From Bacillota bacterium (GTDB taxonomy: Bacteria; Bacillota; SHA-98; UBA4971), in assembly GCA_040752635.1 (NCBI GenBank), contig JBFMGS010000003.1, forward strand, positions 27,528 through 91,527: a stretch of 64,000 nucleotides of DNA. Direction: 5' to 3'. Positions 1-64,000 of this stretch are shown here, piece after piece (positions within the stretch are counted from its first letter, which is position 1; every line of letters starts with the position of its first letter). The position numbers were made by a program, and so were the translations under genes. The notes beneath the pieces were generated by a model that saw only the letters and a list, made by a program, of their open reading frames with translations, was not told where the DNA came from and made no database searches.

Positions 1-693
1 GGTGATGCCCAGCCGCCTGTTCCCCACCCCAGAACCAGGCCTGATGCCCGTATCGCCCATCTGAATGGTTGTGCCGAGGCGCTTTGTTGACATGGACGCC
101 AGAGCATCAACGACCACGACCAGGTCAGGACGGACATTGTTCACAACGCCGCGGATTATCTCGCCTGTTTCGATACCGGTGAGCCCCAACACCCCTGGAG
201 CGATCGCGCACACGGGGCGCATACCGCCCCGAAGCTCCGGTGGCACCAGGTCGTGAAGATGTCTGGTGACGGTCAGGTACTCAACAGTCCGAGGGCCCAG
301 GGCGTCGGGCGTGGCCTGCCAGTTGCCGAGGCCTGCCACGAGAACACTCGCGTTCGGGGCAAGAGGAGCAAGCCGCAAGAACTCGCGGGCGAACACCTGA
401 GCTAGTTCTTCTTGTATCTCCTTGCTTTTCGTCCGAAGATGGGGGGACTCGATTGTGATGTAGTTTCCCCTTACCTTTCCCAAAGTCCGTTCTGCTTCTT
501 CGGTCAGGACCTTCACCCGTGTTATCGTGGTGTATCGGGTCTTATCGGTCTCCGATATAACCCCCGGGAACTCCGCCCCCGTTATGCGCGATACGAACTC
601 CCTGGCCTCGAGGGCGAGGTCTGTTCGAACCCCGAAATGCTTCCACATCCCATCTTGAGCCGCATCATTTGGCGGTTTTCGCCTTTCGGACAT
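1..693 (-). CDS. gpr: Germination (spore) protease GPR, N-terminal 231 codons; the 3' end lies beyond the window edge
   Basis: My own minus-strand translation from the ATG at 693 gives MSERRKPPNDAAQDGMWKHFGVRTDLALEA...VLVAGLGNWQATPDALGPRTVEYLTVTRHL...APGVLGLTGIETGEII...VVVDALAS...TIQMGDTGIRPGSGVGN. It carries GPR hallmark motifs (VRTDLA, GLGNW..TPDALGP, DTGI.PGSGVGN). It is absent from the ORF track because it runs off the edge. Its position next to rpsT/holA matches Bacillus synteny. Confidence 0.85.
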   Translation of the reverse strand, partial: MSERRKPPNDAAQDGMWKHFGVRTDLALEAREFVSRITGAEFPGVISETDKTRYTTITRVKVLTEEAERTLGKVRGNYITIESPHLRTKSKEIQEELAQVFAREFLRLAPLAPNASVLVAGLGNWQATPDALGPRTVEYLTVTRHLHDLVPPELRGGMRPVCAIAPGVLGLTGIETGEIIRGVVNNVRPDLVVVVDALASMSTKRLGTTIQMGDTGIRPGSGVGNRRLGIT

Positions 694-857
694 GAGGCGA
701 AAGTCACCCCTCGTCGTCCGTATGCCACGCCTTCTGGTACGCTGCATAGCCCAACTCCCTCCTGGCCCACCAACCCTTACCGGGTTGGGAGGGCCTTTCC
801 GCATCATCTGTGTTATGGCCAGCGGGAGAGACTCTCATGTATGAGGCTGCCACGAGG

Positions 858-1328
858 CTATCTGACTTCCACCGGAACGAAAAAGTCAGCAAAGCCGACA
901 AGCACGCCCGCGACCAAGGCACCTGCCGCGGTCACATTCATGCCCGCTACCAGGAACTGCACCAGGTAAACGCTGGCGCTCGTCACAAAGAACCCGACTA
1001 TCCCCCTGGTTCGTGCCTTCAAGTGCCGGCCGAAGACGCTTTCCACGAGGTAACCTACGGTGGCTGCCCCGAGCGCTGCCGGGATTGCACCTGAGAACCC
1101 GCCTGCGGCAAAGCCGGGCATGAGAAAACTGAGCGCCAGCACCGCGACCAGGCTTACGAAGAACCTTGTTGCAGCACCAAAGAACACTGCCCCGACCTCC
1201 AAAACCGGGGTGTGGGCTCTTTTCCAATCGTATGTTGCCCAGCCACGAAAGCCGGTATCCTCCGAATTTCTCCGGGGGAGCTGGTTGAACTTCTCGTGGC
1301 ATCCCGGTTGAACTTCTCGCGATATCAT
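858..1328 (-). CDS. Small hydrophobic membrane protein of unknown function (start uncertain)
   Basis: ORF-track 156 aa. The C-terminal ~110 aa form 3-4 hydrophobic stretches (AVFFGAATRFFVSLVAVLALSFL, IVGFFVTSASVYLVQFLVAG, AAGALVAGVLVGFADFFV). The N-terminal ~40 aa overlap the rpsT promoter and direct repeats, so a TTG at 1202 is an alternative start. Confidence 0.45.
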   Translation of the reverse strand: MISREVQPGCHEKFNQLPRRNSEDTGFRGWATYDWKRAHTPVLEVGAVFFGAATRFFVSLVAVLALSFLMPGFAAGGFSGAIPAALGAATVGYLVESVFGRHLKARTRGIVGFFVTSASVYLVQFLVAGMNVTAAGALVAGVLVGFADFFVPVEVR

Positions 1329-1337
1329 GTTAGAATT
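1309..1337 (+). promoter_or_regulatory. Sigma-A type promoter of rpsT (TTGAAC-N17-TAGAAT)
   Basis: TTGAAC at 1309-1314, a 17-nt spacer, then TAGAAT at 1332-1337, about 40 nt upstream of the rpsT RBS AGGAGG (1364-1369). Confidence 0.55.
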
Positions 1338-1378
1338 GGGTTTGCGACCGGACGAGTGTGATGAGGAGGTTGAACTTC

Positions 1379-1651
1379 TTGCCGAACATCAAGTCAGCAG
1401 AGAAAAGGGTCAAGGTGGCGAGAAGGAGAACGGAGCGGAACGTATCTACCAGGTCATCAATGAAAACCGCTGTAAAGAAATACGAGGCTGAAATTGGGCG
1501 GGGCGACGTATCCGCGGCCCAGGCCGCTCTCCAAAAAGCTGTAAGCGTTATCGACAAGGCCGCCAAGAAGGGCGTCATCCACAAGAATCAGGCTGACAGG
1601 CGTAAGTCGCGTCTTTCGAAAAAGCTCCTTGACCTCACCAAGACGGGCTAA
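1379..1651 (+). CDS. rpsT: 30S ribosomal protein S20
   Basis: The ORF 1358..1651 contains [20 protein letters not shown]...[20 protein letters not shown], a typical S20. The likely true start is the TTG at 1379, 9 nt after AGGAGG; the ORF-track start is the GTG at 1358. Confidence 0.9.
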
Positions 1652-1717
1652 CCTTTAGCACCTGAGTCCCTCGTGAAAGTGGCAAGCAAGACACGGGCTG
1701 ACAGGCAAGATACGGGC

Positions 1718-2737
1718 TTACCTGCCCGACCTTACAGCCCTGTGAGTGCATAAGCGAAGGACGAGCCTCTCGAGAAGTATCTGGTCTGCAGTCCCTGAGG
1801 CTTTGAGCTCGATGTCGGTCTTCAGCATAGCGGCAAACGCGTCTTCAAGGTCGTCGTAGCGGTAATTCCGCGCCTGGCTCAAGTACCTGCGGACCATGTA
1901 GTCTTGCAGGCGCATGGCAGCGGCGATCTTCGGAACGTTCGTGCCCTGCTCCTGCAGGGCTTTTGCTTGGAGAATGAGCCGCATCTGTCTGGCTATCATC
2001 GAGAGTATGCGCGCCGGGACCTCGCCAAAGCTCGCAAGCCGGTGCAATGCGGCGACGGCCTTCGGTGCATCCCGCTCTCCTATAGCGTCCACCAGATCAA
2101 AGATGCCGAGCTCAGGCTCGCCGGATATGACGGCTTTCACGTCCTCAAGCGTCAGCCGCTTCGGCTTGCCGACGCTCATGCCGGCGTAGTCGCATGCTTT
2201 CTGTACCGCGGCAGCAAGAACCCCAAGGTTCGTGCCGAGGATCCGCACGAGGTACTCCCGCGCGCCCCGATCGATTTCTATGCCCAAAGATCTGGCATGC
2301 CGGGCAAGCCACTCGGTGGCCTCACTCGCAAACAGGCGACGGTACCGGACGGCCCTTCCCACCTTCGAAATAGACTTGTATGCCTCGGTCTTCTCGTCAA
2401 CTGTCTTCGCAAGGAGAATGACCAGGCTGGTCTCGGGCATTCTCTGGATCGCCGCTACAAGCGCCTTCTGGTCGTCCGCCGGGAGATCATCGAACCCGCG
2501 TACGACCACGACGCGTCTCGCGCCAAACGCGGGCGGCGACATGATCGCGGTCGCAATCGTTGATACTTGCGCCTCAGCCGCGCGAAAGACGGTGTAGTTG
2601 AAATCCCGCTCATCCTGGTCCAGGCAGGCATCGACGATCTCCTTCGCCGCGGCCTCGCGCAAGTACTCCTCGTCGCCATATAGAAGGTAAACCGGCTTGA
2701 ACTTGTTCATTCTCTTCTCGTTGGCTATCTCATCCAC
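1718..2737 (-). CDS. holA: DNA polymerase III subunit delta
   Basis: 339 aa beginning ...KPVYLLYGDEEYL, with the length and architecture of HolA. It sits between rpsT and the comE genes, as in Bacillus. Confidence 0.8.
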   Translation of the reverse strand: MDEIANEKRMNKFKPVYLLYGDEEYLREAAAKEIVDACLDQDERDFNYTVFRAAEAQVSTIATAIMSPPAFGARRVVVVRGFDDLPADDQKALVAAIQRMPETSLVILLAKTVDEKTEAYKSISKVGRAVRYRRLFASEATEWLARHARSLGIEIDRGAREYLVRILGTNLGVLAAAVQKACDYAGMSVGKPKRLTLEDVKAVISGEPELGIFDLVDAIGERDAPKAVAALHRLASFGEVPARILSMIARQMRLILQAKALQEQGTNVPKIAAAMRLQDYMVRRYLSQARNYRYDDLEDAFAAMLKTDIELKASGTADQILLERLVLRLCTHRAVRSGR

Positions 2738-2779
2738 TGCAACGAGTCCCCCTAAGGAGTGCTTTGCTGCCGCACATCC

Positions 2780-3640
2780 TCAACTCTTCAGGCCTGTACG
2801 TGCGATCCCCTGAATGAACTGTCTCTGCACGAAGAAGAAGCCGATGACCACGGGCATTATGGCCATGGTGGAGGCCGCCATCAATAGAGTCGGCACAGTG
2901 CCGTGTTCTTGCATGAATGTGGACAGGCCCACCTGGATGGTGCGCATCCTGTCTGTGTTGGTCACGATGAGGGGCCAGAGGAACGCGTTCCAGCTACCGA
3001 TGAAGGTAAACAGGCCGCACGTGATGAAGACGGGCCTCGAGAGGGGTACCATGACCCTCCACAGGTAGCCGAAGCGCGTGCACCCGTCGATTTGCGCTGC
3101 ATCATAGAGCTCCCTCGGCACCGTTTGGAAGAACTGCCGCATCAGGAATATCGCAAAAACGCTTGCAAGCCAGGGCACAATGAGCGCATAGTAGCTGTCG
3201 ATCCAGCCCAGCTTAAAGAGGAGCACGTAGTTGGGGACGAGCGTCATCTGGTCCGGAATCATCATCGTGCCAAGGAACAACGTGAAAATGACCTCCCGCC
3301 CGAAGAAGTTCATGGTCGCAAAAGCATAGGCTGCAAGCGCAGAGAACGTGAGCTGACCTATGGTGGTGACCGACGCCACGAACGCGCTGTTGAAGAAATA
3401 CCTGGCGAATGGCGCCTCGTTCCAGGCATCTACATAGTTCGACCATACAAGCCGTGACGGTATCCACCTTATGGGAACGGTGAACACCTCACCGTAGTCC
3501 TTCAGCGATGTGGAGATCATCCAGGCAAACGGCGCAAGCATGATGACCGCGCCCGACAGGAGAAGGGCGTGGAATCCCGCAGAGCGAAGGAGGCGGGCTG
3601 CTATCGCACTGGCCTTGTGACGGGTTATTGCGCGTCTCAC
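2780..3640 (-). CDS. Carbohydrate-type ABC transporter permease (MalG/UgpE-like)
   Basis: 286 aa with 6 TM segments and the EAA-loop motif ELYDAAQIDGCTRFGYLWRVMVPLSRP. Confidence 0.85.
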   Translation of the reverse strand: MRRAITRHKASAIAARLLRSAGFHALLLSGAVIMLAPFAWMISTSLKDYGEVFTVPIRWIPSRLVWSNYVDAWNEAPFARYFFNSAFVASVTTIGQLTFSALAAYAFATMNFFGREVIFTLFLGTMMIPDQMTLVPNYVLLFKLGWIDSYYALIVPWLASVFAIFLMRQFFQTVPRELYDAAQIDGCTRFGYLWRVMVPLSRPVFITCGLFTFIGSWNAFLWPLIVTNTDRMRTIQVGLSTFMQEHGTVPTLLMAASTMAIMPVVIGFFFVQRQFIQGIARTGLKS

Positions 3641-3657
3641 TGTTCAGTGCCCCCTTC

Positions 3658-4686
3658 CTATTGGTAATGCACCCTGGAGCCAATGTACTTGCGCTGGAGC
3701 AGCGTAAGAATGAATATGACCACAAACAGGGCGTAAGCCATTGACGAAGCGTAGCCCATCCTAAAGTCCTCAAACCCGATCTTGTACAAGTAATATACCA
3801 CTACAAGCGTGCTCTTGAGCGGTCCGCCTCTGGTCATGACATATACCTGGCTGAAGACCTGGAACGAACCGATGACGGATATTATGAGCACAAAGAACGT
3901 GGTGGGAGACAGAAGCGGCCAGGTGATATGCCTGAAGATCTGCCACCCTCTCGCCCCGTCTATCTGCGCTGCTTCGTAGTACTCGGCGGAGATATTCTGC
4001 AGCCCCGCGAGGAATATGACGACGTTGTACCCGAGCCCTTTCCAGATGCTCATCGCGATTATGCAAGGCATAGCCCACTTAGGATCGAGAAGCCAGGATT
4101 GAATGGGAAGCCCCACCTTGTCAAGAAGCCCGTTAAGGAGCCCGGAATAGTCCGGATGGTATATCCAGAACCATACTATGGCCACAGCATTTGCAGCCGT
4201 TATCACCGGCAGAAAATAGGCCGTGCGATACCACGCGAGGCCTCTGATCTTCTGGTTCAGAAGAACCGCCACGAAAAGCGCCACGGCCATAGAGGTCGGA
4301 ACGGTGCCCACCACGTAGTATACCGTGTTCAACAGCGATGTCAGGAAATCGGCGTCCTTCAGAAGTGCGGCGTAGTTGCCGAGTCCCACGAACGTAGGGT
4401 TCGGACTTATGTAGTTCCAATCGAGAAGACTTACGTAGAAAGCATAGAACACAGGCGCGAAGTGGAACGTTATCAGGATGACCGTCGCAGGCAGAAGGTA
4501 CAGATATGCCGTCAGGCTTTCCTCAAGATACTTGCGCCGTCGTTGTGCTTTCCTCGCTACGGTTTGCGCCGATGGCACCTGTAAATGCACCACCTTCAAG
4601 GTACATCTGATATCTCCATCTTCATCGTCACAGGCTCGCACTGCCCAGGAGCACTTGAACGCTACCGGAGCCTCCTGGCGTTGCAT
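3658..4686 (-). CDS. Carbohydrate-type ABC transporter permease (MalF/UgpA-like); start uncertain
   Basis: EAA loop EYYEAAQIDGARGWQIFRHITWPLLSP in a polytopic membrane protein. The ORF track extends to 4749, but the first ~60 aa are non-membrane and overlap the upstream gene. I chose the ATG at 4686. Confidence 0.8.
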   Translation of the reverse strand: MQRQEAPVAFKCSWAVRACDDEDGDIRCTLKVVHLQVPSAQTVARKAQRRRKYLEESLTAYLYLLPATVILITFHFAPVFYAFYVSLLDWNYISPNPTFVGLGNYAALLKDADFLTSLLNTVYYVVGTVPTSMAVALFVAVLLNQKIRGLAWYRTAYFLPVITAANAVAIVWFWIYHPDYSGLLNGLLDKVGLPIQSWLLDPKWAMPCIIAMSIWKGLGYNVVIFLAGLQNISAEYYEAAQIDGARGWQIFRHITWPLLSPTTFFVLIISVIGSFQVFSQVYVMTRGGPLKSTLVVVYYLYKIGFEDFRMGYASSMAYALFVVIFILTLLQRKYIGSRVHYQ

Positions 4687-4730
4687 TTCGCGCTCCCGCC
4701 TCTCAGAGCAGGGACGGATGTGATACCTCG

Positions 4731-6893
4731 TCAGTGCGTCAGAAGCCACGTAACCAGGCGTATCACGAACTCCTGGTTACCTAAGTTAGGACGCAGGTCG
4801 TAAACGGAGTATAAAGGAGCGCCCACTGCCACCACGCGCCCCTTCCCGACTTCCTGGCCCGCGCAAAGGACGGGAGAGGACTCATAAAGATAGTGAGGCC
4901 CCTTTCCGTTGGTATCAACGCTTCTCGTGCCAGCCCCACCCGTAGCGAAGATAACCACTCCGTCTTGGAGCGAAAGCTCGCCAAAGCCAGCATCCGCGAT
5001 CGAACACGCTTGCGTCATTCTGACAGGGCGTGGGGCTTCGCCTATGCATCGCGCGCAGTCGGTCTCCACAGTGCACAGCACCGTTGCGGTGGCTTCCGAT
5101 CCCGTCCCGGACCAGACCTCATCGTCAGAAAACCTCATGGCCGACCCGATCGACGCGAGTATTGCGTTCAGTTGCTCCACGCTGCGCAGGGCATCAGATG
5201 CGTCGGACGACCCCGCCAGGAGCAGCCCGCCGCCGCGGAACACGAAATCACGTATCGCAAGGATCTCCGAGTCGTCGAAGGTCGTTGGCACAAGCGAGAT
5301 TCCCGGCTCGGGGTTGGCGATAACGAGAAGCGACACGTCTTTGAGGAGCTCCGCCGTTATTCGCCCCGGGTTAACCATGCCCTCGAGGCCCACCGTTGCG
5401 AGCACCTCCAGAAACTTCCCGGCAAACCCGCTGGCCCGGTTGTTGTGACCCTCGTCTACCATTACCTTCGGCAAGTCTTCAGGCAGTATTCTTACGGAAG
5501 TCGCGTACGTGTTCCCGGCGTAAGAAGGCATGGCCGGGTCAACGATGTTTGCAGTAACGGTCATGTCCCCGCTCACCGGGCTCGCCCACTCGAGCGAGAT
5601 GGGTCGGGTCTCGCCAGCGCCGACGTCGATTCTCACGGCCCCTATGGGAATCCGGGAACCGTGCGAACTTGCCATGAATTCAACGATCACCCCGGACTTG
5701 GCGGACTCGCCCAGGTTCACGACCTCGCCACGGAGGTGGCCTGGTGCACCTTTCTTGGGAAACCCCACGTCGAAACGCAAGTCTACAATCACGAGATCCG
5801 ATGGGCTTCTTACCCAGATGGGACTCGTGATGATGACATCGCCGTCCTCTTGTTCGATTCGCAGGTAGTACCAGTTGTACCCCTGGCCCGGATCAACCGT
5901 GAAAACCTTGTGAAAGGCCCGGCCACGCGTGCTATCAGAGTCGTCCTGCCGAAATTCCTTTACCACTACGCCACGGTTGGACTTGACCTCGACTTTGTAA
6001 ACGACGTCAGCGGGATCGGGGTCGCTTACGTCCACCTCGAACTGCACCTGACCTAGTGGCAGCGTAGAACCCATCCACTCGCCGTTGCCGGTGAACCGCA
6101 CTCGTACGTTCCTATCCTCGGATGAATAGGTACGCATCGCCCGCAATGCTTCGATTATGTCTTCTCTCGTGAGAGCGCCTGCTACGACGCCCGTTCTGGT
6201 GTCGGCGGCGGTCCCCCAGTCGGCCCTGTGGTTGTCCTGGCTGTTGATTGCGCCAAGCTGCCACCCGCGGTCGAGCGCCCGGATATACGACGCCTCGTAG
6301 AACGTATTCCTGGGGTAGGGCCCGGACGCGACCTCTAGAAGCCTTATCGTCTTGTTCCCGGCGAGAGAGAACCTGAAATCGTCCCAGTTCCCTTGTTCGT
6401 TTCTACCCGGATGGTTGAAGCTTGCAATGCCGCCTTTCCCCTGCATCCAGGACACGAGGTCGCCAAAAGAGATCTGTTCATCGCGCGAACACGGCTCTGG
6501 CGCCTCGATCACGGAGATATGCCCGGCGCCGTGCGTCCATTCCGTGCCTCGAAACGCTACGAACCTCCCGGGCTCGTTGAAGCGTTTCGCGGTCTCCAGC
6601 AGGGCTTGCCAGTGGCCCGGGTTCTCGAACATGTAGTATCCGTGTTCCGTGATGCCAAGAAAGTCGAGCCCTGCTGCGTCCCGCGCATGGGCGTATGCAT
6701 CCTCGGGTGTGAGTGCTCCGTCGGAGTATGACGTGTGTGAGTGGAGGTGCCCGAAATAGAAGTTCCATGTACCGCTTTCTGCGCGAACACACGCCGGGGC
6801 AACCAGGAGAACCAGAAGGACGGACAAGAAGACGACGCCGGGTAGAAACCCCTTCTTTGCGGTTAGCACATCAGCTCCTCCTCTCCAGGCCAC
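4731..6893 (-). CDS. Secreted multidomain protein: N-terminal PHP-family metallo-phosphoesterase domain, beta-rich middle domains, C-terminal GldG/DUF4350-like domain
   Basis: A signal-peptide-like N-terminus (LPGVVFLSVLLVLLVAPACVRAES) is followed by the PHP motif YFGHLHSHTSYSDG...GITEHG...FNHPGR. A CARDB-like segment (DLRFDVGFPKKGAPGHLRGEVVNLG) and a C-terminal VMVDEGHNN...LLVIANPEP...GGGLLLAGSSD segment follow. Confidence 0.65.
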   Translation of the reverse strand: MAWRGGADVLTAKKGFLPGVVFLSVLLVLLVAPACVRAESGTWNFYFGHLHSHTSYSDGALTPEDAYAHARDAAGLDFLGITEHGYYMFENPGHWQALLETAKRFNEPGRFVAFRGTEWTHGAGHISVIEAPEPCSRDEQISFGDLVSWMQGKGGIASFNHPGRNEQGNWDDFRFSLAGNKTIRLLEVASGPYPRNTFYEASYIRALDRGWQLGAINSQDNHRADWGTAADTRTGVVAGALTREDIIEALRAMRTYSSEDRNVRVRFTGNGEWMGSTLPLGQVQFEVDVSDPDPADVVYKVEVKSNRGVVVKEFRQDDSDSTRGRAFHKVFTVDPGQGYNWYYLRIEQEDGDVIITSPIWVRSPSDLVIVDLRFDVGFPKKGAPGHLRGEVVNLGESAKSGVIVEFMASSHGSRIPIGAVRIDVGAGETRPISLEWASPVSGDMTVTANIVDPAMPSYAGNTYATSVRILPEDLPKVMVDEGHNNRASGFAGKFLEVLATVGLEGMVNPGRITAELLKDVSLLVIANPEPGISLVPTTFDDSEILAIRDFVFRGGGLLLAGSSDASDALRSVEQLNAILASIGSAMRFSDDEVWSGTGSEATATVLCTVETDCARCIGEAPRPVRMTQACSIADAGFGELSLQDGVVIFATGGAGTRSVDTNGKGPHYLYESSPVLCAGQEVGKGRVVAVGAPLYSVYDLRPNLGNQEFVIRLVTWLLTH

Positions 6894-6947
6894 GGGCAGG
6901 CAAGGTCCGGGGCGGTTCGGGGCCCGCCCCGGACCGCTCCTCCGTGC

Positions 6948-8213
6948 TTACTTCACCAGGAGAGAGTTGACCTTCTCCGCGGCCTTATCCAGAGCTTCCT
7001 TGGGAGTCGCCTTCAAAAGGAACGCCTCCTCCACCGCCAGGCCTATAATCTCGCGGATATCCTGCCACTCGGCGATGTTCGGGTCTGTCACGGCGAACTT
7101 AAGAGCGTTCAGGCTTGCCGCGTTTCTGGGGTTTGCAGCCATCCAGTCCTTCATTTGCCGCAGGTAAAGGGCGGACCTCCTCACAGGGATGTAGCCGGTG
7201 TTGATCGCCCAATATGCCGTCTGAGTCGCGTTCGTGAGCCACTTCATGAACTTCCACGCCGCCTGCTGCTCTTCGGGTGCGGCCTGCGCGAACATTACCA
7301 GGTCAGTGCCGGCGACAGGCGCGGCCGGCCTCTTCTTGTAAGGTATCGGGCCGATGCCCCATTCGAATTTGCCCCCGACCGCTTTATCGGTGTATGAGTA
7401 GCTTGCTGAAGTCGCGAAGTAGGCGCAAGTCTTCCCTGCGCCGAAGTCGGCATCGGCGTATCCGGGGATGTAGTAAGCCACCTTGTGCTTGTGGAGCATG
7501 TCCACCATGAACTGCAGCGCTTCGACGCCCTCGGGCCCGTTGAACACGGCCTTCTTGCCGCTTTCGTCAAGGTACCGCCCGCCGTTGGTGAACAAGAGGT
7601 TTGCGAAGTAGTCTACGTTCGGTCTGAGCACGATTCCGTAGCGCGTCACCTTGCCATCCTTCACCGCTGTCAGCGCCTTCGATGCGGCCAGGAGGTCGTC
7701 CCAGGTCTTGGGAGGCTCAAGGCCTGCCTCTTTCAGGGCAGTCAGGTTGTATATGTATATGGCCACGCTCTTGTTAAACGGGAGAGTATGCATCTTGCCA
7801 TTGAACATGCACCCTGCACGAAGCTCCGGCCAGAAGTCTTCCAGTTCATCCTTGGAAAGCCCGCCGGGTCCCGCGAAGAAATCCTCAACAGGCTTCACGG
7901 CACCCGACTTTACGTACTCGGCAACCCAGTTGCCATAGGCCTGTGCCATCGTAGGGGGTTTCTTCGCTGCAAGCGCCGCCATTATCTTCTGGTTAAGGGC
8001 GGCGTAGCTACCCTGATACTCAGCCTTCACGATGATGTCCGGGTTCTGCTTCTGGAACTCATCAATGAGGTTGGAAAGGGTCTTGCCCAGGGCTGCACCC
8101 ATGCCATGCCAGAATGTAATCGTCACCTTAGATGCAGCAGATGCCGGAACAATCCCCGCAAGTAGCAGGGTAAGAAGGGCCACCGTGATAGCAGCAACAA
8201 CCGCTCTCTTCAA
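6948..8213 (-). CDS. ABC transporter extracellular solute-binding protein (family 1, sugar type)
   Basis: 421 aa with a signal peptide (MKRAVVAAITVALLTLLLAGIVPASAA). ITFWHGMG...QGSY.... is typical of sugar-binding SBPs. It is adjacent to the two permeases. No ATPase gene is present in the cassette. Confidence 0.85.
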   Translation of the reverse strand: MKRAVVAAITVALLTLLLAGIVPASAASKVTITFWHGMGAALGKTLSNLIDEFQKQNPDIIVKAEYQGSYAALNQKIMAALAAKKPPTMAQAYGNWVAEYVKSGAVKPVEDFFAGPGGLSKDELEDFWPELRAGCMFNGKMHTLPFNKSVAIYIYNLTALKEAGLEPPKTWDDLLAASKALTAVKDGKVTRYGIVLRPNVDYFANLLFTNGGRYLDESGKKAVFNGPEGVEALQFMVDMLHKHKVAYYIPGYADADFGAGKTCAYFATSASYSYTDKAVGGKFEWGIGPIPYKKRPAAPVAGTDLVMFAQAAPEEQQAAWKFMKWLTNATQTAYWAINTGYIPVRRSALYLRQMKDWMAANPRNAASLNALKFAVTDPNIAEWQDIREIIGLAVEEAFLLKATPKEALDKAAEKVNSLLVK

Positions 8214-8468
8214 CTGGTCTCCCTGGCCACCAATCCGCCCAAACGTCGCGGCCAGGGAATCCCTCCTTTCGCTATGGATTTCAGGGACCTGGTACGCTTA
8301 CCGACACAAGCCCACGCCCGCATAGCACACGTTGCCAGAACCTGGCGCCACCTCCTCTTTGAGGGATTCGCGCGGCCTGACCTGCTTTGGCCAAGGAGAC
8401 TGAGACTTCCAGGCCTCGAGGCTCCGCTACCGGCCTGTAGGCTCCGGGCCTACAGGAGGTATAGAATT

Positions 8469-10985
8469 CTACCCATGTAACCCGGATTCCTTCCGGGGAC
8501 TGGCTCTTTTCGCCGGCTTTTCCATCCTTCCCAGCGCCGACCTCACCACGACGCGCCGCCCATCGGAGATCACAGTCACTGCACCGTCAATGTCTGTGCG
8601 GAGCACGCGCATACCCGCCCGGTGGAGGGCACTGATGGTCGTCCCCGCCGGGTGGCCGAACGGGTTTGGGCCGACGGACACCACGGCCCAGGTGGCCGAG
8701 ATTACAGGGAGTACGCTTCCCGGACAGCCCCGTGCAGCGCCGTGGTGAGGCACCTTGAAAACGGCGCACCGGAGGTCCAGCCTGTTCCCTGCAAGGTGGG
8801 AGAGGATTTCCCCACCCGCGTCACCTGTGAGTAGCACGCCAAAGCCGCCGAGAGTGAGCTTCATAACAAGAGACCAGTCATTCAGGTCCTGGCTGGAGTG
8901 ATCCCCGAAGTCTTGCGGCGGATGCAGGACATTGATCCTGACGCCGTCTCCCAGATCTATGAATCCTCCTTTCACCATTTCAAGGACTCGCACGTTTCTC
9001 TCGGCTGCCAGGCGGTCAAGTTCCCTATCGATGTTCGGCCTCACGGACTGGGGCAAAGCAGGCTTTACCAGAACGCCTACCCTGCACGACTTGAGCACCG
9101 CCATGAGGCCGGAGATATGGTCGTAATGCGGGTGGGTGCCGACCACGACATCGAGGCGTCTGACCCCTCGCCGGAGGAGAAATGGTACCACGACTTCGCT
9201 GCCAGGATCCTGGTCGGCGCCCGGCCATCCGCCGCCGTCCACGAGAACCGTGCGCCCGGACGGGCTCCGTAGGAATACCGAGTCGCCCTGCCCGACAGAA
9301 AGGAAGACCGTTTCAAGAAAAGCAGGCTTGAGCACAGCAATCCACACCGCCGCCGCGGCTATCACAGCCATAAGGAGCGGCAAGTGTCGGCGCGCAGCGT
9401 GGATCCTGCGAAGCACTCGTCGTGAGCAGCCGAGCAACACAAGGGCAAGATAGCAAACGAGCACCAACCACAACGGGGGGCGGGCCACAGTGATCGAACC
9501 AAAAGGGACGCGTGCAAGAAGATCTATTGTGCCTTCGAGCGCGGATAAGATGAGAGCGTTGGCCGCGTTCAGGGGAAAGGCGAGCGCGCGACAGACGGCT
9601 CCTGCAAGGCCTGCCGAAAACCCGATGGTCACCGCGATTCCAGACATGGTAACGCACGGAATGTTGGCGATTGCCGCGATGGGAGCAATCCGACCGAAGT
9701 ACCAGGCGACAAGCGGCATGGCGCCGATTTGCGTGGAAAGGGACACCGCAAAAGCCCTGGCAAAAGGCACAGGCAAACGGCGAAGCGCCCGCTCGATCCG
9801 AGGGGCAAACTGAAGTATGCTGTAGACGACTGCAAAGGACAACTGCGCTCCCGCGTCAAAGACCGACAGAGGACTTGCGGCCGCCATGACAAGACCCGCG
9901 AGATAGAGCGCGCTTCGCGCACTCACCTTTCGACCGGAAACTCCTGCTGCTACTGCAAATGAGAACATCAGGGCAGCTCGCACCACCGACGGCCGAAGTC
10001 CGCACCCAAGGGCGTAGATCCAGACGCCCGCCGCAACGAAAGTGGCAGCGGCGGAGACGGGAAGCCGTAGCGCTGAGAATAGACCGTAAAGGACAACCGC
10101 GATGAAACCCACATGAAGCCCGGATACGGCGAAAAGATGAGAAGTGCCGGTGGCCTGGAGCTTCTCCTCCATCCCGGAGGGGGGTGACCCGAAAAGCATC
10201 CCGCATAAGATGGCAGCATGGTGTGGCTCAAGGGTGGCCCGGGTGACCGCGGTGATACGCCCTCTGAGGGAGGTTGCTGCCCGGACGAGAATCCCGAGAT
10301 CGGCCGTACCGAGCAAATGGACATCGTCCGGGCTTCTTACGTATACCGTGCCCGATATACCCTGTCGTCTCAGGATGACCCGCATATCAGGCTCACCCGG
10401 GTTCGCCGGAGCCCTGGGTGGGTAGAACCTCCCTCTCACCCTGACCCTCGCTCCGGGCAAGAACGGACCTTCGTCGGTCCGGCCCTGCTTGCCCGTGATG
10501 AGAAGGTGCACCCCCGCCGGCCGCCTGTCGCCCCCAATCTCCTCCACTTTCACAACAGCGCGCCACCGGCTGTCAGAGGTTGCCTCCGGAAAGCCTGTGA
10601 CGACCCCGGTGAAGTCAAATGCGCGGGAGGAGGCATACTGCGCGAAGGCCCGGTCGCACGGCCGCGGCAGCGTTGACACGGCCATCACCATGGCGCCCGC
10701 AAGCATGGTGCCGGTGCAGAGCGAAGCCAGCCTGCGCAAGTCCTGTGGAAGCCCTTGGGCACATCTGCGGCACACAGGCCAGCAGATCGTTGCGGCAAGG
10801 CAGACTCCGAGCGCCCAGGCGAAGAGCTTGCCCCATATGTCCATCATCGCCGCTCCAACGCAGAAAAGGACCACGGCGTAGAGTAGAACGCTCTCTCGTT
10901 GCATCCATGAGGCAACCCCTCTCACGGTGGGGCGGGCATCCACACGCATGCCTGGGAAGACGCCAGGCCCCCTGCAAGGATTCAT
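8469..10985 (-). CDS. comEC: DNA internalization competence protein ComEC/Rec2
   Basis: 838 aa with a polytopic competence domain plus a C-terminal metallo-beta-lactamase domain (VGTHPHYDHISGL ... VPHHGA). It lies directly downstream of comEA. Confidence 0.9.
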   Translation of the reverse strand: MNPCRGPGVFPGMRVDARPTVRGVASWMQRESVLLYAVVLFCVGAAMMDIWGKLFAWALGVCLAATICWPVCRRCAQGLPQDLRRLASLCTGTMLAGAMVMAVSTLPRPCDRAFAQYASSRAFDFTGVVTGFPEATSDSRWRAVVKVEEIGGDRRPAGVHLLITGKQGRTDEGPFLPGARVRVRGRFYPPRAPANPGEPDMRVILRRQGISGTVYVRSPDDVHLLGTADLGILVRAATSLRGRITAVTRATLEPHHAAILCGMLFGSPPSGMEEKLQATGTSHLFAVSGLHVGFIAVVLYGLFSALRLPVSAAATFVAAGVWIYALGCGLRPSVVRAALMFSFAVAAGVSGRKVSARSALYLAGLVMAAASPLSVFDAGAQLSFAVVYSILQFAPRIERALRRLPVPFARAFAVSLSTQIGAMPLVAWYFGRIAPIAAIANIPCVTMSGIAVTIGFSAGLAGAVCRALAFPLNAANALILSALEGTIDLLARVPFGSITVARPPLWLVLVCYLALVLLGCSRRVLRRIHAARRHLPLLMAVIAAAAVWIAVLKPAFLETVFLSVGQGDSVFLRSPSGRTVLVDGGGWPGADQDPGSEVVVPFLLRRGVRRLDVVVGTHPHYDHISGLMAVLKSCRVGVLVKPALPQSVRPNIDRELDRLAAERNVRVLEMVKGGFIDLGDGVRINVLHPPQDFGDHSSQDLNDWSLVMKLTLGGFGVLLTGDAGGEILSHLAGNRLDLRCAVFKVPHHGAARGCPGSVLPVISATWAVVSVGPNPFGHPAGTTISALHRAGMRVLRTDIDGAVTVISDGRRVVVRSALGRMEKPAKRASPRKESGLHG

Positions 10986-10991
10986 CCGCTT

Positions 10992-11696
10992 TCAGTAGAT
11001 TGTAACGAGGTCCTTGAGAGCCGCATACTTCTTAGGGCCGATCCCCGATACATCCATGAGTTGCTCAGGCCGCTCGAACTTCCCGTTCACGTTGCGAAAC
11101 TCCAGTATCCTCAGGGCAAGCGCCGGCCCTATCCCGGGCAGCATCTCTAGCTCGGCAGCGGTTGCCGTGTTAATGTTTACCTTACCAGTAGTTCGTGCGG
11201 CGGACGCAGGCGGAGCTTGGCCGGGCGCGTGAGCGGCGTCTACCCCGACTGCTGTGGGTGCCTTGGCCTGCCCCGGTCGTGGGAGATCCTTTGCCGGAAC
11301 ATAGACCTGTGTCGAATCGACGAGCATGCTCGCCATGTTTACAGACTCCGGGCTTGCATTTCCGGTGAGCCCTCCAGCGATCATGACGGCATCCGCAACC
11401 CGGGACCCGCTCGGGAGAGCGTATACTCCCGGCTTCGCCACGGCGCCACAAACGTGTACGGTGATCAGATTCGGCTTTTCTTCCTGCGCTCCTGGAGATT
11501 CCTGCCTTTCCGCAGCCTCCACCTTACAGCCCGCCTCACCAGGCACCGGGCCCTGGTCGACCACAACGTCCGGGCGCCTCATCTGCTTTACAGTCAGGAC
11601 CAGGCTTCCTGCAATGAACGCCACGAGCAACACAGCAACAACGAACCTTTGCCGTCCCGATAGACCAGACACCTCCATCACCTCCCATGCTGTCAT
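10992..11696 (-). CDS. comEA: Competence protein ComEA (membrane-anchored helix-hairpin-helix DNA receptor)
   Basis: An N-terminal TM segment, a SLBB-like VHVCGAVAKPGVYALPSGSRVADAVMIAGG, and the C-terminal HhH motif INTATAAELEMLPGIGPALALRILEFR...F...L..V.GIG. Confidence 0.85.
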   Translation of the reverse strand: MTAWEVMEVSGLSGRQRFVVAVLLVAFIAGSLVLTVKQMRRPDVVVDQGPVPGEAGCKVEAAERQESPGAQEEKPNLITVHVCGAVAKPGVYALPSGSRVADAVMIAGGLTGNASPESVNMASMLVDSTQVYVPAKDLPRPGQAKAPTAVGVDAAHAPGQAPPASAARTTGKVNINTATAAELEMLPGIGPALALRILEFRNVNGKFERPEQLMDVSGIGPKKYAALKDLVTIY

Positions 11697-11988
11697 CGAC
11701 GTTACGCGGGAGGATTCAATTCCTGGCCCAAACTTCCTCCAATGTCATCCTAACCCATACGGGCGGTTTAGGGGTAGTGCAAGAGGGCCCCATATCCTGG
11801 CAAATAGCCGAATCGTAGCATATGGACACACTGCCTGCTTTGGGACAGGGTGCCGGCGACTGTAGAAGGTTTCGCGCTTGTCACTTTCGAGCAGGAGGTA
11901 CCGAGTGCAACACCGAGGGCCTTGAGTAGAGTCCGTATGCGAAGGAGCCAAGTGGATTCCAGGCGGCGAGCCCGGTCGCTTGCGGTAG

Positions 11989-12025
11989 AAAAAAGAAACC
12001 CCCCGCCTTGAGTTACGACGGGAGG
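11989..12025 (-). terminator. Rho-independent terminator downstream of tRNA-Ala
   Basis: The minus strand reads CCUCCCGUC-G-[UAACUCAA]-GGCGGGGGG followed by UUUCUUUUUU. This is a 9-bp stem (2 G.U) plus a U-tract, 52 nt after the tRNA 3' end. Confidence 0.7.
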
Positions 12026-12076
12026 TAGCTTTAATAAGACAGTGGCTGCTGCTAAGGGAAATGTAAAAGGACAAAA

Positions 12077-12152
12077 TGGTGGAGACGATGGGAATCGAAC
12101 CCACGACCTCGTGAATGCCATTCACGCGCTCTCCCAACTGAGCTACGTCCCC
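12077..12152 (-). tRNA. tRNA-Ala (anticodon GGC), encoded CCA end
   Basis: The minus strand reads GGGGACGTAGCTCAGTTGGGAGAGCGCGTGAATGGCATTCACGAGGTCGTGGGTTCGATTCCCATCGTCTCCACCA. It folds as a cloverleaf by hand: 7-bp acceptor with the G3.U70 Ala identity pair, anticodon loop AU-GGC-AU, and T-loop GGTTCGATTCC. Confidence 0.95.
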
Positions 12153-12207
12153 ACACCCGCGAGACTCAAGGGCGAGCATGCCCTGCCACGTCCGCCGAGC
12201 CACTGCG

Positions 12208-12237
12208 ATTATAGCAGAGAGAGACCCCCGAAGTCAA
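12208..12237 (-). promoter_or_regulatory. Sigma-A type promoter for tRNA-Ala (TTGACT-N18-TATAAT)
   Basis: On the minus strand, TTGACT (12237-12232, overlapping the rsfS stop codon), an 18-nt spacer, then a perfect TATAAT (12213-12208), about 50 nt upstream of the mature tRNA 5' end. Confidence 0.6.
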
Positions 12238-12689
12238 GAGCCTGAAGCGGGGTTTGTGCCTGCAGTGGGGTTCCCCGTTGCCGGGCTCGCAGCCTGGGTT
12301 GCGGGACTCTTTAGCGTCCGCGCGCCCCTGTACAGGCGTTCCAGGTCATAGTACTCGCGCTCCCGGACGTGGAATACGTGGACCACCGTATCCGCGTAGT
12401 CCAGGATGATCCACCCCGCCTCCACCGTACCCTCCCGGTGCAGGGGCAACACGCTTCTGTCCTTGAGCTCTTCTAGAATTGCATCGGTGATTGCCTTAAC
12501 ATGCGTGCTCGTCGTTCCACTTGCAAGCACGAAATAGTCGGCGATAATCGTCAACTCGTGGACATCGAGTAACACGACATCCAGGGCTTTCTTCGCTTCA
12601 GCGGCAGCACGCGCCGCCTCCGCGATGGATAGCGCGTCTATACCTGCCTGCCTCCTTACTGCAACGGCGTTTCGCGTCTCGTACTTCAA
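12234..12689 (-). CDS. rsfS: Ribosomal silencing factor RsfS (iojap family)
   Basis: AAEAKKALDVVLLDVHELTIIADYFVLASGTTSTHVKAITDAI...EG....GWIILDYADTVVHVFHVREREYYDLERLY is the canonical RsfS core, followed by a short P/A/T-rich tail. Confidence 0.85.
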   Translation of the reverse strand: MKYETRNAVAVRRQAGIDALSIAEAARAAAEAKKALDVVLLDVHELTIIADYFVLASGTTSTHVKAITDAILEELKDRSVLPLHREGTVEAGWIILDYADTVVHVFHVREREYYDLERLYRGARTLKSPATQAASPATGNPTAGTNPASGS

Positions 12690-12786
12690 GGCGAGACCGC
12701 ACCGGGCTCCCCTCTATCCCCCACCGTGCACCCCGCATTGTTTTTCCGGAACGTCGTTGCCCGCCATCTTGTTCCGTCGAACTCCC

Positions 12787-13047
12787 CTAATACCTCGCCT
12801 GGCGGGGCCTCGCTTCGTTGACAATGATCTGTCTGCCGCGGAGCTCCATGCCGTTCATGGTAGCAACCACTCGATCCACGTCCTCATCGTCGATCTCAAC
12901 AAACCCGAACCCCCTCGACCTTCCGGTCTCTCTGTCAGTAATCACTCTTGTGCTCTTCACGTCGGCAACCGTTCGAAACGCCTCGCCAAGCTCCTCATCA
13001 GTTACGGACCAGGGCAGGTTTCCCACATACAGGGTTCTTGTCACCAT
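12787..13047 (-). CDS. RRM-type (RNP-1/RNP-2) RNA-binding protein
   Basis: 86 aa: RNP-2 LYVGNL, RNP-1 RGFGFVEI, then ...MNGMELRGRQIIVNEARPR. Confidence 0.85.
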   Translation of the reverse strand: MVTRTLYVGNLPWSVTDEELGEAFRTVADVKSTRVITDRETGRSRGFGFVEIDDEDVDRVVATMNGMELRGRQIIVNEARPRQARY

Positions 13048-13064
13048 GCGTCACCTCCAGATGA

Positions 13065-13102
13065 TTGTGAAAGAAAAACCAAGGTTGCAAGATACCTTGG
13101 TT
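13065..13102 (-). terminator. Intrinsic terminator/attenuator hairpin inside the leader of the RRM protein gene
   Basis: The minus strand reads AACCAAGGU-[AUCUUGCA]-ACCUUGGUU followed by UUUCUUUC. It ends ~18 nt before the RBS GGAGG and the ATG at 13047. Confidence 0.5.
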
Positions 13103-13340
13103 CTCCATCCGCGCATATAGACTTCTGATCGCGGTGCGGCCCTGTCCCCGCCGTAACCTGGCCGCTGTGCTACAAACGGGCTCTGACTATCCCCCGATCG
13201 GTTCCCAACTACGGAAAGACCCGAACCACGGAAACCCGCAAAACACGTACGAGACCGGGAAGGATGTTTTCAATTGGTCCCGCGAGTCGGCGCACCTTTA
13301 TGACACCTGGCTAAACCCCCAATTCCTACCTTACGGGCTT

Positions 13341-13369
13341 ATTATATCACCGAAAGTACTTCTTGTAAA
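13341..13369 (-). promoter_or_regulatory. Sigma-A type promoter (TTTACA-N17-TATAAT) driving a ~285-nt leader plus the RRM protein gene
   Basis: On the minus strand, TTTACA (13369-13364), a 17-nt spacer, then a perfect TATAAT (13346-13341). It is located just after the nadD stop (13395). Confidence 0.6.
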
Positions 13370-13394
13370 CCGCCACCGGGAGCAAACTGCCGCC

Positions 13395-14042
13395 TCACCA
13401 GTAAAGTCCGGCCTTTCTTATGTAGTTTTCCACGCTTTCCGGAAGGAGATAGCGGATGGGATCCCCCTGTCGCACCCGCGCCCTGATATCCGTGGACGAG
13501 ATTGCAAGCGCGGGTACCTCCACGACGAAAACACCGTGGGTCGCGATGCGACGCGCCTCCGAAAGCTCCGTCTCGAGACGCGCCATGCAGTATCCCGGCC
13601 GGGTGGCGACGATGAAAGCACACGTCTTTAGAAGCTCGTGTGCGTCCTTCCAGGTGAATATCTCGACTGCAGCGTCGGCGCCCGTGATAAAGAATATCTC
13701 GGCCCCGGGCGCACACTCCCTTTGAAACTGCCTGACTGTATCGATGGTGTAGGAAGGTCCCGTTCTGTCAAGCTCCACCCGCGACACCTCGAAGTACGGG
13801 TTGGTCACAGTTGCGAGGACAGTCATCATGAACCTGTCTCTGCCGGGCGATATCTGTATCCCTTGTTTATGAGGAGGGACACCGGACGGCACGAATACAA
13901 CGACCTCGAGCTGGAATTTCACCCTTGCGACCTCGGCAGTGACAAGATGCCCGTAATGAATCGGGTCGAATGTGCCACCCATGAGGCCGATCCTCTGCGC
14001 TCTTGAGATGTCCTTTCTAAGGAGCGAGTTCCCCTCTACCAC
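13395..14042 (-). CDS. nadD: Nicotinate-nucleotide adenylyltransferase
   Basis: IGLMGGTFDPIHYGHL (the (H/T)xGH motif) and ...ISSTDIR (the ISST motif). 215 aa. Confidence 0.9.
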   Translation of the reverse strand: MVEGNSLLRKDISRAQRIGLMGGTFDPIHYGHLVTAEVARVKFQLEVVVFVPSGVPPHKQGIQISPGRDRFMMTVLATVTNPYFEVSRVELDRTGPSYTIDTVRQFQRECAPGAEIFFITGADAAVEIFTWKDAHELLKTCAFIVATRPGYCMARLETELSEARRIATHGVFVVEVPALAISSTDIRARVRQGDPIRYLLPESVENYIRKAGLYW

Positions 14043-14054
14043 GCCCGAGGCCCC

Positions 14055-15083
<1,029 letters not shown>

Positions 15084-15252
15084 CTATCTTTCCCCGTTTC
15101 TTATCTTCGACGCCCTAACCTGCTTACCTGCCAGCCATAGGTCAGGCAGACGCGACAACCCCCCGCAGGCCTTCCAGTGACGCCTGCGAGGGGCTTCTCA
15201 TTCAAGCCTTTAGAAACGATAAACAACGTTCGGTGGGGCCACGTAGCAGCAT

Positions 15253-15522
15253 CTAAGCGGTCTCGATCTCTACAGGATACACGCTGACACGCTTTCTGTC
15301 CCTGCCGCATCTCTCATAGGCCACCTGGCCGTCAACCTTCGCGAAAAGCGTGTCGTCGCTCCCAACGCCAACATTTGCGCCGGGGCGCATTCTCGTGCCA
15401 CGCTGCCTCACCAGGATGCTCCCGGCAAGGACGTACTCGCCTGCGTGCTCCTTGACCCCGAGCCTCTTGGACCGCGAATCGCGGCCATTTCTGGAGCTAC
15501 CAACGCCTTTCTTGTGAGCCAT
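15253..15522 (-). CDS. rpmA: 50S ribosomal protein L27
   Basis: [24 protein letters not shown].. is canonical L27 without an N-terminal propeptide. Confidence 0.95.
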
Positions 15523-15606
15523 CTATCTCCACCTCCTCACATCAGACAAAGGACCAAAGGACACAAACGGCGACTCCGCGCGCACCGTTCGCGGCGCAAC
15601 GCGGCG

Positions 15607-15921
15607 CTACGCTTCGATCTTTTGTACGCGCACTTCCGTGTATGGCTGCCTGTGGCCGTAACGTCTTCGGTAGTTCTTCTTTGCCTTGTACTTGAAGACG
15701 AAGATCTTGCGCGCCTTGCCGTGAGCGATCACACTGGCGACCACCCTTGCTCCAGGGACATGAGGCGCTCCCACCTTGACCCCGCCGTCCTTATCGGACA
15801 CCACGAGCACCCGATCGAACTCCACGGGCTCGCCGGGTTCGGCCGAAACCCGCTCGACCCGAAGCACATCGCCTTCACTCACCCGATATTGTTTGCCGCC
15901 TGTCTCTATCACCGCGTACAT
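15607..15921 (-). CDS. rplU: 50S ribosomal protein L21
   Basis: [23 protein letters not shown]...[15 protein letters not shown]. Confidence 0.95.
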
Positions 15922-16034
15922 CCGCTTCCAAGTCTCCTCTCGCTATGTCTCGCCGGAACCAGGCACACCCGCGCATAAGCCGGCGTGTTTCAAGCCCGCA
16001 CCGAGCGGCACGGCGACACGCGCCCACATGACCG

Positions 16035-16064
16035 AGTTTACCACATCCGGCACATGCCTGTCAA
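16035..16064 (-). promoter_or_regulatory. Candidate promoter for rplU-rpmA (TTGACA-N18-TAAACT with a TGn extension), followed by a ~105-nt leader
   Basis: On the minus strand, TTGACA (16064-16059, overlapping the rng stop) and TG-G-TAAACT (16043-16035). The leader 15922-16028 may correspond to the Firmicute L21-leader type element, but I cannot verify that from memory. Confidence 0.4.
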
Positions 16065-17809
16065 ACGCCGGTGTTGCCCGCATGCAGGCTGGTCTCCGCG
16101 GCCGCGTCGTCTCCAGAGTCGGCCGGCCTGGCCCTGGCATAGGTCCGAAAGACCTTAGCGATCTCCACCTTGACCCGCTTGCCCACAAGTTTGCCCGCTC
16201 CATCGATGTCCACGATGTACCCGTCTATCCGGGTGATGCCGTTAGTCGGGTTCGATGCGTGGGGTTCCTGCACCTCGACCTCGAGAATATCCCCGACGCT
16301 CACCGGGAGCGCGCGCTTTTGCACGTCCTCTCTGCTTCCGGTGGCCGCTATGTCCATGTCCTCAATGTGTAACGCGGGGTTGCCTTTGACATAGATCACT
16401 TTGCCTGTTTCTTGCTCTATCCTGGAGAGATTGCTGCCGCCCTGCCCGATCAGGAGCGCGGCTACGCTGGGATGGAGCGTCACAAGCATAGCCTCCTCGT
16501 GCATCCTGCCTGCGACCCGCCGAAGCTCCTTCTCGGCCCGAAGAGCAAGCGTTTCCTCGGACAGCACCCGCCCACGCCCATCGCAATACGGACACGCTCG
16601 AGACAACACGTCTTCCAGGCCGGGCCGAGTTTTCTTGCGGGTCATTTCGAGAAGCCCGAGATGCGTGAACCCGAGGACCGTCGCCCGGGTCTTGTCCTTC
16701 CGCAGTTCCTCCTCTAATCTTCTTATCACTTGCTGACGCGCTTCTTCCGAATCCATGTCGATGAAATCGATTATGATGATGCCCCCGATGTTCCTCAACC
16801 TGAGCTGGTGGGCAATCTCGCTCGCGGCCTCGAGGTTCGTCTTGAGAACCGTGTCCTGAAGGCTGGTCGTGCCGATATAGCGGCCCGTGTTGACATCGAT
16901 GCTCGTTAAGGCCTCCGTGTGGTCGAACACGAGGTACCCGCCGCACGACAGCCACACCCTGTGTCTGAGCGCCTTCTCTATCTCTTCTTCGACTCCGTAA
17001 CGGTCGAAAAGGGGCTCGTCTCCCGCATAGTATTTGAGCTTGCCTTTGAGTTGGGGAGACATGATGTTCAAGAGTTCCTGCGCCTTCTCGAACTCATGCT
17101 CATCGTCAACGATGAACGCATCCACATCCTCTGTGAAGAGGTCTCTCATTATCCGGTATATGAGATCGTAATCACGGTGCAGAAGCGCCGGCGCTGGAGT
17201 CCGCCGGGCCTTCAGCTTGATCCGACGCCACATCTTCACGAGGAAGTCGATCTCCTGCGAGATCTCTCTTTCGTCTTTACCTTCGGCGGCCGTCCGAACT
17301 ATGACCCCGCACCCGCGCGGTTTCGCCCTGGAGGCTATCTTCTTTAGCCTTGCACGCTCCTCATCGCTGGCGATCCGCCTGCTCACCCCGACATAGTCCA
17401 CGGTGGGCATGAGCACAACGTTGCGGCCTGGTAGGGTCACCTGCGTGATGACCCGTGCGCCTTTGGTACCGATAGGCTCTTTGGTGATCTGAACGATGAT
17501 CTGCTGGCCCTCTTTGAGGATATCCTTTATTGAGAGAGCCTTCACGTCCTCGATCTCCAGGTCGTCGTCGTGCCCTTCGCGGGCTTTCAAAGCGTCTTCT
17601 ACATAAAGGAAGGCGTTGCGTTCCAAACCCACGTCCACAAAAGCCGCCTGCATGCCGGGAAGCACGTTCTCAACGCGGCCCTTGTATATGTTGCCAACAT
17701 ACCTCTTTTGAGTTGACCTCTCGATCTGAATCTCAACCAGCTTTCTGTTCTCTATCACAGCGGCCCGGGTCTCGCCTGGACCCACGTTCACCAGTATCTC
17801 TTTGGACAT
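16061..17809 (-). CDS. rng: Ribonuclease G/E family endoribonuclease (Rne/Rng/CafA) with a C-terminal TRAM-like extension
   Basis: N-terminal S1 domain (VGNIYKGRVENVLPGMQAAFVDVG), then ...DVNTGRY.G......T.L.TNLEAA.EIA.QLRLRNIGGIIIIDFIDM. Confidence 0.85.
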   Translation of the reverse strand: MSKEILVNVGPGETRAAVIENRKLVEIQIERSTQKRYVGNIYKGRVENVLPGMQAAFVDVGLERNAFLYVEDALKAREGHDDDLEIEDVKALSIKDILKEGQQIIVQITKEPIGTKGARVITQVTLPGRNVVLMPTVDYVGVSRRIASDEERARLKKIASRAKPRGCGVIVRTAAEGKDEREISQEIDFLVKMWRRIKLKARRTPAPALLHRDYDLIYRIMRDLFTEDVDAFIVDDEHEFEKAQELLNIMSPQLKGKLKYYAGDEPLFDRYGVEEEIEKALRHRVWLSCGGYLVFDHTEALTSIDVNTGRYIGTTSLQDTVLKTNLEAASEIAHQLRLRNIGGIIIIDFIDMDSEEARQQVIRRLEEELRKDKTRATVLGFTHLGLLEMTRKKTRPGLEDVLSRACPYCDGRGRVLSEETLALRAEKELRRVAGRMHEEAMLVTLHPSVAALLIGQGGSNLSRIEQETGKVIYVKGNPALHIEDMDIAATGSREDVQKRALPVSVGDILEVEVQEPHASNPTNGITRIDGYIVDIDGAGKLVGKRVKVEIAKVFRTYARARPADSGDDAAAETSLHAGNTGV

Positions 17810-17870
17810 TCCTTTTCACTCCTCGAAAACAAGTCCCCAGTGGGGAGAAATACCAGCCCCGGCCCCGCAC

Positions 17871-18593
17871 TCAACAAGGAAAGGCGAACTTGCCGTCCCT
17901 CAAGACGTAAAGCCCCTCGCGGATGATCCGAATGGGGCGCGCACCATCCCGCAAGGCCCCGTACGCCACGAGCGCCTGCACAACGTCGAGGGGTCGGGCG
18001 CTTCCTTCAGCTCCTGCGGCGACCAGCAAATGAAGGGACGAAAGTTCGTCGCGCCTCTCGAACCGGAGATCATAAACGAGCGGGCGCAGGTCAACTTCGC
18101 GCACGCCCTTGGGCGTCGTTCGCGTGACCGGAACCGCGTCCGCCTGTAACATCGCATCAACGGCGCGCACCACCTCGTCGGCCGCGCCGACGTCTTCCGG
18201 CCGGAACTCCAGGCGGTACGACGCCGCACGTATCACCGACGATAGCGCAGGCACGCCGGGGTCGATCACGCTACACGAGACCAGCCCGATGCCGGGCGGC
18301 AGGCAGCTTTCGAGCCGCTCGGCCACCTCGCCTGCAGCAAGCTTCTCTCGAAGCTCGATGTCAACAAACTCGCACTCGCTCGAGATCCCTACAGCAAGGG
18401 CAGGCGAAAACGACATCCTTGGGTGCGGGTGAAACCCGGCCGATAAGGCCATCGGTAACCCTGCTCTCCTTGCCGACCTCTCGATTGCCCGGATAAAGTC
18501 GAGGTGCGACATGAACCTGGCGGGCCCGGCCTTCGTCAGCCTGAGCCTCGCGACGGCAACCGGCTTGTCGAACGGACGCCCGGCAGGCCCCAC
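17871..18593 (-). CDS. Radical-SAM-linked protein (DUF2344; recalled as the TIGR03936 family)
   Basis: ARLRLTKAGPARFMSHLDFIRAIERSARRAGLPMALSAGFHPHPRMSFSPALAVG. The ORF-track start at 18830 overlaps the upstream gene by 240 nt. A GTG at 18593 overlaps the upstream TAG by 1 nt (TAGTG) and gives a 240-aa protein. Confidence 0.7.
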   Translation of the reverse strand: MGPAGRPFDKPVAVARLRLTKAGPARFMSHLDFIRAIERSARRAGLPMALSAGFHPHPRMSFSPALAVGISSECEFVDIELREKLAAGEVAERLESCLPPGIGLVSCSVIDPGVPALSSVIRAASYRLEFRPEDVGAADEVVRAVDAMLQADAVPVTRTTPKGVREVDLRPLVYDLRFERRDELSSLHLLVAAGAEGSARPLDVVQALVAYGALRDGARPIRIIREGLYVLRDGKFAFPC

Positions 18594-20476
18594 TATGAGA
18601 CCCCCTTGATGCGCCTTGCAAGAACCTGCGGCGCCACCCTGAGTTCGGGACACACCCCACACCCCACGCACTCTCCCAGCCGACAGTCGGGCGTGGGAAT
18701 CCCCTCTGCCGCGCGCTTCGACTCGGCGACCAGGTACTCCTTGGACACCCCCACGCTGATATGGTCCCACGGCAACACGTCCTCGTAGTCCCAGTGGCTG
18801 CTCGCGTAAAACCTGGGGTCGATGTGACATTCCTCAAATGCTTTCATCCAATTGTCGAACCGGAGCTGCTCGTGCCACGCGTCGAACTTGCATCCGAGGC
18901 GTGCTGCTGCTGCTTCGATTGCCGGCGCAAGGCGCCTGTCACCCCGTGAGAACACAGCCTCGAGAAAGCTTGCCTTGACGTCGTGCCACGAAAGCTTCAA
19001 CCCCCTGCCGCGCAGGTGCTTCTTGAGGTAATCCTGTCTTGCGACGAGTTCTTCCATGGGAGCCTGAGGGTGCCACTGAAACGGCGTATGGGCCTTAGGG
19101 ACGAACGACGAAACGCTCACTGTAACCTCGGGATGCCTTGACACGCCCTGGCGGCGCAGTTCCTCCCGGCCGCGCGCAAGGACCTCCTTTGCCAGGTCAA
19201 CCATGCCTGCCAGGTCATCCTCGTTCTCCGTGGGCAAGCCGATCATGAAATACAGTTTGATCGACTGCCACCCGGCCGAAAATGCCGCCGAGGCGGCTTC
19301 CAGCAGGTCCTCGCGGGTTACGCCCTTGTTGATGACATCGCGCAGCCTTTGTGTCCCCGCCTCGGGTGCGAAAGTGAGCCCGCTCTTGCGCCCCTTTTGC
19401 ACCTCCTTTGCAAGACCGACAGAAAACGAGTCCACGCGAAGCGACGGGAGAGAGACCGCCACGCCTGCCTGTGCATACCGGGCCAGAAGCTTCGAGACAA
19501 GCTCCCTGATGTCCGAGTAATCCGCACTTGAGAGGGACATGAGAGATATCTCTTCGTATCCCGTGTTCTCCACGAGGCGCTCGGCAAGTTCGCAGAGTTG
19601 TCCGAGCTTCCTTTCCCTCACCGGCCGGTATACCATGCCCGCCTGGCAAAACCGGCACCCGCGGGAGCATCCCCGAAACACCTCAAGCATTATGCGATCG
19701 TGGATGACATCTATAGACGGCACGACAAGCCTGTCGGGAAACGGGACTGCCCTTATGTCTTTTACGACCCTCTTTCTCACAGGATATGCTGCAGCGCGGC
19801 TCGTCGGAGATATCTCTGCAAGTTTCCCGTCATCCCTGTAATGAACCTCGTAGAACGACGGCACGTACACTCCGCTGACTCCCGCCAGGGCTTCGAGAAG
19901 TCCTGCGCGCGACAGGTTCTGCTTCTTCGCCTCCTTGTAAACGTCAACTATCTCCTCGATAGCCTCCTCGCCCTCTCCAATCAAGATGGCATCGAGGAAC
20001 GGAGCCATAGGCTCCGGATTGTAGGCGCTCGCCCCCCCGGCAATGACGAGCGGGTCGGCCTCGCTCCTTTCGGCGGAGCGAAGCGGGATACCCGCAAGTT
20101 GCAGCATCGCCAGGACGTTCGTATAGGACAGCTCATATTGAAGGCTGAACCCCAGGATGTGAAAGTCCCGAACGGGCGAGTATGACTCCAGGGAGTAGAG
20201 CGGGATGCGTTTCTCCACCATCGCGCCTTGCATGTCCACCCATGGCATGAATGTTCGCTCGCACGCGACGTCGTCCCGCCGGTTCAGGATGTGGTATAGG
20301 ATCCTCAAACCCAGATGGGACATGCCGACCTCATAGACATCGGGAAAGGCCAGCAGTACCCTGACTTCGACCTCGCCGAGATCCTTACACACTGCGCTCC
20401 ATTCGCCACCTACGTATCGCGCCGGCTTCTCTACCGTGTCCAGGATCTCGTCGAGAAGCTCCAAATTCACCTGCAT
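18593..20476 (-). CDS. B12-binding-domain radical SAM protein of unknown function (recalled as the TIGR03960 family)
   Basis: 627 aa with an N-terminal B12-binding-like domain and the radical SAM motif CSRGCRFCQAG. Confidence 0.75.
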   Translation of the reverse strand: MQVNLELLDEILDTVEKPARYVGGEWSAVCKDLGEVEVRVLLAFPDVYEVGMSHLGLRILYHILNRRDDVACERTFMPWVDMQGAMVEKRIPLYSLESYSPVRDFHILGFSLQYELSYTNVLAMLQLAGIPLRSAERSEADPLVIAGGASAYNPEPMAPFLDAILIGEGEEAIEEIVDVYKEAKKQNLSRAGLLEALAGVSGVYVPSFYEVHYRDDGKLAEISPTSRAAAYPVRKRVVKDIRAVPFPDRLVVPSIDVIHDRIMLEVFRGCSRGCRFCQAGMVYRPVRERKLGQLCELAERLVENTGYEEISLMSLSSADYSDIRELVSKLLARYAQAGVAVSLPSLRVDSFSVGLAKEVQKGRKSGLTFAPEAGTQRLRDVINKGVTREDLLEAASAAFSAGWQSIKLYFMIGLPTENEDDLAGMVDLAKEVLARGREELRRQGVSRHPEVTVSVSSFVPKAHTPFQWHPQAPMEELVARQDYLKKHLRGRGLKLSWHDVKASFLEAVFSRGDRRLAPAIEAAAARLGCKFDAWHEQLRFDNWMKAFEECHIDPRFYASSHWDYEDVLPWDHISVGVSKEYLVAESKRAAEGIPTPDCRLGECVGCGVCPELRVAPQVLARRIKGVS

Positions 20477-20612
20477 TCGCTATCTCCCCGCCCGGCTCAC
20501 AACTTTCGCCAATGCTAATCGCGGACTTGCGTCTCAGCCATAGTATTCGCCTGTGACAACCTTGGGAATCCCGCCGCGTGGAACCCGCCAAGACAGCGTT
20601 CACCCGACCAAC

Positions 20613-20621
20613 ATTCTACCA
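20613..20621 (-). promoter_or_regulatory. Candidate extended -10 promoter (TGgTAGAAT) for the radical-SAM/rng operon
   Basis: The minus strand reads TGGTAGAAT, ~130 nt upstream of the ATG at 20476. There is no convincing -35. Confidence 0.3.
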
Positions 20622-20659
20622 GATTCCATTGGGCTCCGCCATGAGAACATGCACCGTGG

Positions 20660-21532
20660 CTATATGACGAGAATCCTGACAGGCGCATCGGGGCCATGCT
20701 TTACCATTGCCTCCAGGACGTCTATCTCAGTGATGATCCCGAGAAGCTTGAGTTCTCTGCTGAATACCAGCACGACGTTGAGTTTCCCCGGTTCCAGCCT
20801 CCTCACAACGTCCCGAAACAACGTGGCCTCCTGCACTGCCAGGAGTTGGGTAGATATAGCGCCGGTCTCCAGGAACCGGCGCTTCTTGCGCAGGCTGTCC
20901 CTTATTCTGTCATACGGCGCCTGGCGGGCTTCTTTTGTCGCTGCGAACACCAGAAAGCCACCGAGGGTGGGTACCAGCACGTTGCATCGGCCGAGGTACG
21001 CGAGAATGGAGCCGGCTGATAGCACTGTCGCGCCCGCCAGGCGCCCGACTCTAACGGCGAGGGCGGTAGCCCTTGCAAGCCCGATGCGCGGGGCGAGCAC
21101 AGCACGGAGTATGCGCCCACCGTCGAGGGGAATGGCAGGAAGGAGGTTGAAGATGCCGATGGCAAGGTTTGTTTCGACGAGAAAACGCGCGAAGCTCGGC
21201 GCGATGTGGCCGTTACGCTGAAGCACCGCAGCGAAGACGGCGAATGCGAAATTGTGAATGGGCCCGGCCGCTGCCGTGATAGCCTCTGCCGCAGGCTGAA
21301 GAGCGAGCGGCTCAGAGAAGACAGCGACCCCGCCGAAAGGCAAAAGCTCGATTCTCTCCGCCCTGAAGCCAAAGCACGACGCTGCCGCTATGTGTGCAAG
21401 CTCGTGTAAAACTACGATCCAGAAAGCCACCAGCGTTTCGCGGACAAGCCCGGCAGACGAGTAGACAAGCAAGAGCAGCACGAGAAAGGGGTTAATCCGG
21501 AACTCGATGCCGCAGATACGGGCAACCCTCAC
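20660..21532 (-). CDS. spoIVFB: SpoIVFB-like site-2 metalloprotease (peptidase M50, C-terminal CBS-like domain)
   Basis: An HExxH motif within a TM segment (VLHELAHIAAASCFG) in a polytopic protein. The gene order M23-M50 downstream of minCD is as in Bacillus spoIVFA-spoIVFB. Its start overlaps the upstream stop (ATGA). Confidence 0.7.
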   Translation of the reverse strand: MRVARICGIEFRINPFLVLLLLVYSSAGLVRETLVAFWIVVLHELAHIAAASCFGFRAERIELLPFGGVAVFSEPLALQPAAEAITAAAGPIHNFAFAVFAAVLQRNGHIAPSFARFLVETNLAIGIFNLLPAIPLDGGRILRAVLAPRIGLARATALAVRVGRLAGATVLSAGSILAYLGRCNVLVPTLGGFLVFAATKEARQAPYDRIRDSLRKKRRFLETGAISTQLLAVQEATLFRDVVRRLEPGKLNVVLVFSRELKLLGIITEIDVLEAMVKHGPDAPVRILVI

Positions 21533-22512
21533 AACGCGTCCCGCCTGCCCCCCTGAAGATAGGCGAAGGGGTCGCGGGGCCTGCCATCCACGGCTACCTC
21601 GAAGTGCAAATGCGGGCCGGTGGAAAGCCCGGTACTACCGACTTCGGCCACCTTCTGGCCGGCCCGAACACGATCGCCAGGCTGCACCATGACCTTCGAG
21701 CAATGGGCATAGAGCGTCGTAAGCCCGCGGCCATGGTCTATCTCGACTATGGTCCCGTACGTGCCCAAGGGGCCAACTCGTTCCACCCTCCCGCCAGCCG
21801 CGGCCTTGATCGGTGTTCCCTCGGGCGCCGCAATGTCCACCCCCTCATGAAAGAGGCGCCTCTCGTATATGGGATGGATTCTGTAGCCGAAGCCGTAGGT
21901 TATCTGGCCGTGCACGGGCACCATAAGCTTCGGCGGTTTCCAGGTTTCGGATGACGTCTTCCCGTTATCGCCGGCTTTCCGTGTGGAAGAAACGGCTGGC
22001 TCTGCCTCTCTGGTACGCGCTCCCGTGCCGGAGAACGCGGCAGTGACGGAATTCGCGTTAGCTTCCGGCCGGCCCGCCGCTCCGCCCAGCAAGCCCTGTG
22101 CTGCCACGTTATAGCCGTCCACACGAAGATGCGAGGAGGACAGTGCCTGAGGTTCGGCCAGGTCGATCTCGCGATGGTTGCCTTCCGGCCCCCCACCGGC
22201 GGGCGAGACCGAGGTCTGCTCCTGGGTGGCCGGCGGATTGTCTTCGTTCACACTGGGAACATCCCGCTCCGGTGGCATGTCGGGCTTCGTAACCCCTGCA
22301 GCCTCGGTGGACCACGGGTTCCAGTTGAGGACCTTTGCGGCAACGACCTTCGCTGTTTTGACAAGACCCGAAAGATCCGTGCTTTCGGTGAGAATGGTGG
22401 CCACGTACGGCCTTACGGTGCTCGCAAGGGGGAAATGGCCTTTCGTAACGGCAAGAACACAAACGAAGATAGAAAGAGAGGCAAGGATGTCCCGGGCCAG
22501 TTTTCTTGGCAT
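21529..22512 (-). CDS. M23/LytM-family metallopeptidase in the SpoIVFA position
   Basis: An N-terminal TM segment, a low-complexity linker, and a C-terminal M23 domain: HEGVDIAAPEGTPIKAAAGGRV...GTIVEIDHG.GLTTLYAHCS...G..V..G..VA.VGSTG.STGPHLHFEV. Confidence 0.75.
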   Translation of the reverse strand: MPRKLARDILASLSIFVCVLAVTKGHFPLASTVRPYVATILTESTDLSGLVKTAKVVAAKVLNWNPWSTEAAGVTKPDMPPERDVPSVNEDNPPATQEQTSVSPAGGGPEGNHREIDLAEPQALSSSHLRVDGYNVAAQGLLGGAAGRPEANANSVTAAFSGTGARTREAEPAVSSTRKAGDNGKTSSETWKPPKLMVPVHGQITYGFGYRIHPIYERRLFHEGVDIAAPEGTPIKAAAGGRVERVGPLGTYGTIVEIDHGRGLTTLYAHCSKVMVQPGDRVRAGQKVAEVGSTGLSTGPHLHFEVAVDGRPRDPFAYLQGGRRDAL

Positions 22513-22661
22513 CGTAAGCTCCCCTTCGGGTCACCCCATCGAGGTCCCTGGTGCCGGTTCGGACATGATGCGGCCCCTGTCACGCTCAAAGCGGCGTCGG
22601 TAAAGTATATTGTGGCGCCCTGCACGCTATGCGGCAGCGCCGCCGCATTCACGTCCCTTTG

Positions 22662-23783
22662 TCAGAACAGGATTTTCTGGCGTCTCATGTGGATGTCCAG
22701 GACGAAGCCGATGGCGATGAGGTTTGCAAGGAGGGAGCTGCCACCGTAGCTCAAGAAAGGAAGCGGGATGCCGGTCACGGGCATGAGACTCATCGTCATG
22801 CCGATGTTGACGAGGATATGGAAGAGGAGCATAGACGCCACACCGGTCGCGACCAGCCGACCGAAAGCGTCCTTTGCTATTGCGGCCACCTGAAGACATC
22901 GCCACAGAATGAACGCGTAAAGCGTCAAGACTACTATGGCGCCGATAAACCCCAGCTCTTCCCCGACCACAGAGAAAATGAAGTCAGTGTGGTGGGCGGG
23001 CAGGAAGTTCAGTCGCGCCTGGGTGCCGTGAAAAAGACCTTTGCCGAAGAATCTTCCTGACCCGATGGCTATGGTGGACTGAATGACGTTGTAACCCGTG
23101 CCGGTAGGATCCGCATACGGGTTTAGGAACGCAAGCAGTCGCGCCCGCTGGTAGTCCTTCAGCACAAAGAAGAACAACGCCGGTGAGGCCAGCGCTCCCA
23201 CACCGACTATCGCCAGCAAGTCCTTTCCTCTTGCCCCCGCCACATATAACATGCCGAGGGTTATTCCGCAGAACACCAGGGCGGTGCCGAGATCGTTCTG
23301 AAGGAGCACGAGCACCATGGGGACCGCGACATGTAGAAACGCCATGGCAAGACCCCGGCGCGACGCCACGTCATCTGCCTCAGCCAGGTGACGGGCAAAG
23401 GTGAGAATGACCGCAACCTTCGCAAGTTCCGAAGGCTGCAGGGCGAGCGGGCCGAGACGAAACCAGCTCTGTGCACCGGAGATGCGCCGCCCCATCACCA
23501 GGACCAACACGAGCATGGTCACATTCACGAAGTACAGCACTTTATGTGCTCTCTCTGCGAGCCTGTAGTCCATGGTGAGGATCATGCCCACGAGGAGCGT
23601 TCCTATGACGAACGCCGTTACTTGCCTCTTTACGAAGTAGAGCGCATCGGGTGGCGAGCCCTGCCCTATACCCCCGCGGGTTGCGCTAAACACAACGGCG
23701 AACCCGATAAAGCACATCGCGAGCACCGCAAGGACAAGCGAGTAATCCAGATTCCTGAGCAAACGCCTCTCAAGGATCACCAT
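22662..23783 (-). CDS. rodA: Rod shape-determining SEDS protein RodA
   Basis: 373 aa of the FtsW/RodA/SpoVE family (...TDFIFSVVGEELGFIG...PLPFLSYGGSSLL). It sits in the mre/min/mrdA context. Confidence 0.85.
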   Translation of the reverse strand: MVILERRLLRNLDYSLVLAVLAMCFIGFAVVFSATRGGIGQGSPPDALYFVKRQVTAFVIGTLLVGMILTMDYRLAERAHKVLYFVNVTMLVLVLVMGRRISGAQSWFRLGPLALQPSELAKVAVILTFARHLAEADDVASRRGLAMAFLHVAVPMVLVLLQNDLGTALVFCGITLGMLYVAGARGKDLLAIVGVGALASPALFFFVLKDYQRARLLAFLNPYADPTGTGYNVIQSTIAIGSGRFFGKGLFHGTQARLNFLPAHHTDFIFSVVGEELGFIGAIVVLTLYAFILWRCLQVAAIAKDAFGRLVATGVASMLLFHILVNIGMTMSLMPVTGIPLPFLSYGGSSLLANLIAIGFVLDIHMRRQKILF

Positions 23784-23806
23784 CTGTCACCGGCTCCTGC
23801 TTCGTA

Positions 23807-23830
23807 GGGGGGTTGCCGGTGATTGCCCCC
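23807..23830 (+). repeat. Short copy of the GGGGTTGCCGGTG element (GGGGGGTTGCCGGTGATTGCCCCC)
   Basis: It lies between the minE stop (23844) and the rodA start (23783). It matches the GGTTGCCGGTGATTGC arm of the long copies at 28063 and 57808. Confidence 0.7.
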
Positions 23831-23843
23831 TTCCCTCTCTAAC

Positions 23844-24146
23844 TCAGGCATCGGTCCGCCTCCCGCGGCGCGGCGTCTCTCTGCCCCGTCTCATGCGGAT
23901 CACGGGCGCGCTCGCCACGAGCGCAAGCCGGCTATCCGTGGAGTCAAACCGCACCTTCATACCGGCCTCATCGATATCCACATACTTCCCAAACACCCTG
24001 GCCAGATCGACCCTCAAACCTTCAAACATCCCCGGCGAGACATCGATGCGGTCGTGCGCCAGTACCAGCTTAAGCCGCTCCTTTGCCAGGTTCTTGCTTC
24101 TTGGCTTTGCTCCCCTGCCGAGGATCCGCGAGATGAATTCCAACAC
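23844..24146 (-). CDS. minE: Cell division topological specificity factor MinE
   Basis: MLEFISRILGRGAKPRSKNLAKERLKLVLAHDR is the typical MinE N-terminus. Confidence 0.9.
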   Translation of the reverse strand: MLEFISRILGRGAKPRSKNLAKERLKLVLAHDRIDVSPGMFEGLRVDLARVFGKYVDIDEAGMKVRFDSTDSRLALVASAPVIRMRRGRETPRRGRRTDA

Positions 24147-24164
24147 GGCCTGTCCCTCCCGCCG

Positions 24165-24962
24165 TTACCTCGCTACGCCGATAAACCGCTTGAACCTCAA
24201 CCAGAGGCTTGGCACCTCCATCGACATGAAAGGCACTTCTTCACCTTCAATACGCGCGGCGATTCGGCGGAACGCCTCGCCGGCCCGGGACACCCCGTCA
24301 AGCACCGCGGGTTCACCCTTGTTTGTCGAGGTGATAACGCTCTCATCATCGGGCACCACGCCGAGCAGATCGATGGCAAGGATGTCTATGACGTCGTCGA
24401 TGCCGAGCATATCACCACGCCTGACCATCTCCGGCCGAACCCTGTTGACGACCAGCCTTGGCTCTCCTAGCCCTTCGGCTTCGAGCAACCCAACGATCCT
24501 GTCGGCGTCACGCACCGCAGACACTTCCGGCGTGGTCACGATGATCGCTGCCTCGGCGCCGGCGATCGCGTTCTTAAAGCCATGCTCTATCCCGGCCGGA
24601 CAGTCGATCATAACGTAATCAAACTCCCCCGCCAGACTTGTGGTAAGCTCTTTCATCTGATCCGGTCGGACCGCCTCTTTGTCCTTGGATTGTGCCGCTG
24701 GTAGCAGGAACAACGTCTGCAACCTCTTGTCCCTTATCAGGGCCTGCCGGAGGCGACACTTGCCCTCGATTACGTGGACGATGTCGTACACTATCCTGTT
24801 CTCAAGGCCGAGAACTATGTCCAGGTTACGTAGGCCGATGTCTGCGTCAACGAGAGCCACCTTCTTGCCGCGTGCGGCAAGGCCGCATCCGATATTGGCG
24901 ACCGCGGTCGTCTTGCCGACTCCGCCCTTACCAGAGGTGACTACTATCACCTTTCCTCCCAT
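24165..24962 (-). CDS. minD: Septum site-determining ATPase MinD
   Basis: VIVVTSGKGGVGKTT is the deviant Walker A. 265 aa. Confidence 0.95.
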   Translation of the reverse strand: MGGKVIVVTSGKGGVGKTTAVANIGCGLAARGKKVALVDADIGLRNLDIVLGLENRIVYDIVHVIEGKCRLRQALIRDKRLQTLFLLPAAQSKDKEAVRPDQMKELTTSLAGEFDYVMIDCPAGIEHGFKNAIAGAEAAIIVTTPEVSAVRDADRIVGLLEAEGLGEPRLVVNRVRPEMVRRGDMLGIDDVIDILAIDLLGVVPDDESVITSTNKGEPAVLDGVSRAGEAFRRIAARIEGEEVPFMSMEVPSLWLRFKRFIGVAR

Positions 24963-25714
24963 GCAAGTTCCTCCTCCAACTCGGCCTTCTTCGCAGAATA
25001 GGCCTCGATCACTATCCTGTCCTCCCTTATCCTCGCTATCTCAGGACTGCGTGGTGCCCTATGGTCGCCATCCGGGGGTCGCGCAATGAAGTCTGCAATC
25101 CGCAGCTGTGTCGGTATAAGCCGCAGAGCAACCACTATCGCGCGTTTGTTGTCAGGCGTTCCGGCGTGAGCAACGCCCCGCAGGGCACCTACAATCACGA
25201 TGTCCCCCCCGGCCACCACCTCAGCTCCCGCGTTCACATCCCCGAGCACGACCACGTTTCCCGCGAACGTGACGCGTTGGCCTGACCGTAGCGTCCTTCT
25301 AACCAGGAACGTTTCGCTGGAAAGCTGTCCAGAGGATGAAAGGTCGCCCCGGGCGACCTCGCTGGGAGCAGGCTGACCCACCTCAGGAGCAGGCCGCGGA
25401 CGGCCCGCGGGCGCTCCAGCTGCACCGTGGCTTGCCAACGTCCGTCCGATGGCTGAGAGGCCGATGCCCCCGACAACCCTTGACACGGATATTCCAAAGG
25501 ACTCGATTATACCGACAAGTTCCCTCATGTCGTCCTCGGACAGCGCAAGCTCGCCGACATCGAGGATCGCTCGGGTGGCCCCTGCAAAGAACCCGCTGGT
25601 ACTCTCAAGCTTCGCCGCGAGCTTACCTTTCAGGCTCACGAAGTCGTCATCATGCGGCAGGATAACGCAGAGCCCCTGCTTCGTCCCTTTGAATATCACA
25701 TCCTCCGTCTTCAT
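24947..25714 (-). CDS. minC: Septum site-determining protein MinC
   Basis: A C-terminal beta-helix (GNVVVLGDVNAGAEVVAGGDIVIVGALRGVAHAG) immediately upstream of minD. Confidence 0.85.
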   Translation of the reverse strand: MKTEDVIFKGTKQGLCVILPHDDDFVSLKGKLAAKLESTSGFFAGATRAILDVGELALSEDDMRELVGIIESFGISVSRVVGGIGLSAIGRTLASHGAAGAPAGRPRPAPEVGQPAPSEVARGDLSSSGQLSSETFLVRRTLRSGQRVTFAGNVVVLGDVNAGAEVVAGGDIVIVGALRGVAHAGTPDNKRAIVVALRLIPTQLRIADFIARPPDGDHRAPRSPEIARIREDRIVIEAYSAKKAELEEELAWEER

Positions 25715-25804
25715 CTTCAGCAGAGCGCGCCTCCTCCCAAACCCACCCGAGCCACGCCGGGCGAATGAGTAGAGACATCGCCCGGAAAGCTGGTAAGTCG
25801 AAAA

Positions 25805-25838
25805 GTGGTATGGATTTCCGGCGTGGTATGGATTTCCG
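25805..25838. repeat. Exact tandem direct repeat GTGGTATGGATTTCCG x2 (18-bp period)
   Basis: Copies at 25805-25820 and 25823-25838 are identical and separated by GC. They lie in the 220-nt mrdA-minC intergenic region. Confidence 0.9.
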
Positions 25839-25934
25839 ACAGCGAACTCAGTCTAACTTCACCAGGGGAGGACGCAATTCCTTCCGTTTCGAGCACAAAA
25901 CCTTCGCGCCCACCCGTTGAACGGGATCGAGAAC

Positions 25935-27956
<2,022 letters not shown>

Positions 27957-28062
27957 AGTCGCTCCCTCCGGATACCCGCACGCACCCGCACGCGTTCACA
28001 TAGCTGGTCGCCAAGTAGTCGTCATTGATTCATGCCGCTTTTCAGCATGCGGTGTCTACCTA

Positions 28063-28384
28063 GGGTTGCCGGTGTCGCATTCCGGGTTCCCACTCGGAGG
28101 GAGGCATACCCCACCCCACTCCTGACGGTACTCGCTCGAAGGTATGGAGGAGGCAGGATCGAGTGCCTCCTATAGTGCCTACCCTAAGGCACGAGATCCG
28201 TCTTGCTTCTCGAAGGGGGGAATACCCCCCTTCCGACGGGTCTTACGACCCTGCCTCCCCCCTACCTTCGAGCGGGTTTGGCGACAGGGTACTGGCCCGC
28301 CCTCTGCAGGGCGCCTCCGGTTAATTCGGCCCGCAGGCATATGGCCGAATTAACAGGCCCCGTCATACAATCACCGGCAACCCC
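28063..28384 (-). repeat. Long copy A (322 nt) of the GGGGTTGCCGGTG-capped structured palindromic element, carrying a nested 161-nt insertion
   Basis: The termini GGGTTGCCGGTGTCGCAT ... ATACAATCACCGGCAACCCC pair with each other. The interior is ~90% identical to 57808-57967 apart from the insertion at 28135-28295. It lies between mreD and mrdA. Confidence 0.85.
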
Positions 28385-28549
28385 AAAGTGGGACGCATTT
28401 CTGAACGAGGCCGTTGGTTTTCTCCACCTACTAATCAAAACGTCCATAGAATGGTGTGTTTATATGCCCTTTAATCCGCGTGGTTTAGTTGATTCCAGAA
28501 TACATCATGCCAGTCGATGGCAAAAACCAGCGGCCTCCTGAACTCCCAC

Positions 28550-29059
28550 TTAGAGGGCGCGGCGGCGATTCGCAGCGCCCCTGGTGTAGAGGTTGATCCG
28601 CGCGACCCCGCTCAGCGCCAGCGGCGCAATCGCCGCTGAATAGGCTGCTTGACACAGCACCACCCGTAAACTGGCTGGAGACACTGACAGGGGCACCCCG
28701 AACGAGGACAGCAGGAAAAGATGCAGGACTCCTCCGAAAACCCCTCCCAGGAAGACGAGCGCAACCGGCACAACGACGCGGTCTTGAAAAACCTTCTCGT
28801 AGGAGAGACTGGCGGCAAGTCCAGTGATGACTCGTGTCAGTATGAATAAGCCAAGGAACTGCCCTGAAGACACATCCTCAAGCAGTCCGGCGAAAAACCC
28901 GACGAAGCCCGCGTCCTTCGCGCCGCCAAGCATGCCCACGAGGACCACATACACCATGACGATGTCAGGCTTCACACCATGTATCGAAACGTAGGGCGCG
29001 ACCGACGCCTCAACCACCACGGCAAGCCCGGCAATCACGGCAAGGATGAAGTGCTTCAT
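28550..29059 (-). CDS. mreD: Rod shape-determining protein MreD
   Basis: A 169-aa polytopic membrane protein directly downstream of, and overlapping, mreC. Confidence 0.8.
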   Translation of the reverse strand: MKHFILAVIAGLAVVVEASVAPYVSIHGVKPDIVMVYVVLVGMLGGAKDAGFVGFFAGLLEDVSSGQFLGLFILTRVITGLAASLSYEKVFQDRVVVPVALVFLGGVFGGVLHLFLLSSFGVPLSVSPASLRVVLCQAAYSAAIAPLALSGVARINLYTRGAANRRRAL

Positions 29060-29886
29060 GGCTCACGCTCCCCGACGATGACGAGAACCTCCTCCAGCCG
29101 CGAGAAGTCCACGACCGGTCGGAGCTGGGCCGCCTGGCCTACGCCATACTTCCCCGGAAAAACTTTCGAGACCTCGCCGACGACTAGGCCTTTGGGATAT
29201 ACGCCCCCCAGCCCCGATGACAACACCTTATCCCCTACCTGTATATCCGAATCCTGCGCAAGAGATTTCACAAGACACATCCCCGGCGTGCCGGGCGCGC
29301 CCTCGACCAGAACAAGCGCTCTCGTGCGTTGAACCAAACCGCCGACGGCGCTGCGAGGATCGGGGATGAGAAGAACCGTTGCAGTGTGAGGCGTGGCAGC
29401 CAGCACCCTCCCCACAAGCCCCTCACAAGTGATCACAGCCATGTTCTTCTTTACCCCGTGCCGCGTTCCCTTGTTTATGGTCACTGTCCCGAGCCAGTTA
29501 CCCGGATCGCGCGCAATGATCTCCGCCGCGACAGTAATGTGAGGAGAGTCCGCCTGGAAGTCAAGCAGGCGCCGCAGCCGGTCATTCTGCAGCCTGTATT
29601 CCTCGAGCCGGGCGTTTTCCGCAAGCAATCGCGATACCTCAAGGTAAAGGCGGTCGTTCTCACGGATGAGATGCCCGAGGTGCGTTATGGTGCGCCACAC
29701 CCCGCTGACCCCGCTGGCTGCCCGGAACAACACCGCCTCCACAGGCGCGAGGACCTCGCGGATTGCGCACTCCACTGGCGAGAGCTTCTCCCGCTCCCTG
29801 GACGTGATGAAAAGAAGCGATATCAGTAGCAACGCCGCTACAGCCAGAAACGCGCCATGGGCTTTGCGAGGGGATTCGTGATGCAC
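29056..29886 (-). CDS. mreC: Rod shape-determining protein MreC
   Basis: An N-terminal TM segment plus coiled coil (ENDRLYLEVSRLLAENARLEEYRLQNDRL), then beta-barrel domains (GLVGRV..., GGVYPKGLVVGEV). Confidence 0.9.
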   Translation of the reverse strand: MHHESPRKAHGAFLAVAALLLISLLFITSREREKLSPVECAIREVLAPVEAVLFRAASGVSGVWRTITHLGHLIRENDRLYLEVSRLLAENARLEEYRLQNDRLRRLLDFQADSPHITVAAEIIARDPGNWLGTVTINKGTRHGVKKNMAVITCEGLVGRVLAATPHTATVLLIPDPRSAVGGLVQRTRALVLVEGAPGTPGMCLVKSLAQDSDIQVGDKVLSSGLGGVYPKGLVVGEVSKVFPGKYGVGQAAQLRPVVDFSRLEEVLVIVGEREP

Positions 29887-29907
29887 GGGTATTCCACCAC
29901 CGCGAGC

Positions 29908-30957
29908 TTATCTTCTTTGCCCGATCCTGGACGAACTGGTAAGCATCCGTTGGTACCGATCCATCCCTTCGAGAGCCCTGCCGGCGCCTCTCACCACACA
30001 CGTCAACGGATCGTCTGCGCGGTGTACCGGCATTCCAGTCGCTTCGGCGAGCACCGCCTCGATACCTTCGAGGAGCGAGCCTCCACCCGAGAGCACGATT
30101 CCTTTGTCGATAATATCCGCGGATAGCTCAGGCGGCGTCTTCTCAAGCGTGAGCTTCACCGCCTCGACTATCGCCACGAGCGGCTCCTGAAGAGCCTGCT
30201 GGACCTCGCGCGCCGAGACACGCACGGTCTTTGGCAGCCCGCTCACCATGTCGCGTCCTTTCACTTCAACGGTCTCCTCGGGGTCTTTCGGACATGCCGA
30301 GCCGACTAGCCTCTTTACTTCTTCGGCAGTCTTGGTTCCTATGATGAGGTTATACACTTTCTTGACGTGCTGCACTATGGCCTCGTCCATCTCGTCCCCG
30401 GCTATCCTGATCGACCTTGACGCGACGATCCCGCCGAGGGATATCACAGCTATCTCGGTTGTTCCCCCGCCGATGTCCACCACCATATTGCCGGAAGGCT
30501 CGAACACGGGCAAACCAGCTCCAACAGCCGCTGCCAACGGCTCCTCGATGAGGTAGGCCTCGCGTGCGCCAGCCTGAAGAGCAGCGTCAACGACTGCCCG
30601 CCTCTCCACCTCGGTTACCCCCGACGGAACGCCAACAAGCACCCGGGGCCGGACGACCCCACTGCCCCTGTGCGCTTTAACAATGAAGTGACGAAGCATC
30701 ATCTCCGTAACGTCGAAATCTGCGATCACGCCGTCCTTGAGCGGGCGGACTACGACTATGTTTCCAGGTGTCCTGCCGACCATGCGATTGGCCTCAGCCC
30801 CGACCTCGAGGATTGCTCCTGTATCTTTGCGGATGGCCACCACCGATGGTTCCTGGAGCACAATCCCCTTTCCTTTTACGTAGACAAGGGAGTTGGCGGT
30901 GCCAAGGTCGATGGCGAGGTCCTTTGAAAAGAAGGCAAGGATAGGATCGAAAATCAC
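29908..30957 (-). CDS. mreB: Rod shape-determining actin homolog MreB
   Basis: FSKDLAIDLGTANSLVYVKGKGIVL..PSVVA... I prefer the GTG at 30957 (preceded by GGAAGGGAG) over the ORF-track ATG at 30984. Confidence 0.95.
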   Translation of the reverse strand: MIFDPILAFFSKDLAIDLGTANSLVYVKGKGIVLQEPSVVAIRKDTGAILEVGAEANRMVGRTPGNIVVVRPLKDGVIADFDVTEMMLRHFIVKAHRGSGVVRPRVLVGVPSGVTEVERRAVVDAALQAGAREAYLIEEPLAAAVGAGLPVFEPSGNMVVDIGGGTTEIAVISLGGIVASRSIRIAGDEMDEAIVQHVKKVYNLIIGTKTAEEVKRLVGSACPKDPEETVEVKGRDMVSGLPKTVRVSAREVQQALQEPLVAIVEAVKLTLEKTPPELSADIIDKGIVLSGGGSLLEGIEAVLAEATGMPVHRADDPLTCVVRGAGRALEGMDRYQRMLTSSSRIGQRR

Positions 30958-31003
30958 AGCTCTTATTCTCCCTTCCGGCAGCATCAGCGCAAAGCTCTCT
31001 TCT

Positions 31004-31723
31004 TCAAGAGTGCACTGGCGACGGCCCGCGCGCAGGATCGCTTCCTGCCGCTGCGACCATGAGGCCCAGCTCCTTGAGGCTCGAGTATCTGTTATCTCCC
31101 ACGATTATGTGATCAAGAACGTCTATGCCGAGGATGAGGCCCGAGCTTGCGAGTCGCTGAGTAATGGCGATATCGTCGTAGCTCGGCGTAGGATCTCCGC
31201 TCGGGTGGTTATGGACCATGATGACGCGGGCTGAGTTTCTCCTAAGACATTCCTTGAACACTTCCCTCGGATGGACGAGAGAGCTGTCAAGGCAGCCAAC
31301 GGACACGGTCACGATGTCGATCACCCGGTGCTTGGCGTTGAGGAGCACCACCTTGAAGTGCTCCTTATCGAGGTAACGCATCTCTCCCATGAGGAGATCT
31401 GCCACGTCGCCCGGCCCGTTTATCTGAACGAGATCGGTCGGTTCTAGCATAACAGCCCTCTTGCCCAGCTCAATAGCGGCTTTCAGTTGGACGGCTTTCG
31501 CGGGCCCGATACCCCTGTGGCTCGCAAGATCCTGGGTAGACGCGGAGGCGATGCCGCGAAGCCCGCCGAAGAATTGCAGGACCGCGTTCGCGAGGGACAG
31601 GGCGGTTTGGCCCTGCACCCCGGTACGCAGGACTATGGATATAAGCTCAGTCGAGGAAAGCGCCTCGGGCCCCACGCGAAGGAGCCGCTCCCGGGGCCTA
31701 TCTCCCGCCGGTATGTCCCTCAT
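31004..31723 (-). CDS. radC: RadC-family JAMM protein
   Basis: MRDIPAGDRPRERLLRVGPEALSSTELISIVLRTG..., with the C-terminal JAMM motif VIMVHNHPSGDPTPS.DD. The ATG at 31723 is preferred over 31774. Confidence 0.85.
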   Translation of the reverse strand: MRDIPAGDRPRERLLRVGPEALSSTELISIVLRTGVQGQTALSLANAVLQFFGGLRGIASASTQDLASHRGIGPAKAVQLKAAIELGKRAVMLEPTDLVQINGPGDVADLLMGEMRYLDKEHFKVVLLNAKHRVIDIVTVSVGCLDSSLVHPREVFKECLRRNSARVIMVHNHPSGDPTPSYDDIAITQRLASSGLILGIDVLDHIIVGDNRYSSLKELGLMVAAAGSDPARGPSPVHS

Positions 31724-32369
31724 GGTGAACGAAGGGGACGAGTAAACAGTCAACACCAACACCAACCCTGGCAAATAAATCCCTGAGCCGGGCGATGGGA
31801 AGACCCACCACGTTGAAATAGCAGCCGACTATTCTGTCCACCAGCAGCGCACCGCGGCCCTGGATCGCGTATGCGCCGGCCTTCCCCAGCGGCTCGCCGG
31901 TGCTAACGTATTTATCTATGATCTCAGGGGTGAGCTTCGTCATGCGGACATGAGTGACCTCATGACAGGCGGCTTCGCGTCCGGACGCCGCGTCCAGTAC
32001 CGCGAGCCCGCTTATGACCCGGTGCCATCGACCCGACATGCGCCTAAGCATGCCGCGGGCATCCTCCGCATCTGCCGGCTTTCCAAGCACCACTCCATCC
32101 AGCATGATCACGGTGTCAGCCGCTATGACAACCGCGTCCCGCTCCGTGCGCGTCACATGGCGCGCCTTGGCAAGCGCGAGCGCCTCAATATCTTTTGCCA
32201 GATCATCCCCCGGACCAATGTCCTCGGCAATTCCGCTCGGGACGACATCGAATCGTAGCCCGATCTGCCTTAGTAGATCGGCCCGCGCAGGCGACGACGA
32301 TGCAAGCACGAATCGCAATCTTTCACTTCCTCGGGACGTAAGCGTGCGTGGCGCGGGCCCGCCCTCCAA
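31698..32369 (-). CDS. maf: Maf-family nucleoside triphosphate pyrophosphatase
   Basis: LVLASSSPARADLLRQIGL.F.V.PS...E......AD TVI..DG...GKP......A..ML...SG..H.V.SG...GKAGAYAIQG. Confidence 0.85.
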   Translation of the reverse strand: MEGGPAPRTLTSRGSERLRFVLASSSPARADLLRQIGLRFDVVPSGIAEDIGPGDDLAKDIEALALAKARHVTRTERDAVVIAADTVIMLDGVVLGKPADAEDARGMLRRMSGRWHRVISGLAVLDAASGREAACHEVTHVRMTKLTPEIIDKYVSTGEPLGKAGAYAIQGRGALLVDRIVGCYFNVVGLPIARLRDLFARVGVGVDCLLVPFVHHEGHTGGR

Positions 32370-32371
32370 GA

Positions 32372-33493
32372 TTAACGCCCTGGAAAGCCCGCTGAAAAGC
32401 TCAGGTTCCCGTCGGCGCCCACAACCATGGCAAAGACCCCGTCAAGGCTCTCCGCGACCTTAAGCCCTTTTTCCGGGCCTAGAACAAAGACGGCGGTCGA
32501 AAGCATGTCGGCGTCGCAGGAGTTCTTGGCAATCACCGTGGCGCTCCGCGCAAGGCTAGCGGGCTTCCCCGTCGATGGGTCGAAGATGTGGTGGTAGCGT
32601 TGCCCGTTGTCCACAAAGAACCTCTCATAGTCCCCCGACGTGACAACTGCCGCATCCTTCACAACGATCACCGGGCCGATGGTGTCCGCGGGGTTCTCCC
32701 CGCGCGGGTCTCTTATCCCGATGCGCCAGGGCTTGCCATCCGGGCGGGTGCCCACAGCCGCTATGTTCCCGCCAGCATCTATAAGGGCATGTTGGATTCC
32801 ATGGTCACGGAGGACCGTAGCGGCTCTGTCCGCCGCATAACCCTTGGCGATGCCCCCAAGGTCAATGGACATCCCGGGCAGGGGGAGCCTCACCGTCTTG
32901 CCCTCGGGGTTTAGCTCGAGAGCACGCCAGTTCACCAGGGACAAAGCTCTGGCAAGCGTCGGCGCGTCAGGCACATGGGGCTTGTCAGTCCCAAAGCCCC
33001 ACGCGTCCACTACTGGGCCTATGGTGATGTCGAATGCGCCACCGGAAAGCTCAGAGCACTTCAGCGCCCTGTCAAGAAGCATGAAAGTCTCGTCGCTCAC
33101 CTGCACCGGGTCGCCGCCGGCTCCCTGGTTTATGCGGGAAACGTCGCTGGTTGCGACGAACCTGCTTGTCAAGGCCTCGACCCGCCGCATTTCGTCAAAC
33201 GCGGCACCGACGGCCTGCCTGGCCCCAGGGCCGACCGCGCGGATGCTCACATACGTATCCATGAGGAACTGGCTCTCCACGTATTCCGCATCTTCGCCGC
33301 CGGCTGCCTCATCAGCTCCTTGGGTGCTCTCGCCGCGCCCTGCGCGGGCGATATCTAGGGGCCAGGGTAGCACCCCGGACTTTATGAGCACATACCCTGT
33401 GATGAGAAGGGCGAGCATGAGAAGAACGAGGACAAGGGCCCAGCGTCTCCCCGTCCCCCTGCCCCTCCGCTTTCGCCCGTACTCCCACTTCAA
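32372..33493 (-). CDS. apbE: FAD:protein FMN transferase ApbE (lipoprotein/membrane-anchored)
   Basis: LMDTYVSIRA...FDITIGP.VD.WGF...IDLGGIAKGYAADR...GGNI...G..P.G.PWRIGI.P...V.TSGDYERFF...G.RYHHI.DP.TG.P. Confidence 0.85.
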   Translation of the reverse strand: MKWEYGRKRRGRGTGRRWALVLVLLMLALLITGYVLIKSGVLPWPLDIARAGRGESTQGADEAAGGEDAEYVESQFLMDTYVSIRAVGPGARQAVGAAFDEMRRVEALTSRFVATSDVSRINQGAGGDPVQVSDETFMLLDRALKCSELSGGAFDITIGPVVDAWGFGTDKPHVPDAPTLARALSLVNWRALELNPEGKTVRLPLPGMSIDLGGIAKGYAADRAATVLRDHGIQHALIDAGGNIAAVGTRPDGKPWRIGIRDPRGENPADTIGPVIVVKDAAVVTSGDYERFFVDNGQRYHHIFDPSTGKPASLARSATVIAKNSCDADMLSTAVFVLGPEKGLKVAESLDGVFAMVVGADGNLSFSAGFPGR

Positions 33494-33675
33494 CAGCTTC
33501 CACCCCCTGACAGACTTCTCGCACCAAGTGTATCACGTCTCCTAAACCCTGACAAGCAGCCATTTGGGCTAACCATTTTGCGGCAAGGCTCGCAAGTGCG
33601 TTGCTATCTTTGATTGCCGCACTTATATGTTCGTGAACATTGGTAATCCTAAGTACGAGCATTTCCTGAAGGAGC

Positions 33676-33912
33676 GTGGGCACAGTGGGAAGGAAAAAGA
33701 ACAACGACCGCCTGAGAACGACAAGGGCACTCGACCGGATGAAGTGGGAGACCGCGGAGCAACTCGGCCTCAACGATGACATGAGGGACGCGGACGAGCT
33801 AAGCGTCAGGGAGGCCGGGCGGGTTGGCGGCCAGATGGTAAAGAGACTCGTCAAAAAAGGCGAGCAGGCCATCGCGAAGGAGAGCGCGAGGAAACCCGAG
33901 AAGAATCTCTAG
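33676..33912 (+). CDS. Alpha/beta-type small acid-soluble spore protein
   Basis: ALDRMKWETAEQLGL...SVREAGRVGGQMVKRLVKKGEQ matches the SASP alpha/beta signature (..K.E.A.E.G........G.VGG.M.KRLV). The start may be the GTG at 33685. Confidence 0.85.
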   Translation: MGTVGRKKNNDRLRTTRALDRMKWETAEQLGLNDDMRDADELSVREAGRVGGQMVKRLVKKGEQAIAKESARKPEKNL

Positions 33913-33916
33913 CAAG

Positions 33917-34660
33917 CTATGATGTCGCCGCAAGGAATGTGTCGATGGCCGAAAGGAGATCCGGCAGATCCTGGTCCAGGGTGACCAGGTGGCCCGAGTT
34001 CCGGAGCATCACAAGTCTTTTCTCTCTTGACCCAAGATGCTTCAGGATGAAATCGGCGCTTTTCGGGTCCACGGTGTTGTCCCGTTCGCCTTGAACCACG
34101 AGGGCCGGGGCGGTAATGCTCGGAAGCTCGCGCCGGACCCGGCGGATGAGTGCAAGCAAGTGCGGCACACAGGCGGTGGGTGTCCGGTCGTAGCTCCAGA
34201 GGTCGTCTCTAAACTTCTCGGAAGGCGCGGACTTTGCCGTGAAGCGCGAGAAATGCTGGAGCAACGGGGCCAGCAAGACAGCGCGCTTCTTGACGTAGAT
34301 CGGCGCGCACATTGACACGACACCCTGAACAGGCCTGGTGGCGGCGATGTGCAGAGCAAGAAGCCCGCCCATGGAAAGGCCTATAACATACACCGTACGG
34401 GTCATGCCCGCAAGGAGCCGGTAGCCCGCCTCCGCGCTGGCGACCCAATCGCGCCAGCCTGTTCTCTCCATGTCCTCAGGGCAAGTCCCGTGGCCCGCAA
34501 GCAGCGGCGCATGGATCGTGTGGCCCTGGCCGTGGAGATGCTTTGCTATCAGGTGCATCTCCGCCGGCGACCCGGTAAACCCATGTATCACGAGGCACCC
34601 TACAGGCCCGCCCGTCAGGAGATACGGGTCGGGCCTGCCCCTTTCAAGGTGGTCCTTCAT
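33917..34660 (-). CDS. Alpha/beta-hydrolase carboxylesterase / monoacylglycerol-lipase-like protein
   Basis: HGFTGSPAEM and the nucleophile elbow GLSMGG, in a ~247-aa protein of the Est/YvaK type. Confidence 0.75.
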   Translation of the reverse strand: MKDHLERGRPDPYLLTGGPVGCLVIHGFTGSPAEMHLIAKHLHGQGHTIHAPLLAGHGTCPEDMERTGWRDWVASAEAGYRLLAGMTRTVYVIGLSMGGLLALHIAATRPVQGVVSMCAPIYVKKRAVLLAPLLQHFSRFTAKSAPSEKFRDDLWSYDRTPTACVPHLLALIRRVRRELPSITAPALVVQGERDNTVDPKSADFILKHLGSREKRLVMLRNSGHLVTLDQDLPDLLSAIDTFLAATS

Positions 34661-34701
34661 GCCATCTTCGTCCTTCGTACAACCACTGTCTCAGTAGTCT
34701 T

Positions 34702-35550
34702 TCACTCGGTACACAAAACTATACCCTGCTCCGCTTGGGGTTGCCGGTGATTGCACGACCCCCTCATCACGATGCACTTCGTCGGGCACTTCTCGACGCA
34801 CTTGCCGCACGCGTCGCACTTCGTCGGGTCGATGACTGCGAGGTTGTTCTCCATGGCGATTGCCTGAGCCGGGCAAACCTTCACGCACAGCCCGCAGCCG
34901 ATGCACCCGATCTTGCACGTCTTGCGCACCTCGGCGCCCCTCGACAGCGATTTGCAGAGCACGGTCACCCGCTGGGACATGGGCACGAGTTCTATGATGC
35001 CCCTCGGGCAGGCCGAAACGCACCTGCCGCAGGCGGTGCACTCCTCCTCATCAACGACGGGGAGACCGTCAGGCCCCATGTAGAGCGCATCGAAGGCGCA
35101 CGCGGAAACGCACGAACCCAGACCGAGACACCCGTACGTACACGCCTTCGGACCGCCCCCCACGAGGTTGGCCGCCTTGCAGTCAGTAAGCCCGTCATAG
35201 GCGAACCTCGAGCCACATTTGTCGGGACTGCCCTGGCAAAAGACCCGGGCCACCTTCCGCTCTCTTGCCGCGCCGACTTCCACACCCATGATCGCGGCGA
35301 CCTTTGCCGCCACCGGGGACCCGCCGACCGGGCACGCATCGACCGGCGCCTTGCCGGCGACTATCGCGCCTGCAAGCCCGCTGCACCCGGGATATCCGCA
35401 ACCGCCGCAGTTGGCCCCCGGTAAAACCCCGGTGATCATGTCCTGCCTGGGATCCTGTTCTATCGCAAACTTCTTCGCGGCGAGCGCAAGCGCGAGGCCA
35501 AACACCGCCCCCATCAGCCCAAGGCTAAGTATTGCTTTAGCGTAGATCAT
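34702..35550 (-). CDS. rnfB: Rnf complex subunit B (polyferredoxin)
   Basis: An N-terminal TM segment, a CGGCGYPGC cluster, and several CxxCxxCxxxCP motifs. The last ~20 codons (..SCNHRQPQAEQGIVLCTE) are encoded by a repeat copy. Confidence 0.85.
   Translation of the reverse strand: MIYAKAILSLGLMGAVFGLALALAAKKFAIEQDPRQDMITGVLPGANCGGCGYPGCSGLAGAIVAGKAPVDACPVGGSPVAAKVAAIMGVEVGAARERKVARVFCQGSPDKCGSRFAYDGLTDCKAANLVGGGPKACTYGCLGLGSCVSACAFDALYMGPDGLPVVDEEECTACGRCVSACPRGIIELVPMSQRVTVLCKSLSRGAEVRKTCKIGCIGCGLCVKVCPAQAIAMENNLAVIDPTKCDACGKCVEKCPTKCIVMRGSCNHRQPQAEQGIVLCTE
34747..34773 (+). repeat. Short copy of the GGGGTTGCCGGTG element (GGGGTTGCCGGTGATTGCACGACCCCC) inside the 3' end of rnfB
   Basis: It matches the GGTTGCCGGTGATTGCATGAC arm of the long copies. 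The preceding CTCCGCTT resembles the TCCCACTT flank of the other copies. Confidence 0.7.
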
Positions 35551-35574
35551 TCTTTACCCACCTCGCAAGAGACC

Positions 35575-36174
35575 CTACATGACGCCGAAAAGCTCTTTCA
35601 GTCTGAATCCGACAAACCCCAGGAATGCGACGGACATAAGCCCCGCTGTGATCAAGGCCATCGGGAAACCTTTCAGAGACTCCGGTATCGGCGCCAGGTC
35701 CATCCGCTCCCGGATCGCCGCAAAGAGAATTATAGCCATGGTAAACCCCGACGCACCGGCAATGCCATTTATGGCAGCCTCGAGCACATTGTACTTCTCG
35801 GTTATGTTCAGTATGGACACGCCCAGCACCGCGCAGTTGGTCGTGATGAGCGGCAGGTAAATGCCAAGCGCCCGGTAAAGCGCGGGGCTCACCTTTTGAA
35901 TAACCATTTCGACCAATTGCACCAGGGCAGCGATGACGAGGATAAAGGCAATGGTCTGGAGGTACTCAACCCCCAGGGGCACCAGAATGAGGGCCCGGAC
36001 GAGCCAGGTAACGACCGACGCCACCCCCATCACGAATATGACTGCCATCCCCATCCCGGTGGCGGTCTCGATTTGCTTCGACACGCCTATGAACGGGCAT
36101 ATCCCGAGAAACCTCGACAGGATGAAGTTGTTGAGAAGCACCCCGCCGAAGAATATGACCAGTATCTCTCCCAC
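35575..36174 (-). CDS. rnfA: Rnf complex subunit A
   Basis: A 199-aa polytopic protein: ...NNFILSRFLGICPF.GVS... (RnfA/NqrE family). Confidence 0.9.
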   Translation of the reverse strand: MGEILVIFFGGVLLNNFILSRFLGICPFIGVSKQIETATGMGMAVIFVMGVASVVTWLVRALILVPLGVEYLQTIAFILVIAALVQLVEMVIQKVSPALYRALGIYLPLITTNCAVLGVSILNITEKYNVLEAAINGIAGASGFTMAIILFAAIRERMDLAPIPESLKGFPMALITAGLMSVAFLGFVGFRLKELFGVM

Positions 36175-36209
36175 GAAGCTCCCTCCCCATCTCGTTCCTG
36201 TGCGAAAGC

Positions 36210-36836
36210 CTATGCGCGCGCCTTCTTCTTCCTACCGGTCACAGAGTTCAGAAGGCCAATGAGGAGCCCCAGGGTGATAAACCCCCCCGGAGGCAGGATG
36301 ACCATGACCGCCGCCAGGCTCCGGTCGAAGATCTTAAAACCCGGGAACCCGAAGTCCGGCACAGCAAGCAGCGTGCCGGTCCCCAGTAGCTCCCTTACGG
36401 CGCTCAAACCCACGAGCGCCAGCGTAAAGCCGAGGCCCATGCCGACCCCGTCGGCAAGGGAGTACAGCACCCCGTTCTTGGACGCAAACGCTTCCGCTCT
36501 TGCCAGGATGATGCAGTTAACCACGATGAGCGGGATGAAGATCCCGAGCACCTCATGGAGCTTCGGCACGAAAGCCGCCATGATAAGGTCCACCATGGTC
36601 ACGAACGATGCAATGACCACGATGAAGCAAGGAATCCGGATCTTCGACGGTATCACGTTTCTCAGCATCGACACGATGACGTTGGAGCCGATGAGAACGA
36701 AAGTGGCCGCGATCCCCATTCCTATGCCGTTGGAGATGGCGAGGCTTACCGCCATGGTAGGGCACATCCCCAGGAGGATCCTAAATGTAGGATTTTCTTT
36801 GACAAGACCCTTGGTAAGCTCGGATGTGAAGCTCAT
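36210..36836 (-). CDS. rnfE: Rnf complex subunit E
   Basis: ENPTFRILLGMCPTMAV (RnfE/NqrD family). The ATG at 36836 overlaps the rnfG stop; the ORF-track start at 36902 is a spurious extension. Confidence 0.9.
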   Translation of the reverse strand: MSFTSELTKGLVKENPTFRILLGMCPTMAVSLAISNGIGMGIAATFVLIGSNVIVSMLRNVIPSKIRIPCFIVVIASFVTMVDLIMAAFVPKLHEVLGIFIPLIVVNCIILARAEAFASKNGVLYSLADGVGMGLGFTLALVGLSAVRELLGTGTLLAVPDFGFPGFKIFDRSLAAVMVILPPGGFITLGLLIGLLNSVTGRKKKARA

Positions 36837-36837
36837 T

Positions 36838-37428
36838 TCACCACGTTCCCCCCTTCCTGGCACGTTCGAACAGGCGAAGCGCCTGGTCCACGGCGCTCGC
36901 AATCGCTCTGGACGAGATCGTCGCCCCGGTGATCGCCTGGATCTGGCCGCCGTCCTTCGTCACCTTCACCGGGGTACCAGCCTGCACTCCGACAAACCTC
37001 CTCTGGAACTCGGGGTTCGTCACGTTCGCGCCTAGCCCGGGAGTCTCGGCATGCTTCACAACTGTAATCCCGGTCACGACGCCGTCGCGAGAGACGCCCA
37101 CCACGGTTTCGACGGGTCCGCCGTAGCCCGTCGGGGCGCAGGCAAATGCCACACCGACAAGGCCGTCGTCAGCGTAACCTGCGTAGACCCGGTTGATCGC
37201 AGGAAACTCGGGCTTTCCTCCGCTGGCCGTCCTGAGCGCGGTAATCTTATCTGTTTCATCTTTGAACTCCTGTGCGCCAGGGACGACGCTCGCAAGCGCC
37301 CTTTCCAGGCGCAGGGCGGCCTGCGCTGCAATGCGTTCCTCGGTTATGTCGTTTACGAGCGCAAGCGCGCCGGCGGCGACTGCACATATGGCAAAGAGAA
37401 TGAATCCCAGCTTCAGAACGTCACGCAA
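36838..37428 (-). CDS. rnfG: Rnf complex subunit G (FMN-binding)
   Basis: An N-terminal TM segment, with the FMN attachment motif region ITGATISSRA near the C-terminus. Confidence 0.85.
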   Translation of the reverse strand: MRDVLKLGFILFAICAVAAGALALVNDITEERIAAQAALRLERALASVVPGAQEFKDETDKITALRTASGGKPEFPAINRVYAGYADDGLVGVAFACAPTGYGGPVETVVGVSRDGVVTGITVVKHAETPGLGANVTNPEFQRRFVGVQAGTPVKVTKDGGQIQAITGATISSRAIASAVDQALRLFERARKGGTW

Positions 37429-38377
37429 CTTTCCGCACCTCCCCGAACTTGCGCGGCATCGTGAACCTGTCTATGAGCGCGGTAGCGGCGTTCATGACCA
37501 GGATCGCGTAACACACACCCTCCGGGTAACCGCCGTATAGCCTGATGAAAACCGTCAGCACGCCACAGCCTATCCCGAAGATGATCTGGCCTTTGGGTGT
37601 GACCGGGCTCGTAACGTAATCCGTGGCCATGAAAAACGCGCCCAGCATGAGCCCGCCGGCCAGCACGTGGAAGAGGGGGTCCTGGCCGAGGAGCGCTGTG
37701 AGCAGCGCAACCGTCCCGATGAAGCTCACGGGGATACGCAGGCTGATATGACCACGGTAGAGCAGGTACGCGGCTCCCACGAGAATGGCGAGGGTCGAGG
37801 TTTCCCCTATGGACCCCGCCACGTTGCCGAGAAACAGGTTGAGGTAAGGCGTTCTTATCCCGCCCAGTTTCAAGAGTGCGAGCGGAGTGGCCGAGCTCAC
37901 CGCGTCAAAGTCAGGTATCCACGGCGCGCTGAAAATCGGCCATCTCCACCTGGTCATGAACACGGGCCACGAAGCAAGCAATACCGCACGGCCGATAAGC
38001 GCGGGGTTGAAGATGTTTTGTCCGAGCCCTCCGAAGATGAACTTCGCAACAGCCATGGAGAACACGGCGCCGATGATCCCCATCCACAGGGGCAGGTCTG
38101 GCGGAAGCACTAGAGCCAGCAAAAGCCCAGCCACCACGGCGCTGTAATCCCCCACCGTTACAGGCCTCTTCATAAGCCGTTGCAAGCCAGCCTCAGTGCT
38201 AACGGCTGCTGCAACGCACAGTACCATCATGGCAAGCGCTCGAAGCCCGAAGAACCAGACCCCCGCAAGAGCAGCAGGCATGAGAGCAAGGACGACATCA
38301 CTCATTATAACGGGCGTTGATACGGCCGTCCGCTGGTGTGGCGATGAAGATACTATAAGCTCGGCACCTTCCATCAA
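37421..38377 (-). CDS. rnfD: Rnf complex subunit D
   Basis: A 318-aa polytopic protein: SSSPH..., NPAL.GR..L, ..ATDYVTSP (RnfD/NqrB family). Confidence 0.9.
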   Translation of the reverse strand: MMEGAELIVSSSPHQRTAVSTPVIMSDVVLALMPAALAGVWFFGLRALAMMVLCVAAAVSTEAGLQRLMKRPVTVGDYSAVVAGLLLALVLPPDLPLWMGIIGAVFSMAVAKFIFGGLGQNIFNPALIGRAVLLASWPVFMTRWRWPIFSAPWIPDFDAVSSATPLALLKLGGIRTPYLNLFLGNVAGSIGETSTLAILVGAAYLLYRGHISLRIPVSFIGTVALLTALLGQDPLFHVLAGGLMLGAFFMATDYVTSPVTPKGQIIFGIGCGVLTVFIRLYGGYPEGVCYAILVMNAATALIDRFTMPRKFGEVRKVA

Positions 38378-38407
38378 TCGATCCCCCCAAGAACACCTCT
38401 AGGTCGG

Positions 38408-39739
38408 TTATTTTGCCTGGACGCGGCGCCTCTTTGCCATGACCTCGGATTTTGCGAGCCTGATGGCCTGCACGAGGCGCCTGCGCGATGGGCATATGAA
38501 GGCGCAGCAACCACACTCTATGCAATCGAGGGCAGACATCCGTTCGGCGTCGTCAAACCTGCCGGCCTCGGCATAGCTTGCGATCCAGAGCGGCATGAGC
38601 CGCATGGAACAGGATTCCACGCACTTGCCGCACCTTACGCACGGCAGCGGATCCCCGAATACGGCCTCTTCCTTACTGAGGAGCAGGACGCCCGACGTGC
38701 CTTTGGTCACCGGGACATCCGTCGTGAACTGCGCGACTCCCATCATCGGGCCGCCGATGATGACCTTTGCCGGTGGGGCGCTGTACCCCCCGCACGCCTC
38801 AATAAGGTCGGTGACCAGCGTGCCGATCTTTACGAGCAGGTTCTGCGGCCGAGCTACGCACGACCCTGCCACCGTGACTACTCGTTCGACAAGGGGCATG
38901 CCAGAATAAACGGCTTCCTTGACCGCCGCTGCGGTGCCGACGTTGTTGACGACAACCCCAACATCAACCGGCAGCCCCCCGGAAGGAACCTCTCGCCCGA
39001 GGATAGCCCAAATAAGCTGCTTCTCGGCGCCCTGCGGGTACTTCACCTTGAGGGGAACGACCGCGAGTCGGTTGTCTCCTTGTGCGGCCTTCGCAATGGC
39101 GGCTATAGCATCGGGCTTGTTCTCTTCTATGCCGATGTAGGCTCTGTCCACGCCTGCAGCCTTGAGAAGGAGCTTCGCGCCGGCGATGACATCGTCAGGC
39201 CGTTCCACCATGAGCCTGTGGTCAGCGGAGAGGTAGGGCTCGCACTCCGCCCCGTTCAGGATCACCGTGTCGAACCTCTTGCCTGGTGGCGGCGTCAATT
39301 TGAAGTAGCTCGGGAACGCGGCCCCGCCCAGGCCTACTATGCCTGCCTCTCGTATTATGGCTTTGAGATCGTCAGGACCGAGCGCATCCACGTCTTTGCG
39401 GGACTCGATGTGTTCGTCGAGGACCTCTTGGCCGTCGGACTCGATCACCACGGAAAGAACGTCCCTTCCGCCTGATTGTGGGCGTGTGGAAATCTCCACG
39501 ACCTTTCCGGAGACGCTGGCGTGAACGGGTGCGGTCAGCTTGGCGCTGCTATCGCCTATTTTCTGCCCGACCTTGACCTCGTCGCCGACCTTCACCAGGG
39601 GATCACACGGCGCTCCGGTATGCTGGTGTAAGGGGATTACAACCCTCTTTGGAGGCGGCATCCTTCTTATCGGCTTTGCAGCGGTGGCCTCTTTATTGTA
39701 ATGGGCGTGAACTCCTCCTCTGAAGCTTCTCGCTACCAT
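38408..39739 (-). CDS. rnfC: Rnf complex subunit C (NADH-binding, 2x[4Fe-4S])
   Basis: GGVH...K, GLGGAAFP, CVRCGKCVESCS and CIECGCCAFICPS. The ATG at 39739 is preferred over 39796. Confidence 0.9.
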   Translation of the reverse strand: MVARSFRGGVHAHYNKEATAAKPIRRMPPPKRVVIPLHQHTGAPCDPLVKVGDEVKVGQKIGDSSAKLTAPVHASVSGKVVEISTRPQSGGRDVLSVVIESDGQEVLDEHIESRKDVDALGPDDLKAIIREAGIVGLGGAAFPSYFKLTPPPGKRFDTVILNGAECEPYLSADHRLMVERPDDVIAGAKLLLKAAGVDRAYIGIEENKPDAIAAIAKAAQGDNRLAVVPLKVKYPQGAEKQLIWAILGREVPSGGLPVDVGVVVNNVGTAAAVKEAVYSGMPLVERVVTVAGSCVARPQNLLVKIGTLVTDLIEACGGYSAPPAKVIIGGPMMGVAQFTTDVPVTKGTSGVLLLSKEEAVFGDPLPCVRCGKCVESCSMRLMPLWIASYAEAGRFDDAERMSALDCIECGCCAFICPSRRRLVQAIRLAKSEVMAKRRRVQAK

Positions 39740-39983
39740 GTCGCGTAACACTCCTCCTTGCACCTGCCAGGCCAGCTTCCGTGCAGTATGGCGCACAAAG
39801 TCAAGCAGGCGCTTTCCGCGCCTGGCTTACGTCGCAAATGAGCAGTTGCTGCGGCGTACAGTCGAATCCGCTCGGACACCAAGATACACTTCTTGATTGT
39901 TTCGCTCGTTCCTGCTATGCTTCCGGACTATTTCGCCCGTACAGTCTTTCCACGCACTTACGTCGCACTTGCGTCAGGCCGCA

Positions 39984-40727
39984 TCACACCACGCGCCCTT
40001 CGTGCGTATACACGTTCATCCGCTGCTCCCGTGCGAACCCGACAAGGGTTACGCCCGCCTCGTAAGCAAGGGCAACGCCCTCGGCTGTAGGGCCGGCTCT
40101 GGACGAGATAAGTGCAATGCCGGCTCCGGCTGCTTTTCGCACCACATCCGATGAAACCCTGCAGGATACGGCGAGTCCTGCCCGGTGAAGGTCCAACCCC
40201 GCGAGGAACGCCCCGCCAACGGCCTTGTCGATGGCATTGTACCTCCCGATGTCTTCGAAGAACGTCCCGGGTTCACAACCTTGCTCACAATCGATGATCG
40301 CTGCGAAGTGAGTGCCCCCTGTGCGCCTGAAAAGCTCCCCTCTTGTGAGAAGCCTCTCCATCGTGGCAAGGAGAGCCTCGGCCCGGAACACGGGTTCTCC
40401 AGGGCCTCCCACACCTTCCCTTCCCGGCCCGACCTTTTTGCACCTCGCTCTTGGTGCTGCACGTATATCTATGATGATATCACAATTGGACAATACCTGC
40501 ACGCTATGGAGTTGGTCTCTGGCATCGAGAAATCCGGACGAGACGAGATAACCCGCCCCAAGTTCCACAAGGTCCCTGGGACTGCAGCGAAACGCCGCGA
40601 CCTTCTCTCCGTTCAGTTCCAGGGTCACTCGAGCTTCGCTCGGGATTTCGTCAGTCACCTCCATTCGCGCGCCCTGTTCGAATCTTATCAAACGGCATAC
40701 CGATATTCCCTCGAGCGCTCCGCCCAT
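39984..40727 (-). CDS. fdhD: Formate dehydrogenase accessory sulfurtransferase FdhD
   Basis: ..E.P..L.LNG......C.P.DL.ELG.GYL.S.G..., with GTHFAA.. and a C-terminal ..SRAGPT..GV.LA...G.TLVGF.R. Start chosen at M52 of the ORF-track protein. Confidence 0.8.
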   Translation of the reverse strand: MGGALEGISVCRLIRFEQGARMEVTDEIPSEARVTLELNGEKVAAFRCSPRDLVELGAGYLVSSGFLDARDQLHSVQVLSNCDIIIDIRAAPRARCKKVGPGREGVGGPGEPVFRAEALLATMERLLTRGELFRRTGGTHFAAIIDCEQGCEPGTFFEDIGRYNAIDKAVGGAFLAGLDLHRAGLAVSCRVSSDVVRKAAGAGIALISSRAGPTAEGVALAYEAGVTLVGFAREQRMNVYTHEGRVV

Positions 40728-41355
40728 CCGGTAAACCTCCGATAATCTTGCTGGCCCGCGCCAGATCTGACGGGGTGTTAACGTTGAAGAACGAAAGCCC
40801 CTCCGGATCCAGCTTGCGCCACAGTTCTTCGTCAACGTACTTAACGCGCACTTCGTCGAAAAGCGGGGCAATCCTCGCACAACCCGATGAAGCCAACCGC
40901 TCTATAACCCCGATACAACCTTTGGAATAGGCTGCGCAGAGCGGCTCCACAAAGCCCCGGCTCGCGATGCGCGGCACCACAGCATCTGCGTCCCTGGAGA
41001 TCTCCGCCAGGTACGCCAGAAGGCATCCTTCGAGGAAAGGCATGTCGCACCCAATCACAATGGACTTTTCAGTGCGGGCCGCAACAAGCCCGGCGTGTAT
41101 GCCCGCAAGAGGCCCCCCGCACGGGAGCACGTCCATGGTCAACTCGACGCCCTGCTGCTCCAAAAACCGCAGCCGCTCCGCATCGCTCGGGCCTGAAACC
41201 ACCACAAGCACGTTCTCGGTCACCGAGCCGAGCCGGGCCAAGGTCCGTTCTATCAAGAGCTCGCCGCCCAGACGGATGAGGGCCTTGTTCCGTCCTATCC
41301 TCGATCCCTTGCCGCCGGCGAGAACGATGCCAGTTACATCACTTGTACTTGTCAA
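40651..41355 (-). CDS. mobA: Molybdenum cofactor guanylyltransferase MobA
   Basis: GIVLAGGKGSRIGRNKALI.LGG..L. Confidence 0.8.
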   Translation of the reverse strand: MTSTSDVTGIVLAGGKGSRIGRNKALIRLGGELLIERTLARLGSVTENVLVVVSGPSDAERLRFLEQQGVELTMDVLPCGGPLAGIHAGLVAARTEKSIVIGCDMPFLEGCLLAYLAEISRDADAVVPRIASRGFVEPLCAAYSKGCIGVIERLASSGCARIAPLFDEVRVKYVDEELWRKLDPEGLSFFNVNTPSDLARASKIIGGLPDGRSARGNIGMPFDKIRTGRANGGD

Positions 41356-44300
41356 GGATACCCCGCACCTTCCGGGGCGTCAGCCTCCCGTAAGTATCGT
41401 CGTTGATCATCATCGTGGGGGCGAGGCCGCACGCGCCGAGGCATGCCACGGGCTCCAGAGAGAATCTCAGGTCGTCGGTCGACTCGCCTGGGCCGACCCC
41501 GAGCACGCTCGTGACTTCCTTGAGTATGTCGCGGCTCCCCCTCACGTGGCACGCGGTGCCCTGGCAGACCCTTATTATGTTTCTACCCCTGGGCTTTAAG
41601 CGGAACTGTGCGTAGAACGTCGCCACGCCGTACACCCTGGCGAGGGGAACCCGGAGAAGTTTCGCGGCACGTTCAAGCGCCGGCCTAGGGAGGTAGCCGT
41701 AGACATCCTGCATTTTCTGGAGCATCGGTATGAGAATGCCTTCCCGAGCCTCGAACCCCTCGTATATTTCGTCAACCTTCCGGAGATCGATGCCCTCCCG
41801 GATAGTCTGCACACGGGTTCTCGCGGCTGCCAGGTCCGGTCTCGCCGCTCCCGGCAGATGGGCGCGCACCACCCTCACTGCGCATACCTTAAGCTCAGGG
41901 ATCTTCGCAATCTTATCAACGGCCGGGTTCGTCAGCACGTTTGCTGCTGCCTCGGCGAAGTGGAATGGCATGAAGACCGTGCCAGGCCTTATGCCCTCGG
42001 TTACCTTCGCCTGAGCCACAACCTCGCCTCGCCTCGATACAAGCTTCACTGCGTCCCCATCGGCGATGCCGTGCCTTTCGGCGGTGGCCGGGTCGAGCTC
42101 CACGTACGCGCCCGGGCACAGCCAGTTAAGACCCGACGACCTTCTCGTCATGGAGCCGGTGTGGTAGTGGTAGAGCACCCTCCCCGTGGTGAACACAAGC
42201 GGATACTCATCATCTGGAAGCTCGTCCGGCGGGATGAAATTGACCGGCGAGAATTTCCCGAGCCCCCTCGAAAACCTGTCCTTGTGGAGGAACTTCGTGC
42301 CCGGATGGCTTACAGACGGGCACGGCCACTGGAGCCCATCCGATCCCAGGCGCCCGTGGCGGATGCCTCCGTAGATCGGTGTGAGTAGAGCTATCTCTTC
42401 CATGAGCTCCGCGGTGGAACGGTACTCCATGCGGTACCCCATCCGCCGCGCGAGGTCCATGATGATCTCCCAGTCAGACCTGGCTTCTCCAGGAGGGTCC
42501 ACGGCTTTGGACACAAGTTGCACACGCCGCTCCGTGTTCGTGAAGGTCCCGTCCTTTTCCGCGAAGCTCGCGGCGGGCAGCACCACATCGGCCAGGGCGG
42601 CTGTCTCCGTGAGGAATATGTCCTGCGCCACGAGGAAATCGAGATTCTCCAGGGCTCCTCGTACGTGCCCGATATCGGGATCGGACACCACAGGGTTTTC
42701 GCCGCAGATGTACATCGCCCGGATGTCGCCCCTCGCCGCGGCAGAGAACATCTCCACTACCGTGAGGCCCGGCTTTCGGGGCAGGTCCACCCTCCAGGCA
42801 GCTTCAAACCTGGCCCGGGCCGCATCGTCGTCCACCCTCTGGTACCCGGGGAAGAAATTCGGCAGCGCCCCCATGTCGCACGCGCCCTGGACGTTGTTCT
42901 GCCCGCGGAGCGGGTTCACCCCTGTGCCTTCCCTGCCCACGTTGCCGGTGAGCATCGCGAGGTCGGCTATGGCGAGCACATTGTCGGTCCCGGTGGTGTG
43001 CTGGGTAATTCCCATAGTATACAGGATCGTTGCGCGCTCGGCCTCGGCATACAGGTGCGCCGCGCGCACGATGTGCCCGGCAGGGACACCCGTGATCCCC
43101 TCAACGAACTCCAGCGTGTAAGGCTCGAGCGACCGGGCGAACTCCTCAAACCCTTCCGTCCGCTCGGCCACGAACTCCTTATCGAAAAGGCCTTGTTTCA
43201 GAATGACCCTCATGATCCCACACAGGAGCGCCACGTCCGTCCCGGGGATGTGCTGCAGATGGACATCGGCAAGTTCCGCAAGCTCGATCGTGCGCGGATC
43301 CGCCACGATGAGCTTTGCGCCCCGGGCCACTGCTTCCTTCACTCGCAGAGCGATCACCGGGTGTGTCTCGGTGGTGTTGGACCCGATGATGAAGATGGCG
43401 TCGGCCATGGCGATCTCATCTATGGAGTTGGTCATGGCGCCCGACCCAAACGCGGCCGCGAGCCCGGCCACTGTTGAGGCGTGGCACAGCCTGGCGCAGT
43501 GGTCCACGTTATTCGTGCCGATGACAGCCCGCATGAACTTCTGCATTACGTAGTTCTCTTCGTTGGTGCACCTCGCCGAGGAAAGCCCGGCCACGGCGTC
43601 CGGACCGTACCGTCCCTTTATTCCCGAGAGCCTTGCCGCCACGAGCTCGAGCGCCTCGTCCCACGTGGCGGGGGCAAGGTTCCCGTCACGCCTGACGAGG
43701 GGCTGCGTCAGCCTCTCGGGATGGTGGATGAACTCGTAGCCGAACCGGCCTTTCACGCAGAGTCGTCCGTGGTTGGCGGGCCCGTCGCCCGGCTCTACTC
43801 CCACGACCCTGCCGTCCTTCACAAGGAGGTTGATGGCGCACCCGGTACCGCAATACGGGCAGATGGTTGGCACCTTCGTCTTCTCCCACGAGCGGCCGGT
43901 CATCTTCTCGAGCTTCGGAGAAAGCGCGCCCACGGGACAGCTAGCCACGCAACTGCCGCAGAAGACACAGGGCGATTGGTCAAGGCCCTCATCGTACGCA
44001 GGGGTTATCCTTGCGTCAAACCCCCGGTACGCATAGTCAATGGCACCTACCCCCTGGACCTCGTGGCACACCCGCACGCACCTGCCGCACAGGATGCACT
44101 TCTCGTTGTCGCGTTCGATGAACGGGTTGTTCCGGTCAACAACGGGCTTCCTCGTGTGCCCGACGAGGGTCGGGCCTCTTACTCCATACTTGTACGCGTA
44201 TTCCTGAAGCTTGCACGCTCCGTTTTTCTCGCACGTCAGGCAGTCCTTCGGGTGATCCGATAGTAGAAGGTCGAGGATGAGCCGTCGCGACGTGAGGATC

Positions 44301-44536
44301 CTCTCAGTCTGGGTATGAACCACCATCCCATCTGCGACGGGCATTGCGCATGAAGCCACCGGCCCTTTCGCGCCCTCGACCTCCACCACGCAGAGCCTGC
44401 ACGCCCCTACTGCGGACAGCGCCGGATCATGGCAGAGCGTAGGGATCTCCGCACCCGCCACCGTTGAGGCCTCGAGCACGGTCGTGCCGGGTTCGACGCT
44501 CACCTGTTTTCCGTCAATGGTCAACGTGTACGGCAT
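41339..44536 (-). CDS. fdhA: Formate dehydrogenase catalytic subunit (Cys-type, Mo/W-bisPGD) with N-terminal NuoG-like Fe-S domains and a fused C-terminal NuoE/HydC-like [2Fe-2S] domain
   Basis: N-terminal 2Fe-2S (C..C..C) and 4Fe-4S motifs. The MopB core has the active-site region VDHCARLCHASTVAGL, with Cys where Sec-type enzymes have U. The last ~170 aa (41342-41860) read ...YGYLPRPALERAAKLLRVPLARVYGVATFYAQF...IRVCQGTACHVRG...ACLGACGLAPTMMIND, a NuoE-type thioredoxin-like ferredoxin. Confidence 0.85.
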   Translation of the reverse strand: MPYTLTIDGKQVSVEPGTTVLEASTVAGAEIPTLCHDPALSAVGACRLCVVEVEGAKGPVASCAMPVADGMVVHTQTERILTSRRLILDLLLSDHPKDCLTCEKNGACKLQEYAYKYGVRGPTLVGHTRKPVVDRNNPFIERDNEKCILCGRCVRVCHEVQGVGAIDYAYRGFDARITPAYDEGLDQSPCVFCGSCVASCPVGALSPKLEKMTGRSWEKTKVPTICPYCGTGCAINLLVKDGRVVGVEPGDGPANHGRLCVKGRFGYEFIHHPERLTQPLVRRDGNLAPATWDEALELVAARLSGIKGRYGPDAVAGLSSARCTNEENYVMQKFMRAVIGTNNVDHCARLCHASTVAGLAAAFGSGAMTNSIDEIAMADAIFIIGSNTTETHPVIALRVKEAVARGAKLIVADPRTIELAELADVHLQHIPGTDVALLCGIMRVILKQGLFDKEFVAERTEGFEEFARSLEPYTLEFVEGITGVPAGHIVRAAHLYAEAERATILYTMGITQHTTGTDNVLAIADLAMLTGNVGREGTGVNPLRGQNNVQGACDMGALPNFFPGYQRVDDDAARARFEAAWRVDLPRKPGLTVVEMFSAAARGDIRAMYICGENPVVSDPDIGHVRGALENLDFLVAQDIFLTETAALADVVLPAASFAEKDGTFTNTERRVQLVSKAVDPPGEARSDWEIIMDLARRMGYRMEYRSTAELMEEIALLTPIYGGIRHGRLGSDGLQWPCPSVSHPGTKFLHKDRFSRGLGKFSPVNFIPPDELPDDEYPLVFTTGRVLYHYHTGSMTRRSSGLNWLCPGAYVELDPATAERHGIADGDAVKLVSRRGEVVAQAKVTEGIRPGTVFMPFHFAEAAANVLTNPAVDKIAKIPELKVCAVRVVRAHLPGAARPDLAAARTRVQTIREGIDLRKVDEIYEGFEAREGILIPMLQKMQDVYGYLPRPALERAAKLLRVPLARVYGVATFYAQFRLKPRGRNIIRVCQGTACHVRGSRDILKEVTSVLGVGPGESTDDLRFSLEPVACLGACGLAPTMMINDDTYGRLTPRKVRGILDKYK

Positions 44537-44541
44537 CGCCC

Positions 44542-46554
44542 CTACCTCCTGAGTATCGCATCAAAGCGGCACTCCTTTTCGCACGCCCCGCACTTGATGC
44601 ACCTGTCTTGCAGGATCTCGTATGGCTTCTTACGCGGAACGCGACGCCCGGATAGCTCCTCTCCGGACTCGCCCTCGCCCTCGCCCTCGCCCTCGGGCAT
44701 CTTGGGGACCTCTATCGCCCCGGATGGGCAGACCTTCGCGCAAAGCCCGCACGACCTGCATTTCTCCGCCAGGATGGTGTAGCTTGTGAGCGCCTGACAC
44801 ACTCCAGCAGGACATTTCTTATCCTTTATGTGGGCCTCGTACTCGTCCCGGAAATACCTCACAGTGCTCAAGACGGGATTCGGGGCCGTCTGGCCGAGGC
44901 CGCACAGGGAAAGCTCTTTAACCCGCGTGGCAAGCTCGGTAAGAGTGTCTACGTCCTCCATGACACCCTTGCCTTCTGTGATCCTGTTCAGGATCTCCAG
45001 CATCCGTAGCGTGCCGATGCGACAGGGGACGCATTTCCCGCACGACTCGTTCTGGACAAACTGCAGGAAAAAGCGGGCGAGGTCAACCATGCACGTGTCC
45101 TCGTCCGCGACCACCAGGCCCCCTGAACCCATTATAGCTCCGGCTCCGGTCAGCGACTCGTAATCGACAGGGAGGTCAAGCAGGGACTCGGGAAGGCACC
45201 CGCCCGATGGCCCTCCGATTTGGACGGCTTTGAACTTCCTATCATCCTTGATGCCGCCCCCGATGTCAAAAACCACCTCGCGCAGAGTCGTACCCATAGG
45301 CACCTCGACCAGGCCTGTATTCTTGATTTTGCCTGCGAGTGCGAATACTTTCGTGCCCTTGCTCTTCTCGGTGCCGAACCCTGCGTACCAGGCCGCACCG
45401 TTTCTTATGATCGACGCCACGCTGGCGTAAGTCTCGACGTTATTGATGTTCGTCGGCATCCCGAAAAGGCCGCGCACAGCCGGAAAAGGCGGCCGCGGCC
45501 GCGGCATGCCACGTTCGCCCTGGATTGACGCAAGGAGTGCGGTTTCCTCGCCGCACACGAAGGCCCCCGCGCCTTCCTTGATAACGATGTCAAACGAAAG
45601 CTCGGACCCGAGGATGTTGTGCCCCAGGAAACCGTATTCCCTTGCCTGCGCTATAGCGAGCTTGAGCCTGGACACCGCGAGGGGATATTCCGCCCGCACG
45701 TAAATGTAACCTTTCTCGGCACCTATGGCGTACGCCGCGATGATCATCCCCTCGAGTACCGCGTGAGGATCCCCCTCCAGCACGCTCCTATCCATGAACG
45801 CTCCGGGGTCTCCTTCATCGGCGTTACACACCACAAACTTCCTCTCACCGGGGGACTTCCTAGTGAACTGCCACTTCATCCCCGTGGGGAATCCTGCCCC
45901 GCCACGGCCCCGCAGCCCGGACTTCTTTACTTCCTCGATCACATCTTCCGGCGTCATCTCCGAAAGGATCTTCGAGAGCGCCACGTACCCCTCGTGGACC
46001 AGGTATTCATCGATGTTCTCCGGATCGATAAAGCCGCAATTACGAAGCACAACGCGGTGTTGCTTCGAATAGAACGGAAGGTCCTCGTATGGCCTGGTCT
46101 CGTCGAGAATCTCCCCGACGACCCATTCAGCGACAGGCTTCTTGCCGACAAGGTGCTCGACCACGATCCTTTCAACCATGTCAGGCGTAACCCGGCCGTA
46201 GGTCACCCTGGGTGATCCCGCCAGTACAACATCGACCAGGACTTCCTGCTCGCACATGCCTATACAACCTGTGCGCTCGAGCGTGGCAACCACTCCAGCG
46301 CCCTCGAGTGCCCTTTGGAGTGCGTCGAACACCTCGCCCGCCCCCGCGGCGATGCCGCAGGTACCCATACCCACGATCACCCGTGCGGGTGCATCTTCAC
46401 GCCTCACACGGGCCGCGAGGGTCTTACGCAACTCCCGGCATCCTGGATTGTCATGGCATACCGGGCCCAGGACCCGACATTTGACGAAATCGGGGCAGGG
46501 CTTTTCGCCGAAATGCGTGCACTTGTCACAACACTTGAAGAGCAATAGCCCCAT
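44542..46554 (-). CDS. NuoF/HydB/HylB-like NAD(P)H-binding flavoprotein Fe-S subunit of the formate dehydrogenase complex
   Basis: GLRGRGGAGFPTG.KW, the FMN/NADH site (CNADEGDPGAF.DR), a SLBB domain, ESCGKC.PCR, and two C-terminal ferredoxin motifs. The ATG at 46554 is preferred over 46623. Confidence 0.8.
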   Translation of the reverse strand: MGLLLFKCCDKCTHFGEKPCPDFVKCRVLGPVCHDNPGCRELRKTLAARVRREDAPARVIVGMGTCGIAAGAGEVFDALQRALEGAGVVATLERTGCIGMCEQEVLVDVVLAGSPRVTYGRVTPDMVERIVVEHLVGKKPVAEWVVGEILDETRPYEDLPFYSKQHRVVLRNCGFIDPENIDEYLVHEGYVALSKILSEMTPEDVIEEVKKSGLRGRGGAGFPTGMKWQFTRKSPGERKFVVCNADEGDPGAFMDRSVLEGDPHAVLEGMIIAAYAIGAEKGYIYVRAEYPLAVSRLKLAIAQAREYGFLGHNILGSELSFDIVIKEGAGAFVCGEETALLASIQGERGMPRPRPPFPAVRGLFGMPTNINNVETYASVASIIRNGAAWYAGFGTEKSKGTKVFALAGKIKNTGLVEVPMGTTLREVVFDIGGGIKDDRKFKAVQIGGPSGGCLPESLLDLPVDYESLTGAGAIMGSGGLVVADEDTCMVDLARFFLQFVQNESCGKCVPCRIGTLRMLEILNRITEGKGVMEDVDTLTELATRVKELSLCGLGQTAPNPVLSTVRYFRDEYEAHIKDKKCPAGVCQALTSYTILAEKCRSCGLCAKVCPSGAIEVPKMPEGEGEGEGESGEELSGRRVPRKKPYEILQDRCIKCGACEKECRFDAILRR
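44671..44694 (-). repeat. Hexanucleotide microsatellite (GCCCTC)4 coding for (EG)n in the linker between the two C-terminal ferredoxin motifs
   Basis: There are four perfect units at 44671-44694, which translate as EGEGEGEG on the minus strand. Confidence 0.9.
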
Positions 46555-46632
46555 TTCTCTCACCCTCACCCCTGTAGGCCGCCTTCGGCAGGCGATGTCG
46601 GGAAGCTGGCAGCACGCTCGCATCTGCCAGCC

Positions 46633-47064
46633 TCATCCGGCCCCTACGAGCTCCTCCACCTCATCAGGAAAGAAAATGGCGACTTCGCGACTGAAGCTCT
46701 CAGGAGAGTCCGAGGCGTGCACCACGTTCTCCGGAAGCACAGTGCCGAAGTCGCCGCGAATGGTGCCCGGCGAAGCGTCTGCAGGGTTAGTCGCGCCGAT
46801 AAGAGTCCTTGCAACCTTGATGGCATCGCTGTCTCTCTCGAAGACGATTAGAACAGAGGGGCTGCCTGTCACATAGTCAAGGAGTTCCTCGAAGATAGGC
46901 CGATCCGCGAGGTGATGGTAGTGGCGCGTCGCATCTGCCCGCGCGATGGTCCGCACGTCCAGCTTCACGATGCGGAAACCCCTTCGCTCAAACCGGTCGA
47001 TCACCGTTCCCACAAGCCCGCGCCTGACGCCGTCGGGCTTCACTATTATCAATGTGCGCTCCAT
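46633..47064 (-). CDS. ndk: Nucleoside diphosphate kinase
   Basis: MERTLIIVKPDGV.RGLVG.VI.RFE.RGF.I... and NVVHASDS (catalytic His). The ATG at 47064 gives a 143-aa protein. Confidence 0.9.
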   Translation of the reverse strand: MERTLIIVKPDGVRRGLVGTVIDRFERRGFRIVKLDVRTIARADATRHYHHLADRPIFEELLDYVTGSPSVLIVFERDSDAIKVARTLIGATNPADASPGTIRGDFGTVLPENVVHASDSPESFSREVAIFFPDEVEELVGAG

Positions 47065-47195
47065 ATTGTCACCCCTCGAACCAGGCTCGGGCGACCCTGT
47101 GCGCTCGCTCCCAGTCTGTAGGTAAGGGCGAGCCGAGGTTGCTTCAAAGCCGGCCATCGCAAGTTCGCGCCTTTTCTCGCCAGTGGGTCCCACTT

Positions 47196-47234
47196 GGGGT
47201 TGCCGGTGGTTGCTCGCACACCGCCGGCAACCCC
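47196..47234 (+). repeat. Minimal hairpin copy of the GGGGTTGCCGGTG element
   Basis: GGGGTTGCCGGTGG-[TTGCTCGCACA]-CCGCCGGCAACCCC is a 14-bp stem with one T.G pair. It is preceded by AGTGGG-T-CCCACTT (47182-47195) and lies between fhs and ndk. Confidence 0.8.
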
Positions 47235-47266
47235 TCCAGGGGAAACAAGCATTCTCGCGTGTGGGC

Positions 47267-48964
47267 CTAGAACAGGCCGACGATCTTGCCTTCGTCGTCG
47301 ATATCCACGTTCTCGGCAGCCGGGTGTGTGGGAAGCCCGGGCATGGTCATCATCTGGCCGCAAAGCGGCACTATGAACCCTGCTCCAGCCGACACCCTCA
47401 CCTCGCGGACGTTGAGCTTCCATCCACGTGGCGCGCCCCGCAGGGCCGGGTCGTCGGAGAGCGAGAGCTGCGTCTTGGCCATACAGATGGGGAGGTTGCC
47501 AAGGCCCTGCTCCTCTATAACCTTGATGTCGCGCTCCGCCGTGCCGACATACACGACGCCGTCGGCCCCATAGATCTCCGTCGCGAGAGTCTCGATCTTG
47601 TCCTTGACGGGCACGTCGAGGTCGTATAGGAACCTGAAGTTAGGCTTCTCATGCTCGAGCGCATCGAGCACCGCTTCAGCAAGTTCGATGCCACCCTCTC
47701 CGCCGCGGGCGACGACCTCGGACAATGCCGCGCGTACCCCCAGTTCCTCACAGTGCCTGCGCAGGTACTCAAGCTCCTCCAGGTCATCCGCCGGGAATCT
47801 GTTGATAGCGACTACTACCGGCAGGCCGAACTTCTTCGTCACGTTATGCACGTGCCTATCCAGGTTCGCGCAGCCCTTTGCCAGAGCGTCAAGGTTCTTC
47901 TCCGCGAGCTTGCTCTTGGCCACGCCGCCGTGGTGATGGAGCGCACGCACCGAGGCCACCAGGATCACAACATCAGGACGCACGTCGGTGATGCGGCAAA
48001 TGATATCAAAGAACTTCTCGGCGCCCAGGTCCGCGGCAAAACCGCCTTCAGTGACCGCATAGTCCGCGAGCCGAAGGGCGGTCTCGGTGGCGATTATGGA
48101 GTTGTTGCCGTATGCGATGTTCGCAAACGGCGCACCGTGCACGAACGCGGGTTGACCTTCTAGGGTTTGCACTAGGTTAGGCTTGATCGTGTCTTTCATG
48201 ATGACCGCCATGGCGCCCACGGCCTTGAGGTCAGATGCACGCACGGGCTTTCCCTCGAAGGTGTAAGCCACCACGAGCCTCGATAGCCGCTCTTTCAAGT
48301 CAGAGAGCGAGCGCGAGAGCCCCAGGCACGCCATAACCTCAGACGCCACCGTGATGTCGAACCCGCTCTCCATCGGAAATCCGTTCGCCTTGCCGCCCAG
48401 GCCGACGATGATGTTCCGCAGTTGCCTGTCGCTGATGTCCATGACGCGCCGCCACACCACGCGCCTGGGATCTATGCCGAGCTCGTTCCCCTGGTGGATG
48501 TGGTTCTCCACCATTGCAGCAAGCAGGTTATGAGCCGCGCCCACGGCGTGGATGTCGCCTGTAAAGTGGAGGTTGATGTCTTCCATCGGAAGCACCTGCG
48601 AGTATCCTCCGCCCGCCGCTCCGCCTTTGATCCCGAACGTGGGCCCGAGCGAAGGCTCGCGGAGCGCCACCATGACCTTTTTGCCCAGCTTACCCAGGGC
48701 CTGGGTGACCCCCACCGCCGTGCAGGTTTTGCCTTCCCCGGCCGGAGTCGCGGTTATCGCAGTGGTGTAGATCAGTTTGCCGTACGGGCGGCCCTTGAGC
48801 CTCTGGATCGCCTCAATGCTGACCTTGGCCTTGTACTTGCCGTAGAATTCGATGTCGTCCTCACAGAGGCCCACCTTTGCGGCGATCTCCGCGATGGGCC
48901 GCAGCTTTGCGCTTTGCGCAATCTCGATGTCCGGGGGAATTCTGCCCAAGCTTGCTACTGCCAT
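47267..48964 (-). CDS. fhs: Formate--tetrahydrofolate ligase
   Basis: 565 aa: ..DIEIAQ....I.EIA...G......[20 protein letters not shown]-like ([14 protein letters not shown]), [17 protein letters not shown]. Confidence 0.95.
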
Positions 48965-50376
48965 AGTTGTTCGCTCCTTTCCCGTTTTGCACGCACGAAC
49001 TTATCTATGCCGCGAGCGGCGACTTTACCGGCGCCCATCGCCGCGATCACGGTTGCAGACCCCGTAACTATGTCTCCGCCTGCGAATATCCCGGGCACGC
49101 TGGTCTCGCCTGTTTCCTCGTTGACGATGACGTTCCCGTGCTTCCCGAGCTTAAGAGCTGGCACGCTCCTCACGAGAAGCGGGTTGGGATCGGTCCCGAC
49201 GGCGGAGATCATGGTGTCGATGTCCAGGACGAACTCTGAACCGGGCACGGGGACGGGCCTCCGCCTCCCGCTTTCATCGGGTTCACCCAGCTCCATCCGG
49301 ATGCACTCCATTCCGCGAACCCAGCCCTTCTCATCCGCGAGAACGCGGACGGGGTTCGTGAGAAGCATCATCTCGACTCCTTCTTCCTCCGCGTTTTCGA
49401 TCTCCTCAAGCCTGGCGGGCATTTCCGCCCTGGACCGTCGGTAGACTATAGAGACTTTCTCCGCGCCGAGCCTGAGCGCAGTTCTGGCTGCGTCCATGGC
49501 CACATTGCCAGCGCCAACGACCGCCACGCGTTTGCCGACCCAGATGGGCGTATCATATTCAGGAAAGAGATACGCCTTCATCAGGTTCGAGCGGGTCAGG
49601 AACTCGTTCGCCGAGTACACGCCGTTTAAGTTCTCACCTGGAATCCCCAAGAAGTGCGGCAGCCCGGCGCCGGTGCCCAGGAAAATGGCGTCGAACCCAT
49701 CCCGGAACAGGTCATCGACGGTCACAGTCTTTCCGACCAGCGTATTCACGCGGATCTCGACGCCGAGGCCTTTGACGTAATCCACCTCTTCGTCCACGAT
49801 GGCCTTGGGAAGACGGAACTCGGGGATCCCGTACCGGAGCACCCCGCCCACGGCGTGGAGGGATTCGAGAAGGACCACGGAATACCCCATCTTAGCAAGG
49901 TCCGCCGCGCAGGTGAGGCCAGCAGGCCCTGAGCCGACGACCGCTACCTTGCCCGCGGTCGGTCCGGGCCTCGGCGACGACACCCGGCAGGCGCCCGACG
50001 CACGCTCGTAGTCCGCAGCGAACCGCTCCAGCGCGCCGATGGCCACGGGCTTGCCCTTCTTGCCCAGGGTACACCTCGTCTCGCACTGCGTCTCCTGCGG
50101 ACACACCCGCCCACATATCGCAGGCAGGCTGTTCTTTTCCTTAATCTTCCTGGCAGCTTCCGTAAACTTGCCTTCGGCGATCATCTTGATGAACGAAGGG
50201 ATGTCCACTTCCACAGGGCACCCGGCAACGCAAGGGCTTTTCGGGCACCCGATACACCGCCGCGCTTCTTCTACCGCCACCTCAGCGGGGTACCCTAGAG
50301 CCACCTCCGAGAAGTTGCGCGCGCGCTCGCGGGGATCCTGCTTCGGCATTTGGTGTCTATCTACCTTGAATGGCAT
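48955..50376 (-). CDS. nfnB: NfnB-type subunit (GltD/SudA family; NADPH, FAD, 2x[4Fe-4S]) of NADH-dependent reduced ferredoxin:NADP+ oxidoreductase
   Basis: RNFSEV.LGY....A..EA.RC..C....C...CPV...[28 protein letters not shown]. It is paired with the NfnA-type gene. Confidence 0.8.
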
Positions 50377-51212
50377 TTACATCCCTCCGCATGCGCCCGG
50401 TATCGCTCCATGGCGAGCTTCTCTTCGGCAAGGAACCTGGCCTGCCTTGCCATGAGCTCAGCGAAATCGACCTTGTGCCCGTCGAACGCAGGACCCTCTA
50501 CGCACGAGAACATTGTCTTGCCGCCGACGGTCACCCGGCATGAGCCGCACATTCCAGTACCATCAACCATGATTGCATTCAAACTCACAATCGTCTTCAC
50601 GCCAAATTCGGAGGTGACCTTGCATGCCGCCCGCATCATCGGCAAAGGCCCGATGGCGACCACCTCGTCGGGGCGAAGTCCGCCCTGGAGAAGGTTGCGC
50701 AATAGCTCTGTAACGAACCCGTGGTACCCGAAGCTGCCGTCATCGGTGCTGTAGTGAACCTCGTCGCTGACTCGTTCCATCCTGTCCTTGAAAATCAGCA
50801 TGTCCTTCGTCTGCGCACCGACCAGCGAAATGACTCTGGTGCCTAGTTCGTGGAAGGCTTTCGCCTCGGGGTACATAGGGGCTACCCCCACACCCCCTGC
50901 CACACAGACAACCGCGTCAAGGCGCTTTATGTCTCTGGGAGTCCCCAGGGGACCGACGATATCCAGTATGCTGTCGCCCTCCTCAAGGGTGCCAAGCTCG
51001 CAGGTACTCTTGCCCACCTCCTGGAACACCATGGTTATCGTGCCCGCTACAGGGTCGCTATCCGCAATGGTGAGCGGTATCCGTTCCCCGAATTCATGCA
51101 TCCGCAGAACGAAGAAATGGCCCGGGAGGGCGTGGAAGGCGATCTCCGGAGCCTCGACGACTAATAGCTTGATCCTCGGAGCCAACTCCTCTTTCTTGAC
51201 GATCCTGTGCAT
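50361..51212 (-). CDS. nfnA: NfnA-type subunit (PyrK/SudB family; FAD, [2Fe-2S])
   Basis: 283 aa with an FNR-like fold (RIPLTIADSD) and a C-terminal CG.G.CGSCRV cluster. Confidence 0.8.
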   Translation of the reverse strand: MHRIVKKEELAPRIKLLVVEAPEIAFHALPGHFFVLRMHEFGERIPLTIADSDPVAGTITMVFQEVGKSTCELGTLEEGDSILDIVGPLGTPRDIKRLDAVVCVAGGVGVAPMYPEAKAFHELGTRVISLVGAQTKDMLIFKDRMERVSDEVHYSTDDGSFGYHGFVTELLRNLLQGGLRPDEVVAIGPLPMMRAACKVTSEFGVKTIVSLNAIMVDGTGMCGSCRVTVGGKTMFSCVEGPAFDGHKVDFAELMARQARFLAEEKLAMERYRAHAEGCKCHSR

Positions 51213-51237
51213 GTCTCTCCCCCTTGTCGCTCGTACC

Positions 51238-51266
51238 AGGCCGCAGCGCCATTGGCGCTGCGGCCT
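51238..51266. other. Perfect GC-rich 13-bp hairpin/palindrome (AGGCCGCAGCGCC-ATT-GGCGCTGCGGCCT)
   Basis: Read directly from the sequence. It lies 26 nt upstream of the nfnA start codon and ~95 nt downstream of the MaoC gene. There is no U-tract on either strand. Confidence 0.8.
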
Positions 51267-51361
51267 CCTGGTGTCACCTGACCGCTACTGCATTCGTCGC
51301 CTTTACTGAATTCGTCAAACTTCCCGCGATTCCTTGTCTTATCGCAGCTCGGTCGCAAAAC

Positions 51362-51847
51362 TCACGGGTAATCCTCGAATGCGTAGCTGAGAACAGAGGG
51401 AACCCTCGGCGGAGGCATGACCTCGGACTTCCCGGTCACCACGAGCTCGCCCTTTTGGTTCCGGGCAGTGGTGCGAAGCACAACCCTGTTCTCGCGTTCC
51501 CGGATTTCGAGGACCTCGATCTCGGTGGTGATTACATCCCCCCGCCTCACAGGTGCAACGAAGTTGAAATGCTGAGATACGGTGATGGTGCCTTTGCCTG
51601 GAAGCTCAGTACTGATGCCTGCCACTATAAACCCTGCGAGCAAGATCCCGGGCACTATCGGTTCGCGGAACCTCGTCCTCGACGCATACTCCGAATCCAC
51701 GTATATCGGGTTGAAGTCGCCTGTAATCCCCATATAGAGGTATATATCCTGGTCGGTTACTGTCTTCACGAAAGTGCCGAGGTCGCCCACAGATAACTGG
51801 TCTATGGTCTTGCCGAGTTTTCTGTCTCCGGAGGACGTCTCAGGCAT
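51362..51847 (-). CDS. MaoC-like (R)-hydratase/hotdog-fold protein
   Basis: 161 aa: GDFNPIYVD.EYA......PIVPGIL, a MaoC dehydratase-type hotdog motif. Confidence 0.7.
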   Translation of the reverse strand: MPETSSGDRKLGKTIDQLSVGDLGTFVKTVTDQDIYLYMGITGDFNPIYVDSEYASRTRFREPIVPGILLAGFIVAGISTELPGKGTITVSQHFNFVAPVRRGDVITTEIEVLEIRERENRVVLRTTARNQKGELVVTGKSEVMPPPRVPSVLSYAFEDYP

Positions 51848-51893
51848 CGCTCTACCCCCTTCCTCGCTGAAACCTCATGCGAACTCTCCTCTC

Positions 51894-52691
51894 TTAGCCG
51901 GCATGCGCCCTGCGTGCTACCTCGAGATACGAGTCGCAATATACCTCCTTGTTGAGGAGGATGTTAGCGGTGGCCACCACATCCATAAGCTCCTGGTCTG
52001 TTACGTCGAGAATGGCTGCGTCAAGGCCACAAGCCATGGCCATTGCCAGGAACGTCCGGTTCACCAGGCTCCTGTTCTTCGTCTTCTGCGAAACGTTGCT
52101 CAAGCCCACGACGGTGCGCGGCGGAGGATCCGCGAGCAGCCGCACCTGCCGTAGGGTCTCAAGCACTTCCGGCGCGTGCTCCTGGGCCACTCCGACCGGA
52201 AGGATGAGGGGATCGATGAAAACGTCTTGCAGGCTTATCCCGTACTCATCCGCAGCGGCCACGATTTCCATGGCAATCGCGGTCCTATCATTGGCGTCCT
52301 TCGGAACACCCTTTTCGTTCATGGCGAGGCCTATCACCCGGGCGCCGTATTCTTTCGCAAGCGGAAGGATGGCGTCCAGCTTCGCCCTCTCGCCTGTAGT
52401 CGAGTTGATGAGAGCACGGCCTTTGTGCACCGCAAGCCCAGCTTCAAGGGCCTTCACATTCATTGTATCGATGGACACCGGGGTGTCAACCACCTCCTGC
52501 ACCGTCCGAACAAGCCACCCCATGACCTTCTCGGGCTCATCCACCGCAGGCCCGGTGTTCACGTCGAGAAAATGCGCCCCTGCCCTGGTCTGGGCAATGG
52601 CCAGGGCATGGATAGGCTCGGGGTTGCGCTCTGCTATCGCACGCCCCACGTCTTTGAACAACCCATTGATCCTCTCCCCTATCAGAATCAT
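51894..52691 (-). CDS. acsE: Methyltetrahydrofolate:corrinoid/iron-sulfur protein methyltransferase
   Basis: MILIGERINGLFKDV.... and ..LDVN.GP..., a pterin-binding TIM barrel. The ATG at 52691 overlaps the acsD stop (ATGA); the ORF-track N-terminal 53 aa are spurious. Confidence 0.85.
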   Translation of the reverse strand: MILIGERINGLFKDVGRAIAERNPEPIHALAIAQTRAGAHFLDVNTGPAVDEPEKVMGWLVRTVQEVVDTPVSIDTMNVKALEAGLAVHKGRALINSTTGERAKLDAILPLAKEYGARVIGLAMNEKGVPKDANDRTAIAMEIVAAADEYGISLQDVFIDPLILPVGVAQEHAPEVLETLRQVRLLADPPPRTVVGLSNVSQKTKNRSLVNRTFLAMAMACGLDAAILDVTDQELMDVVATANILLNKEVYCDSYLEVARRAHAG

Positions 52692-53683
52692 GCTACGCCC
52701 TCCCCCTGGCTCAAGAGTTGGTCGACATGCTGTCGAAAGACTTTCGCCGCCGCCGGATGGCGCATCACCATTATGTCCGCGCCGGCCTGCAAAAGGGCGA
52801 CTGCGGTCATGAGCTCCCAGGCCACTCCGCGCTTGAGCTGCGGGCCCCATCCCGGCGCTCTGTCATCCGGTTCCTTAGCTTCCTTCGCCCGCCACGCCTC
52901 CTGGCCGACGAAGGTAACGACAGGCATGGCTAGCATCTTGTCTCCCTGGAGCGCTCCCAGCCGCACCCTTTCCATTATCGAGTAGCAGTATTCGATCCCA
53001 TATCCAAGCGCGCCGCTCATGGGGTCGATGACGATTCTCTCAGGAGCAAGCCCCATCTCAGTGATGAGTATGTTGAGCTGCTTTGCTATGTTTATGTCCA
53101 GCGGCGACTGGGCTATGATATTGTGGCCGTTCACCATGCACGTCGCCACCAGGGACTTGTAATTCTCCTGCCTGGCTATGCCTATGAGACAGTTCTCGCC
53201 CGCGGCCGCTTCCCCGACCGCCGGCATAACCTCGTTGTCCTTGTCCGGATCGCCGCAGCCAATGATTATGAGCGGAACGCCTACGGCGGAAAGCACCGAC
53301 TTCACGGTGGCCTGGGCATCGGCAGGCCCCCGGTTTTCGCGATCCGGGTCGCACGACGCGAGCCTGAGCATCACGAGATCCGCGCCGTACTCGCCCACGC
53401 ACTTTTCCGCCCAGGCGGCAGGGTCCGACACCACATCCGCATAGGGCTCGCGCACAACTTCGGGCCATTCGTCGGGGGCGGTATCCCAAACTTCCAGCGC
53501 AATTCTGGGCGGATTCGGAGTTATGCCCTCAAAGTGAAGAAACGGAAGCCCTGTTTCACCGCCCACCGTCACCGAGCCTGTCCGGGTGCCGCCGCGATCG
53601 CGCGTGGCACCGATGGTCACCTCGCGCACTTTGCCAGTCCAGTTCTCCTTCAGAACTTCCACTTGCCCCTTCCCTCCTCTCAA
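52688..53683 (-). CDS. acsD: Corrinoid iron-sulfur protein small subunit
   Basis: 331 aa with a TIM-barrel CFeSP small-subunit architecture, located between cooC and acsE. Confidence 0.8.
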   Translation of the reverse strand: MRGGKGQVEVLKENWTGKVREVTIGATRDRGGTRTGSVTVGGETGLPFLHFEGITPNPPRIALEVWDTAPDEWPEVVREPYADVVSDPAAWAEKCVGEYGADLVMLRLASCDPDRENRGPADAQATVKSVLSAVGVPLIIIGCGDPDKDNEVMPAVGEAAAGENCLIGIARQENYKSLVATCMVNGHNIIAQSPLDINIAKQLNILITEMGLAPERIVIDPMSGALGYGIEYCYSIMERVRLGALQGDKMLAMPVVTFVGQEAWRAKEAKEPDDRAPGWGPQLKRGVAWELMTAVALLQAGADIMVMRHPAAAKVFRQHVDQLLSQGEGVA

Positions 53684-53686
53684 AAA

Positions 53687-54451
53687 TCAACAAAGCACCC
53701 CGAGCTTTTCGAAGATGTCTTCTGCTCCGGCCACCGCCGGCGAAGTATCTGCAAGTTCAGTGAACGGCCTCCCCATCATGTCGAACTCCGCGATGGCAGG
53801 ATCGTACGGCACCACACCCGCGAGGTTCATGCCGCTCCTCTCGATTTCATCCTTGAGCGCGCCGTCAACCTCCCCGTTAGAAGCCCTCGTAATCACGAGA
53901 TACCTGGAGCCCACCTTAAGCTTGAGGTTCTCCGTAAGGCGGTGGATTCGCTGCGCCGCCTGGAGTCCGCGCACGGTGGGGTCGCTGGTCACAAGGAGTA
54001 CGTCGACGCTGTCTGTCGTGCGCCTGCTGAGGTGCTCCAGCCCGGCCTCGTTGTCCATCACCACAAACCTGTAGCTACCTGCAAGTTCGTTCATGAAGTG
54101 GCGGAGCAGATTATTCGCGTAGCAGTAACACCCCGGGCCTTCCGGGCCTCCCATGACGAGGAGGTCGATTCCCCTGCCCTCCACCATGGCTGCGTGAAGC
54201 CGGTACTCGATGTACGTCTCTTTGGTCATGCCCGGAAATTGACCGTTCCGCAGCGATACCGAATCGTCCAAGAGCTCCGCGATGGTGACCTCAGCCCGCA
54301 TCCCGAGGGTTTCCCCAAGGTTTGCGTTGGGATCAGCATCCACGGCCAGTATCGGCCCTTTCCCGCGCTTGCGCAGGTAACTTATGAGCAGAGCCGCGAG
54401 CGTAGTCTTTCCTGTGCCGCCTTTGCCAGCTATAGCTATCGTGAATGCCAC
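53687..54451 (-). CDS. cooC: CODH/ACS nickel-insertion ATPase CooC (AcsF)
   Basis: IAIAGKGGTGKTT is the deviant Walker A, with the CxC motif GPGCYC. 254 aa. Confidence 0.85.
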   Translation of the reverse strand: MAFTIAIAGKGGTGKTTLAALLISYLRKRGKGPILAVDADPNANLGETLGMRAEVTIAELLDDSVSLRNGQFPGMTKETYIEYRLHAAMVEGRGIDLLVMGGPEGPGCYCYANNLLRHFMNELAGSYRFVVMDNEAGLEHLSRRTTDSVDVLLVTSDPTVRGLQAAQRIHRLTENLKLKVGSRYLVITRASNGEVDGALKDEIERSGMNLAGVVPYDPAIAEFDMMGRPFTELADTSPAVAGAEDIFEKLGVLC

Positions 54452-54502
54452 CTTCGTAGCGTCACTCCCAACCGCGTCATATCTCGAATCTACGGGGCGC
54501 CA

Positions 54503-56389
54503 TCAGGCCAAAACCGACGGGAACAGTGCAAGGTCTGTGTGGGGAAGAAACAGCGCCGACACGAACTCTTCCATAAAAGTGTTGCCGACGCTCAACTCGA
54601 GGTAAGTCATGCGCCTTGCGACAAGCTCCACCTCGCGCCTGGCTTCACGGTAAAGCAGGCACATCTTCGCGCCAGCCACCGACGTGTTCCCCACATACTG
54701 GTACACCGACTCAGGAAGATCCGGAAGGAGGCCTATCTCGATTGCCTTACGGATATTGAGGTAACTTCCGAATCCCCCGGCAATCAGGATCTTCTTTATG
54801 TCAGAGATGTCCTGGTCCACCATTCTCAGCATCGACCGTATACCCGCATAGACGGCCGCCTTCGATCTGATGAGGTTTTTCAGGTCCGCTTCGCTAATGT
54901 AGATGTCCTCCCCCGTCGCGGTCTCGTCAGCATACGCCAGCACAAACTGGGGGCCGTCGTCCCCCGTGCGCATCCTCTTACCCTCGTAAGCTACGTCGAA
55001 TGATCCGTTCCGCGATATGACGCCGGCCCGCCGCAGCGACGCAAGGCAGTCGATGAGCCCGGATCCGCATATCCCTGCCGGCTTTGCCGCGCCGATGGTA
55101 CGGTAAGCGACCTCGTCATACGCAGGATCGACCTCGACGTGCTCGATGGCCCCCCGCATGGCGCGCATGCCGTGGCGGATGCCCACCCCTTCAAACGCCG
55201 GCCCCGCCGAACACGCGCACGCCAGGAGCCAATCGCGGTTGCCAAGCACCATCTCTCCGTTGGTGCCGATGTCAACGAACAGCACCACATCGTCCGAGTT
55301 GGCAACGCCCGTAGCCACAACCCCCGAAGTGATGTCCCCGCCGACGTAGCTTGCGACGCCCGGCAGGCAGAACAGCCACGCCTCCGGCGCGACGTGTAGC
55401 CCGATCTCCAGGGCCTTCACCGGCGGCACCGAAGTTGCAGCCGGCGTGTAAGGCTCGAGCCTGATATATGTCGGGGGAATGCCCAGCAAGAGATGGGTCA
55501 TGGTGGTGTTCCCGGCGCACACGACCACCTTGATGTCCTTATCCTTTATGTGCAGGTGGCGTGCAGCCTCGCCGATGAGGTCGTTGATGGTTTCGATCAC
55601 GGCTTCCTGCAATCTCGCGAGCCCGTCCTCGTTCTCGTCCGCGTAAATGATCCGGGATATGACGTCATCCCCGAACCTCGACTGCCTGTTGTAGGCACCG
55701 CGAACGTCCAGCGTATCGCCGCTTGCAAGGTCCACCAGGTGCGTCACGCAGGTAGTCGTCCCGACGTCCACGGCAAGGCCATAACAGGGCGAGTCGTCGC
55801 GCCCCGGCACGATGTCAACCACTTCCGTCATACCCCTCGCATCCACGCACGACACCGTGACTTGCCAGTTACCGTCCCTCACGACACGGGGCGCTTTCCG
55901 GAGCACCCCCAGGTCCACCTGGAAGTTGCGAGACCCGGCGTCTTTTGCGAGGGCTGTATAGAGTCTCGTGAGGTCGCTCGCCGAGTCCTCAAGGCACGGC
56001 TCCGGCAGGCTCAGGCAGACCTTGCGGAAAACAGGGCGCAAGCCACCCTTTTCAGCCTCCACCGCCGACGCCTCGCCAGCACCGGTCACGACCTGGTGCT
56101 CAACCAGCCGTGACCTTGGCGGCACCTCCACCTCCACATCGCTATGCACCGTAGCCTGGCATGCGAGCACCATGCCGCAAGCTGCCTCATCGGGGCGAAG
56201 CTGGGGCGCCCTCGGGGCGTGTACCTTGCCGGATCTCACCATGACCCGGCACTGTCCGCACGTGCCATTGCCACCGCACGCGCTCCTCAGCGCAACACCC
56301 GCCTCCGTCGCAGCATCGAGAAGCGTTTTCCCCTCGGACACCGCCGCGCTTTTCGCGTCAGGCTGGAACGTTACGACATACCCGGGCAT
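54503..56389 (-). CDS. acsV: Corrinoid activation/regeneration protein (RACo/AcsV; 2Fe-2S ferredoxin + ASKHA ATPase)
   Basis: An N-terminal plant-type ferredoxin (CGGNGTCGQCRV) followed by a ~500-aa ASKHA domain (DVGTTT..., DIGTNGE). Confidence 0.8.
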   Translation of the reverse strand: MPGYVVTFQPDAKSAAVSEGKTLLDAATEAGVALRSACGGNGTCGQCRVMVRSGKVHAPRAPQLRPDEAACGMVLACQATVHSDVEVEVPPRSRLVEHQVVTGAGEASAVEAEKGGLRPVFRKVCLSLPEPCLEDSASDLTRLYTALAKDAGSRNFQVDLGVLRKAPRVVRDGNWQVTVSCVDARGMTEVVDIVPGRDDSPCYGLAVDVGTTTCVTHLVDLASGDTLDVRGAYNRQSRFGDDVISRIIYADENEDGLARLQEAVIETINDLIGEAARHLHIKDKDIKVVVCAGNTTMTHLLLGIPPTYIRLEPYTPAATSVPPVKALEIGLHVAPEAWLFCLPGVASYVGGDITSGVVATGVANSDDVVLFVDIGTNGEMVLGNRDWLLACACSAGPAFEGVGIRHGMRAMRGAIEHVEVDPAYDEVAYRTIGAAKPAGICGSGLIDCLASLRRAGVISRNGSFDVAYEGKRMRTGDDGPQFVLAYADETATGEDIYISEADLKNLIRSKAAVYAGIRSMLRMVDQDISDIKKILIAGGFGSYLNIRKAIEIGLLPDLPESVYQYVGNTSVAGAKMCLLYREARREVELVARRMTYLELSVGNTFMEEFVSALFLPHTDLALFPSVLA

Positions 56390-56390
56390 A

Positions 56391-57734
56391 CTACGCCCCC
56401 CATCTTGTCTTCACAAAGGACGGAATCCCGCTTGACTCGCGGGGACCCACCATCACTTCCCAACCGGACTTCTCCTCCAGCTTGCCGCTCATGGCGGCCA
56501 CGTAGCCCGGAAGGATAACCTTGCGGTGGCGGACTTTGTCAGAGACCCCCGACGAGGCAAGCGCGTCCGCGATTTTCTCCGCGGTGAACTTGCCTGCCGC
56601 CCAGGCGGTGAGCACCGACGTGCCTTCCGTGTCTATCACGAGAAGATGAGACGGCACACGACTCGCCTCAATGTCCCCCTGAACAGTGAAGAACGTCAGC
56701 GAGAAGTTGCTCGTGACGTAGAGCGGCGAATCAGGCCCGGCCTCCCCGCCGATGCTGTAGAGCTTCGCCTCGACCTGTATCGGCTTCTGAGGATCAGTGT
56801 AGATGTTCTGGCGCAGAGTAACAAGGGGAAGCACCTGCCACCTCTGGAACGACCGCATCATCACGATCGCCGCGTATTTCGCGATATACACCCCAGCCTC
56901 GGCGATCTGAAGCTCGGGGTCTTCTGATGCCACGAACGCCATAGCGGGATATCCGAATGGGCGGAACTTCTTCTTTATCGCAAGGCGCCTGATCTGGGTC
57001 AGGTCGGCGAGCGTTCGCGCCAGGGTGCGGCCGCCGGCGTCAAGGACGATGTCCTTGCAACCCGCAGCCGCAACCTTTGCCGAAAGGTCTGCAAGCTCCG
57101 AAAGGTCCTTGCTGCGGACAGCAACAGGGCAACCTGTTGACTTCCCAAGCTCCGCCATGCCTTCATAGTTGCTCGCGGTTGCGGCGTAGAGAAGGGGTTT
57201 ATCCTTCGCCACCACGTCGAGCCCGGCCTTCATCACTCCGGGGTCTTCAGTCATCAGGACGAGCGGCAATGACGTAGCCTCCCGAACCGCCGCGACTGCC
57301 TCACGGAACTTTGCGGCGTCGCCCGTATCGCTCCTCACCCCTATGAGGTTCACCCGGAGGCGTTGCCCAACGCGCTCAAACTCAAGCGAAGAGATCTCCC
57401 TGGCCTTCTCCCTCAGTGTCTCCGGCCCTTCGGAGTCGCCCAGCTCAAACCCCAGCCCTGTCTCGTGGAAAAACGTCTTGTCATGGCGGAAGAGCACCGT
57501 CTCGTCGCCTACGTCCAGCTTCGCGTCGCCCGCCCCAATAGTCACCAGCCTGATAGGTGGTGCGGACGCCGACTCGAGCGCTGCTCTCGCCTCCTCCGAG
57601 ACGTACGGGCAGGCGTCAAGAGATGCCTTGCCCGCCGCAAGAGCCATGGCAAATGCAAGACAGGTGGGAGGTCCGCACTCCCGGCAGTTCTTCTTGGGTA
57701 GAAGCTTGTATATCTCCAGCCCTGTAAGCCCCAT
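56391..57734 (-). CDS. acsC: Corrinoid iron-sulfur protein large subunit
   Basis: MGLTGLEIYKLLPKKNCRECGPPTCLAFAMALA is the [4Fe-4S] N-terminus. The ATG at 57734 is 6 nt after AGGAGG. The ORF-track extension to 57860 runs into repeat copy B. Confidence 0.9.
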   Translation of the reverse strand: MGLTGLEIYKLLPKKNCRECGPPTCLAFAMALAAGKASLDACPYVSEEARAALESASAPPIRLVTIGAGDAKLDVGDETVLFRHDKTFFHETGLGFELGDSEGPETLREKAREISSLEFERVGQRLRVNLIGVRSDTGDAAKFREAVAAVREATSLPLVLMTEDPGVMKAGLDVVAKDKPLLYAATASNYEGMAELGKSTGCPVAVRSKDLSELADLSAKVAAAGCKDIVLDAGGRTLARTLADLTQIRRLAIKKKFRPFGYPAMAFVASEDPELQIAEAGVYIAKYAAIVMMRSFQRWQVLPLVTLRQNIYTDPQKPIQVEAKLYSIGGEAGPDSPLYVTSNFSLTFFTVQGDIEASRVPSHLLVIDTEGTSVLTAWAAGKFTAEKIADALASSGVSDKVRHRKVILPGYVAAMSGKLEEKSGWEVMVGPRESSGIPSFVKTRWGA

Positions 57735-57807
57735 ACACATCCTCCTTTTTCGCACCCAAGTTGATACACGAGGGCATTTGCCACTTTGCAGCGTATCAGC
57801 CTTGCCC

Positions 57808-57967
57808 GGGGTTGCCGGTGTTGCATTCCGGGTTCCCACTCGGAGGGAGGCATACCCCACCCCGGTCCTGACGGTACTCGCCCGCCCTCTGCAGGGCGCC
57901 TCCGATTAATTCGGCCCGCCGGCAGATGGCCGAATTAATAGGCCCCGTCATGCAATCACCGGCAACC
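57808..57967 (-). repeat. Long copy B (160 nt) of the GGGGTTGCCGGTG-capped structured palindromic element
   Basis: A closing helix of ~17 bp (57811-57826 with 57950-57967). Internal hairpins include a 12-bp stem ATTAATTCGGCC/GGCCGAATTAAT (57905-57939) and GCCCT-CTGC-AGGGC. It is flanked by CCACTTTG (57781-88) and CAAAGTGG (57973-80) and lies between acsB and acsC. Confidence 0.85.
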
Positions 57968-58059
57968 TCTGACAAAGTGGCATAGGCTTCTCGTGATCGA
58001 CTCATTACAAGACACTCGTCCTCGCTCCTGTGCGCCTATCGGCGAACGTCTATGGCCAG

Positions 58060-60180
58060 CTACATCAGCGGCGGCATCGAGAGCGCCGGGTGGCCCTTCT
58101 CCTCGAGGAACGGCAGGATCTCCTCGATAGTGGTCCCCACCGTTTCATCTGCGATCTTGTTGTAGAAGCCATTGAGGCCGAGTTCCGCGGCCCGTCTCAC
58201 GAGGCCTTCCTTCAGGAACTCCTTCACTTCTTTAGGCATCCACACCACGCGGGCGAGTCCACCGTCGGCCGCGATGAACTTGCGCGACAGCACATAAGAC
58301 CTGCCGTGGCCCATGAACCCGGGCGTCTGAACTCCGCCGCCTACACTCCCTGCGAGCGTGGAGAACTTCATGCCGCACGGCGTCATTCCGCTAAACTCCC
58401 GGTTCACGATCATCACGCCGTTCGCTTCAGGGAGGATAGCCATTATGCACTCGAAGCACCCACACGAAGTCATGGGGTTCTCGAGGAGCGTGTAGATGTT
58501 CACCGTATCGAGCGTGTTGTGAGAGGCCTGCTTGAGGAACTCGTTCACCCCGACCCACTGGCCTTTCACGGGCTCGATGCATTCACCCTTTACTATCGGC
58601 TGGTTTGGGCCTGTCGGGGTGATTTCAAACGACGCCTTCGCGTCGAGCCAGCTCACAGCGCCGCAAAGGCCGATGCGCTCCGGCGCCACGATGCACACGT
58701 GGTTGGGCGCGAACGACTGGCATAGCGTGCACGAGTAGAAGGTGTCCACAGACTCGTCGGTCAGCCCGGCCAGCCTGGCGTCGCGCGCGGCATACTTCTT
58801 GCGGGCCACCTCGAGTTGCTCCAGCACCTGCGCCCTGTCGGTTATGAGCGTGACCTGCACCCTGTCTACGATTGCCGGGAAGTCCGACTTGAACTTGGCG
58901 TAGAGAATCTCTCCGAAATGGCGCACGCGGAAGCCCTTGTTGAAGGCGTCGCGGCTTATCCGCATCCAGCAGATATCCCTCTGCGCGATGTGCCAGCAGC
59001 CTTCGGCATAGTTTATGAAGTAGTGGACCCGCCGCTCCAGCACGGGCTCGAAGTCCTCCTGCATCTTGCGCCCGGCGACGTCCACCATGATGCCCAGGGG
59101 CATCGCGGTCCCGGCAGCCACCTCGTCTATCTCAGGCCCGATGACCGTTATCTTGCCGTCCTCCACCTCGTCCATGGCCCTCATCCGCACAAGCTCGAAG
59201 GCGGGCGACCTCTGCCCTCCGAACTCGACGTGCATGTCTTCCTTGCGGATGCGTTCGCCTTCGAAAGCGGGGCCGAACGTCACGGGGATCGGGATATCGA
59301 CTATCTTTATTTTGATGTTCCGGAGCTCGAGCGCCCGCTGAACCATCTTCACGTAATCAGGCTCGTACACAAACAGGTCCGGGATCTCCTCGACCTGCTG
59401 GTCAGTGACGACCGGAAACCCGAGATGGATCGCGCCGAATTCCGCCGCGATTCGCACCTCGTCGAGCTCGCCTAGGGCAAGCACGAACGCGTCAACCCTC
59501 TCTGCCTGGTACTTCAGCATCTCGCCGCGCTTTCCAGGGGCGATGCCGCCGAAAGCGAGCCCCGCCCGCAACGCGAAGTTAACCGCGTGAATGGCCGCGG
59601 TGAAATGGCCGAGCGGGAACGCCATGTAATCGGCGCCGAGGCGCATCCCTTCCTCGAGCAATTGCTCGATTATGTCGTTTACCATTATGACAAGGATGCC
59701 GCGTTTCTGGAGCTCCTTGTACAGCGTCACCGCGTCCTTCGAGGTTCGGGCTTTTCCTATTATTACGGCGACCCCGGGAATGGTGTCGTCCACGAGCGGC
59801 ACGCCCAGCTTACGCAGGACTGCATCGGACACGAACCCCATGTAGGGGTCCTTGTAAGGGTTCTTGCCGTTTATGAACTTCAGCGCCTCTATGACCTCGG
59901 CGGCGAAGAGCGTGGCTTCCCCGGCGAGCTTGGCGTTTTCGAGCGTTGGGTCGTGCCTGATATTGGCTTTGAACTTGTTGAGCACCGGCGGCAGGTCGCC
60001 GATGGTCGGAGTGTCTTCGCCTGAAAGGCTCCGTATCACAGGGAGCCTGTAGGCCGTATCAGGATAACCCACCGGAGTCTCCTCGCCGAAGCGCCTTATA
60101 GCCTGGCCAAGAAGGATCTCGGCGTAACTTGTCGCAATGATCGAGCCTTCAATAGCCGCCTTGCATAATTCTCTGGACAT
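58060..60180 (-). CDS. acsB: Acetyl-CoA synthase (CODH/ACS alpha, A-cluster subunit)
   Basis: It is collinear with known ACS: ATSYAEILL..AI...G...PVGYPDTAY.LPVI, the A-cluster motif region CTLCQSFAPNHVCIV.PER.GLCGA.SWLDAKA, CGCFE, and the C-terminus EEKGHPALSM.PL. The ATG at 60180 follows GGAGGGAGGG. Confidence 0.95.
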   Translation of the reverse strand: MSRELCKAAIEGSIIATSYAEILLGQAIRRFGEETPVGYPDTAYRLPVIRSLSGEDTPTIGDLPPVLNKFKANIRHDPTLENAKLAGEATLFAAEVIEALKFINGKNPYKDPYMGFVSDAVLRKLGVPLVDDTIPGVAVIIGKARTSKDAVTLYKELQKRGILVIMVNDIIEQLLEEGMRLGADYMAFPLGHFTAAIHAVNFALRAGLAFGGIAPGKRGEMLKYQAERVDAFVLALGELDEVRIAAEFGAIHLGFPVVTDQQVEEIPDLFVYEPDYVKMVQRALELRNIKIKIVDIPIPVTFGPAFEGERIRKEDMHVEFGGQRSPAFELVRMRAMDEVEDGKITVIGPEIDEVAAGTAMPLGIMVDVAGRKMQEDFEPVLERRVHYFINYAEGCWHIAQRDICWMRISRDAFNKGFRVRHFGEILYAKFKSDFPAIVDRVQVTLITDRAQVLEQLEVARKKYAARDARLAGLTDESVDTFYSCTLCQSFAPNHVCIVAPERIGLCGAVSWLDAKASFEITPTGPNQPIVKGECIEPVKGQWVGVNEFLKQASHNTLDTVNIYTLLENPMTSCGCFECIMAILPEANGVMIVNREFSGMTPCGMKFSTLAGSVGGGVQTPGFMGHGRSYVLSRKFIAADGGLARVVWMPKEVKEFLKEGLVRRAAELGLNGFYNKIADETVGTTIEEILPFLEEKGHPALSMPPLM

Positions 60181-61447
60181 TTCGCTTCCCTCCCTCCTCG
60201 AAGTAGCGGCCTTTGTCATCGATAGCGTCCATGAAGGTGGCGTAGGTGAAATCGTCAGCGAGGATGCGCTCCGGCGCATCGTCGCGCCTGACCTTCTTCT
60301 TGATGAGGGCCAGCACGACCCCGGCCCTGTCCACCCCGCCTGCGAAGATGGCGCCTCGAATGACGCCGTCCTTCACGACGAGCTTCCTGTACCAGTCGCC
60401 GCGCCCCTTGCGGACAAGCTCGGTGTACCCGGGCTCCCTCGGCGATGTCACCCCCATTGATATGAACGGCAACCCGAAGATATCAATGGAGTTCATCCCC
60501 ACCGAGCCGGGGTACCTGGTCGGAATGCCCGCCATGTTGTAGGCGGCGACCCTACCCTGAGCTGTTGCAGCGGTCCACATGGCGTTTACCCGCGGCGTCT
60601 CGTAGGCCACATCGTACGCTTCGGCCGCGTCTCCTGCTGCGTAGATCCCTGGCACACTGGTTTGGAGGTGGTCATCGACGACGATGCCCCTGCCGATGCG
60701 CGCACCGCAGGATTCTGCCAGCCCGACTTCGGGATCGACGCCCTTGCCGATGACGATAAGGTCCGCATCCACCCGGCGGCCGTCTGAAAGCACGGCCTGG
60801 CGTACTTCCTCCCCGCCCTCGATCTCAACCACGTCACACCGCGTATCGATGACAAAACCGCGCGACACGAGCTTCTCGCGGGCGATCGCACTGGATACAT
60901 CATCGAGCATCTGCGAGAGAACTCTGCCCGACGATATCACTACCCTCACCTCGAGCCCCACCTCGTGGAGGGCGCAGGCAGCCTTCATGCCGATGAGCCC
61001 GCCGCCCACGAGCACGGCTTTTCGCGCAAGCCTCGCTCTCGCAGCTATCGCCGCGGCGTCCTCCCAGGTCCGTAGCTTGAAGACCCCACGCTTTCTGGCA
61101 CCGGGGATATCCGGGATCTTAGCCGAACCGCCCGTGGCAAGGAGCAACCGATCATACCCAAGCTCGGTGCCGTCGTCGATGTTCACCGTCTTCCTCCCGG
61201 GATCAACCGAAGTGGCTTTCTTGCCCATGAGAACGTTTATGCGGCGAGATTCGTAGAACCCGGGCTCGCGCATGAGCATCGCTGATTCTTCAATCTTTCC
61301 CGCGATGTAGTACGACGTCATGCACCTCGAGTAAAACGGGTGGTTTTCCTCGGAAACGACCGTTATCTCGCACTTCGGGTCGAGCCGCCTGAGGGTCTCA
61401 GCACATCTCATCCCGGCGGCGCTACCTCCAATAATCACGTGCTTCAC
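60149..61447 (-). CDS. FAD-dependent pyridine nucleotide-disulfide-family NAD(P)H oxidoreductase (CODH-associated)
   Basis: HVIIGGSAAG and LVGGGLIG are two Rossmann motifs, with ..GIYAAGD. 432 aa, sandwiched between cooS and acsB. Confidence 0.75.
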   Translation of the reverse strand: MKHVIIGGSAAGMRCAETLRRLDPKCEITVVSEENHPFYSRCMTSYYIAGKIEESAMLMREPGFYESRRINVLMGKKATSVDPGRKTVNIDDGTELGYDRLLLATGGSAKIPDIPGARKRGVFKLRTWEDAAAIAARARLARKAVLVGGGLIGMKAACALHEVGLEVRVVISSGRVLSQMLDDVSSAIAREKLVSRGFVIDTRCDVVEIEGGEEVRQAVLSDGRRVDADLIVIGKGVDPEVGLAESCGARIGRGIVVDDHLQTSVPGIYAAGDAAEAYDVAYETPRVNAMWTAATAQGRVAAYNMAGIPTRYPGSVGMNSIDIFGLPFISMGVTSPREPGYTELVRKGRGDWYRKLVVKDGVIRGAIFAGGVDRAGVVLALIKKKVRRDDAPERILADDFTYATFMDAIDDKGRYFEEGGKRNVQRIMQGGY

Positions 61448-61463
61448 CGGAGCACCACCTCTC

Positions 61464-63407
61464 TCACTCTGCTACGAGGCCCTCAGCGGGGCTCGCAGCG
61501 GAGTACTTGCGCCTCCAGTTCCGGTAGTCGAGCGCCTCGATGAGCTTTGCCGAAGCCTTCATGGGGTCGGTTTCCAGGATGAAGTACCCGCCGAACACGT
61601 CCTCGGCTATCTTGGTCACGACCTCGGTGACGAGAGTGCTTCCATAGACAGGCGGGATAACACCCACGTGAGTCGGGAAGCCAAGCGTAACCGCCCACGA
61701 GCCGATGGAAACCGCTTTCTCATGCATGGCTTCCGGGGCCGTGGCGACATACGGGATGTCACATATGTCCGCTCCCATCTCCTTTGCTATCATCACCGCC
61801 AGGTCAACGGCGCGGGAGTTGTCCACGCACGATCCCATGTGGAACGCAAGAGGCAATCCTCCCTCGAAACCTGACGCCTCGGACAGCCTGTGGAGGAACC
61901 GCTTGAGCCCGGGCCCGGCGAATTCATCGACCGCTCCCGACGTCATGTAGCCGGCCTTGGCCATGGCCCCGGCTGCACACCCGGTCGCCACGATGAAGAC
62001 ATCGTTCTTTGCGAGTTCCCTCGCAATGGTAAGATGGCCGTCGTCGTGTTTGGCCTTGGTGTTCGTGCAACCCGCGAAGAGCGCGATCCCCCTGATCTCT
62101 CCGTCTTCGATGGCGTCCACGAGCGCCCGTATGGGCTTCTCCTTGTTGATGGAGGCAAAGATACCCAGCATCGCCTCGAGGCTGAAGCCGGCGATCACCT
62201 CGTTCTTCGCCTGGGGTATGTGAACCTTCGACCGGTCGCGCTCCCGGAACGCTTCGATGGCAAGCTTCACGATGCGGCGCGCGCTCTCTTTTGCCCTCTC
62301 CTCGCGGAAGTCCACGTGATACGCTCCTGGAATCTTCGAGAACGGGATCGTCGTGATAAGCTTTGTGTGGAAGCATTCGCAGAGCGTCTTGAGAGCCGGC
62401 ATGATGCACTGGAGATCAACGATTATGGCGTCCACCGCCCCGGTCATTATGGCAAGCTCCTGGGCGATGAAGTTCGTCGCGAGCGGAACCCCCTTTCTCA
62501 TCAGGACCTCGTTCGCGGTGCAGCATATGCCGACGACGTTGATCCCCGCCGCGCCCGCCGCCCTGGCCTCATCCTCCATTTCGCGGGCCACGTCAACCAC
62601 GATCTCGCTGAGAAGCGGGATGTGGCCGTGGACCGTGATGTTGACTTTCGCCGGGTCGAGCACTCCAAGGTTGGCCTGGCTCTTGAGTGGCCTTGGGGTG
62701 CCGAACAGGATGTCGGTCAGGTCTGTGCTGAGGTGGCATCCTGCGTAGTCTGCGAGGGCGCTCTTTAGCCCCCCGAAGATGAGGTTGACGGGGTCGGCGT
62801 CAACGCCCATGGTTGACCTGTGCATGACCTCAGCGATGGCGCCGTTGATATTGCTTGGCATGATGGCGCATTCCTCGAACTTCTCGGTCATGCCGGGCGT
62901 TACGGTAGACGTAACCCACGTGCACGGCTCCTCTTCAAGCCGTGAGAAATCACGCAGCGCTGCAATGGCCACCTCACGCGTGATCTCGGCCGCAGTCTTA
63001 CCGCTGGGGTCGATCCCGATCCGCCTCGCAACCGCCTCGGCCTTCGCGGGGTCTGCGATTCGGTAGTCGGGCGCATGGCCATCGAGATGGGCGAGAAGTG
63101 TAAGGGCGACGTGCCTTCCATGGTCCGAGTGAGCCGCGGTGCCCCCGGCTATGGCGCGTATCACGTTCCTGGCGACTATGGAGTAATCGGTCGCCCCACA
63201 TATGCCACGTTTCGCGCCTTCGCCGAACGGATCTATGCGGCATGGCCCCTGCAGACATATGCGGCAACAGACGCCCAGGTTCCCAAAGCCGCAAAGAGGC
63301 TCCTGGGCACGGCACCTATCCCACACGGTCTCGAGGCCTTCATGCTCTGCGTGGTTCAGCATCTCGAGCGCGGCGGGATCGACGCTTCTTTCCTCCAGCC
63401 TTCCCAT
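61464..63407 (-). CDS. cooS: Anaerobic carbon monoxide dehydrogenase catalytic subunit (Ni,Fe-CODH; CODH/ACS beta)
   Basis: N-terminal D/B-cluster cysteines (C.FG..GVCCR.C..GPCRI). C-cluster ligand regions are HGH, CCTANE, GC.N and MGSCVDN. 647 aa. Confidence 0.95.
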   Translation of the reverse strand: MGRLEERSVDPAALEMLNHAEHEGLETVWDRCRAQEPLCGFGNLGVCCRICLQGPCRIDPFGEGAKRGICGATDYSIVARNVIRAIAGGTAAHSDHGRHVALTLLAHLDGHAPDYRIADPAKAEAVARRIGIDPSGKTAAEITREVAIAALRDFSRLEEEPCTWVTSTVTPGMTEKFEECAIMPSNINGAIAEVMHRSTMGVDADPVNLIFGGLKSALADYAGCHLSTDLTDILFGTPRPLKSQANLGVLDPAKVNITVHGHIPLLSEIVVDVAREMEDEARAAGAAGINVVGICCTANEVLMRKGVPLATNFIAQELAIMTGAVDAIIVDLQCIMPALKTLCECFHTKLITTIPFSKIPGAYHVDFREERAKESARRIVKLAIEAFRERDRSKVHIPQAKNEVIAGFSLEAMLGIFASINKEKPIRALVDAIEDGEIRGIALFAGCTNTKAKHDDGHLTIARELAKNDVFIVATGCAAGAMAKAGYMTSGAVDEFAGPGLKRFLHRLSEASGFEGGLPLAFHMGSCVDNSRAVDLAVMIAKEMGADICDIPYVATAPEAMHEKAVSIGSWAVTLGFPTHVGVIPPVYGSTLVTEVVTKIAEDVFGGYFILETDPMKASAKLIEALDYRNWRRKYSAASPAEGLVAE

Positions 63408-63486
63408 TCTCTTTCCCCCTTTGCTCCAAAGTTGACTCTAAGTGCGACGATTTACGCATGGTATGGTATTCCCATGATTGCGACTG

Positions 63487-63506
63487 ATTGTGACAGATTT
63501 CACAAT
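63487..63506. promoter_or_regulatory. 20-bp dyad ATTGTGA-CAGATT-TCACAAT: candidate Rex (TTGTGAA-N4-TTCACAA) or CRP/CooA-family (TGTGA-N6-TCACA) operator
   Basis: It has perfect 7-bp inverted arms. It matches 13 of the 14 specified positions of the Rex consensus and all 10 of the CRP core. It lies ~90 nt upstream of the cooS ATG and abuts the cooF stop. Confidence 0.45.
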
Positions 63507-63952
63507 CAAACTATGAGGGCCCCCTCTCTTACGAGCAGGGCCCTCGTTGGACAGTCTCTCACGCAGGCTGGTTCTTTTTCGTCCGGGCATCGGTCGCATT
63601 TCAGCGCGACCTTTTCGCCCTCATGTATCTGGATGCTGCCGTACGGGCAGACCATCACGCACATGTGACACCCCACACACCGGGAGGTGTCGTTATACAC
63701 CCGGCCGACATCCTCGTCGATCCTCATGGCGCCGCTGATGCACGCCTCAACGCACGGCGCATCCTCGCAATGGAAGCACCTCAGCGGGAAGTATTCCCCG
63801 GCCTCCCTTGTGACACGCACCCTCTGCCTCGGCAGCGGACGCTCCCAGACCGCGCGGTGTATGTCGTGGCTTTCGGAGTGCATAAGAGCGCACGATATCT
63901 CGCACTGGCGGCAACCCACGCACTTACTGAGCCTGACGAATATCTCCTTCAT
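63506..63952 (-). CDS. cooF: CooF-like 4Fe-4S ferredoxin-type electron carrier
   Basis: CVGCRQCEISC, CFHCEDAPCVEAC, CVGCHMCVMVCP and C.RC........CV..CP. The ATG at 63952 follows AGGAGGTG. Confidence 0.8.
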   Translation of the reverse strand: MKEIFVRLSKCVGCRQCEISCALMHSESHDIHRAVWERPLPRQRVRVTREAGEYFPLRCFHCEDAPCVEACISGAMRIDEDVGRVYNDTSRCVGCHMCVMVCPYGSIQIHEGEKVALKCDRCPDEKEPACVRDCPTRALLVREGALIV

Positions 63953-64000
63953 CTCTTCCGCCCACCTCCTTTCCAGCAAGCCTTCTGTACACCCCTGAAA

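Follow-up and report, generated by a model that had tools for sequence, protein, structure and literature searches.

The 593-nt spacer between mreD and mrdA in the window, by which we mean the whole 64,000-nucleotide stretch of DNA analysed here, is covered over about 540 nt by one copy of a multicopy interspersed palindromic element of uncultured Bacillota from anaerobic bioreactors. We consider it likely that this element represents an undescribed family of MITEs, which duplicates a TA dinucleotide at its insertion site and is probably mobilised by an enzyme of the IS630/Tc1 type.

Elements in the window and their relatives

The original prediction had taken positions 28063-28384 (copy A) as its object and had compared them with a second long copy (B) and with a hairpin at 47196 (copy C). 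This stretch is a real feature, but it is only the inner core of a larger element, which extends over about 28011-28553 and carries two nested insertions. The features delimited in the window are the following:

28011-28553, plus strand: copy A, whole composite, delimited by the family consensus and the termini, with its outer end at 28553
28063-28384, plus strand: inner core of copy A, with the inner inverted repeat GGGTTGCCGGTG / CACCGGCAACCC at its limits and nested insert 1 inside
28135-28284, plus strand: nested insert 1, about 150 nt, absent from copy B in the A/B alignment, with its own 32-nt inverted repeat
28296-28315, plus strand: G+C-rich hairpin CGCCCT-CTGC-AGGGCG, identical in A and B and matching family helices 4 and 5
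28320-28354, plus strand: AT-rich 12-bp hairpin, family helix 7
28407-28537, plus strand: nested module 2, 131 nt with an AT-rich middle, in the right arm, with ends GAGGCCGTTGGTTTT / AAAAACCAGCGGCCTC
28550-28552, minus strand: mreD stop codon TAA, made of the flanking TA and the first base of the element (TAG within CTAG in relatives)
57756-57995, plus strand: copy B, whole element without nested inserts, core at 57809-57969, the arms pairing together
47145-47270, strand sign left as a dot (.): copy C, a short form in which both arms and both inner repeats are kept (hairpin 47196-47234) and the central hairpins are absent
34737-34765, minus strand: solo right-end fragment, GGGGTTGCCGGTGATTGCACGACCCCC on the plus strand
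23808-23830, minus strand: another solo right-end fragment, which reads GGGGGTTGCCGGTGATTGCCCCC on the plus strand and is located about 25 nt upstream of where gene 22662-23783 starts

Copy A lies in an operon on the minus strand and its ends read, from left to right, C-CA-AGTAGTCG... and ...TCCCACT-TA-G. It corresponds to a B-like base element plus two nested inserts. Copy B, of about 235 nt, is flanked by C-CA (57756-57758) and CA-T (57993-57995) and is located just upstream, on the minus strand, of the gene of a corrinoid Fe-S protein (56391-57734). By direct reading and with a script, we found that 28063-28384 and 57809-57969 do align end to end but for one internal insertion in A. The 12-bp stems of the AT-rich hairpin (GTTAATTCGGCC/GGCCGAATTAAC in A, ATTAATTCGGCC/GGCCGAATTAAT in B) are both perfect and differ solely by their closing pair, which is G28320:C28354 in A and A57905:T57939 in B, exactly the double substitution that had been proposed.

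Copy C is located between the end of gene 47267-48964 and ndk, and similar short forms also occur in four of the collected loci (L130, L131, L208 and L222). This copy had been judged to be inverted relative to A and B; its bulged inner repeat and its inner flank make this plausible and we retain it as probable, but the covariance model scores the two strands nearly equally (24.3 versus 23.3 bits). A search of the window with this model found A, B and C alone. The element model also gives a weak match at 57023-57075 (18.9 bits, E = 0.05, on both strands), within the gene of the corrinoid Fe-S protein; this palindromic, G+C-rich match is probably due to chance. The sole match of the window to Rfam at the gathering score is a tRNA gene (12080-12152, minus strand). 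A hexanucleotide repeat, (GCTCAG)n, was also noticed on the plus strand at 27906-27945, at the 5' end of mrdA; its minus-strand reading is an N-terminal (QA)n run in PBP2, of which the collected locus L249 has a shorter, imperfect version.

Relatives were gathered by pattern scans, whose search patterns account in part for the invariance of the inner repeat. The pattern used on a collection of genomes, GGTTGCCGGTGNTTG, has 14 specified bases and is unspecific: the listed matches are mostly due to chance, seven or eight loci are useful, and among the matches listed copies occur in four MAGs that carry the label Bacillota or Firmicutes. In metagenome contigs, a pattern scan gave at least 120 loci, most of them from assemblies of anaerobic bioreactors or digesters and often with several copies per contig, the 675-kb contig UPAD01000003.1 carrying at least five. 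One similarity cluster contains, among the matches listed, 107 copies of fully consistent orientation with 88 distinct cores, most of which measure 110-112 nt. A covariance model was built from 81 cores. Over 618 kb it detected 118 copies, none of them on both strands, and some of these have degenerate inner repeats.

Conservation reaches about 50 nt past the inner repeat on both sides. The full unit measures 197-215 nt, its consensus ends are CTAAGTA...TACTTAG and as a whole it forms an imperfect palindrome, with outer inverted ends AGT...ACT, an inner conserved inverted repeat GGTTGCCGGTG / CACCGGCAACC and, at the centre, a three-way junction bearing a G+C-rich hairpin and an AT-rich hairpin. 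Terminal inverted repeats are present, AGTATGTCGCCA.../...TGGCGCCATACT in one subfamily and AGTGAGGGTGC.../...GCACCCTCACT in another, and the ends covary between subfamilies; presumably they resemble the inverted repeat of Tc1. In a further subfamily (L242:10186-10240, L192:370-410) the outer end is tandemly duplicated, CTAAGTAGATCGCCA-TAAGTGATCGCCAG..., so that the ends can be read in two registers. The unit is short and non-coding, and no ORF of transposase size fits in it, whether in its typical form or in the composite A. The family has no match in Rfam 15 at the gathering score, and no copies were detected in the plasmids, phages and viral contigs that were searched.

That all this could be a chance similarity or an assembly artefact, with no biological unit behind it, has a negligible probability in our opinion. 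Metagenome assemblies do break at these repeats, and three Logan contigs from near-identical strains (L002, L003 and L244, from SRR32167787 and SRR6186653) end inside A or B. The repeats thus fragment the assemblies of the window organism, and some copies could be mis-joined. Nevertheless, the inner motif GGTTGCCGGTG occurs 10 times in the window with at most one mismatch, when 1.9 occurrences are expected from shuffles, and more than 100 copies from independent projects and assemblers share a conserved architecture and covariation. Moreover, the same copy A is found at the same locus in an independent NCBI MAG (GCA_049323215.1, contig JBMOMA010000156.1), with 99.7% identity over 346 nt.

Insertion sites and nested elements

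Copies are dispersed, and they are present or absent between related genomes, as seen from filled and empty sites. When the dinucleotides flanking 62 distinct elements were compared, TA was found on both sides in 33 cases. Seven elements deviate at both ends and in all seven the deviation is direct (CA/CA in four, TG/TG in three), for about 1.6 expected from the single-end frequencies, the inverted combination CA/TG being found in none; copy B is a CA/CA case. Outside the dinucleotide, the bases are C...G in 57 of the 62. In a statistical sense, and with few deviant cases, the flanking dinucleotide therefore behaves as a putative 2-bp target duplication at a CTAG-like site.

Elements of the IS630 family insert at TA with a 2-bp duplication, a hallmark of the IS630/Tc1/mariner group (PMC2170065), and a preferential transposition to the TA of 5'-CTAG-3' is attributed to Tenzen & Ohtsubo (1991) where PMC2170065 cites them. 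Bacterial MITEs measure about 100-200 bp, often have TA at their termini and give transcripts that form long stem-loops (PMC2229807). By analogy, a transposase acting in trans would insert the element at TA, preferably in CTAG, and would duplicate the TA. In these G+C-rich genomes CTAG sites would often contain the TAG stop of a gene, whose end would then become TAA.

The mreD-mrdA spacer illustrates this last point. It measures 96, 87 and 248 nt in relatives whose MreD is 89%, 61% and 53% identical to that of the window, against 593 nt in the window. In these three relatives (L249:2008-2010, L250 and L251) mreD ends with a TAG within CTAG, whereas the window reads ...CTC-TA-AGTGGG at this place, with a TAA stop. 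From this comparison of sequences, the insertion of the element appears to have rewritten the stop codon of mreD from TAG to TAA. In L249, the closest of the three, 42 nt stand in place of window positions 28013-28551; copy A thus has one clean junction only, and on the other side these 42 nt of the L249 spacer are without counterpart in the window. In another pair, L226 (filled) and L138 (with a spacer of 12 nt), the junction is again at a stop codon. Of 76 element termini, 10 provide the TAA that closes, in frame, an ORF of 200 codons or more.

A search for empty sites with joined 60-nt flanks returned one spurious match; wider flanks led to the pair L226/L138 and to a comparison of L231 with the window. 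In the latter, one orthologous site has received independent insertions in opposite orientations, a complete element in L231 and, in the window, the one left as the fragment at 34737. This fragment lies inside the last 20 codons or so of ORF 34702-35550, which encodes a Cys-rich ferredoxin-like protein; the C-terminal tails of this protein and of that of L231 (1990-2030) diverge after a conserved ...KCIVM, and each is partly encoded by the repeat. Strains lacking B or C were sought by exact-protein look-ups; every match either had the same insertion state or lay on a contig that stops in the repeat.

The window and the collected loci (about 1.4 Mb) yielded neither an autonomous element nor a transposase with matching ends. 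Distant pairs of outer ends, considered as candidate autonomous parents, turned out to be neighbouring separate copies or to enclose ordinary genes, e.g. an aldo/keto reductase. The first 30 kb of pCP301 were also searched for an IS630 transposase that could serve as query, and contained none.

Both insertions of copy A are small elements in their own right or modules. Insert 1 lies between the two copies of a 9-bp direct repeat, GGTACTCGC (28126-28134) and GGTACTGGC (28285-28293), and carries a central GAAGGGGGGAATACCCCCCTTC hairpin. It is a second small element, unrelated to the one that hosts it, and copy B represents its empty site. No further copies of it were found among the collected loci. 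When A and B were scanned permissively against Rfam, B had no match and A had a single sub-threshold one, on the central hairpin of insert 1 (DUF3800-XI, 19.6 bits for a gathering score of 37.8, E = 0.049).

Module 2 is flanked by CTGAAC (28401-28406 and 28538-28543). Modules of the same kind, with ends GAGRCYG...CRGYCTC and a flanking repeat of 5-6 bp (CTGAAC in the window, GTGCAG in L228), occupy the equivalent position of the arm in L228, L205/L168, L151 and L128, which represent several subfamilies. Their approximate positions are:

L228, 1863-1975: module-2-like
L205, 5699-5835: module-2-like
L151, 6270-6390: module-2-like
L128, near 6929: module-2-like

Module 2, a third kind of mini-element, is either site-specific for this arm sequence or an old optional module.

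Pairing, strand and selection

The 118 copies, 97 of which are distinct, were aligned with a hand-set structure and the covariance model. This replaced RNAalifold on plain MAFFT alignments, which gave poor structures, with subfamilies one column out of register. In the 97 distinct sequences 93.9% of the cells pair and 17 of the 39 pairs change on both sides. Since the alignment is fitted to the structure the percentage of pairing leans high, and more weight can be given to the covariation controls: the score is 0.158, for 0.097 in shuffles (none of 500 reach it) and 0.03-0.06 with slid partners. The idea that the helices are kept by compensatory change therefore holds at the level of the family. 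The AT-rich stem covaries at seven of its nine pairs, with G:C, A:U, U:A and C:G as alternatives across subfamilies, so that the closing pair that distinguishes A from B is typical of the family. In one prolific subfamily the G+C-rich hairpin is degraded (GGCGCGTGCGGTGAG...), which indicates that not every helix is required.

The stems differ in sequence between subfamilies while pairing is kept, and this makes a folded strand or an extruded cruciform likelier than the sequence-specific recognition of duplex DNA. A single-stranded fold had been preferred to duplex DNA or a peptide from the start; the conserved pairing agrees equally with a folded strand and with an extruded cruciform, and favours neither strand. 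The two strands of copy B fold equally well and far better than shuffles, at -110.2 kcal/mol for one (z = -4.64) and -118.1 kcal/mol for the other (z = -4.91).

Initially, the strand argument rested on three imperfect pairs. In the terminal helix of A, C28076 faces A28369 and C28078 faces A28367, which are C.A on the plus strand and G.U on the minus strand, and the sole imperfect pair of the hairpin 47196-47234 is T47207.G47223; if copy C is inverted, the three wobbles fall on the same strand of the element. These pairs are as described, but the conclusion drawn from them did not withstand the count. The chance of such a concordance had been put at 1 in 8; it is in fact 1 in 4, since no strand was chosen in advance. 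Two changes had in addition been left uncounted: the private change G57809.T57968 of copy B is a plus-strand wobble, on the strand opposite to that of A, and brings the split to 3 to 1, which is uninformative, and the adjacent changes 28118-28119 of A break a possible CCGGG/CCCGG helix seen in B. Furthermore, position 28076 is the sole difference between copy A and the contig JBMOMA010000156.1 over the 346 nt compared (C in the window, T in the MAG). As it is the only difference between near-identical strains, C28076 must either be an error or have arisen very recently as a SNP, and it is no long-selected state.

At the level of the family, recent mismatch types (found in at most two of the 97 distinct sequences) comprise 32 plus-strand G.T, 29 A.C, i.e. 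wobbles of the minus strand, and 59 that pair on neither. The split between 32 and 29 is even (p = 0.80) and so is the split by site (31 versus 32). When a strand-symmetric fold without G.U was used and the 1x1 mismatches were classified, we obtained 16 versus 22-25, with 37-67 others; a close subfamily gave 8 versus 13 wobble-type changes and 8 disruptive ones. When all cells are counted, plus-strand G.T is in excess (144 versus 98); this was rejected as evidence, because it comes from three subfamily-level columns in the doubtful part of the G+C-rich hairpin and from an alignment that rewards G-U. There is thus no sign that one strand, e.g. an RNA, is selected. The original prediction had itself named an even distribution of such changes between the strands as a refutation, so that its argument from strand-consistent wobbles is unsupported and, on its own terms, refuted.

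These counts bear directly on the possibility that the element is a structured RNA acting from one strand, as a cis-regulatory or processing element such as an RNase III target or a stabiliser in operons like mreBCD-mrdA, which we hold to be very unlikely. A and B each belong to a transcription unit of the minus strand, immediately upstream of mrdA and of the gene of the corrinoid protein, respectively, and so are probably co-transcribed; the two private changes of A would be G.U in such a transcript, and both strands fold far better than shuffles. RNA hairpins of Correia/NEMIS and ERIC elements have moreover been reported to affect neighbouring mRNAs (PMC2229807). Against it stand the even counts of wobble-type changes in cells and in sites, the strain-level SNP at 28076 and the opposite-strand wobble of B. 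The stems are not depleted of private substitutions either, the elements occur in both orientations relative to genes (tandem in 14 versus 9 cases, convergent in 7 and divergent in 4, with crude ORF calls), the neighbouring genes are functionally unrelated and Rfam holds no match. A role of copy A as an intrinsic terminator or a promoter was also considered and discarded, as we saw no consensus sites for either. An effect on the mre-mrdA operon, e.g. by a putative processing of the co-transcribed hairpin, is possible.

We then compared private and shared changes in 43 close relatives. Private (singleton) substitutions amount to 0.40 per stem column and 0.39 per loop column, whereas shared variants amount to 0.27 per stem column versus 1.00 per loop column. 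The ratio of transitions to transversions among singletons is 14:8 in stems and 7:5 in loops; these counts are low (22 and 12), and assembly errors may be among them. As private substitutions are equally frequent in stems and loops, inserted copies, A included, seem to drift neutrally, and the C.A "wobbles" of A are ordinary neutral transitions. These results suggest that pairing matters for the spread of the element and not for the upkeep of each inserted copy. That pairing is held in multiplying lineages while inserted copies drift argues against a host-level RNA role of each copy, and this pattern fits a need for symmetry or folding during spread.

Cut-and-paste transposition by a DDE enzyme needs the ends alone, so it does not by itself explain the covarying internal hairpins. 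A folded or extruded hairpin may aid transposition. A stronger version, in which spread would require a folded single strand or an extruded cruciform, whether by a hairpin-dependent mobilisation (REPIN-like or new) or with the fold being essential to an IS630-type reaction, appears rather unlikely to us; stop-codon targeting (TAG to TAA) and the layered nesting of mini-elements would be added features in that case. We give somewhat less credit still to a REPIN-like or otherwise hairpin-dependent element with a folded single-stranded DNA intermediate, mobilised by a tyrosine or HUH transposase (of the RAYT / IS200-IS605 type, or another enzyme). Its hairpins would themselves be the substrate, which would account for the covariation, and compensatory changes across the hairpin are described as common in REPINs (PMC3116915). 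The unit does form a palindrome, long though imperfect, solo ends and short hairpin forms occur, the internal hairpins keep their pairing without conservation of sequence and the constraint is visible only in proliferating lineages. However, a tblastn search of the window and the collected loci with E. coli RayT, a distant query on a small sample, gave a best E of 1.7, and the wobble counts are strand-symmetric. The element also has true terminal inverted repeats and a duplicated-looking dinucleotide, whereas terminal inverted repeats and a target duplication are not expected for transposition of the IS200/IS605 type.

Mobilisation by a transposase of the IS630/Tc1 superfamily is what we infer; what the data show is that pairing is maintained in the multiplying lineages and that the inserted copies then decay neutrally. 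The closing pair of the AT-rich stem, G:C in A and A:T in B, is in this reading a difference between source lineages.

Significance and comparison with known systems

Units of this family fill long unexplained spacers in essential operons, rewrite stop codons from TAG to TAA and interrupt metagenome assemblies in this clade. Once recognised, they need no longer be mistaken for riboswitches or small RNAs. The family also shows mini-elements nested within one another and is a clean case of two layers of selection, with pairing held in the source lineages and neutral decay after insertion. If the fold is really needed for transposition, the family would be informative on the way in which the two ends of a very short element are joined up.

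Several known systems resemble these units. Integron attC sites, whose consensus is RYYYAAC/GTTRRRY, were considered and set aside, since the ends of the element do not fit this consensus and the copies are not in cassette arrays. REPINs, which are doublets of REP sequences mobilised by RAYT, share with the window family long imperfect hairpins, two-sided compensatory changes and the existence of single "half" units, and they persist as populations within genomes (PMC3116915). The window family differs from them by its duplicated flanking dinucleotide, by its true terminal inverted repeats and by its host, which belongs to the Bacillota. The Correia/NEMIS elements of Neisseria and the ERIC/IRU elements of enterobacteria are likewise palindromes of 100-200 nt with TA termini, found inside operons, with long and short forms that arise by internal insertion or deletion. 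REPINs have been described mainly in Proteobacteria. The transcripts of Correia/NEMIS and ERIC/IRU form hairpins that can be processed (PMC2229807), but these elements belong to another host phylum and are unrelated in sequence, and copy A showed neither an IHF-type nor a promoter-like motif.

The closest resemblance is with RUP of Streptococcus pneumoniae, an element of 107 bp thought to be mobilised by IS630-Spn1 (PMC2229807), and with IS630-related MITEs. As in these elements, the units are small, non-coding, multicopy and mostly intergenic, with terminal inverted repeats next to a TA; a flanking dinucleotide that behaves as a 2-bp duplication, the long stem-loop fold and the CTAG context, as for IS630, are also common to both (PMC2229807, PMC2170065). 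The window family is not known to resemble RUP in sequence, and no cognate IS was found for it in the window and the collected loci. Unlike RUP, it is about twice as long, has a conserved inner inverted repeat and two covarying internal hairpins, and hosts nested small elements.

Follow-up and report, generated by a model that had tools for sequence, protein, structure and literature searches.

The highly structured block in the spacer between acsB and acsC belongs, in all likelihood, to an old copy, probably no longer mobile, of a non-autonomous DNA transposon (MITE) and measures about 246 nt in full extent. This copy, here termed copy A, is one of five family sites in the window, i.e. the whole 64-kb stretch of DNA analysed (Table 1). 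Its family is strewn over the genomes of certain uncultured Bacillota, and the insertion is best understood as selfish DNA and not as an acs-specific regulator. In kind, the element is not surprising. An earlier reading of this DNA from the sequence alone (the sequence-only reading) had left three options for the block, a REP/BIME-like module, a MITE or a small RNA. Terminal inverted repeats, a TA duplication, empty and filled sites, the dispersal of dozens of copies, deletion derivatives among them, and the empty spacer of the nearest relative single out the MITE.

Table 1. Features of the acsB-acsC spacer and of the other family sites in the window.
Feature	Position	Strand	Evidence and remarks
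acsC	56391..57734	-	downstream gene; Pfam FeS, CdhD
Dinucleotide CA, acsC side	57758..57759	.	position matches the TA beside model 196-198
Copy A, whole MITE, ~246 nt	57760..58005	-	foreign-only nhmmer profile; outer ends decayed
Core of copy A (160-nt block of the sequence-only reading: closing helix and internal hairpins)	57808..57969	-	covariance model; aligned with 50 cores from other genomes
3' closing-helix arm (minus-strand reading; plus strand GGGGTTGCCGGTGTTGCAT)	57808..57826	-	pairs with 57951-57969
Extra hairpin domain, ~40 nt, closed by CCGGG/CCCGG	57827..57866	-	only in window copies A and B
Hairpin 2 (GCCCT-CTGC-AGGGC, plus strand)	57885..57898	-	inverted-repeat search
Hairpin 1 (12-bp stem, 11-nt loop)	57901..57943	-	inverted-repeat search; compensatory changes
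5' closing-helix arm (minus strand GAGGTTGCCGGTGATTGCAT)	57951..57969	-	pairs with 57808-57826
Dinucleotide TA, acsB side	58006..58007	.	sequence ...GACTCAT|TA|CAAGAC
acsB	58060..60180	-	upstream gene; Pfam CODH_A_N, CdhC, ACS_CODH_B_C; 100% identical to 706-aa protein P0001
Fragment, 5' closing arm only	23806..23837	+	between RodA-family gene and minD; nhmmer E 0.008; exact motif
Copy B	28014..28416	-	in the mreD-mrdA (PBP2 gene) spacer, same sense as the two genes; Pfam MreD, PBP2
Second palindromic element nested in copy B	28139..28287	.	own 32-nt inverted repeat 28130-28161 / 28246-28277, 88%
Fragment, left arm and 5' closing arm	34713..34765	+	model 13-59, nhmmer E 1.4e-5; overlaps last codons of Fer4 ORF 34702-35550
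Minimal derivative	47196..47234	+	between FTHFS and NDK genes (Pfam), antisense to them

The identities of acsB, acsC and RACo are backed by Pfam; a 647-aa ORF (61464-63407) adjoins the acs genes. The spacer is 325 nt long, as the sequence-only reading stated, and every stem that it named is present in the block at the coordinates that it gave. The closing helix pairs 57802-57820 with 57957-57975 and 57821-57832 with 57944-57955. Further elements of the block are the stem of hairpin 1 (57905-57916 with 57928-57939), which can grow to 27-nt arms, the palindrome GCCCTCTGCAGGGC, TGACGG/CCGTCA and CCGGG/CCCGG. An outer bracket of CCACTTTG and CAAAGTGG, also described earlier, exists as well, but is in fact a 15-nt inverted repeat (57774-57788 with 57973-57987). 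The fold of the 205-nt region gives z values of -4.84 on the minus and -4.30 on the plus strand against shuffled sequences, none of the 200 shuffles being as good. For the cap motif, 14 matches with at most two mismatches were found against 3.4 expected. A covariance model of the core (R1) scores copy A with 77.7 bits (E 3.7e-15) on the minus strand and with 24 bits on the plus strand.

The 160-nt block had been regarded as a complete unit, as the founding member of its repeat family and as a structure that could not be matched to an IS terminus. None of this holds. The block is only the core, consisting of the inner repeat and the hairpins of the family plus one hairpin specific to the lineage of the window, and family homology reaches about 57760-58005. 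Rather than a founding member, copy A is a longer, lineage-specific variant of a family with a usual unit of 199 nt; the real termini, which resemble IS630-type ends, are found about 40-50 nt beyond the block at either side. When aligned with 50 cores from other genomes, the lineage-specific hairpin domain stands out as an insertion of 37 columns that none of them has; it is common to copies A and B, and a 20-mer taken from it had no match in the metagenome collection. An nhmmer profile made exclusively from copies of other genomes matches 57981..57760 (model 25-195 of 199, E 2e-15, envelope 57756-57998); the outer ends were compared by eye (GATACACGAGGGCATTTGCCACTTTG versus GATCACGAGAAGCCTATGCCACTTTG). 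At copy A the forward strand of the family is the minus strand of the window, i.e. sense with acsB and acsC. Terminal repeats of copy A are degenerate, with a 15-nt inverted repeat at 87% and weaker outer similarity. Judged by its position, the CA on the acsC side is presumably the remnant of one duplicated TA copy, and by analogy with the family ends, C-TA-AGTG...CACT-TA-G, the TA on the acsB side would be the second. With ends of this kind (CA...TA, imperfect outer repeats), the insertion event of copy A itself is not demonstrable.

This family was characterised in fetched loci and occurs at no fewer than 54 loci in seven related uncultured Bacillota MAGs, of the lineages JAAYXB, JACIXY, JBLNDE, JASEJE, JBLNDA, DUMQ and DKEX. 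Together with the window, the fetched loci yielded 98 non-overlapping profile matches. Motif-capped units in the fetched loci comprise 54 of 112-117 nt and 7 of 42-47 nt, and the capping pair GGGTTGCCGGTG...CACCGGCAACCC is the inner helix of the family unit. Alignment with flanks gives a usual unit of 199 nt with flanks and 195 nt inside the duplicated TA, C-TA-AGTGAGGGTGC...GCACCCTCACT-TA-G. The edges of conservation are exact: C (41/43) TA and TA G (41/43) delimit the element, the sequence outside is random, and the full C-TA-[element]-TA-G pattern is found in 37-41 of 43 copies. A distance of 183-185 nt separates the two outer repeats of a pair. The terminal inverted repeats measure 14-20 nt and start with TA|AGTGAGGGTGC... 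or TA|AGTGTGAGTTCAGAAATC..., type 1 being AGTGAGGGTGC / GCACCCTCACT; in a metagenome copy, the 20-nt termini, each including its TA, agree at 19 of 20 positions. Inward from the terminal repeats follow imperfectly complementary arms, the inner repeat GGGGTTGCCGGTGATTGCA / TGCAACACCGGCAACCCC and at least two local hairpins.

Mobility of the family is evident from empty and filled sites. The empty locus L049 reads GAGAC-TA-CGCGCC and its filled orthologue L100 reads AAGAC-TA-[element]-TA-GGCGCC; likewise, L009 (...CT-TA-GCC) is the empty counterpart of L011 (...CC-TA-[element]-TA-GCC). Both clean pairs differ by the element and one TA, and a rough pair, in which L069 is devoid of the element of L006, agrees with them. 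From the TA...TA flanks alone, a 2-bp duplication is indistinguishable from an element-borne TA beside a target TA. The family also leaves the debris that is typical of MITEs: derivatives with internal deletions, chimeras, solo fragments and nested insertions, as well as contigs broken at the element. A metagenome scan with the type-3 terminus returned 13 short contigs from one sample, all of them MITE copies. BLAST against plasmids and phages gave no match for the family; four pattern matches in viral contigs do not belong to it, and the motif occurs in published full texts only within unrelated sequences, e.g. PCR primers. In the nearest relative (AcsB 84% identical), the acsB-acsC spacer measures 196 nt and has no element, and no family match is found across 22 kb. 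That spacer is too diverged from the one in the window to be aligned, and no clean empty site is visible. The operon evidently does without the element, since it is missing from the spacer of this relative.

Terminal inverted repeats, terminal TA and target duplication are the hallmarks of bacterial MITEs (PMC2229807). The present family is small and non-coding, has terminal inverted repeats, shows TA duplication together with site polymorphism, and consists of many similar dispersed copies; an autonomous element with matching ends was not found in the loci and collections searched.

DDE transposases of the IS630/Tc1-mariner type bind terminal repeats and insert at TA, and a TA duplication in a CTAG-like target combined with terminal repeats is what we take to be their signature. 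A transposase of this type would have moved the element in trans by cut-and-paste, and the conserved inner repeat may have served as a second protein-binding site or as homology for the exchange of cores and arms. Outer-repeat pairs about 1 kb apart, as expected for an autonomous element, are absent from the fetched loci; a motif pair 1132 nt apart in L110 was considered as a full-length IS and rejected, because it encloses an ABC-transporter permease gene and thus represents two separate elements. A six-frame search for the IS630/Tc1 pattern SPxLNPxE in the window and about 0.5 Mb of Bacillota loci revealed no signature, the sole match being a chance occurrence in an unrelated Planctomycete locus. 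Searches of the 13 metagenome contigs and of collections of phages and plasmids likewise brought up no partner transposase. To our knowledge, several accepted bacterial MITEs, Correia included, have no known partner.

Within the operon, the acsB stop codon is separated from copy A by 52 nt, and a GGAGG (57741-57745) lies upstream of acsC, 14 nt from the end of copy A. Because this motif is clear of the element, the acsC ribosome-binding site is intact, and the insertion appears to have spared both genes along with it. ORFs over copy A are short only and cross the element boundaries into the flanks or run antisense to the operon. No terminator-like site, meaning a G+C-rich hairpin with a U-tract right behind it, was detected on either strand of 57650-58120; the sequence just after copy A reads CAACTTGGGTGCGAAAAAGGAGG, and no promoter was found in copy A. 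With neither terminator nor promoter, copy A is probably read through within the operon mRNA, and would fold there into a long hairpin of high stability, with -124 kcal/mol for the whole unit. Rfam at gathering thresholds reports only a tRNA (12080-12152) in the whole window, and a permissive search of 57700-58100 only Twister-P5 (13.3 bits versus a gathering score of 37.6, E 3.2), in keeping with the earlier statement that no Rfam family matches. A gene-specific riboswitch had been excluded on the basis of the copy distribution, correctly so, and this distribution together with the scans also rules out terminator and promoter readings.

The other long copy in the window had been described as near-identical to the block. 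Copy B is indeed similar, but its similarity falls into a 76-nt block (95%) and a 95-nt block (94%), which are split by an insertion of about 150 nt. It spans about 403 nt with this nested insert included, and has the same core as copy A and different, decayed arms; nhmmer matches lie at 28406..28298 (model 11-126, E 1e-12) and 28086..28013 (model 131-197). The nested palindromic element lies between the copies of an imperfect direct repeat (GACGGTACTCGCTCG / GACAGGGTACTGGCCCG) and folds with a z of -7.87; no further copy of it was found in the window or the fetched loci. Against Rfam, copy B gave nothing significant (DUF3800-XI, 19.6 bits versus a gathering score of 37.8). The three shorter relatives, all said to be intercistronic, do exist, but the one at 34713-34765 belongs, by the ORF call, to the 3' end of the Fer4 ORF. 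The minimal derivative retains only the closing helix (GGGGTTGCCGG...CCGGCAACCCC) and a trace of the left arm (TCCCACTT), and scores 27.3 bits with R1 (E 5e-4). On inspection, an outer-repeat-like match at 63519 and a covariance-model match at 25939-26031 turned out to be chance occurrences.

Some features of the family exceed what a plain MITE would lead one to expect. The closing-helix arms, with mean pairwise identities of 0.976 and 0.952, are its most conserved segment, while the termini reach 0.86; for an element defined by its transposase, one would most simply expect the termini to be better conserved than the inner helix. Shuffling among copies affects both cores and arms, with at least four arm types. 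The stem of hairpin 1 reads TTAATTCGGCC/GGCCGAATTAA in copy A, and AAAATCCGGCC/GGCCGGATTTT and GAATTTGGC/GCCAAATTC in other subfamilies, against which both sides are altered in 6 of 9 pairs, i.e. by compensatory changes. Hairpin 2 has its counterparts in GCGCCCC-GCTT-GGGGCGC in subfamily 1 and GGCGCGC-CGCAA-GCGCGCC in subfamily 2. Moreover, copies between co-directional genes are oriented sense in 18 and antisense in 2 cases (p = 4e-4), a count that uses crude, GC3-filtered ORF calls and in which gene direction is confounded with replication direction in Bacillota. Random cut-and-paste does not predict such a bias.

A modest chance is given to a reading in which the element or its core acts at the RNA level and, when sense, governs processing or stability in the manner of REP/BIME or Correia elements. 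It might be cut by RNase III, shield the upstream acsB segment from 3' exonucleases or decouple acsB and acsC expression. Selection would keep the sense copies, which is compatible with a MITE origin. Besides the 18:2 bias and the covariation of hairpin 1, this reading can draw on the window itself, where both long copies are sense and the three antisense copies are reduced to stubs. It can also draw on folding, as the forward-strand RNA is the more stable one in 40 of 43 full copies (-111 versus -103 kcal/mol) and the consensus folds at -81 kcal/mol forward versus -66 kcal/mol reverse; however, the copies share descent, and this asymmetry may come from one master copy. Precedents are the cleavage of Correia mRNA by RNase III and the influence of ERIC on transcript levels (PMC2229807; PMC10969869). 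Against an RNA-level role stand the spacer of the nearest relative, which is free of the element, the 8 copies between divergent and 11 between convergent genes, and the uncertainties of gene calling and direction just mentioned. Nor do the helices bear a mark of it: over those predicted on both strands, G.U and A.C cells are equal in number (21:21), and in hairpin 1 of the core A.C cells outnumber G.U, so that a consistent strand-specific wobble signature is absent and the comparison is uninformative on RNA selection. It is conceivable, if unlikely, that the inner helix and the covarying hairpins constitute a selected structural module carried on interchangeable MITE arms. Such a module could be a mobile sense-strand RNA hairpin that shapes operon mRNA processing or stability, or a folded-DNA site for an enzyme, and would explain the conservation of the core above the termini, its shuffling over at least four arm types and the near-exclusive retention of sense copies between co-directional genes.

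Recognition as folded DNA is also the essence of a very unlikely alternative, in which an HUH/Y1 transposase would move the family as single-stranded DNA, much as happens with REPIN/RAYT or with palindromic elements derived from IS200/IS605. The apparent TA duplication would then combine one TA of the target with one that the element brings along, at opposite ends. Compensatory changes that keep the hairpins, with pairing equally good on both strands, the conservation of the inner inverted repeat above the termini and loop inversions between family copies would all suit such a mechanism. Fork-coupled insertion could account for the orientation bias, but the association of orientation with GC skew is weak (45:25) and amounts to 12:7 at convergent and divergent loci. 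The symmetric inverted termini of 14-20 nt with sharp ends argue against it, as such termini are typical of DDE elements and unlike the ends of IS200/IS605. Moreover, the halves of the inner repeat are not hairpins themselves and have no GTAG-type head, unlike REPs, and with its long arms and a length of about 199 nt the unit differs from REPs, which measure 20-40 nt. A Y1 gene was not encountered in searches aimed at other features. That the block represents a small RNA gene in its own right, or a new class of ribozyme or riboswitch, and is present in many copies by chance, is highly improbable. Its strong predicted structure, its multi-helix junction with covariation in one hairpin and the lack of matching known families would be in line with this, but promoter and terminator are missing, copies occur in all contexts including the 3' ends of genes, and insertion polymorphism comes with a TA duplication. 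In addition, deletion derivatives without the junction are frequent, the core loops are not conserved among the aligned copies, and the lone Rfam match, Twister-P5, is far below threshold.

The interpretation of copy A as an old MITE copy removes a tempting false lead for annotation: what could pass for a conserved regulator of acetyl-CoA synthase expression in the CODH/ACS operon is an inserted element. It also defines an abundant G+C-rich MITE family in uncultured Bacillota with clear ends, which fragments assemblies, since contigs end in the element, can add codons to genes and marks recent insertion polymorphism between close MAGs. The sense bias leaves room for an RNA-level side effect on processing or stability as a secondary layer. 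Together with the strong conservation of the inner repeat and the core/arm shuffling, it goes beyond a plain MITE and makes the family a reasonable test case for operon transcripts that filter or co-opt MITEs.

Among known systems, RUP of S. pneumoniae resembles the family: non-coding and 100-200 bp long, it occurs in many intergenic copies in a Bacillota host, has inverted repeats at its termini and inserts at TA (PMC2229807). It is mobilised in trans by an IS630-family enzyme, thought to be IS630-Spn1 acting at TA sites (PMC2229807). The two share no sequence similarity, and the ends of RUP match IS630-Spn1, whereas no partner was found for the present family, which is G+C-rich (~65%), nearly twice as long and has a conserved inner repeat around separate hairpins. 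The Correia elements of Neisseria (CREE/NEMIS) are likewise TA-flanked MITEs with internal-deletion size variants and no known transposase; they measure ~100-155 bp and are often co-transcribed with their neighbours as long hairpins that are cleaved by RNase III (PMC2229807; PMC10969869). They belong to another phylum and differ in sequence, some have an IHF site, and their conserved part is the 26-bp terminal inverted repeats, whereas here it is the inner helix. BOX and SPRITE of S. pneumoniae and ERIC of enterobacteria are also modular, structured and mutually nesting intergenic repeats, which may change transcript fate in an orientation-dependent way (PMC10969869). BOX, however, is built from boxA, boxB and boxC modules in tandem and not from nested inverted repeats, and SPRITE is terminator-like, whereas the present element has no U-tract. 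REP, BIME and REPIN resemble the family as G+C-rich extragenic palindromes between operon genes, a REPIN being an inverted doublet that forms a long hairpin. Roles in mRNA stability are known for them, their mobilisation is due to RAYT transposases, and REPs are hairpins of 20-40 nt with a conserved tetranucleotide head and no target duplication. The family described here differs from REPs in that its half-site GGGGTTGCCGGTGATTGCA is not self-complementary, and it is set apart by terminal repeats of 14-20 nt, TA...TA flanks and long arms.

The genes acsB, acsC and RACo lie on the minus strand, and the 325-nt spacer between the first two holds copy A of the element. An inverted-repeat scan of this region recovered every pairing listed in the sequence-only reading, whose observation is thus real: the closing helix, the 12-bp stem with its 11-nt loop (hairpin 1), the GCCCTCTGCAGGGC palindrome and a 15-nt outer repeat (57774-57788 with 57973-57987) including the CCACTTTG/CAAAGTGG bracket. 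For a 205-nt stretch the fold z is -4.84 on the minus and -4.30 on the plus strand. The cap motif, i.e. the conserved half of the inner repeat, occurs 14 times at up to two mismatches versus 3.4 expected. The Rfam search proposed earlier found nothing for copy A or for copy B, the second long copy between mreD and mrdA. Identity with an Rfam family was rejected, since every family fails.

Scanning one genome per species for the motif GGGGTTGCCGGTGRTTGC gave at least 117 stretches; among the matches listed, genomes with several matches were Bacillota MAGs only, seven in number. At loci from the matches listed, the motif pairs mostly delimit units of 112-117 nt (54 cases) or of 42-47 nt (seven). 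Alignment with 60-nt flanks revealed about 40 further conserved nt on each side of the motif pair. Hence the 160-nt block taken previously for the element is only the core of a larger unit, C-TA-AGTGAGGGTGCAGAAATGCTCCCGACTTTTGGGA / core / GGCAACTACTGGAAGAGGGGCGAGAACTAACGCACCCTCACT-TA-G, whose ends are inverted repeats of each other over the outermost 11-14 nt. In 43 full copies conservation stops abruptly at this C (41/43) and this G (41/43), outside of which base composition is random. Outer-repeat pairs are spaced by 183-185 nt, and the 20-nt termini match at 19 of 20 positions in a metagenome copy. Some copies are deletion derivatives, 87, 124 or 140 nt long, and both chimeras and solo fragments occur as well.

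The family is mobile. Two clean filled/empty pairs come from orthologous stretches of different MAGs: ...GAGAC-TA-CGCGCC... (L049) versus ...AAGAC-TA-[element]-TA-GGCGCC... (L100), and ...CT-TA-GCC... (L009) versus ...CC-TA-[element]-TA-GCC... (L011). A third pair (L006/L069) again differs by the element and is less clean. Terminal inverted repeats, TA duplication in a CTAG-like target, lack of coding capacity, many copies, deletion derivatives, chimeras and solo fragments make the family a MITE (miniature inverted-repeat transposable element) as ordinarily defined (PMC2229807 lists the features). As no partner element was found in the window, the fetched loci, the metagenome contigs or the phage and plasmid collections, we only infer the type of transposase: the TA signature points to one of the IS630/Tc1-mariner type. 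RUP, a TA-site MITE mobilised by IS630-Spn1, is the precedent for this (PMC2229807).

Two adjacent family members at L100 1393-1807 differ in both arm and core type; the sequence separating them looks like a partially repeated target flank, and the orthologous site in L049 is empty. In the Ga0067045 metagenome (L123-L135), 8 of 13 contigs with a type-3 terminus start or stop within ~185 nt of it, which argues for a high copy number in that organism; evidently the family breaks short-read assemblies. A typical copy on a 2.8-kb contig (L051, JBLNBR010000042.1) is binned as Ignavibacteriales, outside Bacillota, in the project that also yielded two of the Bacillota MAGs, and probably reflects a binning error, not cross-phylum spread.

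A profile HMM trained on foreign copies only, i.e. members outside the window, found copy A (57981..57760, minus strand; E 2e-15 over model positions 25-195), copy B as two segments (11-126 and 131-197 of the model) and three fragments (see table). A covariance model of the core scored 77.7 bits for copy A, 41.5 for copy B and 27.3 for a hairpin at 47197-47233. Judged by these models, the window copies belong to the MITE family of the Bacillota MAGs. Copies A and B carry an extra ~40-nt hairpin relative to all 50 foreign cores. Copy B had been called near-identical to copy A; this holds for two common blocks of 76 and 95 nt (94-95% identity), which are split by ~150 nt. Nested there is a second, unrelated palindromic element of ~146-150 nt (32-nt inverted repeat GCTCGAAGGTA...TACCTTCGAGC, fold z -7.9, imperfect flanking direct repeats of ~12-15 nt); neither the window nor the fetched loci contain another copy, and Rfam gave no match. 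Over 34702-34765 the Fer4-domain ORF as called runs through a family fragment, and its last ~20 codons appear to stem from transposon debris. Two families of direct repeats, D1 and D3 (GCACTTGCCGCA...), seem to consist of coding sequence, Cys-rich Fe-S cluster motifs of ferredoxin-like genes, and not of mobile repeats; Pfam confirmed this only at 34785-35052, inside the Fer4 ORF.

Coordinates of features in the window
Feature	Position	Strand	Remark
tRNA gene	12080-12152	minus	sole Rfam match in window at gathering threshold
Family fragment	23806-23827		foreign-only profile HMM
Copy B	28062-28384		
Element nested in copy B	28139-28287		
Fer4-domain ORF	34702-35550		
Family fragment	34713-34758		foreign-only profile HMM
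D1 and D3 repeats	34785-35052, 38616-38653, 44065-44110		
Family fragment	47195-47216		foreign-only profile HMM
acsC	56391-57734	minus	
Copy A	~57760-58005		by homology and own outer inverted repeat
acsB	58060-60180	minus	

Copy A lies 52 nt beyond the acsB stop codon and 14 nt ahead of the acsC GGAGG; its ends are decayed, with CA and TA as flanks. Apart from the element, no nucleotide similarity was found between the window and the MAGs carrying foreign copies. The window AcsB is 100% identical to the protein of a 'Bacillota bacterium' MAG and 84% identical to its next relative, whose acsB-acsC spacer measures 196 nt and is without the element; no family match occurs across 22 kb of that relative. 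Copy A is therefore an insertion in the window lineage rather than a conserved operon component, and, far from being the founding member proposed earlier, is a decayed, lineage-specific long variant. The relative's spacer (L118 12122-12317) contains three copies of a short tandem repeat, AGCTCAGT; evidently this is a fast-evolving, insertion-tolerant site.

Several features are not predicted by a plain MITE, namely inner-helix conservation, core/arm shuffling, compensation in hairpin 1, sense bias and forward-strand folding, and on their account two secondary readings are kept open, neither of which displaces the MITE verdict: selection acting on the transcript according to orientation, and mobilisation as single-stranded DNA. 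In 32 type-1 copies conservation is highest in the inner closing helix, whose mean pairwise identities of 0.976 and 0.952 exceed those of the termini (0.86) and arms (0.87 and 0.74). At least four arm types, each ending TA-AGT[G/A]...ACT-TA, occur in varied pairings with two or three core types; between copies A and B the cores are 94-95% identical, the arms only ~60-70% alike by eye. The minimal core has its loop in either orientation. As a conjecture, recombination at the invariant inner repeat, or template switching there, would account for such shuffling. Between the 43-nt cores L028 3124-3166 and L008 1905-1947 (also L042, L048 and L102) the loop reads TTGCCCTCTATCTTTGAGT versus ACTCAAAGGGAGAGAGCAA with constant outer arms, which suggests that recombination between the repeat arms flips it. 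In hairpin 1 compensatory changes hold pairing in 6 of 9 pairs. Covariation measures for the whole structure lie above every one of the 500 shuffles and of the slid controls, in copies that are related and so give no clean test.

When orientation is counted on ORF calls filtered by GC3, 18 copies flanked by co-directional genes are sense and 2 antisense (p = 4e-4); convergent genes flank a further 11 copies and divergent genes 8. Local GC skew shows a weaker association (45:25). Both long copies in the window have the sense orientation, and its three antisense copies are stubs. Of 43 copies, 40 have the better fold on the forward strand, yet G.U and A.C cells balance at 21:21 in helices common to both strands, hence no strand-specific wobble signal is clear. 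It seems to us improbable that the core is a structural module under selection, carried on interchangeable transposon arms.

Within or beside copy A no promoter-like or terminator-like site was found on either strand, so the MITE copy should be co-transcribed and would be read as part of the acs mRNA. Its 246-nt unit has a predicted fold of -124 kcal/mol. The folded copy might alter processing or stability of this mRNA, as there is precedent for in Correia and ERIC elements (PMC2229807; PMC10969869).

A full-text literature search found no description of the motif. Identity with REP was rejected: no half-site of the family is a hairpin, and there is a TA duplication. The nearest known elements are RUP, Correia, BOX/SPRITE/ERIC and REP/REPIN. 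With RUP, as with Correia, the definition of a MITE is shared but not the sequence; the family is a new one of a known kind of selfish element.
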